The translations under genes were made by a program, and so were the position numbers. The notes under the pieces are model-generated. The model saw only the letters and a program-made list of their open reading frames with translations. It was not told the DNA's origin and made no database searches. A stretch of 36,371 nt of DNA from a virus (lineage: Duplodnaviria; Caudoviricetes). The DNA lies in IMG/VR virus record IMGVR_UViG_3300037566_000074, positions 1 to 36,371 of that record. The stretch is one strand, 5' to 3'. Shown here piece after piece: positions 1 through 36,371 of the stretch; positions within the stretch are counted from its first letter, which is position 1; each line of letters opens with the position of its first letter.

Positions 1-33
1 TGCTAGTACGCTACCAGGCTGCGCTACATCCCG
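1..33 (-). tRNA. tRNA 5' portion, probably tRNA-Pro (runs off window)
   Basis: Reverse complement CGGGATGTAGCGCAGCCTGGTAGCGTACTAGCA gives an acceptor 5' strand and D-arm typical of tRNA-Pro. The anticodon is outside the window. Confidence 0.75.
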
Positions 34-50
34 CATTTTAGTATACAAGA

Positions 51-78
51 AAGCCACACTATAAATTTAGTATGGCTT
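51..78 (-). terminator. Host-side hairpin between the att copy and the next tRNA
   Basis: AAGCCACACTA-taaatt-TAGTATGGCTT imperfect inverted repeat, followed by only a short T-rich tail on the minus strand. Confidence 0.4.
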
Positions 79-80
79 AA

Positions 81-127
81 TGTGATCGCGACAGGATTCG
101 AACCTGTGACCGTCTGCTTAGAAGGCA
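81..127. repeat. Left att core: duplicated 3' half of tRNA-Arg
   Basis: tgtgatcgcgacaggattcgaacctgtgaccgtctgcttagaaggca is identical to 36245..36291. Confidence 0.97.
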
Positions 128-186
128 ATTAAACAAACACTATAAAACACTTAAAAACAAATAGTTATAATGCTTAAAAATAATTG

Positions 187-207
187 TAATCACTTTTTAA
201 TTACTTT
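187..207. repeat. Putative integrase arm-type sites, left arm
   Basis: TAATCACTTTT followed by TAATTACTTT. The same 11-mer occurs twice in tandem at 36121..36142. Confidence 0.6.
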
Positions 208-571
208 AATTGCTTAAAACAACACCCACAACCAAGCCGCCAACCACACCTAAAGACGTTGGTAATATCCAATTATTTTTCTTTTTACGCAAGGCCTTTA
301 CAGAATTATCTAATTGTATCTGTAGATTTTGACGTTGCAACTCTATAGTTTGAATTTGCTTAAAATACTCTAAATTACTTTCCACTAAACCATTAAGTTG
401 GTTAAGCTGTAAATCATAAGCCACACGAAGACTATCGCACTTACGACTTTCTTTTGCCATAGATTTTAAGGCTTTTTTAGATATGGTAATACTATCTGGT
501 GCCTTCGTGTTTTGAGATGTAAGCGTTAAGCTCATCATCATCAAGATTAGAATTGTCAATAATAGCTTCAT
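206..571 (-). CDS. Spanin-like protein (signal peptide, coiled coil, C-terminal hydrophobic anchor)
   Basis: Last gene of the lysis cluster, overlapping the upstream TM/coiled-coil gene by 80 nt. No lipobox Cys is visible. Confidence 0.5.
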   Translation of the reverse strand: MKLLLTILILMMMSLTLTSQNTKAPDSITISKKALKSMAKESRKCDSLRVAYDLQLNQLNGLVESNLEYFKQIQTIELQRQNLQIQLDNSVKALRKKKNNWILPTSLGVVGGLVVGVVLSN

Positions 572-848
572 CCTGCTTTAGTTTATCATTTATAGCTTTA
601 GACTTCTTTTTAGTAACACTGGTTTTAGTTTGCTGTTTTTGGGTCAAGTCCTTAATCCTTAAATTAAGAACTTTAATACTGTCTTTTACAGTTTTATAAT
701 CGCGCTCTATCTCTTTAAAATACTTATATTTATAAATACCTTTTTGCACAGTTACCACGGATCCATAAATGAAACCAACAGCAATAATAACCAGGAATAG
801 TTTTTCAAGTGTGGTGCGTTTTTTCCAAAAAAATAGTAGAGTGCTCAT
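492..848 (-). CDS. Putative i-spanin-like protein (N-terminal TM plus coiled coil)
   Basis: LFLVIIAVGFIYGSVVTV TM helix followed by a Lys/Gln-rich helical region, directly after the endolysin. Confidence 0.55.
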   Translation of the reverse strand: MSTLLFFWKKRTTLEKLFLVIIAVGFIYGSVVTVQKGIYKYKYFKEIERDYKTVKDSIKVLNLRIKDLTQKQQTKTSVTKKKSKAINDKLKQDEAIIDNSNLDDDELNAYISKHEGTR

Positions 849-855
849 AGATGTA

Positions 856-1266
856 TTATCGTTTCATTTCAAAGTGCGGCACATCTACAAAACCGTTTTC
901 AATATCATCCTGGTTAAAGTCGCCACCCCAAACATTATCTGGATGCAGACTTTCCCAATAGTCACCTAAAGGTTTAATTTTATGAAAATCATAAGTTAAC
1001 CGACCATTTATAAAAAAATTAAAATCTACAGCCAAACGGTTAGCATGGCTACTATACAAAGTTTTACTAAGCCTTCTGCTTTTACGTAGTTTAATACCTA
1101 AAACACCACCTTTAACCACCTCATAACCAAAGTAGTTGAGTAAAATCTGTGAGTTAGTTCTATGAGCTTCACCAAAAGTAAGCTCTATTTCTAGCACATC
1201 ATAAGCATAGTTTATTAAACAACCTATATTGCGTGTAAATATTCTTTGTGTTTTACTTAGACTCAT
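856..1266 (-). CDS. Endolysin, M15 family (L-Ala-D-Glu peptidase-like) metallopeptidase
   Basis: SxH-x4-AVD (SSHANRLAVD), WGGDF and DVPHFE motifs. Confidence 0.9.
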   Translation of the reverse strand: MSLSKTQRIFTRNIGCLINYAYDVLEIELTFGEAHRTNSQILLNYFGYEVVKGGVLGIKLRKSRRLSKTLYSSHANRLAVDFNFFINGRLTYDFHKIKPLGDYWESLHPDNVWGGDFNQDDIENGFVDVPHFEMKR

Positions 1267-1480
1267 CGTTTGGCATTTTTAGTTTTATCTCACTTATTAA
1301 AATACCTATATGGCTTTTAAGAAGTTGTATTTTTTGTTTCCTAGCTTTAATATCTGGCTCTTCTTGGTATGGTATAATAATATCCATAGGAATTTCCATC
1401 TTTTTTTCTGGTGCAGTAACTTTTGGAAGTACAAAAGTCATACCCAAAACAATTACAAGCAAACTACCTAGCGTTTTCAT
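1253..1480 (-). CDS. Small membrane-anchored/secreted protein in lysis cluster
   Basis: N-terminal hydrophobic helix, overlapping both neighbours. Confidence 0.55.
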   Translation of the reverse strand: MKTLGSLLVIVLGMTFVLPKVTAPEKKMEIPMDIIIPYQEEPDIKARKQKIQLLKSHIGILISEIKLKMPNDESK

Positions 1481-1805
1481 TCAATCGTTGTTTTAGTTCG
1501 TCGGCCTGTACGTTTAATCGTTGCGCCTCAAAAAGAAGTGCTTTAAACTCTTTTTCACTTTCCTGAAGATACGTTCTGTAATTCTCATTACAGGTCTCAA
1601 GTTTAGCCTCAAGAGCAGCCTTATCACCACGATATCTAGTAACAATGCTATTAATAGTAGTTCTATGTTGCTCATTTTCCGTGTTTACTTTATTTTCATA
1701 ATGAATTATTACAGTACACAACGTCAACACTATTAAAGCTATTATTACATTATACCTTTGTTCTAAAGGCATTTTAGACCATTCTTTTATTTTTTTAAAA
1801 TTCAT
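1464..1805 (-). CDS. Single-TM coiled-coil protein (holin/antiholin-like accessory)
   Basis: VIIALIVLTLCTVII TM followed by a coiled coil, in lysis cluster context. Confidence 0.55.
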   Translation of the reverse strand: MNFKKIKEWSKMPLEQRYNVIIALIVLTLCTVIIHYENKVNTENEQHRTTINSIVTRYRGDKAALEAKLETCNENYRTYLQESEKEFKALLFEAQRLNVQADELKQRLNENAR

Positions 1806-1864
1806 TTGTCTATAACCTTAATACATCAATTAATCCCTCTATTGTTGTATTAGCAAGTAATTTT

Positions 1865-2098
1865 TTAAACAGTACCAGATTTTCGCTTTATCACTTTTAA
1901 AGCTGCAGATTTTAAACCATTTTGAATAAACATCATGGCAAAACCCAACAAAGCAAAGGCACCATCTCTTAAAATATCAATCTCAAACTCTAAATTGAAA
2001 AAATAGAAAGCTGAAATTCTATACGTTTGTGCCAGTAATATTACCGCACCCAAAAGCCACACAAACGATTTACCAAATTCTTTTAATTTATTGAACAT
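1865..2098 (-). CDS. Putative holin
   Basis: 77 aa with two hydrophobic helices and a basic C-terminus, upstream of the endolysin. Confidence 0.55.
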   Translation of the reverse strand: MFNKLKEFGKSFVWLLGAVILLAQTYRISAFYFFNLEFEIDILRDGAFALLGFAMMFIQNGLKSAALKVIKRKSGTV

Positions 2099-2130
2099 AT
2101 CTCTTAATTTATTTTTAACAATATATTTTT

Positions 2131-2340
2131 CTAAGTTTCTTTATTTAAAATATTAACCAACAAATCATCTATAGTCGCAGTATGCCTATCTTCCCAGCAA
2201 TAGAAGCAGAATTTTATAAAAACACATCTTAGATGTTGCATTTTCACTATATCTAAAAAAGCATCAATATGTCTTTCTACAGGAGTAACACCTTCGTTAT
2301 CACAACGCGCTATAAAAGATCTTATAATATCTGCATTCAT
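2131..2340 (-). CDS. Hypothetical protein
   Basis: Start overlaps the stop of the upstream gene (ATGA coupling). Confidence 0.55.
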   Translation of the reverse strand: MNADIIRSFIARCDNEGVTPVERHIDAFLDIVKMQHLRCVFIKFCFYCWEDRHTATIDDLLVNILNKET

Positions 2341-3074
2341 TTCTCTACCACTTTTAAATCCAACAAATCAAAACTGCCACCATTGTTATTCCTGGCTCTA
2401 ATTCCCATCCTTAGCTTTTCTGCACCTTCTACAGTGTACTCAAAACTATGCTTCCCTTCTTCATAATAACCATCTGGTAAACGTTGGTTTGATGCCTCGT
2501 CATAAAACCAAAAATTAATTAAGGCTTCTCTGCTAGGGTCTGCTAACTGAATGGTAAATGATATACTATAGGTAGAATTGGGTTTTAAGTTTTTTTTAAA
2601 ATCAAAATAGATGTAGCTGTAATTGGCAATAGTATGGTTATACCTATAACTGCCATTATGGTTTACAGACCATGCCGAGCCGATATTGTGTAACGGTCCT
2701 AAAAGATTAATCTCTAAAACAGGCTCGTCAACAGAATCTACAACAAACACCACACTATCCTTTATAAAGGTTTGTGTGTAGTTAATCTGCTTTTCTAAAC
2801 GGTCTATTTTTAAGCTGTCCTTTAAGGCGTTAAGCTTTAATTCGGTTATGTGTGTGGATTGGCCATTAACCTTAGCCGTAAGGTTATTAATATCGGTTTG
2901 CAAAGCGTAGAGCTTAACACTCATAGCTTGTAACTGCTTTAGCTGATTGTCTACAGTTTGTCGCCACTCATTTTCAACCTCTAGTTTTACCTTAGAAATT
3001 TCGTTGACTTTATCAGCTTGTCCGTTTGCAGATATGCAAATAATGAGTGCTAGGTATGTGATTAGGTTTTTCAT
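2337..3074 (-). CDS. Signal-peptide protein with coiled coil and C-terminal beta-sandwich (carbohydrate-binding-like) domain
   Basis: MKNLITYLALIICISANGQA leader, a heptad region, and LKPNSTYSISFT typical of CBM-like folds. Confidence 0.65.
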   Translation of the reverse strand: MKNLITYLALIICISANGQADKVNEISKVKLEVENEWRQTVDNQLKQLQAMSVKLYALQTDINNLTAKVNGQSTHITELKLNALKDSLKIDRLEKQINYTQTFIKDSVVFVVDSVDEPVLEINLLGPLHNIGSAWSVNHNGSYRYNHTIANYSYIYFDFKKNLKPNSTYSISFTIQLADPSREALINFWFYDEASNQRLPDGYYEEGKHSFEYTVEGAEKLRMGIRARNNNGGSFDLLDLKVVEK

Positions 3075-6000
3075 TTATTCTAAAATCTCTTTTAAACTAA
3101 GATTATCAAAAACAATTTCAGCTGTACCTAAATTTCTAATCCCTATTGTCGTACCACCAGCAACAAAATCAACAGAATGCGTACCAACAGTTAAGTTTGG
3201 TAAGGCAACATAAGCATCACCTTTAAAATATTCCGCACTTGTTGACCCTGAATTTTCCTTTATTTCATAGGTTAGTCTGTAATTATTTCCAATAGTCACA
3301 GACAAACCTGTATCTAAAAGCCTTCTACTGCCAGTATCCGCAAACCTAGCTGAGCCACCATAATCAGAAGTCCAAGTAACCGCAGCATCTGCAACATCCC
3401 ATCCACTTAAATCAGAGTCAAAGGTTGGGTTTGTAAATAGTTCAGGACCAAGAGTTACATCTTCTACATTATTTTCACCTAAAATAGATATGTACGATAA
3501 TTCAATAGACTTATCTAAACATTCTACTTTAAAAGTGTATGTAGTAAAATCTTTAGGTGCTTGTACGTATATTTCTTTTTCAATTAAATACCAACCCATA
3601 TAAACATAAGAGTCAAAATCGTAAACTAAATCTAATGCACCAGCAGTTCTACTAAACGACAATCTCAACTTTGCAAAATCAAAGGAATTTTCGTGTACGG
3701 GATTATTACCTGTGTCATCTGTTAGACTAAACGTATCTGTTGAATCAAAAATATCTGGAAAATATCTTGCATATAATCTAACCTTTATTTTTTGAGGCTC
3801 GTTATTTTCTGATTTAAGAACAATATCCTGAGACAGGCTTTCACCCACAGATAACTCAACAACTTCGCTTGTTGTATCTAACGGAGTGTTAGAGTCCAAT
3901 GGTGTATATGGCACTTTGGAATCTGGATTAGTCCAATTGCTTATACCTGCTGTATCAAAATTGGTTTCACCTAATAGTTCTATTGGGTTTGCAAGAGAAT
4001 AATCGTTATCTATTTTCTTATTTATTTTTTTGCCATTATAAGAATATTCTACAGATATATCACTTAGATTAAAAGTACCTGTATCTTCTATTAAAAATTG
4101 AATTTCGTCATAATCCATATATTTATAAAAGTCAGTAATCTCAAAATCATTATCACTGTTTTTTGTCATTAATTCCCATTCACCATACGGCTCAAATGCT
4201 TGTGTGAAAAATTCCGATGATGGTAGTTCGGCAGTTCCGAAATAATCTAAAGAAGCATCACCTGTTCCACTTGTACGAGTCAATGTTCCATTTTCTAGCC
4301 CACCAGAAGAAAAAGCACCATCAGCCGAACAAACAAGTATGCCTGAATCATAAGAAACAACCGTAAACGTTAATCCAGAATATTCTACTTGGTCGCTTGT
4401 ATAAGTGTCGCCTTCAACTATTGATGTTGGTGTAGCGTCTAGTCTAAATCCTATGTTGTCACCATCTGGTATGTCATATGTGTCATCAACATATTTTCTA
4501 ACATAACCCGTTAATGTTTTGTCCGACAATATTAATTTTAATGATTCAAGCTGTTTTGCAGTGGCTGGTAAAATCACCTGTATAAGAGCCTTGTCTTGAA
4601 ATTCTACATTTTCATTTCTTACTAATTTTAAATATTCGGAATCTCTAACAGCGGAAACAAGACTGCCAGAATCTAACTCATCATAGTATTTAATCGTTGC
4701 ATCTGTTGTATATCTATGTCCTATTGATATTTCACGCCATTTTTGCAACCTTTCGTAATTATCTGAAAAAAGTAAATCTGCGTTAACAGTAAACGATGGT
4801 CTGTTTCGGAAAATCTTTATAGATTGATTTGGTCTTTCTAAATCATTTAATTTGTCAACCATAGGTTGCCAAAGAATGTTGTTTAACCTTACGCCTGGAT
4901 GACCATTATTCCAAAAAGGTAAATATCTATCTTGATTAACCATATATCCCTGAGAAGATATATCTACAAAGTCCACACCTTCTTTTATAGAAGCATCATA
5001 CACCATAGATATGTTTAACAACTCTGCATTGTTACCTATCTGGCTTGTAAAGATAGGTTGTGACCCTATTGATTTTATTGTTCGTGCTGTTTTTTGAATA
5101 ACGTCACGCCAATATCTTGCCTGTAGATTCCCCCAATAAACAACATCATTTTCTTCATAATTTGTTAAAATATAAGTTGAATTAAAATCTTGAATACCTG
5201 TTGTGCCAAATCTAGTCTCATTGTTATTAATCGCATTAAACAAATCTAAATAAGTGTCGCCAGAATTACCGTAACCCTCGCAAGTCCAATCTGTAAGCGA
5301 AGAAACCATGCTTACAATAGATTTATCTTTAAAATCACGAGCGCCACCACCCATAAAAGATGCACCAGCTAATAAAACCCTATCAGAATTTTGTATTGTT
5401 AATATTGATTTACTAACATCCTCAAAAGTCACATTGCCACTACCATCTGTGGTAAGCACTTGACCAGCCGTGCCATCAGCTCTAGGAAACTCATAGTTAC
5501 CAAAACCTGTTTGTAATGTAGAACTGTTAACAGTAAAAACAGGCACAGCAGATCCATTTGTACCACCGTTGGCTTTTAAAATAAGATTACCGTTAATAGT
5601 CTCAAATGAGTAGTCATTAACAGCTGTATCGTCATCTGCTGGGTTTTCAATAACAAGACTACCACCTGTATCTGTATTGTTTCCAGCAATTGTAAGACTT
5701 CCGCTTGTAGTGTCTGCCTCACCTAATGTTAGGTCATCAGGTATAGACACTATATCATCTAATAGAGCAAAAGTACCGCCTTTGTTAGGTAAAAAATAAG
5801 TTCTATTTGCAGACAACAATCCTGTTGCAAATGTAGCTGTGTTTGCTTGTGCTTTTAGTTTGAAAGAATTTAAACCAATACCTAAATATCTGCTATCTGT
5901 TGTATTTTCAAAACGTATTTCTGATGTTCCTGGTTCAAAGCCAACAAAACCTACTTGTGTTGGAAAGGTTGCGTCTTTAAAATTGTATAAAGTTGCCTCT

Positions 6001-6284
6001 ATTTCGTTATCAGTAACATTACCACGCTCTACTACATCGTCAAAAGTATCACCACCACCCAAAGTTTCCCAAGAGTCGCCATCCCAAATCTGTACTTCGT
6101 TTACACCTGTGTCTACAACGTAGATTTGTTTTCGGTCATCTGCACCAAGGGTCATTGCATCGCGTTCTGCAATAGTGTATTGCTGCTTATAAATTATACT
6201 TTGCACTTTTTGGTTTTGTGCAAAAGTCAATGTAGTTAATACTACTGCTACTATTGTTAAAATTGATTTTTTCATGTTATTCAC
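3075..6284 (-). CDS. Tail fibre/receptor-binding-like protein with SGNH-hydrolase-like and C-terminal CBM-like domains; signal-peptide-like N-terminus
   Basis: Tail-fibre motif ADGTAGQVLTTDGSGNVTF, SGNH-like blocks (LLAGASF, GNSGDT, EEND, GHPG), and C-terminal ELFTNPTFDSDLSGW. Confidence 0.7.
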   Translation of the reverse strand: MNNMKKSILTIVAVVLTTLTFAQNQKVQSIIYKQQYTIAERDAMTLGADDRKQIYVVDTGVNEVQIWDGDSWETLGGGDTFDDVVERGNVTDNEIEATLYNFKDATFPTQVGFVGFEPGTSEIRFENTTDSRYLGIGLNSFKLKAQANTATFATGLLSANRTYFLPNKGGTFALLDDIVSIPDDLTLGEADTTSGSLTIAGNNTDTGGSLVIENPADDDTAVNDYSFETINGNLILKANGGTNGSAVPVFTVNSSTLQTGFGNYEFPRADGTAGQVLTTDGSGNVTFEDVSKSILTIQNSDRVLLAGASFMGGGARDFKDKSIVSMVSSLTDWTCEGYGNSGDTYLDLFNAINNNETRFGTTGIQDFNSTYILTNYEENDVVYWGNLQARYWRDVIQKTARTIKSIGSQPIFTSQIGNNAELLNISMVYDASIKEGVDFVDISSQGYMVNQDRYLPFWNNGHPGVRLNNILWQPMVDKLNDLERPNQSIKIFRNRPSFTVNADLLFSDNYERLQKWREISIGHRYTTDATIKYYDELDSGSLVSAVRDSEYLKLVRNENVEFQDKALIQVILPATAKQLESLKLILSDKTLTGYVRKYVDDTYDIPDGDNIGFRLDATPTSIVEGDTYTSDQVEYSGLTFTVVSYDSGILVCSADGAFSSGGLENGTLTRTSGTGDASLDYFGTAELPSSEFFTQAFEPYGEWELMTKNSDNDFEITDFYKYMDYDEIQFLIEDTGTFNLSDISVEYSYNGKKINKKIDNDYSLANPIELLGETNFDTAGISNWTNPDSKVPYTPLDSNTPLDTTSEVVELSVGESLSQDIVLKSENNEPQKIKVRLYARYFPDIFDSTDTFSLTDDTGNNPVHENSFDFAKLRLSFSRTAGALDLVYDFDSYVYMGWYLIEKEIYVQAPKDFTTYTFKVECLDKSIELSYISILGENNVEDVTLGPELFTNPTFDSDLSGWDVADAAVTWTSDYGGSARFADTGSRRLLDTGLSVTIGNNYRLTYEIKENSGSTSAEYFKGDAYVALPNLTVGTHSVDFVAGGTTIGIRNLGTAEIVFDNLSLKEILE

Positions 6285-7194
6285 TATCTATAAATAATTT
6301 TGCTTTTTCTGTGTCATAAGGGTCAAAGTCGGTTGCGTCTACAACTCTACCAACTACATATGTTGCAGCTGTTGGGTGACCATAAAAATGATTACCATCT
6401 TCTATAACCATAGGATTTGCATTTTGAGACGTATTAAAATAAAGGTCTGCATAATCTGTAACTGGCAACTTTAAATAGTCTGGTAAGGTTTCTGGCAATT
6501 CAAACTGCAACACATCGGTTTCTGTTACAGATACTAAATCAATACCAGAAACACCAACCTTTAAATTAGCATTACTATTTACCCATTCAAAAGAGGTGAT
6601 TATTGCTCTTAGGTTTGTGTTTTCTGTAGCATTTAACAGGTTTAGTGCATAGTTGGTAGTACTAAATGACGCGCGCGCTTTTTCTAATATTTTTGAAAAC
6701 CCAGAATCAAAAATAATATGCGTTATTGCGGTGTCTAAATACACTAAAACTACATTGCCTGCAGAGGCATCAGCAGGTGTTACATTAGCATCTAAATCTA
6801 TGTCTACAATACGTTTTTGTTTCCAACTAAATGAATTTTGTAAACCACTAATTTCATCATCATCCAAAGATCTATAATCGCTAATATCACCATTAGTAGT
6901 ACCTAAGTACTCATAATAATCATAATACACAGGATCGCCTGCGCTAATCTCTACTGCAGAGCGTGCATCTTGCACATACTGTATCTTACCAGAAGATTGG
7001 TTAGATTGGTCTGCTATCATTGCGGCACGCGTATTGTTTGGTGCTGTATCGTAGCGATTTTCTACTATAGCCGCTGCATTTATAAGGCCTTCTAAATACT
7101 GAAAGTTGGCATTTATTTTTTGACCAGCTACTCTTGCTGGATCACCAAGGCCATCATTAACAGCATTACCTATACCTATTGTTTGAATACTCAT
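6277..7194 (-). CDS. Tail fibre adaptor with T4 gp9/gp10-like N-terminal motif
   Basis: MSIQTIGIGNAVNDGLGDPARVAGQKINANF resembles the IGxxxxDGxGDxxRxxGxKINxNF motif of T4 gp10-like proteins. Confidence 0.65.
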   Translation of the reverse strand: MSIQTIGIGNAVNDGLGDPARVAGQKINANFQYLEGLINAAAIVENRYDTAPNNTRAAMIADQSNQSSGKIQYVQDARSAVEISAGDPVYYDYYEYLGTTNGDISDYRSLDDDEISGLQNSFSWKQKRIVDIDLDANVTPADASAGNVVLVYLDTAITHIIFDSGFSKILEKARASFSTTNYALNLLNATENTNLRAIITSFEWVNSNANLKVGVSGIDLVSVTETDVLQFELPETLPDYLKLPVTDYADLYFNTSQNANPMVIEDGNHFYGHPTAATYVVGRVVDATDFDPYDTEKAKLFIDSE

Positions 7195-7196
7195 GG

Positions 7197-7352
7197 TTAT
7201 ATTGGGTTTTCGTCAAATGTTCTACTATTGCTATCAAAACTGATATCATTACGATCAAATGTAAAGCCTACCAATTCTGGCGGATTGTAAACTACATCTA
7301 TATCTACTATAGTTGCACTGCCTATCCATATTTTATGTCTTACATCACTCAT
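7197..7352 (-). CDS. Small tail-associated protein, 51 aa (not in ORF track)
   Basis: MSDVRHKIWIGSATIVDIDVVYNPPELVGFTFDRNDISFDSNSRTFDENPI. Its ATG overlaps the upstream stop, it fills the gap exactly, and it has FD-x-x-x-x-x-FD repeats. Confidence 0.7.
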   Translation of the reverse strand: MSDVRHKIWIGSATIVDIDVVYNPPELVGFTFDRNDISFDSNSRTFDENPI

Positions 7353-10153
7353 TAGTTGGCTAGTATTAATACTTCTTTATTTATTGGTAATACAGACGTA
7401 ATGTTACCTTGTCCACTAGCAAAGGTTATGGCATTAACATTAAAGTCTAATTCGGCGCGCGCATATACACCTTCTGGATTATCAAAAGAGGCACGCGCTT
7501 TTAGTTTTATAATAATGGTATCTGTATTGTTGTAATTAAAAGGAATGTTAACCACAGCATCTACACTGCTTTCTTCTAAGTCGTACACATCATAATAATC
7601 GTTTACAATTTCGGCACCGTTTTTATCTACGATAAGCCTAGCATTAGAAATATTGTCAGTAAAAGTTGGTTCGTCTACATCTAAATCTACTTCGTATTGC
7701 GCACCAATGGTTAGGTTAAAATCGTTTGGTAGTGCTGGTGTACAATCTAAACGATAGTGCTTTTCTGTTTCGTTACCAACGTCTGCAATACCTGTATTTA
7801 CATCGTTATAAATTTCTGTAAAAGTGATTAAATAATCTTTTAACCGCACAACGTTTACAGTATCTGTTGCCGTGGCACCATCGTTATCTGTTACTTGTAT
7901 CTGAAAGGTGTAAAAATCGCCTGTAAGGTTAGATATTAATGTGTTTTCCGCATTAGGTGTTGCAAAGTTAACACCTGCTACAGCTGTAAGCTGAGACCAT
8001 TGCCAAGACACTACAAACCCATCAGGATCGCCAGACTCTGATGTTAGTTGCGCTGTTGTTGCGCTGTCTGAAATATAGATAGTATTACCAGCTTCTACAA
8101 AAGGCGGTAAGTTTTCGCCTGTGCCACCACCATCATCATTTTGGTACACGGCTCTATTTATAGTTAACTCTACTTTGCCATTATCAATATCCCAACGTCT
8201 AATACTAGAAATAGTATAATTACCAGGCTCTTTGTAGTTCCAGCGAATCATATCATTAAAGAGCACTGGCATCTTTATACCTAAGTCTACCTTTACGTGT
8301 GGCACTTTAAAAAGGCGTCTGTAAATCTTTGCATGTACATCTGCAAATCGCAATTTTTCTACACCATACAAACTATCTGACCACTCTAGCCATTGGTAAC
8401 GGTTTTGTGGTCCTTGGTTACGGTAATAAATATTAACTAAAAAATTACCGGTTAAATCTTCTTCAGTGGTTTCAACAACCATCTGCTCATTATTTTGGTA
8501 GTTATAAACAACATCCAAAACATCTACAGAGCCAACAGACTGATGCACTACGTTTGTTATATTTTCTTTTATAAGGTTTGCACCATCTAACTGCACTACG
8601 GAATAATACTTACCATTTTGAGTAAACGAGTAAAGTATAGGCACTGTAATTGTATTGTAAACTACAGGTGTTGCATTGCCAGATAATTTTTGAAGCCTAA
8701 AAGATTTACTAAATCCACTAGGATCGTCCGCAAAGTTTAAACTTTTAGATAAGACATTGGTATAATCTTCTGAAACAACATCGGTAAATGTTTCTGTATC
8801 TATAAAACCTATTGGCTCAATCTCTAAACTGTTAATTTGTACGCTTACAATTTCTTCGTCTGTGATATAAGGCTCGTAAAAAATAACATCGAGCAATCCG
8901 TTTTCTGGCACCACAAATTCAAAACTTAACTTTTTAGATTTAGTGTTTACTAAATTAAGAAGCTCTTCATCACTTGTAGGACCATCAAAATTAGAATAGA
9001 GTGTTGCACCATTAAATGTTATTTTATAAAACAGTGGATTATTCCAACTACTTACAACACTTAATTCTTGGTTATAGTCTGTGTCGTTTATAGAGATTTC
9101 AAACTCTAGCTTGTATTTTTCTGAACGTTGCAAATACAACTTACTTCGCAAACCAACATATCTATTTTGATTAAAAATATTGGTGTTGGAATTATAAAGT
9201 ATAATATTATAGTCTGGTGCCACTGCTTTTGCATAGAATGTACCAATCCACTCAGTGCTATATATTTCTGGGTTAACACCAGTGGTTACTGCCCAACCAT
9301 CATTAATTTCATTGCTTTGCGCTTGCAAAAATTCTACAGGCTTACGCTCATGATCTATAGTTACAATACCATAAGGCACAACAGCCGTAACCTCTGGAGT
9401 GGCTATAGACTGTGTATTAATATCTTTAATGTTTCTGGTAAGGTCTACGTTGGCCACAAAAGCACCATCTACATCGTATTCCTTTGCTGAGTAGGTGAGT
9501 AGGTTACGCTTGTTTAAACCTTCTAAATGCCAGTAACCCATAGACTGAAATACGCAAAACAACAAGTCTTCTGCGAAGTACTGCAATATTTTATAGGCAT
9601 CATCTTTTTTGTTATTAGAAACAAAATCAGTACCCTTAATATATATAGTATGGTAAGCATCTTGATGATAGTTCTCTATAGAAGGGCAGAAGTAAAACGG
9701 CATAGATAAGCCTGTTAACTTTAAGCATTCTGCCAATATTGAAGTGACTGTATTTTCTTCTTCATAAAAACTATCCGGTAAATATTTTCCTTTAATACGG
9801 CCTAAACCATCTGTAGATGTAAAACTAATAGACAATGTACCTTGTTTCCATGGCTCACTATAATCATCTGGTAAGATAAAGCCTTGCCAAATTAAGGTGT
9901 CGTCGCTTTCTTTACGCATTTCTACCTTGTAGCGTTGTTCATCGCCTGTAAGCATATGATCTAATGCACCATCTACATTATCTGCTGTACTTACTACAAT
10001 GGTAAACTTTAAAGTAGAGCCAACAATAGTAAGCTCGTCTTTAGCATCACTGCCTCTATAAGATAAATTTACAGAAGAACGCGCTGCATTTTCTAACACT
10101 GTAGTATGCGTGTTGTCTGCTGTATCAATAATATCTATATAATAGTTTGGCAT
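7352..10153 (-). CDS. Tail tip/minor tail protein with PKD-like domain
   Basis: Follows the tape measure gene. NLPPFVEAG...DPDGFVVSWQWSQ...YTFQIQVTDNDGATATDTVNV is a PKD/REJ-type Ig-like repeat. Confidence 0.75.
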   Translation of the reverse strand: MPNYYIDIIDTADNTHTTVLENAARSSVNLSYRGSDAKDELTIVGSTLKFTIVVSTADNVDGALDHMLTGDEQRYKVEMRKESDDTLIWQGFILPDDYSEPWKQGTLSISFTSTDGLGRIKGKYLPDSFYEEENTVTSILAECLKLTGLSMPFYFCPSIENYHQDAYHTIYIKGTDFVSNNKKDDAYKILQYFAEDLLFCVFQSMGYWHLEGLNKRNLLTYSAKEYDVDGAFVANVDLTRNIKDINTQSIATPEVTAVVPYGIVTIDHERKPVEFLQAQSNEINDGWAVTTGVNPEIYSTEWIGTFYAKAVAPDYNIILYNSNTNIFNQNRYVGLRSKLYLQRSEKYKLEFEISINDTDYNQELSVVSSWNNPLFYKITFNGATLYSNFDGPTSDEELLNLVNTKSKKLSFEFVVPENGLLDVIFYEPYITDEEIVSVQINSLEIEPIGFIDTETFTDVVSEDYTNVLSKSLNFADDPSGFSKSFRLQKLSGNATPVVYNTITVPILYSFTQNGKYYSVVQLDGANLIKENITNVVHQSVGSVDVLDVVYNYQNNEQMVVETTEEDLTGNFLVNIYYRNQGPQNRYQWLEWSDSLYGVEKLRFADVHAKIYRRLFKVPHVKVDLGIKMPVLFNDMIRWNYKEPGNYTISSIRRWDIDNGKVELTINRAVYQNDDGGGTGENLPPFVEAGNTIYISDSATTAQLTSESGDPDGFVVSWQWSQLTAVAGVNFATPNAENTLISNLTGDFYTFQIQVTDNDGATATDTVNVVRLKDYLITFTEIYNDVNTGIADVGNETEKHYRLDCTPALPNDFNLTIGAQYEVDLDVDEPTFTDNISNARLIVDKNGAEIVNDYYDVYDLEESSVDAVVNIPFNYNNTDTIIIKLKARASFDNPEGVYARAELDFNVNAITFASGQGNITSVLPINKEVLILAN

Positions 10154-10157
10154 TTCT

Positions 10158-10165
10158 TATCTTTG
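10158..10165 (+). promoter_or_regulatory. Bacteroidota -7 promoter element (TATCTTTG)
   Basis: Matches TAnnTTTG, 4 nt upstream of the ATG at 10170. No canonically spaced -33 element is seen. Confidence 0.45.
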
Positions 10166-10169
10166 TACT

Positions 10170-10259
10170 ATGAAGCTATTTTTTATTATTGTTATTGTTG
10201 TTTGTCTTTATGTTTTAGGCTTGTTTTTTAACGATTATGTTAGAAAACGTAAACCCTAA
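10170..10259 (+). CDS. Small antisense single-TM peptide, 29 aa (not in ORF track)
   Basis: MKLFFIIVIVVCLYVLGLFFNDYVRKRKP fills the gap between the tape measure and tail-tip genes, with a promoter motif just upstream. Confidence 0.55.
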   Translation: MKLFFIIVIVVCLYVLGLFFNDYVRKRKP

Positions 10260-12718
10260 CTTTGTCTATTTAAACTTTTTTTAGCTCTATCCTGCACCAG
10301 GATAATATCTTCACCACTTATGCGCGTATCTAATACCAGTGGCTCACCTGCCATAATACCTGTTGGTGTATTAAGCTGGTTATACAATTCTTTTTGCTGT
10401 GCGGTATTTAAGATTAACTCACCAGAATTAACACGCGCCAAAATCTTATCGCCATAATAACTTGTACCACTTACAATACCACCATAGTTAAACTTAGGTA
10501 TAGCCGCAAAAGCCGCTAAGACACCACTTACAGCTGTAGCAATAAAGGTTGGTGTTGTAAAAATAGCTGCTGGTCCTGTTGCTGTACCAGAGGCTGTTGC
10601 ACCTGCAATAGCTTGTGATATTGACTGCGCCAACATCATGGAGATTAATTTTGTTACGGTCTGTAACAAGCCTGCAATAAAACCTTGAAATCCACTTTTA
10701 GCGAGTCCTAAACTTTCTACAACTCTACCTGTTAGGTTTGCAAAAGCATCACCTACAGAAGCACCAACAGCCTCACCAACCGCTCGTAAGCGTTCCATGT
10801 TTTCAGTAAAACGGTCTGTCTGCTCTTCTGTACTACTTAAAAAGTTTTCGTATTGATTAGAAATTACACCAAAATAAGCCTGACTGTTGGCTTCTGCTGC
10901 TGCTAAATCAAAATTTAAACTTGGTAAAAATTCGTTAAGATCTGCTAATTCGCTATCAAGCTCTGCGATTTCTAAGTCGTCTTCTGTTGAAATACCAGAA
11001 CCACCACCAGTACCACCCTTACCAGACAATCCATTTTTAATACCTGTGGTTACAGCATCACTAACTACTTCTTTTACAGCAGAAGCATCTACATCTTCTT
11101 TAATAAACTCAATTTTGTTTCTGCTGGTAATAGCATCTATAGCTGCTTGTCCGTTTTGCTTAATGCCTTCGGTTAGATTTTCCCAATCGTTAGCTAACTC
11201 TTGGGTAAAACCCTTAAAGACATCTTTAGATTTTTTAGTGTTTTCTCTTAAAATATCTGGTATGTCTGAGAAGTTACCTGTTAAGGCTGCTTTAACAACT
11301 GCACCAAAGGTTTTAAATCCGTTAACTATATTATCTACAAAGCCACTAATAATATTTTTTAGGGTTTCAAAAACAAACTTACCAACCTCGAATAGGTTTT
11401 TAAACACGTTAATAATGCTCTGTACACCTACACGTACCAAAGTGCTTTCGTTATAGAGGTCTATAAAGTAGTTGGCAATATCTATTAAGGTCTTTTTTAT
11501 AGGTGCCCAATTTTTATAGATAATAACACCAACAGCTGTAAGACCAGCTACAATTAATCCTATTGGACCAGTTAACAACGCAAAGCCTGTACCTATAGCC
11601 GGTAAAATTGTACCAGCTAAAGCGAGTAGTGGCCCTATTGCTGCAGCAATACCACCAAGTACAACTATGAATTTTTTTACTGAAGGTGAAAGATTATTAA
11701 ATCTATCTATCACACCTGTAAGTAATTCTGCCAACCTTCTAATAGCTGGCGCCAATTGTTCGCCTATAGAGATAAAAGCACCCTCTAAAGCAGATTTTAT
11801 TCTAAAAAACGCACCTTGCAAAGTGTTATCCATTATTGCTGCCATATCAGAAGCAGCACCACCTGCATTTCTATAGGCCTCAGAAAATTTATTTGCTTCA
11901 GTAAAATTCTTTGCTAAAACTGTTGCAACCGTAGCACCTCTTTTACCAAAAAGATCCATTGCGGTTGCATTTTGATTTGAGCTGTTTACAATTTTAGCTA
12001 AAGCACCCTCTAAAGTATCACCAGATTTTGCAACATCTAAAAAGATGTTACGTAAACCTGTACCAGCTGTAGATGCATCAATACCAGCATTTACCAACAC
12101 AGATAAATAACCAGTTGTATCTTCTATACTTGCGCCTGCTGTATTAGCTACTGGTGCTACAACTGCCATAGCTGTTTGAAATTTCTCTAAATCTAAAGCT
12201 GAACTACTAAAAGATTTAGCCATAACATCTACAACGCGTTGCGTTTCATCTGCAGAAATACCAAAACCTCTTAAAGTAGATGCCGCAACAACAGCACTGT
12301 TTGCTAAATCCTCACCAGTAGCTAATGCTAAATCTAATGTAGCATCAGTAACTTTTAGTATTTCACTAGGATTAAAACCTAACTTAGAATAATTAAGCTG
12401 AAGCGCAGCAACCTCAGACGCTGTAAAACGTGTAGTTGCACCAAGGTTTTTTGCATTTTCTTCTAAGAGTTTAAACTGGTCTGCTGTTGCACCAGAAATA
12501 GCCTTTACCTTTGCCATTTCTTGTTCAAACTCAGCAAAAGTTTTAACACCCAAAGCACCTAAACCAACTAGAGGCAAGGTTAAACCAGCTGTTAAACTTG
12601 CACCTGTTTTTCGTAATTGTGCGCCAGTCTTTTCTAAGGACCTATTAGCATTCTGCATTTGTGAGCTGAACTGCTTTAGATCTGCTAGAAATTTTATATT
12701 GATAATTGGACTTGCCAC
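10256..12718 (-). CDS. Tail tape measure protein (TP901-like family)
   Basis: FEQEMAKVKAISGAT...LGATTRFTASEVA core, GIDASTAGTGLRN, and Ala/Gly-rich helices. Confidence 0.95.
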   Translation of the reverse strand: MASPIINIKFLADLKQFSSQMQNANRSLEKTGAQLRKTGASLTAGLTLPLVGLGALGVKTFAEFEQEMAKVKAISGATADQFKLLEENAKNLGATTRFTASEVAALQLNYSKLGFNPSEILKVTDATLDLALATGEDLANSAVVAASTLRGFGISADETQRVVDVMAKSFSSSALDLEKFQTAMAVVAPVANTAGASIEDTTGYLSVLVNAGIDASTAGTGLRNIFLDVAKSGDTLEGALAKIVNSSNQNATAMDLFGKRGATVATVLAKNFTEANKFSEAYRNAGGAASDMAAIMDNTLQGAFFRIKSALEGAFISIGEQLAPAIRRLAELLTGVIDRFNNLSPSVKKFIVVLGGIAAAIGPLLALAGTILPAIGTGFALLTGPIGLIVAGLTAVGVIIYKNWAPIKKTLIDIANYFIDLYNESTLVRVGVQSIINVFKNLFEVGKFVFETLKNIISGFVDNIVNGFKTFGAVVKAALTGNFSDIPDILRENTKKSKDVFKGFTQELANDWENLTEGIKQNGQAAIDAITSRNKIEFIKEDVDASAVKEVVSDAVTTGIKNGLSGKGGTGGGSGISTEDDLEIAELDSELADLNEFLPSLNFDLAAAEANSQAYFGVISNQYENFLSSTEEQTDRFTENMERLRAVGEAVGASVGDAFANLTGRVVESLGLAKSGFQGFIAGLLQTVTKLISMMLAQSISQAIAGATASGTATGPAAIFTTPTFIATAVSGVLAAFAAIPKFNYGGIVSGTSYYGDKILARVNSGELILNTAQQKELYNQLNTPTGIMAGEPLVLDTRISGEDIILVQDRAKKSLNRQS

Positions 12719-12721
12719 TGC

Positions 12722-13033
12722 TTATGTTTTATTTTTATCTTTTTTTGCCCAAAAGTTTTTGACTGCTTCTATGTCTTCATCTTTTGGTGTTTCTTTTGCT
12801 TTTTCTTCAATATCCCAAACTAAAGGCAGTACTTTTTCTGGTGTTAGGTTGCCACCCTTTTTTTGGTGTGGCAATAACGATGCGTACATTATTGCTCTTG
12901 TGGTTTCCCATGTTAATCTAACTTTGCGCTCTTGTTTGTTGTAATAGCCTTTGGTTACGTAGTACCACTCTGTAAAAGACATATCGTAAAAGTCTTCTAA
13001 TTGTAGTCCTATTTCACCACAAGCTAAAGCCAT
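12722..13033 (-). CDS. Tail assembly chaperone T segment (gpGT C-terminal part, reached by -1 frameshift)
   Basis: The frame is open from the GGGAAAG slippery site (13093..13087) to 12722. FYDMSFTEW motif; lies just before the tape measure gene. Confidence 0.8.
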   Translation of the reverse strand: MALACGEIGLQLEDFYDMSFTEWYYVTKGYYNKQERKVRLTWETTRAIMYASLLPHQKKGGNLTPEKVLPLVWDIEEKAKETPKDEDIEAVKNFWAKKDKNKT

Positions 13034-13074
13034 TAAGTCGCCAAATGTAAGTGAGCTGCTTTGCGCTGGCTCAC

Positions 13075-13449
13075 TTACTTCTTTGACTTTCCCAAGGCAT
13101 TTGGGTTTGCTTCATAAACCTTAACCTGGTGCGCTGCATAGTCTTCAAAAACACCCTTGAAATTTTGAAAGCCTTGCTGTTGCACATCATCTAAAAGATC
13201 GTACAAATCGAACTCGATCTGCTCTTTTGCTGCACATTGGATTGCTGAAATTAAAAACCATCCAAAAACCTCTAATAGCTCGAAGTTATCGACATCTGGT
13301 TTTTCGTTGATAAGCAGTTTTAACTTGTCTTCAAATTCAGAAATCTTGTGCAAACCCATGTTATCCATAAAGTATTTTTGAAACCGCATTCCGAATGCAT
13401 ACGGATAGGATTTGCGTAATACTTTTATTTTTTTTGCCTTGGTACTCAT
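13075..13449 (-). CDS. Tail assembly chaperone (gpG-like)
   Basis: Lies between the major tail and tape measure genes and ends ...TTG GGA AAG TCA AAG AAG TAA. Confidence 0.8.
   Translation of the reverse strand: MSTKAKKIKVLRKSYPYAFGMRFQKYFMDNMGLHKISEFEDKLKLLINEKPDVDNFELLEVFGWFLISAIQCAAKEQIEFDLYDLLDDVQQQGFQNFKGVFEDYAAHQVKVYEANPNALGKSKK
13087..13093 (-). promoter_or_regulatory. Programmed -1 frameshift site G GGA AAG
   Basis: Identical to the lambda G/GT slippery heptamer, and the -1 frame is continuous with the downstream ORF. Confidence 0.85.
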
Positions 13450-13481
13450 TGTTTTATTAGATTTTTGCTGTTATTATTAGA

Positions 13482-13910
13482 TTATGGCGCTGGTACTACA
13501 CCTACTGTAAGGTCGCCTGAGCCTGTAAACTGAAAGCTTGCTGTGGCCGAGTTACCTACTTCTGCACCTAAATCTGTGTTGGTTACATAACAGCTACCAG
13601 AGTAGGTGTCGTCGCCTTCTACATCTGTTGTAAACTCTAGGGTTAACAAATCGTTTGCTAACTGATGTGTGATTAAATCTTTAGGATCTAACTGTGTTGA
13701 ACTACCATCTGGTTTGTTTGCCCAAAGTGATTCCATAGAAGCGGTCCAGCTGTAATTGTCTGGTGTTACTATGGTACCATTTGTGTCTTTTGTAGCAATC
13801 TCGGTTGTATTGCTTGTAATTGTAATTTGCGCTGTTGTTGAGTGGTATAATGTTTTATCACCTATACGCAACCTTACGTTTTTGCCTTTGTAAATTGTGC
13901 CTGCTGCCAT
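13482..13910 (-). CDS. Major tail (tube) protein
   Basis: EIATKD, SWTASME, YSGSCYVTN and ATASFQFTGSGDL fit TP901-1-type tail tube proteins. Confidence 0.88.
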   Translation of the reverse strand: MAAGTIYKGKNVRLRIGDKTLYHSTTAQITITSNTTEIATKDTNGTIVTPDNYSWTASMESLWANKPDGSSTQLDPKDLITHQLANDLLTLEFTTDVEGDDTYSGSCYVTNTDLGAEVGNSATASFQFTGSGDLTVGVVPAP

Positions 13911-13922
13911 TGTTTTATTTTT

Positions 13923-14294
13923 TTATGGTTTGTATTCTACTCTATAATTAAGATCTACCACGAATAGATCATCTCTATCTTCTACTACATCTACAGGGCT
14001 ACTACCTAGAAAATAGGTTGTAAAACCTTGCACATCGTTATCTATAACATCTTGGCAGACATCATAGATTTCTAAAAGTTCTTTTACGCTTTTAGATAAA
14101 ATGACTATTGCCATTTCGTATTCTTTAAGTCCATCTTTTGACACTCTATCGGTCTCAAAAGCGTTGTAACTTATTAATGGTGTTGTTTCTGCATTTTTAG
14201 GACTGATAACAAAATCGCAACGTGTGCCAACTTTAGCTGTTATCTTATTACTGTTAGCAAATTCTGTTGTCATTATTTGTAAGAGTCCGTACAT
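13923..14294 (-). CDS. Putative tail terminator
   Basis: Synteny (between the gp10-like and major tail genes) and size. Confidence 0.65.
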   Translation of the reverse strand: MYGLLQIMTTEFANSNKITAKVGTRCDFVISPKNAETTPLISYNAFETDRVSKDGLKEYEMAIVILSKSVKELLEIYDVCQDVIDNDVQGFTTYFLGSSPVDVVEDRDDLFVVDLNYRVEYKP

Positions 14295-14295
14295 C

Positions 14296-14784
14296 TTATA
14301 ACTGGTTTATTACTTTTTGTAAATACCTTTCGGTTTGTGGTACTGCTTTACCAATTACTTTACCTTGGGTTGCTTCTTTTGCTTTATTCATAAAGAAATT
14401 GGCAGGTACTCTTTTTCTAGCGCCTTTTGCATTTGCATCACTATTACCTTTACGGTTGCGCTTAAATCCTCTACGGTAAATATTATGTCCTGGTATTACA
14501 AACTGACGTATGTACCAGCCATCATACTTTCCTGTACTTCGTGGACCTACAATTCCCATTGGTACAGCTGCGCGTCTCATAACTTGAAACTTAATAGACC
14601 TTTTACCTACACCTGTATCTTCTGGTGCTAATCTGCGTGCTGCATCTATTGTAGATTTAGCAGATTTTCGCAATATCTTTAGTATTGGCCTACGCTTATC
14701 TTTATCATTGCTTAGCTTTTTTACCTTGGCTTGCAATTCTCTAAAGCCTGTTATTTGTACCAATTCTTTAGCCACGATACTCAC
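14296..14784 (-). CDS. HK97 gp10-like tail completion protein
   Basis: ITGFREL...ARRLAPEDTG..KRSI...VPANFFM motifs. Confidence 0.8.
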   Translation of the reverse strand: MSIVAKELVQITGFRELQAKVKKLSNDKDKRRPILKILRKSAKSTIDAARRLAPEDTGVGKRSIKFQVMRRAAVPMGIVGPRSTGKYDGWYIRQFVIPGHNIYRRGFKRNRKGNSDANAKGARKRVPANFFMNKAKEATQGKVIGKAVPQTERYLQKVINQL

Positions 14785-15109
14785 AGTTTAAAAGCATGTA
14801 CATTTTACGTCCACCAAAATCTGCATTGGCACCTGTTACATAGTAGATTTTACTATCTTCTATTACTGCTAATTGCTGTAGGTTTAGTGCTGCAATATCT
14901 TGATCGTAGTGTATGATATAATCGCGCTTATTAATATCGAACACCTTTTGCTCAAAATCTTCTGAGGACGATTTTACCATTAACTGAGCCCAAACGTTTT
15001 TTACAGATGTCTGTGTACGCTCTTGGCTATTGATATCTGACTTTACGGTTGTAAAGTTTACGATCTCTACATAGCGGTCTAGCTTACCTATAGTTTCGTT
15101 TACTGCCAT
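14768..15109 (-). CDS. Head closure/head-tail adaptor (SPP1 gp16-like)
   Basis: IGKLDRYVEI...VWAQ motif and synteny. Confidence 0.8.
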   Translation of the reverse strand: MAVNETIGKLDRYVEIVNFTTVKSDINSQERTQTSVKNVWAQLMVKSSSEDFEQKVFDINKRDYIIHYDQDIAALNLQQLAVIEDSKIYYVTGANADFGGRKMYMLLNCEYRG

Positions 15110-15663
15110 TGTCTCTTAAACTTATGGATTAAACTATAGGACATGCGCGGCAGATTGTTAACACTATCTGAACGCTGCTCATAAAAACTACCTACTAATA
15201 GCTTGCAAAACTGTACAAACTGCTCTGGCATAATCTCTAAGCCATAACCAGCATCATACGTAATGACCACTGCATCTTGTCTGTTATAGAGCGTTGGTAA
15301 ATCTGTTTCATCATTAAAATAAATGACTGGCTCACCGTAATGATACCCTAACACATATAGGCCTGTATCTAAAGTTTGTAAGGTATTGTCCTCATCATAA
15401 TACTTTATCTCTAAACCTGTTTTGTATGGTGTTTGCGTAAGCAACAATCTGTTTACAAAGGTTGTTAGCTTAATGGTTACCGTATAAATTTTTAAAGAAC
15501 GTGACGTGTAACTTTCTGCTTCTGCTACTGCAGCATCTATATAGGACTGTATAAGATCGTCCTGATAAGAATGTGTAATATTAAGATGCGCTTTTGCATC
15601 TGCCAAACTTAAAATAGTTGGCTGCGTTACACCTTCTTTTAATACTGCAAAATTGCTAAACAT
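15100..15663 (-). CDS. Head-tail connector (HK97 gp6-like)
   Basis: LSLADAKAHLNI..DDLIQSYIDAA..AESYT..L and LLVGSFYEQR. Confidence 0.88.
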   Translation of the reverse strand: MFSNFAVLKEGVTQPTILSLADAKAHLNITHSYQDDLIQSYIDAAVAEAESYTSRSLKIYTVTIKLTTFVNRLLLTQTPYKTGLEIKYYDEDNTLQTLDTGLYVLGYHYGEPVIYFNDETDLPTLYNRQDAVVITYDAGYGLEIMPEQFVQFCKLLVGSFYEQRSDSVNNLPRMSYSLIHKFKRQWQ

Positions 15664-15686
15664 GATTACACTTTTGTTTTAGGGTT

Positions 15687-15920
15687 TTACGCCTTTTTTG
15701 CTACACCAGCATCAATTAATATTTCTGCCTGGTCTTTTATGAAACTAGCGGTTTCACCTGCACTGTACGCTAAACCAAATAAACCTGTTGGTGATGCTAT
15801 AAATTCTACTTTTACACCGCCTTTTGCTACGGACTTAATAAATGGTTTGCCTGATTTATATTTTTTTGGCTCTTGTTTTGTTTCTGCTTCTTTAGAAACT
15901 TCTGCTTTTTTCTTTGCCAT
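15687..15920 (-). CDS. Small head-associated hypothetical protein
   Basis: Follows the capsid gene; its AEILIDAGVA ending is typical of post-capsid small proteins. Confidence 0.65.
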   Translation of the reverse strand: MAKKKAEVSKEAETKQEPKKYKSGKPFIKSVAKGGVKVEFIASPTGLFGLAYSAGETASFIKDQAEILIDAGVAKKA

Positions 15921-15980
15921 GATTTCTACTTTTTAATTGTTTTAATAAGTGGTTAAGATTTGGTAATTGTTGTAGGTTTT

Positions 15981-16016
15981 AAAAAAAAGGCTGCTACATT
16001 ACACAGCAGCCTTTTT
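15981..16016 (-). terminator. Intrinsic terminator after major capsid gene (possibly bidirectional)
   Basis: AAAAAGGCTGCT-acattacac-AGCAGCCTTTTT stem with an A8 tract on the left. Confidence 0.8.
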
Positions 16017-16054
16017 CAACTAACTAAATAAACCAATCTATGAACTGAAAAAAA

Positions 16055-17341
16055 TTATGCTGATAAATCCCAATCTTTTACTACTGAGAATGCTTTTGGT
16101 TGACGCACCAAGGTGTCAAAGAATGCATTTACTGTGATATCGTAGATACCTTCTTTTGCTTTCTTGTCGATATCTAAGTCATAGAATCCCCATTGACCAA
16201 TGATTAATTGACTGAAGTCGCCAAAAATACCTGCAGATACTGGGTCTGCTGTACCTTTTGTTAAATCACCAGGCACTAAGTTAGATACACCTACCATGTA
16301 ACCATTAATAGTGTTATCTGTTGCCATTAGATATCCTAAATCACCAGCTTCGTGCTTTGTCTTTTTTAACTTCCCTTTTGTGGCAGCATTAATTAAATAC
16401 GCCATTCTTGAAGAATTAGCATTTGCTACATATACACCAGATTCTAAATCTACAATATGCGCCCAAGTTGGTGCTGCACCATTGGTACCACCTACAACTG
16501 CATTTGTACCTGATGCGTTAAGAATACCAGACGCACCATTAATACCATCTACATCTAACGCGTTTGCTACCACAGCGTTGATTTCGTCAATCGTTAAACG
16601 CTCTAAATCTACATTAGACTGAAAAAGGTTTTGCATAGACACAGGAACTGTAGACGCTAAACGTCTTGGTGTCATAGACTTTTTGCTATATGCGTTTTTA
16701 GTAGGATCTACTGTTGCAATTTCACCTTCCCAAGTTGCAGTAATGCCACCATCATTAACAGGAAAATCTACATTGCCTGAAAGATTAGATAAATAGGTTG
16801 CGCCCATTTCTCTAAGAATTGGTTTTGGTCTTAAAAACTCAACTGGTGCTTGCAAATCTGTTGCTACTAAGTTGGCACCATACCCACCAGAATCTTGTGT
16901 AACTGTTTGTCCATCTGCACGTAATTCTGTTGGCATTGCAATACCTGTAATTGCTACACCAGAATCTTTAGCGCGTTGCGAAAATTCTTGGTGCATTTCT
17001 AATTCTAAACCATCTAACTTTTGGTTAGGTAACAATGAACGTATTGCTTTATGAACGCTGTAACGTTTCATAGCTTTGTCCATTTCTCTTTCTTCACTAC
17101 CTGGTAATCCAGCACCTGCACCTGCTGATTCGGCTGCACGTTTTTTAGCGTCCTCTACTGCTTCAGCTCTTTTGATTTGTGCATCTAAGTCTTTAATCTT
17201 AGTGTCGTTTGCATCAAAAGTGCGTTGTTCTTCTTCTGTAAAGTTTGGATTTTCTGATCTTGCTTCTACAGTTTTGATTAAATCGTTTTGAGCGGTTACT
17301 AATGAGTGTCGCTCTTGTTTTAAATCATTGCTTGTTTTCAT
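16055..17341 (-). CDS. HK97-fold major capsid protein with N-terminal delta (scaffold) coiled coil
   Basis: Coiled-coil N-terminus, ATWEGEI, INGY.VGVSNLVP, IFGDFSQL and RQPKAF motifs. Confidence 0.93.
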   Translation of the reverse strand: MKTSNDLKQERHSLVTAQNDLIKTVEARSENPNFTEEEQRTFDANDTKIKDLDAQIKRAEAVEDAKKRAAESAGAGAGLPGSEEREMDKAMKRYSVHKAIRSLLPNQKLDGLELEMHQEFSQRAKDSGVAITGIAMPTELRADGQTVTQDSGGYGANLVATDLQAPVEFLRPKPILREMGATYLSNLSGNVDFPVNDGGITATWEGEIATVDPTKNAYSKKSMTPRRLASTVPVSMQNLFQSNVDLERLTIDEINAVVANALDVDGINGASGILNASGTNAVVGGTNGAAPTWAHIVDLESGVYVANANSSRMAYLINAATKGKLKKTKHEAGDLGYLMATDNTINGYMVGVSNLVPGDLTKGTADPVSAGIFGDFSQLIIGQWGFYDLDIDKKAKEGIYDITVNAFFDTLVRQPKAFSVVKDWDLSA

Positions 17342-17343
17342 GA

Positions 17344-17985
17344 TTATGAATTGTAATTATAAATTAAACATCGAGCTTTACTAAGTGATAAGCTTCGCTC
17401 ATTTTCTTTATTGTCTTCGCCTTTTTGTTCAGCTTTAAAAGCGTCTAGGCTTCGTTTTCCTACGGTTGCATCTTGATATGCTGGGTACGTTACTGGTGAG
17501 ACGTCGTAAAGACGTTCTACTTTTACGATTTGTCTAAGGTCTAACTCGTCTGAACGTTCTTTCCAAATAACTTCTTTTGCTCTAAATGCAAATGATGACT
17601 GTGTTACATCGCCTTTTGCAATAGCATCTTCTAGGTCTTTTGCATAGCTTCGGTCTGGTGTTTCGTAGCGATACTTTAATCCTTCTTCATCTATAGATAG
17701 GGTTAAAGTGCCTTTACCATTTACCGAACGCGCTAAGATTTGGTTAGGATCGTGGTTAAATAAACATCTTACATCGTCGTTAAGAACATCATCAAAAGCA
17801 CCTGGTAGGATTTCTTCTTCAAACCAGTTTGCTATGTTTGTACGACTGTTGAACTTTGCTGCGTGACCTTCTATTACTGATGGTCCTTCTTCTGAGTCTT
17901 CGCGCTTTTCTATTGTTACTGGCGACACAAAGAATCGACGTTCTGCATTTTCTAATGCTGCGATATAGTCTTTTTCTTTACTCAT
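17344..17985 (-). CDS. HK97-family prohead protease
   Basis: IEGHAAKFN, EEILPGAF, LFNHD, GL.Y, SSFAF and LYDVSPVTYPAY. Confidence 0.95.
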   Translation of the reverse strand: MSKEKDYIAALENAERRFFVSPVTIEKREDSEEGPSVIEGHAAKFNSRTNIANWFEEEILPGAFDDVLNDDVRCLFNHDPNQILARSVNGKGTLTLSIDEEGLKYRYETPDRSYAKDLEDAIAKGDVTQSSFAFRAKEVIWKERSDELDLRQIVKVERLYDVSPVTYPAYQDATVGKRSLDAFKAEQKGEDNKENERSLSLSKARCLIYNYNS

Positions 17986-19177
17986 TTTCTTTTTGTATTT
18001 GTGACTGCTGCTGTACTTGTACTGGCTGCAGTGGTTGTGTCATATGATCTAAACCTGTAGAGTTGTAGTCTTCTTTTTCGCGGATTTCATCACCGGATAA
18101 AATGCCACCGTAACGCATTTTTGTGTAATAGTCTGCCTTAGACTTAATGTCTGCTCTTAGTACTGCGTTGGTGTTTGATTTTACATAGTGATCGCGTTTT
18201 TCTGTTGCGTTAAACACTTTGCAGGTGTACTCTTGCTCTAATTGCACTATCCAAGGCATAAGACAATCTTTTAAGTGGTCTATGCTTGCTTGCTCTATAG
18301 TGCTGTAATTATGGTCTGCAGTTTGTTTTAGTTTGTAGGTTGAAATATTAAACCAGCGCGCTATATCTTCGATGGTTATTTTTTTCCAGTCGATTAGCTC
18401 TGCTTCTTTTGCTGATACCTGGATGGATTGCCAGTCCATACCTTCATCTAATACACCTACATTGAACGCGCCACCTCTTGATAGGCGGTTTTCCATACCT
18501 TCTGAAAGGATGCGTTTTCCGTTATCTTTTAAGGATTTATCAGTTTTAATGATTCCTAATCCAAAACCTTTTGAGTCGAAATTAGTTTCTGCAAAGGCTT
18601 CTGCGGTTAATGCTGCGTTTAGGTTTTTTGCGGCATACTTTAATACTGAAACACCTGTGTAACCGTTGGTTGTAAAGCCTTTAAGGTGTAGCACTTCTGA
18701 ATTGTGATAGGTGCCAAACTTTGTAATAAAATAGAGTTCACCTTGGACCATTCTTATATCTTGAAGATCTGTTGGATGCACAAAGTGAAATGCTACAGGC
18801 TGCCCTGTTTGCGGATTGCGAACTATAACCGCTACACCATTACCGCGCAATAGGGCAGTGGCTACTAAGATTTTATGAAAGCTGTATGCTGTCTGGTTTA
18901 GATTTGATTGCTTGGCTATTAAATAGTTTACTGGATGATTGGGCTGTTTTTCTTTTCCGTTGGCTACGTTTTTATAGACTGCTTTTGGAAGGGTTGCGAT
19001 ATCATTGGATATGATATCTACTGCATTATACAAGGCTGATAAGGTTAAGGCTCTGTCTGTTGCTATTGTTGATGCTGTACCAGTGAGTCCGCCAAAAAAA
19101 CTACCAAACACACTATTGCCGCCATTATTTGCGTTTCGCTGTTGTGGTAGGGCGTCTGATAGTAATTTAGCGAGCAT
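17978..19177 (-). CDS. HK97-family portal protein
   Basis: ALYNAVDIISNDIATLP, LLRGNG, EVLHLK, IARWFNI and NYSTIEQ. Confidence 0.95.
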   Translation of the reverse strand: MLAKLLSDALPQQRNANNGGNSVFGSFFGGLTGTASTIATDRALTLSALYNAVDIISNDIATLPKAVYKNVANGKEKQPNHPVNYLIAKQSNLNQTAYSFHKILVATALLRGNGVAVIVRNPQTGQPVAFHFVHPTDLQDIRMVQGELYFITKFGTYHNSEVLHLKGFTTNGYTGVSVLKYAAKNLNAALTAEAFAETNFDSKGFGLGIIKTDKSLKDNGKRILSEGMENRLSRGGAFNVGVLDEGMDWQSIQVSAKEAELIDWKKITIEDIARWFNISTYKLKQTADHNYSTIEQASIDHLKDCLMPWIVQLEQEYTCKVFNATEKRDHYVKSNTNAVLRADIKSKADYYTKMRYGGILSGDEIREKEDYNSTGLDHMTQPLQPVQVQQQSQIQKENE

Positions 19178-19255
19178 AGTTTTTACCTTATACTCGCTAA
19201 ATTATTGGAATAGGTTAGGGTAGTTGTCTAACTTTGTTAGAGTTGTTTAGGTTGG

Positions 19256-19663
19256 TTAATTTTCTATTCTGAAAATAGCATCTTTTAATGATTTTACGGA
19301 TAAATGCAAGTACTGTTGCGTGGTGCTTATTTTCTTATGACCTAATAAGGCTCTTATGTGTTCTATTTCTAATGATGATTCTAATAGGTGCGTGGCCCTG
19401 CTATGTCTTAAATCGTGTAGCCTTATCTTTTTTGTAATACCAGATTTTTTTAAATTGATCTTTAGTACTTTGGTTAAGCTCATTGGGCTATATTGTATTG
19501 AACTCTGACCATTGAATAAATATATTTTTGGTCTGTATTTTTTATAATACAGCCTTAACAGATTGAAACAGTTTTTTGGTACCGGCACCATTCTATCTTT
19601 ACGACCTTTACCGTTTACTATTCTTATAGTTGTTTTTGTTTTACAATGTAAATATAAGCACAT
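19256..19663 (-). pseudogene. 5'-truncated XerD/integron-integrase-like tyrosine recombinase (C-terminal half only)
   Basis: GKGRKDR, YLFNGQ, HDLRHSRATHLLE and LLGH..ISTTQQY are present. The first catalytic Arg box and the N-terminal domain are absent, and the first ~12 codons look like AT-rich intergenic DNA. Confidence 0.8.
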
Positions 19664-19676
19664 TTATTTACATAAC

Positions 19677-19716
19677 CAAATATATTTGTAAATATTTACG
19701 TTTTTATTTACATTTG
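19677..19716. promoter_or_regulatory. Divergent Bacteroidota-type promoters
   Basis: Rightward TTTG(19685-19688)-N20-TACATTTG(19709-19716) before the ATG at 19721, and leftward TATATTTG (19684..19677) inside the palindrome CAAATATATTTG. Confidence 0.6.
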
Positions 19717-19720
19717 TGAT

Positions 19721-19915
19721 ATGAACAAAAGAATAACATCATTTTACACAATCGTTTTAGACAGTAAGGTTATCGCTTTTGGTAACCTTAAAGACATTCA
19801 CTACATATTTAAGAACATCTATCCAGAAGCTCGTAATTATCAATTCTACTATCGCAAGTTTCAAAAAGAGCCTTATTTTGTTTGGGAAGGTTATCACTTT
19901 CAGCAACTCGTATGA
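19721..19915 (+). CDS. Small hypothetical protein, possibly DNA-binding; near-leaderless transcript
   Basis: Canonical promoter 4 nt upstream and hairpin downstream. Confidence 0.65.
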   Translation: MNKRITSFYTIVLDSKVIAFGNLKDIHYIFKNIYPEARNYQFYYRKFQKEPYFVWEGYHFQQLV

Positions 19916-19920
19916 TTACC

Positions 19921-19947
19921 GCAAGAGTTGTAAAAAACAACCCTTGC
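19921..19947. terminator. Hairpin between convergent genes
   Basis: GCAAGAGTTGT-aaaaa-ACAACCCTTGC with one mismatch. Confidence 0.5.
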
Positions 19948-19980
19948 TACGATACAAAATCCACCGTTTTTTTACTTTTT

Positions 19981-20009
19981 CTACTCATATACCAAATCCG
20001 TTAGCCACC
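19981..20009 (-). other. attC-like left half-site (partner arm not found)
   Basis: Minus strand GGTGGCTAAC-ggatttg-GTATATGAGTAG, right after the stop of the 95-aa ORF. Confidence 0.55.
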
Positions 20010-20011
20010 AT

Positions 20012-20299
20012 TTAAGATGACGTTGCTTTGATAATATCACGTTCTTTAGTCATTTCAAAAGCATAGTGCCAGCTTTCATTTGTACCACAAGTCACAGCAT
20101 AGCTAATACCGCTTTCTCGAACATTTATTCCAGTAACAAGTCTTTCAGCCTGTTCAGGGTCAGTTCGTAAATATACGCTATCACCAATATCAAAGTGAAG
20201 AACGTGCTTTTCAAAAACGGTGGCTAACACTGTATAACCGTCAGGCTTAGTGTTTTGCTCTTTTGAAACTTTAGTCTTAGTTACTTTCTTTTCGCTCAT
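20012..20299 (-). CDS. Cassette-encoded hypothetical protein (SH3/KOW-like FDIGDSVYL motif) starting inside an attC-like loop
   Basis: N-terminal KPDGYTVLAT is encoded by the right arm of the site at 20219..20246. Confidence 0.7.
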   Translation of the reverse strand: MSEKKVTKTKVSKEQNTKPDGYTVLATVFEKHVLHFDIGDSVYLRTDPEQAERLVTGINVRESGISYAVTCGTNESWHYAFEMTKERDIIKATSS

Positions 20300-20359
20300 T
20301 TAATAATGTTTTTGTGTTCAGTCGCCCGAACGGTTATACTCGTACGTTGTTGTAGGCAA
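20219..20359 (-). other. attC-like site A
   Basis: Minus strand: TTGCCTACAAC AAC-gtacga-GTATAACCGT(T)CGGGC ... GCCTGACGGTTATAC-agt-GTTAGCCACC, a 15-bp stem with one bulged T and one G.T pair. Confidence 0.7.
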
Positions 20360-20360
20360 T

Positions 20361-20498
20361 TTAATTGCTCGGCTTTTGGCATATATCTTCGCCACACCAC
20401 TCAGAGCAACGCTTAATTCCTTTTGCATAGTTTTCACCTAAGCAATTAAACTGTTCGCTTTGCCCAACAACTACGGGTATAGATAATTTTTTAACTAC
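20361..20498 (-). pseudogene. Start-less ORF remnant VVKKLSIPVVVGQSEQFNCLGENYAKGIKRCSEWCGEDICQKPSN reading through an attC-like right half-site
   Basis: The open frame crosses CTATAC-ccgta-GTTGTTGGGCAA, and its 5' part is replaced by repeat copy 1. Confidence 0.45.
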
Positions 20499-20743
20499 AG
20501 GTTTTTAGTTCGGTTAATTTTTTCCTTTAAGGCATATAGATAAATCGATGTGTATGCAATTGCTACAGCTAATGATATTATTCCAAAAGCAATTGCCTTA
20601 GCTTTTGTTTCTTCAGAATAGTTTAGGTCAACATTTTGAATATTAATAATAGCCACTAACCAAAAGACAATAACATAGCACCATCCAATTATTAAGAATA
20701 ATGTCCCAAATAAAAAATCGGTTGTAATTTTAAATGTTGCCAT
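20495..20743 (-). CDS. Two-TM membrane protein, copy 1 of 3
   Basis: 82 aa with two hydrophobic helices and a basic tail. Confidence 0.75.
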   Translation of the reverse strand: MATFKITTDFLFGTLFLIIGWCYVIVFWLVAIINIQNVDLNYSEETKAKAIAFGIISLAVAIAYTSIYLYALKEKINRTKNL

Positions 20744-20763
20744 AGTGTTTGATATTTACAGTT
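20496..20763. repeat. 268-bp direct repeat, copy 1
   Basis: Identical to 21258..21525 and one substitution away from 22994..23261. Confidence 0.97.
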
Positions 20764-20764
20764 A

Positions 20765-21253
20765 TTAATTACTCGTTTTCATAAAGGACATCCATATTGT
20801 TTTGCTTTGACGACCTGTAGTGTGTCCGAAAAGTGGTTTGTACGGAATTAAGTTTAATATCTCACTTGACTTAATCTCAGATTCATTCCACTTAAATATT
20901 AAAGTGCCATTTGGTTTAAGCACTCTCATACATTCATTAAAGCCTTTTGATAACATTTCTCTCCAATTACCCTCTAATCTTCCGTATTTTTTAGCCATCC
21001 AAGAGGTTTTACCAAGCGTTTTTAAATGAGGTGGGTCGAAAACTACCATGTAAAAAGAATTATCTTCTATAGGTAAGTCTGTGAAGTCCGCAACGACATC
21101 TGGTGCTACTTCAATTATTCTGGTCTTGTCTCTGTCTTTTGCGGTTAAAGTCTCAAACCTTTTGTCTATATACAACACGTCTTGATTTTCTTTATCAAAC
21201 CAAAACATCTTGCTTCCGCAACACGCATCTAATATTTTTTTATCGGTATTCAA
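20765..21253 (-). CDS. Small phage SAM-dependent methyltransferase (probable amino-DNA MTase)
   Basis: ILDACCGSKMFW (motif I), VVFDPPH (motif IV-like) and RVLKPNGTLIFKW. Confidence 0.85.
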   Translation of the reverse strand: MNTDKKILDACCGSKMFWFDKENQDVLYIDKRFETLTAKDRDKTRIIEVAPDVVADFTDLPIEDNSFYMVVFDPPHLKTLGKTSWMAKKYGRLEGNWREMLSKGFNECMRVLKPNGTLIFKWNESEIKSSEILNLIPYKPLFGHTTGRQSKTIWMSFMKTSN

Positions 21254-21256
21254 TTG

Positions 21257-21505
21257 TTACAGGTTTTTAGTTCGGTTAATTTTTTCCTTTAAGGCATATA
21301 GATAAATCGATGTGTATGCAATTGCTACAGCTAATGATATTATTCCAAAAGCAATTGCCTTAGCTTTTGTTTCTTCAGAATAGTTTAGGTCAACATTTTG
21401 AATATTAATAATAGCCACTAACCAAAAGACAATAACATAGCACCATCCAATTATTAAGAATAATGTCCCAAATAAAAAATCGGTTGTAATTTTAAATGTT
21501 GCCAT
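21257..21505 (-). CDS. Two-TM membrane protein, copy 2 of 3
   Basis: Protein identical to copy 1. Confidence 0.75.
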   Translation of the reverse strand: MATFKITTDFLFGTLFLIIGWCYVIVFWLVAIINIQNVDLNYSEETKAKAIAFGIISLAVAIAYTSIYLYALKEKINRTKNL

Positions 21506-21525
21506 AGTGTTTGATATTTACAGTT
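21258..21525. repeat. 268-bp direct repeat, copy 2
   Basis: Offset 762 bp from copy 1. Confidence 0.97.
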
Positions 21526-22987
21526 TTAGTTTACTAATTATTTCAGCGAGTACATCTACTACAATAGAGTTACCAGCTTGTTTATACATTTGAGTATCTG
21601 AGCAAGGCATTTTAAAGCTATCCGGAAACCCCATAAGACGAAAACACTCTCTTGGTGTTAACCTTCGGATTTTGTAATCAGATAATAAAACATTAACCTT
21701 ATTTTCTGTTCTTCCTGCCGGTATGCATCCCATGTGTCCGTTTTCAAAATAGGCTCTATCTTGTTGCGATTTATAACCTTTACCTGATTGATCCCATTGA
21801 ATATAATTCTTGGTAACTACCACATTATCTTTTTGTACGGTTGTTAAGGTATTAGAAGTACCATTAAGATTTAGTTCTAGGCGTTGTTCTGTAGGTAAAC
21901 CTGTTTCTCTACTTGTAGGATTTTCTGGATTACGACCTCTAAGCACACCAATCATTACACCTTGATTACAAGCTGTGTCTAAAGTTTGAGCTACTTCTTT
22001 TCCTACTCGTCCTCTACGAGTCTGGCTATTAGGCTGGCTAAGGTTTATACTATCTCCTTCTTGTGCAACTTCAAAGCCTTTTTTTGTTGCGGATTTTATT
22101 TTTACCGTATCCCAATTATGCTTATCTGTAAATGTGCCTTGACCTCCAGAACGTATAGTATTGGCAATGTCTTTGCCTTGAAAATTGGTTACAGATATAG
22201 CGTTCATCCCTTTATATGTACCACAAGCGTTACCAGGTGTTTGTAATGTGTTGGCTATTTCTGGATCTACTTTTGATTTTTGCAGATTATTTTCATTCTG
22301 TATTATTGATTTTATTGCGCTATCACTCAAAAAATACTTGTTATCTACTTCAGCTTCGAGAACATCTTTTAAACGTTTGTCTAAAAAGTAGGGTTTTGGC
22401 CATGTAAAGGTATTATCTGCATCATCCCTTACACCAACTATAAACACGCGCTCTCTGTTTTGTGGCACTTTATAGTCTTTGGCATTAAGTACCTTCCAAT
22501 ATATATGGTATGGTACGCTATCTTCGTGCGGAAAGAATATAGGATTGCCATTTACGGATTTACCTCCTAAAAGAGTTAACCACTTTGTAAAGGTTTGGCC
22601 CAGATCGTCTTTTGCTGTTTTTTTGTCGTCGCTTAGTAAGCCTTTTACATTCTCGAAAATAAAGTAGCGAGGTTTGTTTTTTTGTATAAACTCGTGGCTA
22701 TTGTAGAATAGTATTCCTCTTTTATCTGCTTCGCCTTCACGTTTTCCGGCTAAACTAAACGCTTGGCAAGGAGGAGAAGTCATGTAAATATCCAGGCTTT
22801 TTTTTGGTATATCTCTGTTGTAAACATTTTCTGGATAATAGTCTGGCTCTCCGTAATTAGCTATATAGGTTTGACGAGCGTATTTATCCATATCACAAGC
22901 AAATACGGTTTTGTGCTTAATGTCTAACTGCATTAATGCTTGTCTAAATGCGCCTACTCCGCTAAAATCTGAGCCTACTTTTATCAT
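21518..22987 (-). CDS. DNA (cytosine-5)-methyltransferase with long variable region
   Basis: FSGVG, SPPCQAFSLAG, FENV, PQNRERVFIVG, RRLTPRECFRLMGFPD and YKQAGNSI. Confidence 0.95.
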   Translation of the reverse strand: MIKVGSDFSGVGAFRQALMQLDIKHKTVFACDMDKYARQTYIANYGEPDYYPENVYNRDIPKKSLDIYMTSPPCQAFSLAGKREGEADKRGILFYNSHEFIQKNKPRYFIFENVKGLLSDDKKTAKDDLGQTFTKWLTLLGGKSVNGNPIFFPHEDSVPYHIYWKVLNAKDYKVPQNRERVFIVGVRDDADNTFTWPKPYFLDKRLKDVLEAEVDNKYFLSDSAIKSIIQNENNLQKSKVDPEIANTLQTPGNACGTYKGMNAISVTNFQGKDIANTIRSGGQGTFTDKHNWDTVKIKSATKKGFEVAQEGDSINLSQPNSQTRRGRVGKEVAQTLDTACNQGVMIGVLRGRNPENPTSRETGLPTEQRLELNLNGTSNTLTTVQKDNVVVTKNYIQWDQSGKGYKSQQDRAYFENGHMGCIPAGRTENKVNVLLSDYKIRRLTPRECFRLMGFPDSFKMPCSDTQMYKQAGNSIVVDVLAEIISKLKL

Positions 22988-22992
22988 TTTAG

Positions 22993-23241
22993 TTACAGGT
23001 TTTTAGTTCGGTTAATTTTTTCCTTTAAGGCATGTAGATAAATCGATGTGTATGCAATTGCTACAGCTAATGATATTATTCCAAAAGCAATTGCCTTAGC
23101 TTTTGTTTCTTCAGAATAGTTTAGGTCAACATTTTGAATATTAATAATAGCCACTAACCAAAAGACAATAACATAGCACCATCCAATTATTAAGAATAAT
23201 GTCCCAAATAAAAAATCGGTTGTAATTTTAAATGTTGCCAT
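22993..23241 (-). CDS. Two-TM membrane protein, copy 3 of 3
   Basis: Differs from the other copies by one residue (YLHAL vs YLYAL). Confidence 0.75.
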   Translation of the reverse strand: MATFKITTDFLFGTLFLIIGWCYVIVFWLVAIINIQNVDLNYSEETKAKAIAFGIISLAVAIAYTSIYLHALKEKINRTKNL

Positions 23242-23261
23242 AGTGTTTGATATTTACAGTT
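22994..23261. repeat. 268-bp direct repeat, copy 3
   Basis: Offset 2498 bp from copy 1, with catgtag instead of catatag (Tyr to His). Confidence 0.97.
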
Positions 23262-24004
23262 TATTTTTTAGCGTTAGTATTGTTATGATTCTTATGATAG
23301 GCTTTGTAATCATAACCTTCATGTTTAAATATTTTATAGATTGATCCTTTTGATATTTGAAATGTTGAGCAGATATCCTCTAAGGTTGTGGTTGGGTTTT
23401 TGTGCATCATTACGACTGCTGCGGATATTTTTTTAAGTTTTTTGCTTAGTCCTTTTGGTCGTCCTAATGAGCCACCCGATTCTTTATATCGTTTGAGTCC
23501 GGCTAATACTTTTTCATTACTTTGCTTTCTAAAGAACTGTCCTATTAGTGCAAATATTCCAAATATTAACTCACCTTCTGCGGTGCGTGTGCTTTCGGTA
23601 TTGATATGCGGATTAGTTAGGTCCTGAAATTCTATTCCTGTTTTTTGAAAGTGTTCTACTAAGGTAAATAGGTATCTTGGATTTCGTCCTAATCTGGTGA
23701 GATCATAAAATACTATTTTGTCGCCTTTACGAAGGACTTTTAATAATTCCTGTAGTTGGTCTCTATCGTCGTTTTTTCCTGAGTCGGTATCTAAATAGAT
23801 GTTTTCTTCTTTGATACCTAAAAGGTTAAATCTATCTACTTGTATGCCTAAGTTTTGATTTTCTGTGCTTACTCTACCATAGGCAAATACTTCTCGCTGG
23901 GTTTTTATACCTTCTGATTTTTGTTGATTTTTAGTGCTTCCTATTGCTTTGCAAGTGTCTAAAAAATCAACTTCGTTTATTTTATCTGTTTCAAGGGTTT
24001 TCAT
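23261..24004 (-). CDS. Small serine recombinase (resolvase/invertase family) with C-terminal HTH
   Basis: FAYGRVST, DSG, LTRLGR, GRP hinge, then an HTH. Start placed at the MKTLE ATG (24004) because the longer TTG start overlaps the upstream gene. Confidence 0.9.
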   Translation of the reverse strand: MKTLETDKINEVDFLDTCKAIGSTKNQQKSEGIKTQREVFAYGRVSTENQNLGIQVDRFNLLGIKEENIYLDTDSGKNDDRDQLQELLKVLRKGDKIVFYDLTRLGRNPRYLFTLVEHFQKTGIEFQDLTNPHINTESTRTAEGELIFGIFALIGQFFRKQSNEKVLAGLKRYKESGGSLGRPKGLSKKLKKISAAVVMMHKNPTTTLEDICSTFQISKGSIYKIFKHEGYDYKAYHKNHNNTNAKK

Positions 24005-24009
24005 GTACT

Positions 24010-24204
24010 TTATTTTGATAGTTGTTTTAAATATTGTAGAAGTACTATTAGTGTTATTATTATTTCTACTATCATTAACCAATAGACTAGATTTTGTCTT
24101 GATTTTTCGGCTTTTATAAATTGCCAATCTAACAGAATACTTGTTAGTAATGGCAATACAAATAGCATTGCTATTAGAGCTATTACAGTTAGGTTTTGTT
24201 TCAT
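24010..24204 (-). CDS. Small two-TM membrane protein
   Basis: Two hydrophobic helices; ATGA-coupled to the upstream gene. Confidence 0.65.
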   Translation of the reverse strand: MKQNLTVIALIAMLFVLPLLTSILLDWQFIKAEKSRQNLVYWLMIVEIIITLIVLLQYLKQLSK

Positions 24205-24461
24205 TTTCTTGTTTTCTTGATGTGTCTTGAGTAAACTATTTGAAATGATACATAGGTTGAGTACATGTACTCTGTATATATTTCGTAGTGTAAATCGTTG
24301 AGTTTATTAAAGCATTCTACCATGTTGCGCGCATAGGGTAATTGATTGAAAAAAGTGTTAAAAAAGTTTTTTGGTTTTGATATTGCTATCACTACTTTTT
24401 CGCGCTCTATCATTGATAAATCGTAATAACTTTCTATCTGCATTAGGTTTAAGTTAGCCAT
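24201..24461 (-). CDS. Hypothetical protein downstream of terminase
   Basis: Start overlaps the terminase stop. Confidence 0.7.
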   Translation of the reverse strand: MANLNLMQIESYYDLSMIEREKVVIAISKPKNFFNTFFNQLPYARNMVECFNKLNDLHYEIYTEYMYSTYVSFQIVYSRHIKKTRK

Positions 24462-26230
24462 TAGATGTATGCTTTGTCTTTGGTGTTATACTGTGATTCT
24501 TTATTGTCTTCTTCTTGGGTTAGGTTTGCCGCTAAGCCCATTACTGCGGCTTGTATTGCGTCTATTCGTTTTTTTGCGTCGGTCTTTATATATCTTACGT
24601 CTTCATTTATTCCGAATTTTACATCTACGTTGGCCATCATCCAACGTAATATTGGATGACCACCGTGTCTTATTTTTCCGTTGTAGAGTAGACGTTCAAA
24701 TTCCATAGTTGGGAATGAGTAGTAATTAATTGTCTGTGGAAACACATACATATTTACTTCTTGCTTCATTAACTCTTGCACAAGCTCTGTTGATTTGTGC
24801 TTATCATAATCTACCCAGCTAACTTTGTGCAACCAATAGGTTTGTAGGATTGTGTTTTTAATATACTCGTAATCTATTTGGTTGCCTGGTGTGGCTGTTA
24901 AGATTTTACGGTTTTGTAAGTAGCTGTATTTTTCTAAATCTTCTGAAGTATAATTTATATAATCTAGTAGGTTAATGTCTTTCCAGTAGGTATATGGTAC
25001 TGCATCTTCTTTTGAGCGTTGACGCACTGTGTCTTCTGGACAGAAGATAAATGGTAGAATATCTACAAAGCCTTCTTCATCTGGTTTGCTTACTAAAACA
25101 TATGCACTTAAATCTGTTGTGCTACTTAGGTCCATACCTGATGCGCAACCGTATTTTGCAAAGTTTGATAATATTGGTTTGGCTGAGTTTTGCATCCATA
25201 TTTCGTCTGGTATTCTTACTTCTGCAGAATCTACCCAAATGTTTAGATGTTTGGTTTTAAAATTTGGTATCTTAGATGGTTGGTTTTTTGCTTTTTTATA
25301 TTCGGCACGTAAATAGTCTAGTGACACTGACTTTCCTAAATTTGGGTTGGCTTTTACCCAATTGGTTTCGTCTTCCCAGTCGTCGTCTTCATCTAAGTCA
25401 TGGATCATTATAAATGTGCGGTCTTCTTCTTTGATGCCTTTTACAATGTCTTTACATACGTCTTCATACTCTTTACAAACTCCGGACTTGTTAAATCCTG
25501 CAGTGGTGATAATGTAAATTAATGGTTGCTTTCTGGCTCCCATTGCTGACTCTAAAACCTCGCGCACTGAGTCGTCTTTATGAGAGTGGTACTCGTCTAT
25601 AAATGATGCGTTTGGCGACAGACCATCTAATGTTTTAGAATCAGATCCTAAAAATCTAAAGACACCCATATTGCGTGTAAAACGAATTTCGCGCTGTGTG
25701 TTTTTAAAACCAATTGCTCTGAGTTTAGGTGATGTAAATACAAATTGATAGGCTTGCTCCCAAAGGATTTTTGCTTGCATTTCTTTTGTGGCGCCTACAT
25801 ATATCTCTGGTGAGGATTCACCATCAAAAGATTCTAAGTATAATCCAACACCGGCAAGCGGTGCTGTTTTTCCGTTTTTCCGTGCTACTTTTTCATATAC
25901 AGTTGTTATAAGTCTAATCCACTCACCAGATTCATTTTGTTTTTGCCATGCAAAAATATTGTAGTATGTAAATTGCTGGTGTGGTGATAATGTAAATGGT
26001 TGACCTGCTTTTGGTCCTTTTGTATGTGTAAGAAACTCGTTAAAAAAATCTATTACATGCATTCCTAGAGAGTGATTTAGCCTATATCCTTTTTGATCTG
26101 CGGATTCTATTAGTTTGTAAAATCTATCTACTGCAGCTTTTATTAATTGGCCAACAACTATTTTACCAGACTTGACTGATTCTGCGTAATGAAATGGTGT
26201 GCTCTGTAATATGTGTTTTTCTAATTTCAT
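24461..26230 (-). CDS. Terminase large subunit
   Basis: ARKNGKT Walker A, FIDEYH Walker B, ITTAG, GMDLSSTTDL and RIDA nuclease motifs. Confidence 0.96.
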   Translation of the reverse strand: MKLEKHILQSTPFHYAESVKSGKIVVGQLIKAAVDRFYKLIESADQKGYRLNHSLGMHVIDFFNEFLTHTKGPKAGQPFTLSPHQQFTYYNIFAWQKQNESGEWIRLITTVYEKVARKNGKTAPLAGVGLYLESFDGESSPEIYVGATKEMQAKILWEQAYQFVFTSPKLRAIGFKNTQREIRFTRNMGVFRFLGSDSKTLDGLSPNASFIDEYHSHKDDSVREVLESAMGARKQPLIYIITTAGFNKSGVCKEYEDVCKDIVKGIKEEDRTFIMIHDLDEDDDWEDETNWVKANPNLGKSVSLDYLRAEYKKAKNQPSKIPNFKTKHLNIWVDSAEVRIPDEIWMQNSAKPILSNFAKYGCASGMDLSSTTDLSAYVLVSKPDEEGFVDILPFIFCPEDTVRQRSKEDAVPYTYWKDINLLDYINYTSEDLEKYSYLQNRKILTATPGNQIDYEYIKNTILQTYWLHKVSWVDYDKHKSTELVQELMKQEVNMYVFPQTINYYSFPTMEFERLLYNGKIRHGGHPILRWMMANVDVKFGINEDVRYIKTDAKKRIDAIQAAVMGLAANLTQEEDNKESQYNTKDKAYI

Positions 26231-26664
26231 TAATTAGTTTTTCTATTAGCAAATCCGGTAAATAAATCACCCTGTGAAGGATCTACCATTCCTTTAAGTT
26301 CTTTTTCTGATTTTGGATCTAAACCAAATAATTTAAAGCACTGCATTATTGCTTTTTCTGCATCTCGTTTTAAAGTTACTTCTACAGATATGTTTTTAGC
26401 ACCTGATTGATATTTTTGGATATAACCACTTCCTGGTTTATTTCTGTTTTTATTACGTATTTCTCTAATGGCCCATTCCCATTGTTCTAAGTTTTCACAT
26501 AAAACTTCTAGAGTTGGTAAATGAATTGATTTTAAACTATCGTTTGCAATCAATATTTTTCCCATTCTCTTATAATGAAATTTTGCTTTACTCCCTAAAA
26601 AAGCTGATGGTTTAGGAAGCTCTTTTAAAAATTCTGAACCTTTACTTAACGACACTACTTGCAT
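26230..26664 (-). CDS. Terminase small subunit (P27-like)
   Basis: LPKPSAFL...FGLDPKS motifs, directly upstream of TerL. Confidence 0.85.
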   Translation of the reverse strand: MQVVSLSKGSEFLKELPKPSAFLGSKAKFHYKRMGKILIANDSLKSIHLPTLEVLCENLEQWEWAIREIRNKNRNKPGSGYIQKYQSGAKNISVEVTLKRDAEKAIMQCFKLFGLDPKSEKELKGMVDPSQGDLFTGFANRKTN

Positions 26665-26770
26665 AACTGTTATTTTTAACCCCCCCCCTTCAAAACTTAC
26701 ACCGAGTAAAATTTTGATTAAGTGGCGATGTACACTTATTTTAATTTTTTATGATTTAACCCATCCCCTC
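26665..26770. other. Candidate cos/packaging region
   Basis: Lies between HNH and TerS as in HK97-like cos phages, with G-rich tracts on the minus strand. The exact cut site cannot be determined. Confidence 0.45.
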
Positions 26771-27089
26771 TATTTGAATGAGAATCTCTACCAGATTTCT
26801 TATTATGACAACTATGATTCATACTTTTCAACTCTTTTAAATCATATGGATCTAATCCATTATCTAAAAGAAATTGTAACCCTCTTGTGTGATCAGCGAC
26901 ATCTGCTTGCCTAACTCTACCAAGTCTAACACACTCATCACATTCACACAGCGGATTCAACTCTCTTTTAAGTTTAGAAACTTTGCGCCACTTGCGACTA
27001 TTATAAAACTTACTATTGTCTTTTCGTCTACCAAAAGCGACACGCTCTTGCACCCACGGTCTTTTAATATTACCTGGTTTACTTGGCAT
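26736..27089 (-). CDS. HNH endonuclease (terminase-associated, HK97 gp74-like)
   Basis: FYNSRKWRK, PLCECDEC, ADH and SCHNKKS. Confidence 0.88.
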   Translation of the reverse strand: MPSKPGNIKRPWVQERVAFGRRKDNSKFYNSRKWRKVSKLKRELNPLCECDECVRLGRVRQADVADHTRGLQFLLDNGLDPYDLKELKSMNHSCHNKKSGRDSHSNRGDGLNHKKLK

Positions 27090-27091
27090 AA

Positions 27092-28495
27092 TTAATACGG
27101 TACATCATTATTATCATTCAATACTTTCTCAACTACAGAAGGATCTACAAACTTTGTTTTGTTCTCAATAAAATGCAATCCAACATTACCAAGAGCACCA
27201 TTACGATTCTTACTAACTAACAAACAAGCATTCTCATAACCAACCAAACCAAGTTCCTCATATAAATCCGGTGTTGTTTCTGGCTTATATCCATAATAAG
27301 AAGGCCTATATAATAACCCAATAACATCTGCTGCTTCTTCAATAGCAGAAGACTCTTTAAGGTGATGCTTCCCAGGAATACAGTAACGAGCCTTTCTAAC
27401 CTCTCTACTTAACTGAGACAATGCAATCACAGGTATTTCTAACTCCTTAGCTAAGTTTTTACATGCCCTAGCAGCTTCACTAATATTTATTCTAATATCC
27501 TTATCACCACTAAACATCTGCACAAAATCAATAACTAATAATTTAATATTGTTCTTACGCTTCATTGCTCTAGCTTTACGCTTCATTTCTAATACAGTAA
27601 GCGCGGGTTGGTCATCAATATAAATAGGCAGCTTACTAAGTTCTTCAGTAACTTTAAGTAAACCTTCAAAATATTTCTGTTTTTCAAAGCCATTACGCAT
27701 CAACTGATTTAAGTGATAATTACTTTCATTAGCAACACCACGAATAGCCAACTGTATCACACTCATTTCCATGCTAAACATGCCAACAGCATTACCTTCT
27801 TTAGCAGCAGACAACATAAAGTTTAAAACCAAAGCAGTCTTACCCATACCAGAATCAGCACCAATAACAATAAAATCTTCTTTTTGCCAACCACTAAAGT
27901 GTTTATCAACAGCCTTTAATCCAGTTGGAAGCCCTGTAATAGAGCCTTGATTATTAGTCAAAAACTCAACACGTTTAGGAATACTAAACATAGCATCAGA
28001 CCAACTTAAAGACGTATGACCTTTAGAAACCATTTCAGAAATACCATCAACCTTACTGGTTGCAGATTCTAACAAATCAAAAACATCTACGGTTTCATCA
28101 TAAGCATTTGATATAATATCATTACTTATAGAAATCAATTTGCGCTTCATGTAATTCTGCATAATTATTCTAGCAGAAAAATCTAAACTAGCAGAATCAT
28201 TAACCTTTTCAGTAAGCTGAATTAAATAATAAAAACCACCAACCTTATCTAAATCACCATTTACAATCAACTGTTCAGGTACTGACTGTAAATCAACATT
28301 TTCACTAGAAGCATTTAAGATCTTCATAGCTTTAAATATCAGTTGGTGAGCAGTTTTATAAAAAACATTCTCATCAGTAAAAACCGATAACAACTCATCC
28401 ATAGCTTTAGGGAATTGCAAACACGCACCTAATACATAAACTTCCTGATCTACAGCCTGTGGAGGCAATTTTCCTTTTTGTAATGTCTTATCCAA
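27092..28495 (-). CDS. dnaB: Phage-encoded replicative DNA helicase
   Basis: LPPQAVDQE, GLPTGL, GADSGMGKT, FSMEMS, VIDFVQ, ALSQLSR and KNRNG. Confidence 0.93.
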   Translation of the reverse strand: MDKTLQKGKLPPQAVDQEVYVLGACLQFPKAMDELLSVFTDENVFYKTAHQLIFKAMKILNASSENVDLQSVPEQLIVNGDLDKVGGFYYLIQLTEKVNDSASLDFSARIIMQNYMKRKLISISNDIISNAYDETVDVFDLLESATSKVDGISEMVSKGHTSLSWSDAMFSIPKRVEFLTNNQGSITGLPTGLKAVDKHFSGWQKEDFIVIGADSGMGKTALVLNFMLSAAKEGNAVGMFSMEMSVIQLAIRGVANESNYHLNQLMRNGFEKQKYFEGLLKVTEELSKLPIYIDDQPALTVLEMKRKARAMKRKNNIKLLVIDFVQMFSGDKDIRINISEAARACKNLAKELEIPVIALSQLSREVRKARYCIPGKHHLKESSAIEEAADVIGLLYRPSYYGYKPETTPDLYEELGLVGYENACLLVSKNRNGALGNVGLHFIENKTKFVDPSVVEKVLNDNNDVPY

Positions 28496-29150
28496 TTTTC
28501 TTAAATTCTGGTCTAATTACTTTATCATCATTACTCTGGTTAGCATTCAAATACCTAACCCTATTCTTAGCGTACTTTACCAACTCACCAAACAAGTTTT
28601 TAGGATAATCTTTACCATCCCAAGTCAAATCAAAATCTTCAATAAAGCTGTTATAATCAGCATCAGTTTTAAACTGCTTTTTAAAACGCATTTCAAATTC
28701 CTGCTCAAAGCGAGAAGGATAATTAACCTTTAAAAATTCTGAAGCTTTTTCTTTATATATTAAACTTGTATTATTAATTGTAATATTCTCATATATTGAA
28801 GTGACTTTTTCGTCACTAGGTAGTGACTTTTTCGTCACTAGGGTAGTGACTTTTTCGTCACTAGGTAGTGACTTTTTCGTCACTAGGCTAATTTTACGTT
28901 TATTCCCTTGTATCTTATTGACTTTCACATCAATATATCCACGTTCTTCAAGCTGACTAATCCATCTACTAATGGTCTTATGATTTACACCATAAAGCGC
29001 CGCGAAATAATCATTTTGAGCCCAGCAAAAACCCTGAGCACCACACAAGGCAGTTATCTCACCATAAAGCAACTTAGCATTAGCTTTTAGTTTTATATCA
29101 TACCTAACATCTGCAGGTATTATTGCGTAATAATTTGGTTGATTTATCAT
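28488..29150 (-). CDS. Replication initiator (N-terminal HTH, lambda O-like organisation)
   Basis: YYAIIPADVRYD..L...AKLLYGEI..L...GFCWA.N.YFA HTH, internal iterons, upstream of the helicase. Confidence 0.85.
   Translation of the reverse strand: MINQPNYYAIIPADVRYDIKLKANAKLLYGEITALCGAQGFCWAQNDYFAALYGVNHKTISRWISQLEERGYIDVKVNKIQGNKRKISLVTKKSLPSDEKVTTLVTKKSLPSDEKVTSIYENITINNTSLIYKEKASEFLKVNYPSRFEQEFEMRFKKQFKTDADYNSFIEDFDLTWDGKDYPKNLFGELVKYAKNRVRYLNANQSNDDKVIRPEFKKIG
28800..28887. repeat. Four iterons: probable phage replication origin
   Basis: GTGACTTTTTCGTCACTAGG at 28801, 28823, 28846 and 28868, with an AT-rich tract at 28741..28800. Confidence 0.88.
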
Positions 29151-29347
29151 TGTGTCAAGGTTTCAACAGTTTCTCTAAGAGACTTAATCTCTGATCTAAA
29201 ATTCTTAATATCCACAGATGCAAAATGATAATCAGAAGGCAACTCTGGCATATCCATTATTTTTTCAGAAATCTCTATTTCTTTATTCAATTCTGCAATA
29301 CGCTTCTCAATACAGCGTATTGCTTTATAATGTTTTAATTCAGGCAT
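29147..29347 (-). CDS. Small coiled-coil hypothetical protein
   Basis: Coupled to the initiator start. Confidence 0.6.
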   Translation of the reverse strand: MPELKHYKAIRCIEKRIAELNKEIEISEKIMDMPELPSDYHFASVDIKNFRSEIKSLRETVETLTQ

Positions 29348-29349
29348 AG

Positions 29350-29514
29350 TTATAGCGTATTAAAATTATACTCAGCCTTCAATTCACCATTAAACTTAGT
29401 CTTAACCAAGCAATGATAATTGTTAGGCACCCTAAAACCAGTTATAGGATTAAAATTGGTATTCCAAAAATCCTTACGACCATTAAGGTGCTGCTCTTTA
29501 TACTTCTTACTCAT
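29350..29514 (-). CDS. Hypothetical protein, 54 aa (not in ORF track)
   Basis: MSKKYKEQHLNGRKDFWNTNFNPITGF..., ATGA-coupled and gap-filling. Confidence 0.5.
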   Translation of the reverse strand: MSKKYKEQHLNGRKDFWNTNFNPITGFRVPNNYHCLVKTKFNGELKAEYNFNTL

Positions 29515-29612
29515 ACAAACCAGGTATTATTAGCTGCAAGTGCTAAGATGATTAAACCAATCATTAAAAGACAATACCATGCAATTTTATACGTATTAGA
29601 TTCTTCAGCCAT
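29511..29612 (-). CDS. Small TM peptide, 33 aa (not in ORF track)
   Basis: MAEESNTYKIAWYCLLMIGLIILALAANNTWFV fills a gap in the early operon. Confidence 0.45.
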   Translation of the reverse strand: MAEESNTYKIAWYCLLMIGLIILALAANNTWFV

Positions 29613-29618
29613 AGTTAT

Positions 29619-29927
29619 TTACTTTTTAATTATTTCAAAAATCATATTAGGATCTATATTTAACTTCATCACTCTACGTTTTATAAACATCTCAGTAACA
29701 CCACACTCATAAGCAGCATGCTTTATATTACCACCAGGAAAGTTTTTTCTTAAATAATCGTCTACCTGTTTAATATTCATTTTATCCTTCCAATATCTAG
29801 CGGTTACATTAGCAACCCAGTTTCTTTTTAAGCCAGTTTTTATACTTATTTCATTATCAGCAACACCTTTATCAGCAAGTTCAAAAACCTTAAAAAAATC
29901 AGATGTCTTATGTTTATAATTAGCCAT
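29619..29927 (-). CDS. Double-HTH DNA-binding protein
   Basis: ADNEISIKTGLKRNWVA and NIKHAAYECGVTEMFI HTH-like segments. Confidence 0.6.
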   Translation of the reverse strand: MANYKHKTSDFFKVFELADKGVADNEISIKTGLKRNWVANVTARYWKDKMNIKQVDDYLRKNFPGGNIKHAAYECGVTEMFIKRRVMKLNIDPNMIFEIIKK

Positions 29928-29936
29928 ATCACTACT

Positions 29937-29976
29937 AAAAAAACACTCTTAACTACTCTTATTCGCTAAGAGTGTT
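29937..29976 (-). terminator. Intrinsic terminator in early operon
   Basis: AACACTCTTA...TAAGAGTGTT stem with an A tract on the left (U tract on minus). Confidence 0.55.
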
Positions 29977-30043
29977 CAGCTATTAATCAACACTTAGTAA
30001 AGGCAATGGTGTTAAAACAAATTTTAATTGTTATACTTAAAAT

Positions 30044-30409
30044 TTACGAAGCCTTTACATGGTTAATCCCTAATTGCTCAATAAAGCTATCTACAAATGC
30101 TTTGCGCTCACTATCAGTAAGGCAACGCTCGTACTCTTGCTGTATGCAGGTCTTCAAAAAATATTTGTAGATCCGTTACTGCTTTGCAATACTACTAATA
30201 GAGTAGTGGCAGTGGTGATGCAGCAAAAAACAAAGCAATTTTTTAGCATCGCTATTATCTTTCCAGTCTGTTAAGGCATTAATGTTAATATCATAATGGT
30301 CCGCCACCAATTGCTCTAAGCGCACCACACGCGGATCTACAATACAACCAAGCGTTACAGTATCATGTATATCTACACCAACATATGTACCGTTAACCAA
30401 GACTTTCAT
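30044..30409 (-). pseudogene. DnaA C-terminal-like HTH protein with in-frame stop at 30178..30176
   Basis: AKKLLCFLLHHHCHYSISSIAKQ resembles DnaA domain IV, and the frame stays open for 43 more codons after the TAA. Confidence 0.5.
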
Positions 30410-30591
30410 TATTTATAATTTTAATAAAACATAAAAGGGTTTTGAAGCGTCAGAAGCCATATTGCTGAACAAACCCGATTGACTAAAGTTCTTTAGGTCG
30501 TCAATCCTAAAGCCATTTTTATAATTCGCGTCAAACTATACGCTAAGGGGTTCCACTATGTTATGGGAAACGAAAGAACAGCTTCTCACCT

Positions 30592-30798
30592 TTATGTTTT
30601 ATTTATTAATTCCAACTTCTTACGAGCCAAGGCAAACACCCTTTGCATATCTTCATAACTCAAGCCAGCAGCTTTAAGCTCGTTTATCCACTTATTAGCT
30701 AATTGCTCTGGTGTCATCATCATTAGTATTATCACCATCCAAAACCAATACAGGATATTGCTTACCAACCCTACAATTAAGACTACTTTGCAAATCAT
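30592..30798 (-). CDS. Hypothetical protein (start uncertain)
   Basis: ORF track and early-operon orientation. Confidence 0.45.
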   Translation of the reverse strand: MICKVVLIVGLVSNILYWFWMVIILMMMTPEQLANKWINELKAAGLSYEDMQRVFALARKKLELINKT

Positions 30799-30822
30799 AA
30801 AACCTACTCACACTATCACTCA

Positions 30823-31134
30823 TTACTTATCGTTTAATCTGTTAATACAAGCAGTTGTAATGTATAGCTTACCACTACGATCTGTAAAATGTTCACGCTC
30901 AGTAATACGTCCATCCTTCACCATGGTCTTAACCGTTTTTATACTCTTTACACCATCTATAAGCTGAAACTTAGCCACCTCATAAGGCGTTACCTTAGTA
31001 CGTTTCATCAGTCTAGACTTAGCCTTTTGCAGCTGCATAGCAGGTTCTACCAAACTAGCAGGCACTACAGCCAAGCCCTTAGCAGCCAAACCAGCCACCA
31101 ATTCATCTACCATTTGTTTTTGCGACTCACTCAT
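30823..31134 (-). CDS. Excisionase-like winged-helix DNA-binding protein
   Basis: VTPYEVAK...KTVKTMVKDGRI pattern, in the early lytic operon. Confidence 0.5.
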   Translation of the reverse strand: MSESQKQMVDELVAGLAAKGLAVVPASLVEPAMQLQKAKSRLMKRTKVTPYEVAKFQLIDGVKSIKTVKTMVKDGRITEREHFTDRSGKLYITTACINRLNDK

Positions 31135-31225
31135 TCCACTTCTTTATTATTAACTCTATACCAGCAATAAAAAATGCCAGTAAAAAGACAATTACAATTA
31201 CCTTAGTTACCGACACTTCTATCAT
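31127..31225 (-). CDS. Small TM peptide, 32 aa (not in ORF track)
   Basis: MIEVSVTKVIVIVFLLAFFIAGIELIIKKWNE overlaps both neighbours. Confidence 0.4.
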   Translation of the reverse strand: MIEVSVTKVIVIVFLLAFFIAGIELIIKKWNE

Positions 31226-31388
31226 TTTCAATCATATTTATTTCAATACCGAACAATAAAGCCCAAAACACCAAGCCCAATAGCACAAAAAACCATCCAA
31301 GACCCATACGTTCATAAAGCATAAAACCTATACCAACCACCAACAGTAGCAGATACATTATATGCAAACATGTGTTTAGCTTCTTCAT
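31203..31388 (-). CDS. Small two-TM membrane protein
   Basis: Two hydrophobic helices, coupled to the cro-like gene. Confidence 0.6.
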   Translation of the reverse strand: MKKLNTCLHIMYLLLLVVGIGFMLYERMGLGWFFVLLGLVFWALLFGIEINMIENDRSVGN

Positions 31389-31615
31389 TGTTGTGTAGTA
31401 TTTTCATTAGTTATATAAGCAATAAGATCTGCCTTTACCTGGTTGGTCAATGCCTTGGGCACAGAGTAATAACCATTAATCCAATGATTGGTAATTGTTC
31501 TTGGTGTCTTATTATAATCTTCAGCCAATTGCTCAGCCAAAGCACTTTTATCATCAACAAGAGCTACCAACTCTTTAATAGTTTTAGTTTCTAAATCATT
31601 TGTTGTCACACTCAT
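31385..31615 (-). CDS. Cro-like regulator
   Basis: First gene of the leftward operon, divergent from the repressor, with an LAEQLAEDYNKTPRTITNHW HTH-like segment. Confidence 0.6.
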   Translation of the reverse strand: MSVTTNDLETKTIKELVALVDDKSALAEQLAEDYNKTPRTITNHWINGYYSVPKALTNQVKADLIAYITNENTTQQ

Positions 31616-31677
31616 TTTTCAATTGTTTTAACCACCAAATAATAATTTTGTATATTTGTGGTGGTGGTTGACACTAG

Positions 31678-31709
31678 CAAAAATACTAACTAAAACAAAC
31701 AAATACAAA
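31678..31709 (-). promoter_or_regulatory. Leftward (lytic early) promoter
   Basis: Minus strand TTTG(31709-31706)-N20-TATTTTTG(31685-31678), the canonical Bacteroidota -33/-7 layout. Confidence 0.65.
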
Positions 31710-31803
31710 CTACAACCTAACTAAAGTTTGTTAAAGTTCGTTATTTATATCTGTTCTAAATAATTTTAGAAATAAAAGCAGATGTGATAATAATGACATA
31801 GAC

Positions 31804-32247
31804 ATGGAAAATATTGAGTTACTTCACGATATAGTAGCCTCAAAAAGAGAGAGTTACAAAATATCATACAAAAAAATGGGAGATGTAATATCTTATAGTG
31901 ACGTAGGAATGAAAAAGGCTCTTAAAAACAAAACCTTATCAATTCAACAGTTACAAAAAATTATTGATGAGTTTGAATTTAAATTGCCAAGTTCGAATAT
32001 GTTAGCAAAAGAACCCGAAACCAGCTATCAAGAAGATCTATTAGAATACAATGAAGAATTAATCCGTTACAAAGCCAAAACCCTAAACGAGCTAAGAGAC
32101 ATAGCCTATAAGTTTTTGGCAAACGAAAAAGAACTTTACCAACACCATCTGTTACCAGATAATCGCGAAATGCACTTTTGGTTACGTTATAAAGAAATTG
32201 TAGATAAATACGGTAGTGTAGACAACTACCTAAAACAAGAAGTCTAA
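31804..32247 (+). CDS. CI-like repressor (N-terminal XRE-type HTH, no S24 peptidase domain)
   Basis: KRESYKISYKKMGDVISYSDVGMKKAL...LSIQQLQKI and the LAKEPETSY linker; divergent from the cro-like gene. Confidence 0.7.
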   Translation: MENIELLHDIVASKRESYKISYKKMGDVISYSDVGMKKALKNKTLSIQQLQKIIDEFEFKLPSSNMLAKEPETSYQEDLLEYNEELIRYKAKTLNELRDIAYKFLANEKELYQHHLLPDNREMHFWLRYKEIVDKYGSVDNYLKQEV

Positions 32248-32255
32248 TCCCTTCG

Positions 32256-32432
32256 CTAAGACGCGTTTCTGCGGCCTTTCATTTGCGCTTTAATTTTTTT
32301 TTGTATAGTATTAGGCATATCACGCAACTTTTCATGGTGGTGCAGCTTTCGTGCCAACCAATCAATAGTATCTTCACAAACCACTTGGCCACTATCCCTT
32401 AACTCTTCTTTTATGTCGTCTAAGCGGCTCAT
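32256..32432 (-). CDS. Small cytoplasmic protein, 58 aa (not in ORF track)
   Basis: MSRLDDIKEELRDSGQVVCEDTIDWLARKL..., with ATGA overlap on the membrane protein stop. Confidence 0.6.
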   Translation of the reverse strand: MSRLDDIKEELRDSGQVVCEDTIDWLARKLHHHEKLRDMPNTIQKKIKAQMKGRRNAS

Positions 32433-33076
32433 TTTATAAGGTTACTATCTTTAGTTGTGCCATACAAATCTTCTAAAAATTCAGCATGGTTGTCCGTTCT
32501 ATATTCCCACTTTTGCAAAAGGTTAAAATAGTTTAACAAAGACAACTGCAAAGACTTTACACGTTGTTTTAGCTCAGTAATCTCAACCTTGTAACGCTTA
32601 GGTAGGTAGATTAATAATAACACCATAATAACAGCACTAACAATAGCCACGATATAGTACCAAAAAGGGCTTAATCCTATTCTGGCATAAGAATTTCTAT
32701 AAGGAAAAAAAGTAATGACAAAATAAAACAATGAAAAAAAGTAAAGCGCACCAATAATAATATTAGCAAACAACAAACCTTTAGAATCGTCTATATAAAT
32801 AGTTACCAAACGCTGCAGAAAATACCCAAAAGCAAAAAACAGCACAGGGTACATCATACTAGCAAAAAAAACAGACCAGTACTCATAGCCAAACCAGCCA
32901 CCTTTATTAATCTCTGGATGGTACAAAAAATAAATGTGCGCAAACATAAAGAATGGCACATTTATACATAAAAATACGGTAAAAGGATTAGCCACCACTA
33001 TTTGTAGGGCCTTCCTCATGGTCTGGTATGCCGTTACAGTTGGTGTCTGGTGCTGGGCAACTTGCTGTTTCTTCAT
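32429..33076 (-). CDS. Polytopic membrane protein with C-terminal coiled coil (true start probably near 32998 or 32948)
   Basis: About 4-5 hydrophobic helices. The first ~29 codons overlap the upstream lipopeptide gene. Confidence 0.7.
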   Translation of the reverse strand: MKKQQVAQHQTPTVTAYQTMRKALQIVVANPFTVFLCINVPFFMFAHIYFLYHPEINKGGWFGYEYWSVFFASMMYPVLFFAFGYFLQRLVTIYIDDSKGLLFANIIIGALYFFSLFYFVITFFPYRNSYARIGLSPFWYYIVAIVSAVIMVLLLIYLPKRYKVEITELKQRVKSLQLSLLNYFNLLQKWEYRTDNHAEFLEDLYGTTKDSNLIK

Positions 33077-33149
33077 TGTTAAGATCGGTTGTTGGTGTAC
33101 AACTTAGCACAAGCGCCAACAACGCGAGAATTAAAACTACTTTTTTCAT
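32988..33149 (-). CDS. Small lipoprotein, 53 aa (not in ORF track)
   Basis: MKKVVLILALLALVLS|CTPTTDLNNEETASCPAPDTNCNGIPDHEEGPTNSGG has a clear lipobox, an acidic mature peptide, a Cys pair and a DxNxNGxxD motif. Confidence 0.75.
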   Translation of the reverse strand: MKKVVLILALLALVLSCTPTTDLNNEETASCPAPDTNCNGIPDHEEGPTNSGG

Positions 33150-33376
33150 TGTATATAATTTTACGAGTTAATAATTAACTATAAAATACGTATATACAAG
33201 ATGTGATAGCCTTAGATTTTACTAAAGTTATACAATTATTTTTAACTATTATTAATTAAGGGTAAGGGAAAAATAGTTAAACTAAAACAGGATGTACAAT
33301 ATACATCCAAAAATATAATCTCACTATTAAAACCTATATCATTTCGATTAAATGTTCGCTTTTTTCGTTTTCAATG

Positions 33377-33529
33377 TTAACAATTTATAAAACTATCAAC
33401 ATGATCTGTAAGTACATTTTTAATGTACTGGTTAAGACTAACACCAGCCTTTGCCGCCAATACATTCAACTTGTGCGCCACACTATCTTCGTCTTTTAAA
33501 TCACCAGGTATATCAATCAATTTTTTCAA
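33377..33529 (-). CDS. Ribbon-helix-helix (Arc/HicB-like) regulator, 50 aa (not in ORF track)
   Basis: TTG start, KKLIDIP strand and LAAKAGVSLNQYIKNVL helix pair; TATATTTG promoter at 33567..33560. Confidence 0.65.
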   Translation of the reverse strand: MKKLIDIPGDLKDEDSVAHKLNVLAAKAGVSLNQYIKNVLTDHVDSFINC

Positions 33530-33559
33530 AATGAATCTATTAATTATGGGTTAATAATG

Positions 33560-33609
33560 CAAATATATAAAATATATATGTTATATATTAAAATAATTTA
33601 CTAATTTTG
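33560..33609. promoter_or_regulatory. Divergent -7 promoter elements
   Basis: Leftward TATATTTG (33567..33560) and rightward TAATTTTG (33602..33609). Confidence 0.5.
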
Positions 33610-33630
33610 TGATTAATAATAATTTACACA

Positions 33631-33993
33631 ATGAAAAAGTTACTCTTAACAATAAGCATTACCTTTATTTTTAGTACAGGTATTAAAGCTCAGATTCCAA
33701 CAAAATTTGGATCATTTAAACAATACATCACTAAATCAAACGATACACTAAAGGTAGGTGATAAAATTACCTTTGGCTTACCAACCAACGGAAACCAGTA
33801 TATATATATTACGCAAGGCAATGTGCCAGCTGCAGCAAAAATAAATGGAGATACGGTTACAATTCACAAATTAAAAAGCATAGGCAACAAAACCAAAGGC
33901 TATAAAATGTATGCCCTTATTAAAGGTTATGGCTTACTTCCTGTATTTGTAGATATTGAAGCCGCAATAAAAACTGAAGAAATAGAATTGTAA
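33631..33993 (+). CDS. Exported hypothetical protein (moron)
   Basis: Signal peptide MKKLLLTISITFIFSTGIKA|Q and its own promoter; the stop lies 4 nt before attC-like site 1. Confidence 0.8.
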   Translation: MKKLLLTISITFIFSTGIKAQIPTKFGSFKQYITKSNDTLKVGDKITFGLPTNGNQYIYITQGNVPAAAKINGDTVTIHKLKSIGNKTKGYKMYALIKGYGLLPVFVDIEAAIKTEEIEL

Positions 33994-33997
33994 ACAT

Positions 33998-34134
33998 TAC
34001 ACACAACGAATTTGTATAAGATTAGGTGCTAAATTCGGCAGAATTTACACCGTATAAACAAGAACAAAACATTGAATTAAACATTAACTTTAAAAAAGTC
34101 CACAAGCACTTAATTTTATACGGTGTTATGTGGC
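33998..34134 (+). other. attC-like site 1
   Basis: TACACACAAC-gaattt-GTATAAGATTAGGTGCT ... AGCACTTAATTTTATAC-ggt-GTTATGTGGC, a 17-bp stem (15 Watson-Crick plus 2 G.T). Confidence 0.72.
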
Positions 34135-34144
34135 GTTATTTAAG

Positions 34145-34369
34145 ATGATTGTAATTAAGAAAGTAGCGGATAGAAAATTAGAAACAGACGTTGAATTAAA
34201 CACTGATTGTTTTTGCCCTAATTGTGGTGAAAAAGAAGTTTATACTGCTATTGGTGAAGGTGATTATTATGAAGGACCTTATAATTATTGCAAAAACTGC
34301 AAATGTGCGTTTACTATGCCTTCTTGTGGTGTAGATGAAAATATAGAATTTATTTCTAATGCCACATAA
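34145..34369 (+). CDS. Cassette-encoded zinc-ribbon protein
   Basis: CPNCG...CKNCK. The TAA stop lies inside GCCACATAAC, and ATG 34145 is preferred over GTG 34130. Confidence 0.75.
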   Translation: MIVIKKVADRKLETDVELNTDCFCPNCGEKEVYTAIGEGDYYEGPYNYCKNCKCAFTMPSCGVDENIEFISNAT

Positions 34370-34873
34370 CGGTGTAGCTATGAGTAGTGCGGGCATTACA
34401 GCACTGACCTAAATACGAGTATTAACCGCTCCCGCTTCTTTTTTGAGCGTGGGCAAAAACGAAAATAAAATGGAAACTATAATTGAAAGAAAAGACATTA
34501 CTGAAGAAACTTACCGCGAAATACTTGATGTTGAAACGCATCACAACCACCCAATAATTAAAGACGAAAACGGCACTTTAAGGTGGAAGGAAAACAAGGA
34601 CACTTGTAAGTTTCTTAGAAACATTTCACTTAATGATTTATGCCCTTTACTGAATAGTTTGGGGTATGATAAGAACTCTGAACCATACAGACAGCTTTAC
34701 CGAAATATGGGGTATTCGCTTTTTGGGTATTGGGAAATATTCTATTGGGAAGTGAATAATGAAGGTGCTGAAGAATATACGCCAAATGAAATGTGCGTTG
34801 GGAAAAAAGAAGCATAGCACAGACCTTACTACGAGCTACGACACCCGCATTACTTATAGCTGATGTTGTAGCA
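34361..34873 (+). other. attC-like site 2 with a whole gene in its loop
   Basis: GCCACATAAC-ggtgt-AGCTATGAGTAGTGCGGG ... CCCGCATTACTTATAGCT-gat-GTTGTAGCA, an 18-bp stem (16 Watson-Crick plus 2 G.T). Confidence 0.7.
34470..34817 (+). CDS. Hypothetical protein nested in attC-like site 2
   Basis: ATG 34470 follows an A-rich leader (the track uses TTG 34443); DENGTLRWKEN...GYSLFGYWEIF. Confidence 0.75.
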   Translation: METIIERKDITEETYREILDVETHHNHPIIKDENGTLRWKENKDTCKFLRNISLNDLCPLLNSLGYDKNSEPYRQLYRNMGYSLFGYWEIFYWEVNNEGAEEYTPNEMCVGKKEA

Positions 34874-34884
34874 TCGTTTTAATG

Positions 34885-34952
34885 TGCTACAACACCAAGC
34901 TATGAAACGTTGCGAGGCACGAGCTATGATTTATAGCGACTGTTGTGGGTAG
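34885..34952 (+). other. attC-like site 3 (compact, 68 bp)
   Basis: TGCTACAAC-accaa-GCTATGAAacgttgc-gaggcacga-gctatgaTTTATAGC-gact-GTTGTGGGTAG. Confidence 0.72.
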
Positions 34953-34967
34953 TTATTCAAAAAAAAA

Positions 34968-36116
34968 TCATAACAGCGAAATTATTTTCTCATGTGCCGC
35001 ATCGCGCACACTGAGCGGAAACTCATTAGTATAAATACTATGCGTGCTTTGTTGTGCATGGCCCACCAATTCCATGGTAATACGTTCATCTATTAGCATC
35101 TGTTGCGCTCTATTAATAAAAGAGTAGCGCGCACCTTTAGTCAGCACACGCACACCAAGCCTTAGATCCTTAATATAATCATTAAGCCGATCATTCATAT
35201 TGCTTACAAAATCATTCTGAGATTTATACTTATGTATTGGCACCAGGTAAGGATAACAGCCAAAACGCTTTAGCAATGCCTCAGCTTCAGGAAAAATCTT
35301 ATTGTTTATATACACACTCGTACCACCTTTAAAACGGTAAAACTGCACACGCCCATCATTAACATGCTCATCATAGCGCAGATTAGCCAAATCAATAGCA
35401 TCAATACCACCAAGGTAAAACATAAGCATAAAATAATAGCGGTAAGCATTAATACTATCTATAGAGCTTTTATAATCGTGCTTGTTTAAAAGAGTCCTGG
35501 TAAAAAACAACTTTTTCAGTTGCGCATCGTTAAGATGCTTAGATTTGGTTTGCTCTTTTTTAGGGCGCACACCCTCAAAAGGATTAGGTAAATGCAAAGG
35601 CTTCACCTTATTAAAAATAGCATTCAAAGTACGCATATAGGTATGCACACCATTAGGCTTATTGGTTTTTAAAAGTGCAGACATATAAGCATTAGCATCA
35701 CTTTTAGTAATTGCTTCAATAGCCACACCAGGAAAGGCCGCATTAAAACTATTCAAAACCGTTTCGTACAATTTACCATTAGTGCTACCATCTACCAAAA
35801 CCAAACCAGCATCATAAAACGCGCCAGATTGCGCCTTAATCTTACCAAACAATAACTGCTTGGCATCAGCATAACTGTAACGTTGGGTATTAATATCCGC
35901 AATAATACTTTTTTGATTCAACAGATCCGCAATTAACAAATCATATTCCGGATGCTGTTTTGTAATGGTTTCAGTAGCATCATTCCAATGCTCAGGCTGG
36001 CATCTAAAAATTGTTTTCTTAACAGGAGATTTACCAGAACATCTTAAAATTTTATATACCGGAAAACCATTAGCATTTGGTTTCTGACTCAATTCTAATT
36101 TTAAAGATGCCTTCAT
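34968..36116 (-). CDS. Prophage integrase (Bacteroidota-type tyrosine recombinase)
   Basis: Adjacent to att. N-terminal arm-binding-like region, then GGIDAIDL, RFKG, TKGARYSF and LVGH...IY. Confidence 0.88.
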   Translation of the reverse strand: MKASLKLELSQKPNANGFPVYKILRCSGKSPVKKTIFRCQPEHWNDATETITKQHPEYDLLIADLLNQKSIIADINTQRYSYADAKQLLFGKIKAQSGAFYDAGLVLVDGSTNGKLYETVLNSFNAAFPGVAIEAITKSDANAYMSALLKTNKPNGVHTYMRTLNAIFNKVKPLHLPNPFEGVRPKKEQTKSKHLNDAQLKKLFFTRTLLNKHDYKSSIDSINAYRYYFMLMFYLGGIDAIDLANLRYDEHVNDGRVQFYRFKGGTSVYINNKIFPEAEALLKRFGCYPYLVPIHKYKSQNDFVSNMNDRLNDYIKDLRLGVRVLTKGARYSFINRAQQMLIDERITMELVGHAQQSTHSIYTNEFPLSVRDAAHEKIISLL

Positions 36117-36120
36117 GGTT

Positions 36121-36142
36121 TAATCACTTTTTAATCACTTTT
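36121..36142. repeat. Putative integrase arm-type sites, right arm
   Basis: TAATCACTTTT twice in tandem, matching 187..207. Confidence 0.6.
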
Positions 36143-36213
36143 TCACACAAAAGTAACACATTTTACCACAAAAAACATAAAATAATAAAAGTGAAGCAAC
36201 CTATAAAAAACAG

Positions 36214-36239
36214 AAAAACCCTAGAAATACTAGGGTTTT
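36214..36239 (-). terminator. Phage-side terminator downstream of the reconstituted tRNA-Arg
   Basis: AAAACCCTAG-aaata-CTAGGGTTTT. Confidence 0.7.
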
Positions 36240-36244
36240 AGTTC

Positions 36245-36291
36245 TGTGATCGCGACAGGATTCGAACCTGTGACCGTCTGCTTAGAAGGCA
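36245..36291. repeat. Right att core
   Basis: Identical to 81..127. Confidence 0.97.
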
Positions 36292-36320
36292 GATGCTCTA
36301 TCCAGCTGAGCTACGCGACC
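36247..36320 (-). tRNA. tRNA-Arg(TCT)
   Basis: GGTCGCGTAGCTCAGCTGGATAGAGCATCTGCCTTCTAAGCAGACGGTCACAGGTTCGAATCCTGTCGCGATCA folds as a cloverleaf with anticodon TCT. Confidence 0.96.
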
Positions 36321-36330
36321 GAATTAAAAG

Positions 36331-36371
36331 TCGGGGTGGCAGGATTCGAACCTGCGACCTCCGCGTCCCAA
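36331..36371 (-). tRNA. tRNA-Pro(TGG), 3' portion (runs off window)
   Basis: Reverse complement TTGGGACGCGGAGGTCGCAGGTTCGAATCCTGCCACCCCGA. Confidence 0.85.

Follow-up and report, generated by a model that had tools for sequence, protein, structure and literature searches.

The locus near 20 kb of the viral DNA studied here is a two-cassette array and probably a decayed part of an integron-like platform of Bacteroidota phages, which would be run by a short tyrosine recombinase that another phage would now have to supply in trans. The window, i.e., the whole stretch of 36,371 nucleotides that was analysed, is a 36.4-kb virus record with a 47-bp direct repeat at 81–127 and 36245–36291, which overlaps a tRNA-Arg, and it encodes head and tail genes plus the prophage's own integrase. 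Relatives point to hosts among the Flavobacteriaceae. The region 18800–20525 was found intact on one contig, with zero differences, in two runs that are possibly the window's own source; as far as contigs show, it is no assembly artefact. Three other runs used below (X5, X7 and X10) are other samples with small shares only, too small for a claim on habitat. The coordinates of the features are collected in Table 1.

Table 1. Features of the array at 20 kb and its surroundings (window coordinates).
Feature	Position	Strand	Description
Accessory block with site array	between terminase (24461–26230) and portal (17978–19177)		contains a resolvase, two DNA methyltransferases and a triplicated 278-bp unit
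Recombinase stub, C-terminal half, 124 aa	19256–19630	−	short XerC/D-like tyrosine recombinase
Promoter-like/leader segment of another gene	19624–19700	−	joined to the stub at 19623/19624
64-aa ORF, function unassigned	19721–19915	+	between array and stub; antisense ORF of L168 at the same place
Retained loop start of a large-loop site	19911–19980	−	common to L168 and L181
Left half-site	19981–20002	−	5′ arm (AAC, 7-nt spacer, stem), attC-like; partner arm absent
Cassette 1 body	20000–20228	.	perfect 10-bp complementary ends; predicted crossover between G and TT at 20000/20001
95-aa gene	20012–20299	−	28-aa leader (site loop and 3′ arm) fused to a beta-rich body of about 65 aa
Full attC-like site	20226–20348	−	AAC, 6-nt spacer, 10-bp stem, loop with start codon, stem, 3-nt spacer, GTT
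Cassette 2 body	20349–20471	.	conserved ends with inner inverted repeat; variable interior
Right half-site	20469–20490	−	3′ arm; 5′ arm and loop gone; abuts the triplicated 278-bp unit
278-bp unit (82-aa gene), one of three copies	20496–20773	−	copies flank two DNA methyltransferase genes
Second array, same site family	34005–34944	+ (gene-sense)	adjoins the prophage integrase (34968–36116), a different enzyme

Generic measures do not set the full site apart. A generic hairpin detector did not single it out (23 matches in the window vs. 10–21 in 8 shuffles), its folding energy is unremarkable (z = −1.18 on the minus strand and −0.30 on the plus strand), and perfect 10-bp GTT..AAC ends, taken by themselves, do not exceed chance significantly (3 in the window, 1.5 per shuffle). 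A family-specific detector, based on the site geometry of other phages, reported exactly three sites, i.e., 20226–20348 on the minus strand and 34005–34127 and 34368–34867 on the plus strand; 60 shuffles averaged 0.18 sites and never gave more than 1. By an arm weight matrix built from 118 sites of other loci, the left half-site is the top-scoring arm of the window, at 23.4 bits with 0.01 expected per shuffle, and the 3′ arm of the full site scores 17.4 bits (0.02 expected), the 5′ arm of the full site falls outside the top 14 in the window, and the right half-site, at 9.7 bits with about 10 expected, does not reach significance. For the right half-site, support comes from its homology to complete sites in other loci: it matches L184, where the site is complete, at 84% over 50 nt, and phage phi19:3 at 85% over 46 nt. 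A pattern scan with the left arm gave four matches (one in the same phage, one informative and two likely due to chance), and one with the right arm gave two (one in the same phage and one due to chance). The attC-like sites in the window are real. The motifs that the first-pass annotation had quoted are all present at the positions it gave them, and its description of box-delimited cassettes with the grammar of the 34-kb array holds, both arrays belonging to the same site family by the detector.

The full site shows the AAC...GTT R boxes around an imperfect palindrome. Sites of the family have 6–7/3 spacers and an unbroken first stem of at least 10 bp, by a detector that demands an unbroken stem so that bulged sites would escape it; this is not the canonical attC R–L spacing with two extrahelical bases on one arm, and the control aadA7 differs in this respect. 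Family spacing assigns the box at 20346–20348 to the full site, while the box at 20349–20351 repeats it in tandem and closes cassette 2. Such tandem AAC–AAC boxes at cassette/site junctions, which span 20346–20351 in the window, were also observed near 29234 and 37260 of Polaribacter phage P12002L (L177), and are possibly the footprint of an insertion offset by 3 nt. Cassette 2 contains a Cys-containing reading frame without a start codon. The complementarity of its ends is imperfect, and these ends are common to phi19:3 and L184; a contig of another sample (X7 record 20) matches 20348–20369 and 20441–20471, with 32 other bases in between. At 20 kb, the gene-sense strand is the minus strand, which likely also folds as the "bottom" strand. 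In the second array, the site at 34368–34867 spans 500 nt and contains an entire 115-aa gene (34470–34817) in its loop; the next cassette, of about 25 nt (34865–34889), is nearly empty. The neighbouring prophage integrase was considered as the cassette enzyme and rejected, as it carries arm-binding and SAM domains and adjoins attR.

The start codon of the 95-aa gene falls within the loop of its upstream site, whose loop and 3′ arm encode the 28-aa leader. Among its 39 protein homologues there are four leader types: 34 carry one of the four site-encoded leaders, 3 consist of the body without leader or boxes, 1 has part of the body joined to a methyltransferase-like start, and 1 has the window's leader on another body. 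Judged from these proteins, relatives exchange leader and body independently of each other. The 95-aa protein gave zero matches in Pfam, PHROG and NCBIfam, and its fold model is too poor for searching (pLDDT 48); a structure atlas returned unnamed viral clusters, with the SH3-like R67 family (0.86) as a lead only.

At the DNA level, five loci related to the 95-aa gene were found, one of which is the same phage. One of them (L002) matches 20000–20348 and differs past both boxes; two (L004 and L005) share only the full site (84% over 142 nt), which sits there between other cassettes with the same leader on another gene; and one (L003) has the gene body without boxes. Contigs from other samples, among the matches listed, break at 19999 (X7), at 20001 (X10), at 20348 and twice at 20471, one breaks inside the full site at 20340, and other matches to the right half-site run on to 20481–20488. 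These comparative breakpoints are those of a cassette moving as a unit with the boxes as its ends, and they demonstrate, at the level of compared sequences, that related phages swap sequence at the GTT/AAC boxes. The first-pass annotation had proposed to examine whether homology to the 95-aa gene starts and stops at these boxes and had named box-free homologues among the findings that would speak against it: close homologues do start and end there, and box-free homologues exist as a minority (3/39 proteins and locus L003). In the runs containing the window phage, whose contigs drop rare variants, no joint was seen at any box, and a circular cassette form was not seen either. A further observation comes from X10 record 1, in which a relative's cassette meets unrelated, GC-richer sequence precisely at the predicted crossover (20001); it is a single contig from an RNA library and possibly a chimera, and its presence there was not taken as transcription, which contig presence does not show.

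In the most likely mechanism, site-specific recombination by the short recombinase, the gene-sense strand would fold and act as the recombining "bottom" strand, with the crossover placed between G and TT on the other strand, at 20000/20001 and 20346/20347. Because the crossover is placed there, each gene would travel with its upstream site, which is the source of its start codon. The polarity statistic, for which 182 parsed cassette bodies yielded 3 homologous pairs, only 1 of them informative, is consistent with this: the window–L002 pair keeps the upstream site (0.76) and not the downstream one (0.39; random 95th percentile 0.54). The genes would thus run opposite to the usual integron direction, while the recombinase, like that of classical integrons, faces away from the array. 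The same body is found behind four leaders, so that it must at times be separated from its upstream site, and leader swaps would need an extra route, e.g., the other box being used now and then, or homologous recombination between phages. In a Polaribacter prophage (L181), cassettes are duplicated within one array (98–597 and 1906–2139/4587–4820), as expected from replicative cassette insertion.

The recombinase stub lacks the N-terminal domain, the first catalytic Arg (R127 of the intact relative P0040) and the IntI insertion, and is predicted to be inactive; a 135-aa ORF called from 19663 is the stub fused to unrelated leader DNA. Its intact relatives (P0040–P0045) are 267–288 aa long and 61–69% identical to it. 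Compared with a true IntI (P0076: 387 bits, cut-off 265), the stub and these relatives are short by about 42 aa of the IntI insertion, and their TIGR02249 scores against the same cut-off are 66 for the stub and 116–141, in two stretches, for the intact relatives. The first-pass annotation had called the gene an integron-integrase-like remnant, a label that does not fit proteins without the IntI insertion and so far under the cut-off. The best profile matches are XerC/XerD and the archaeal XerA-type (NF040815, TIGR02224, TIGR02225), which likewise have no IntI insertion; the stub and its relatives all fall under the curated cut-offs, the intact relatives scoring 134–155 against XerC/XerD cut-offs of 330–335. 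A tree of the stub's 124 columns, drawing on 22 of the 74 viral loci described below, places the stub inside the close clade that is linked to arrays (FastTree support 0.915). This agrees with the first-pass annotation in that the stub comes from a recombinase clade found beside such arrays, in the same orientation.

Intact relatives were taken from the best 80 of 543 viral matches, which gave 74 loci after dereplication. In these best-matching loci, hairpins with 6/3 or 7/3 spacers number 78 upstream of the recombinase (210 kb) vs. 3 downstream (287 kb). Among loci with at least 1.5 kb upstream, shorter ones being excluded, sites lie upstream in 36 of 53 viral loci, in 6/6 closer relatives and in 0/49 distant tyrosine recombinases, a control set supplied by a metagenome scan that gave distant recombinases only; the opposite strand gave 0. 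Relatives with an intact recombinase beside such sites, for which the first-pass annotation had suggested a search, therefore exist, and the other 17 of the 53 viral loci have no site by the family detector. The G·T wobbles at 91 sites fall on the integrase-sense strand at 81, on the other strand at 5 and on neither at 5, a bias (81 vs. 5) that points, only indirectly, to strand-selective recombination as folded ssDNA. Of 72 loci, 52 have an attI-like motif 20–130 nt ahead of the recombinase match, compared with 39 of 2521 control windows that contain it; the regular expression was derived from the same loci that it scores, and the 52/72 is thus partly circular. As read from their sequences, the intact relatives are arranged with the array first, then the attI-like site and then the recombinase. 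L008, which among the viral contigs encodes the closest intact relative (61%), shows the attI-like motif, and no array is evident within the 401 nt upstream; in another locus (L185), a promoter module interrupts the array upstream of the intact enzyme. Related sites or genes also occur in five records, including two complete ones, that do not encode such a recombinase. In phi19:3 (L174:1225–3624), what is annotated as a series of small hypothetical genes is an array of cassettes belonging to this family; it stops before a 418-aa tyrosine recombinase, which gave no match to P0040 at the threshold used.

The first-pass annotation described the array as integrase-proximal and truncated on both sides. 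Truncation applies to the right end, as no 5′ arm of the right half-site was found within 5 kb and the frame of cassette 2 is startless. The left half-site has no partner arm within 3 kb either; its arm with about 100 nt of loop is complete in L181 as a full site with a loop of about 620 nt, and the same segment ends the array in L168/G001, a complete phage without this recombinase. Because the same end closes the array in L168/G001, the left half-site is read as an inherited array end rather than as a truncation. An intact attI was rejected for it: by score its arm belongs with attC, the motif of attI is different, and the complete site is present in L181. Past the shared half-site, L168/G001 continues with an antisense ORF (80 aa) and then a promoter-like element; beyond this module and element, G001 (L199:1520–1640) has a tRNA-like sequence whose middle part is unusually long, and then short repeated motifs.

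Proximity to the integrase is not supported. The 64-aa gene and the promoter-like/leader segment stand between array and stub, an attI-like motif was not found in 19601–20010, and a relative in another sample (X5 record 11) is identical over 19624–19829 and then enters a different gene start. The stub junction was set at 19623/19624 because this relative reads on into a different gene there, and a 7-nt overlap at 19624–19630 suggests microhomology. The leader segment resembles an element in L168; it is a putative promoter by reference to the −7 promoter consensus of Bacteroidota. A hairpin at about 19911–19952 (folding z = −2.49) is a possible terminator of the 64-aa ORF. Scans with the portal and the 64-aa gene returned no close relative with an intact locus, the same phage excepted. 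By comparison with L185, where a promoter module interrupts the array, the array at 20 kb may be what remains of the distal part in a compound array, with this particular stub as its putative enzyme. The history would include a deletion, joined at 19623/19624, that brought the leader of a gene up against the mid-part of the recombinase and took out that gene, the attI, any adjacent cassettes and the first half of the enzyme. At the other end, the 278-bp unit and the methyltransferase genes would have severed the array, the unit likely taking the place of its upstream part, and the left half-site would have been inherited as the array end.

The triplication of the 278-bp unit, whose product is an 82-aa hydrophobic protein and whose other copies lie at 21258–21535 and 22994–23271, is backed by threefold depth. 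A contig (L001/L006) that is otherwise identical to the window lacks one copy and a 162-aa methyltransferase, reflecting either assembly collapse or a genuine loss between repeats. Elsewhere in the window, the replication initiator gene has four copies of a 22–23-nt repeat at 28800–28889, likely origin iterons.

Clusters of attC sites without an integrase (CALINs) have been found in phages including P12002L (Qi et al. 2023, PMC9892861), and, in the available parts of that paper, IntI1 recombined 5/6 tested phage sites, the exception being P12002L_attC1, which was not verifiably recombined. The bottom strand listed there for this site shows the 6/3 geometry and, in that genome, corresponds to the gene-sense strand. 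P12002L_attC2, which IntI1 recombined, is the phage's array-end element on the opposite strand, and this speaks against the reading favoured here. Of the detector matches in the P12002L genome, 7/9 on the minus strand begin like family sites and 0/4 on the plus strand. P12002L thus resembles the window in having attC-like clusters beside DNA methyltransferase genes in a Bacteroidota phage and the 6/3 geometry in attC1; the same parts of the paper do not mention loop start codons, an attI-like site or a cognate short recombinase, whereas the window retains an enzyme remnant. CALINs have two or more attC-like sites and no integron integrase nearby; the 20-kb locus offers one full site and two half-sites, and no IntI is present among the 42 scanned ORFs of the window.

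With classical integrons, as presented in the available parts of PMC8946536, PMC3053210, PMC4889954, PMC8352920 and PMC7790495, the phage platform shares the AAC...GTT boxes around a palindrome, the strand asymmetry, the exchange at the boxes and a primary site at the end of the array, next to a tyrosine recombinase directed away from it. In contrast, the phage recombinase is about 42 aa shorter, without the additional IntI domain, and the phage sites have 6–7/3 spacers and no extrahelical base in the first stem. The phage genes are inverted and start inside the site, with loops of up to about 600 nt that can hold whole genes; the order of a gene followed by its own attC on the top strand is not found, as the genes lie on the inferred bottom strand. 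The isolated phages Leef_1 and Ingeline (Bartlau et al., PMC8776804) have two integrases each and, unlike the window, intact platforms. In both, hairpin sites and an attI-like motif precede the integrase that is related to the stub clade (44% and 35% identical to P0040), and the paper, in its available parts, reads the integrases as signs of lysogeny and does not use the words "integron" or "cassette". The literature searched, which included few subscription papers, contained no description of the short-recombinase platform; only integrase-less clusters were described.

The sites might alternatively be repeated expression modules, i.e., a leader plus a terminator hairpin, which are moved by homologous or illegitimate recombination with no site-specific enzyme, like the T4-type PeSL cassettes, which are expression modules shuffled in this way. 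The start codons and leaders in the loops, the separate exchange of leaders and bodies and the energetically unremarkable folding of the full site fit such modules. However, breakpoints fall at 3-nt boxes between sites of differing sequence, and the spacer lengths, the strand-biased wobbles and the linkage to a single recombinase clade are all conserved, and this account is considered improbable. The reading of the locus as an ordinary CALIN served by a canonical host IntI, with the stub as an unrelated Xer-like neighbour, is likewise given little credence. The published phage CALINs, one of them in a Polaribacter phage, and the 5/6 phage sites recombined by IntI1 (PMC9892861) speak for it, as do complete phages that carry such sites and no short recombinase and the gap between array and stub; yet arrays and an attI-like site closely accompany the stub clade, and the sites are of the 6/3 type without an extrahelical base in the first stem, for which the published example is the very one not verified with IntI1.

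A different question is whether the left half-site is debris or a working secondary docking site that anchors integrase-less arrays. The same end closes the G001 array, P12002L closes two arrays with one repeated half-site element, and different cassettes adjoin the left half-site in the window and in L168, all of which would suit a docking site. However, the half-site matches the attC arm class and not attI, it is complete in L181, and a relic arm would also be expected to stay while upstream cassettes change, so that a docking function is considered unlikely.

The platform would function like an integron, yet it has neither the IntI domain nor the canonical attC geometry, and the window copy is also without attI. 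Being a decayed copy, the window locus is of value in linking the site family to the published negative result with IntI1 and in showing how platforms decay. Beyond this locus, the evidence is about evenly balanced on whether Bacteroidota phages run their own integron, in which a tyrosine recombinase free of the I2 helix would act on folded ssDNA sites by an independent or ancestral route, leader–body pairing would make new proteins, and integrase-less arrays would be editable in trans via inherited half-sites. In the available parts of PMC7790495, the I2 helix is described as the acquisition that enabled integron integrases to recombine single-stranded sites, and an array-linked enzyme without this helix, if it acts on sites that IntI1 apparently does not recombine, would make that claim directly testable; Leef_1 is a cultured phage with an intact platform. 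If true, such a phage-run integron would explain how flavobacterial phages restock their small genes and methyltransferases.

Follow-up and report, generated by a model that had tools for sequence, protein, structure and literature searches.

The region between positions 33998 and 34952 of this prophage raises the question of whether phages of Bacteroidota carry gene cassettes that move as those of integrons do and, if so, what the moving unit is, which strand folds and which enzyme could act on it. The window, by which we mean the whole stretch of 36,371 nt that was analysed, is a complete or near-complete siphovirus-type prophage whose minus strand carries the genes for tail, head, terminase, DnaB and replication. 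The cassette array lies in the accessory region adjoining the prophage integrase (Table 1), whose named relatives are from Flavobacteriaceae. With this integrase or the zinc-ribbon protein of the array as query, no close viral relative at the array locus was found. The integrase alignment comprised 12 loci at 30-45% identity, and among the 301 Bacteroidota genomes searched none had the integrase at E<=1e-60 and none had the pattern of the terminal site (site 3).

Table 1. Positions and strands of the features of the two arrays and their surroundings in the window
Feature	Position	Strand	Remark
TAnnTTTG box	33602..33609	+	putative promoter of the 120-aa gene; motif match to the Bacteroidota -7 consensus
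120-aa gene	33631..33993	+	ORF; signal-peptide-like N-terminus; upstream of site 1, not bounded as a cassette
Resident left flank	33998..34007	+	ends in AAC; partner of the terminal GTT box (9/10)
Unit A (363 nt)	34008..34370	+	site 1 hairpin, GTT box 34125-34134, zinc-ribbon gene, closing TAAC; boundaries inferred from sister-phage indels
Zinc-ribbon gene (74 aa)	34145..34369	+	CxxC..CxxC; 79 aa from GTG 34130; stop in TAAC box
Unit B (523 nt)	34371..34893	+	loop-loaded shell: arms 34376-34393 / 34844-34861, inner motif 34432-34455, gene in loop
115-aa gene	34470..34817	+	in site 2 loop; stop codon from the shell
Empty spacer of Unit B (29 nt)	34865-34893	+	after site 2 right arm; has the CGTTTTAAT loop
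Site 3	34894..34951	+	short terminal hairpin and GTT box 34942-34951
Prophage integrase	34968..36116	-	arm-binding type; context gene, not the cassette recombinase
tRNA gene	36247-36320		next to the prophage integrase
Recombinase fragment (135 aa)	19256..19663	-	C-terminal part of a ~270-aa Xer-like tyrosine recombinase
Second array	19980..20480	-	right half-site, short cassette, full site 20349-20225, 95-aa gene, closing AAC ~20000, left half-site
95-aa gene	20299-20012	-	starts in site loop, reads through right arm

Hairpin sites and the units between them

The preliminary description, made from the sequence alone, had listed three attC-like sites with one grammar, and the three sites and their complementary ends are real. 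A grammar scan of 33400-35400 gives 3 sites, compared with none in 287 and one in 13 of 300 dinucleotide shuffles, and a chained pair of sites in 0 of the 300, in a test that is generous to the sites, the scan grammar having been written after they were seen. GTTATGTGGC (34125-34134) pairs with GCCACATAAC (34361-34370) at 10/10 and GTTGTAGCA (34865-34873) with TGCTACAAC (34885-34893) at 9/9, as first reported. The zinc-ribbon ORF, ending at 34369, likewise stops inside the TAAC box as had been stated. The outermost flanks, 33998-34007 and 34942-34951, are 9/10 complementary; this count agrees with the earlier one, but the right-hand box lies one base to the left of the end then claimed. A lone 9-base GTT..AAC pair is not significant, with 11 in the whole window and only 3 of these at the sites. 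Because such pairs are common and the grammar was fitted to these sites, their strongest support is recurrence elsewhere. The grammar, whose presence outside this phage had been made a test of the first interpretation, recurs in many phages, and both the shell of Unit B and the terminal site recur in other elements at 83-95% identity. The scan misses site families with other arms (Muminvirus), and it found none in L023, L025 and L026. One contig of run X3 spans 34292-35009 with zero differences, so the array is not an assembly artefact; run X2 may be the source sample and is not counted as support.

The arms of sites 1 and 2 are longer than in the first reading. Those of site 1 (34014-34030 / 34105-34121) pair at 15/17 and those of site 2 at 16/18, ungapped, with an asymmetric unpaired spacer and no bulged base evident, while the arms of site 3 are short. 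Site 2, at 502 nt with its arms 450 nt apart, holds the whole 115-aa gene, which the first reading had overlooked. Minimum-energy folds of the linear sites are weak (z -0.2 to -2.3), and the predicted circle junction of Unit A folds as a single long stem. The record has the AAC/GTT core boxes around an imperfect inverted repeat that mark an attC site, and the complementary cassette ends with a folding circle junction that mark an integron cassette. A CALIN is defined by two or more attC sites that the attC covariance model detects, with no integrase nearby; the record has three sites and zero intact cassette recombinases in 36 kb. At the gathering level Rfam gave no non-tRNA match in the end of the record or in 15 array loci. 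For a repeated structured element of Bacteroidota the first guess would presumably be Flavo-1 RNA. This family (RF01705, PMC2864571) has no match here or in the same 15 loci, and the published sequences in the available part of that report look different.

None of the cargo proteins shows a function above cut-off in Pfam, PHROGs, NCBIfam or PADLOC. The zinc-ribbon protein has a weak match to Pfam PF14354 (E=0.0046, below cut-off) and no homologue among viral contigs, and the 115-aa protein has no family match in Pfam, PHROG, NCBIfam or PADLOC. The same four collections give no family for the 120-aa protein upstream of site 1, whose look-alikes in Atlas are unnamed and mostly Bacteroidota proteins. 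The preliminary description had placed the array under one promoter at 33602; the box there fits the -7 promoter consensus of Bacteroidota (PMC9723704, in the portion available) and may perhaps read on into the array.

Unit B contains a shell that is reused with other genes. Exact-pattern scans matched the site 2 shell in one viral contig (L013), two Bacteroidota genomes (L015, L016) and two metagenome sequences (L101, L102). In 6/6 sequences including this phage the identity extends across the empty spacer and breaks off directly behind the closing AAC, and on the left it starts in the spacer after the preceding AAC in the three sequences that reach that far. Three contigs of run X5 also carry the shell; they join 34462/34464 to 34803/34804 and end loosely at 34894. 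Four unrelated gene families (115, 91/91, 77 and 94 aa) occupy the five copies whose loop is complete, and in all five the ATG lies 13-14 nt past the fixed motif and the stop codon lies within the shell. Two of these families double as ordinary GTT..AAC cassettes, namely the L101 gene (Peternella_1 gp22) and the 115-aa gene, whose homologues in L001 and L003 are at 76% and 65% identity. Among the 11 loci of the 115-aa gene, eight (L004-L011) have no cassette boundary and another (L002) retains only the closing AAC and the next left arm. The CGTTTTAAT loop of the empty spacer is also the inner loop of ordinary sites in L022 and in phage P12002L. These comparisons suggest a single-stemmed circle in which either of two loops could hold a gene. 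No AAC/GTT grammar was confirmed at the inner loop junctions of the shell.

Site 3 is likely the resident docking site of the array. It is 84% identical to the last site of the four-site array of Winogradskyella phage Peternella_1 (L012) and 83% identical to a site in L103, and a related terminal site closes the L013 array. Members of this family thereby close arrays in three other elements; four different cassette ends precede them, with similarity beginning after the AAC/AAT. The outer flanks match within their own array at 9, 10 and 9 of 10 in three arrays and across arrays at 6-7/10, with the exception of L012 against L103, which gives 10 with one flank shared; in L103 a first flank could not be identified. 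Most simply, a resident complete hairpin, 33998-34007 joined to 34894-34951, would have taken units into its AAC side. Beyond the site-3-type site, L012 and L103 have one more short spacer with a mini-hairpin, and site 3 could therefore be an empty unit that was itself inserted. A plus-strand TAAC (34968-34974) in the last integrase codons, shortly after site 3, is a poorer pairing partner of the terminal GTT box than the 33998 flank.

Boundaries of the moving unit and the folded strand

For this array itself no recombination, circle or empty site was seen, and runs X2-X4 gave no joint at the sites, in contigs, which drop rare variants. Breakpoints were mapped in other phages, not close relatives at this locus, by comparing the array regions of sister phages in 8 pairs from nine public records. 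Six distinct clean indels were found, of which five overlap the coding-strand AAC box and none lies at the right-hand GTT. The five share 4-8 bases at the junction. They comprise one 781-nt methylase unit that separates Danklef_1 from Danklef_2, with only TAAC common to both ends, a 914-nt indel in P12002S, a 506-nt indel in mumin relative to mymlan and tooticki, and indels of 1581 nt and 412 nt in filifjonk. The sixth (P12002S, 1093 nt) is displaced by 7-11 nt into the left arm, to a shared 5-nt stretch. The AAC position is equivalent across three phage genera. Replacement edges, counted by eye, fall at AAC in ten cases and at GTT in two (both in Danklef_1/Freya_10), with the rest within genes or loops. 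The preliminary description had expected precise gain and loss of cassettes at the sites in related phages, and had put the coding-strand crossover at the G|TT that follows the site. Precise events at the triplet are indeed seen in sister phages (5/6 clean indels), on the AAC side before the site, and the G|TT position (0/6) is contradicted.

Because units are gained and lost at the coding-strand AAC box, with no clean indel at the right-hand GTT, the unit appears to be a site plus the DNA downstream of it, the gene travelling with its upstream site, which reverses the integron order. The strand that folds appears to be the coding strand. In 44 distinct sites the coding strand has 42 G·T against 3 A·C wobbles (p=9e-10), the sites having been chosen on Watson-Crick pairs alone and being related rather than independent. 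For sites 1 and 3 the two strands hardly differ in DNA folding energy. As far as the available part of PMC5027507 goes, integrons recombine the bottom strand at R', and recombination of the top strand at R'' inverts the cassette. Set against this, the AAC boundaries and the coding-strand wobbles point to a polarity relative to the genes that is opposite to that of integrons; a crossover in R' on the bottom strand, with a cassette made of a gene and its downstream attC, is not what the arrays display.

The sole related prophage at this locus, record 25 of run X5, is ~85-88% identical in the pieces compared and joins 33530 to 34984. Its 33077-34984 interval is ~740 nt shorter, with edges outside the sites and the interval itself unseen, and it shows that the array block is variable between prophages.

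Danklef_1 (MT732458, L122:3843-4623) and Danklef_2 (L123) are near-isogenic cultured isolates, and the adenine-methylase unit between them has exact AAC ends; in both, only a 43-aa integrase remnant is annotated in the compared stretch. In the methylase region of Muminvirus (L124-L127) methylase content varies by AAC-bounded units. The arms of these units differ from the TATA-type arms here, and the arrays close with a conserved half-site.

A second array and the small recombinase

A second array of the same grammar, overlooked in the first reading, is found on the minus strand, where it directly precedes the recombinase fragment; it is identical in L024, a contig of the same phage that ends short of the 33998-34952 array. 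Alignment shows that the fragment lacks the N-terminal domain and the first catalytic arginine; its homologues are 266-288 aa long, the six best at 61-68% identity. The preliminary description had suspected that a full-length homologue of this recombinase moves the cassettes. In related phages full-length homologues do lie directly behind such arrays, in agreement with this idea. The copy in this phage is truncated, has no first catalytic arginine and lies beside the second array, 14 kb from the first. The stretch that replaces the N-terminal half (19639-19867) shares 73% identity with part of Polaribacter phage Freya_10.

In all six full-length loci with upstream DNA (L017, L018, L019, L020, L022 and L023, which include Leef_1, Ingeline_1 and Freya_10), an AAC and a short C-rich half-site precede the start codon directly, and the upstream genes are co-oriented and point toward the recombinase. 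Perfect GTT..AAC pairs upstream of the gene number 4 in L021 (=L017), 6 in L022 and 3 in L023, with only 1 in L018 and only 401 nt of flank in L020. Among 59 distant recombinase loci, 7 have at least one such pair and 2 at least two. Two distant loci, L032 and L041, have 4 and 3 perfect pairs upstream and probably carry further arrays.

These enzymes do not look like IntI. On TIGR02249 four full-length homologues score 116-124 bits against a cut-off of 265, each in two stretches, the N-terminal one ending near profile position 181, and the best stretch of the fragment is 242-301. We take the IntI-type insertion to fall between these two stretches, and none of these array-linked recombinases matched the IntI family with its specific insertion. 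Family scores are best for the XerA/XerC/XerD-like group (NF040815, TIGR02224, TIGR02225), all below curated cut-offs, and highest for NF040815 (183-201 bits, cut-off 220). The apparent context here is a cassette array and not a dif site. None of five array-bearing records (Peternella_1, P12002L and those of L003, L013 and L103) matched the recombinase profile, in a search that had no positive control and in which two records are fragments; the enzyme would therefore have to act in trans or be another one.

Several other features of this part of the record deserve mention. A serine resolvase/invertase gene lies at 23261-24127 (-), between terminase and a C5 methylase. A ~270-nt segment with an 82-aa membrane-like ORF is present in three near-identical copies (20489-20763, 21258-21525 and 22987-23262, minus strand), which alternate with two methyltransferase genes. 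L024, otherwise 100% identical, lacks the methyltransferase at 20765-21253 and one ~270-nt copy, which could be either real tandem variation or an assembly join of alternative alleles.

Relation to integrons and weighing of the explanations

As far as the available parts of PMC5027507 and PMC8618304 describe integrons, the two systems have in common the imperfect AAC...GTT hairpins and the complementary cassette ends that are restored on circularisation, as well as the precise gain and loss of units at the AAC triplet, a half-site by a tyrosine recombinase gene and one strand favoured for folding. They differ in several ways. Integrons use the bottom strand at R', whereas here the gene lies downstream of its own site, the coding strand appears to fold, and the genes read toward the half-site and recombinase. 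The array-linked recombinase, unlike IntI, is ~270 aa long and lacks the IntI-type insertion, the 17-18-nt arms have no evident bulged base, and a whole gene can occupy the hairpin loop. By analogy with attI, the half-site found before the start codon in six related loci may serve as a docking site, whereas the array here closes with a full hairpin. Seen from the template strand, the order of recombinase, attI-like half-site, G|TT crossover and attC-like sites matches an integron, except that the genes are oriented in reverse.

Two such sites are already in the literature. A CALIN with two divergent attC sites was reported in the Bacteroidota phage P12002L of Polaribacter (PMC9892861; Qi et al. 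2023), and its accessible text treats them as ordinary attC, with no wider family, reversed polarity, half-site or dedicated recombinase. Located in the genome, attC1 is a full site of the present grammar in gene sense, with the same CGTTTTAAT loop as the empty spacer here, in methylase-rich arrays of like kind; attC2 is a terminal half-site that occurs twice in the phage and is read on the strand opposite to the genes. In the accessible part of the same report IntI1 recombined attC2, while attC1 had no verified junction. This fits a reversed polarity only loosely, because IntI1 is a foreign enzyme. An identical 68-nt terminal half-site closes both arrays of P12002L (L100:29222 and 37248). In the portions of other sources available, one complete integron is named in Bacteroidetes proper (PMC9024848), and phages are described without the words integron or cassette (PMC7077304, PMC8776804); PMC7077304 also links a missing methylase to reduced plating in Muminvirus. 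Nor is the system described in the parts available of PMC9723704, PMC3414803, PMC8618304, PMC8352920, PMC2864571 and bioRxiv 2024.07.02.601686. The earlier remark that no formal description was known holds in so far as our literature searches, with subscription journals outside their reach, found none, but needs amending for the two sites published as attC.

The explanation that we consider probable is a two-unit array of hairpin-first units, for which a small Xer-like tyrosine recombinase supplied from outside acts on the coding strand in its folded form. Each unit would begin directly behind one AAC box and finish with the next, the hairpin preceding the cargo, and the recombinase would insert and excise it on the folded coding strand. 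The enzyme would be supplied in trans, because the copy in this phage is truncated. Once excised, the unit would be a circle with one long stem and two loops re-formed at its junction, and the gene could sit in either, the outer loop in Unit A and the inner loop in Unit B. Both units would have entered on the AAC side of the resident hairpin. Comparative sequence from relatives shows that unit boundaries fall at AAC, that folding is biased toward the coding strand and that, where arrays end downstream, a half-site is followed by the recombinase gene.

Other readings have to be weighed against this one. The palindromic boundaries might act in RNA, as a leader, terminator or processing signal, with the genes swapped by homologous or illegitimate recombination and no dedicated recombinase. 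The G·T bias of the coding strand would also fit an RNA structure, and arrays without a recombinase match, the one indel in a shared 5-nt arm stretch and the two edges at GTT could be accommodated as well. We nevertheless regard this as unlikely, given that most indels share just 4-8 nt at the same AAC position in three genera and that the sites differ in sequence and leave little homology to use. The complementary cassette ends form a site only once circularised, the half-site lies at the recombinase start codon in six loci, and no Rfam family matches.

Still less likely, in our judgement, is classical integron polarity, in which a gene and its downstream attC would be moved by a host IntI with a coding-strand crossover at G|TT, the array being a CALIN. 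This is what the R''(AAC)/R'(GTT) arrangement, with a stop codon inside the TAAC box, would first suggest, and the recombination of one P12002L site by IntI1 (PMC9892861, in the text available) and the two replacement edges at GTT agree with it. The indel map contradicts it, with no clean indel out of six at the right-hand GTT, the spacer downstream of the shell moves along with it, wobbles are biased to the coding strand, and the associated recombinases reach only 116-124 of the 265 bits required on TIGR02249, in two stretches. That the sites are chance palindromes in AT-rich DNA or an assembly artefact is extremely improbable: single 9-base pairs are common and the grammar was tuned on these sites, but the chained pair is absent from the 300 shuffles, the shell and terminal site have copies at 83-95% identity in other elements, and run X3 carries 34292-35009 unchanged.

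Returning to the hairpin-first array, the integron-like cassette system of Bacteroidota phages that had been proposed for this locus is supported in that units are lost and gained at the sites in sister phages, the grammar is recurrent and full-length recombinases lie behind the arrays. It is a real cassette array that works like an integron and departs from one in two defining respects, polarity and IntI, and the array in this phage is small and probably orphaned. It is of value for its clear evidence on boundaries and for a shell that can be reused. A bolder reading, which we offer tentatively as possible rather than probable, is that Bacteroidota and their phages have a separate, polarity-inverted analogue of the integron with a non-IntI recombinase and an empty two-loop shell that captures ORFs from start to stop in either loop. 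On that view Unit B would show us a cassette being born.

The reusable shell is a concrete substrate for asking how genes first enter cassettes, an open question in the field. The cargo is of relevance, as the differences between near-isogenic cultured phages are methylase units that begin and end precisely at such sites, and the system can be tested in the cultured hosts and phages that exist (Danklef, Leef_1, P12002L/S, Muminvirus). If the explanation is true, tools trained on attC read these arrays in the wrong direction, and single-strand hairpin recombination would work without the IntI insertion and with the opposite choice of strand. The phages of a major phylum that integron surveys have scored as nearly integron-free would then own a cassette system.
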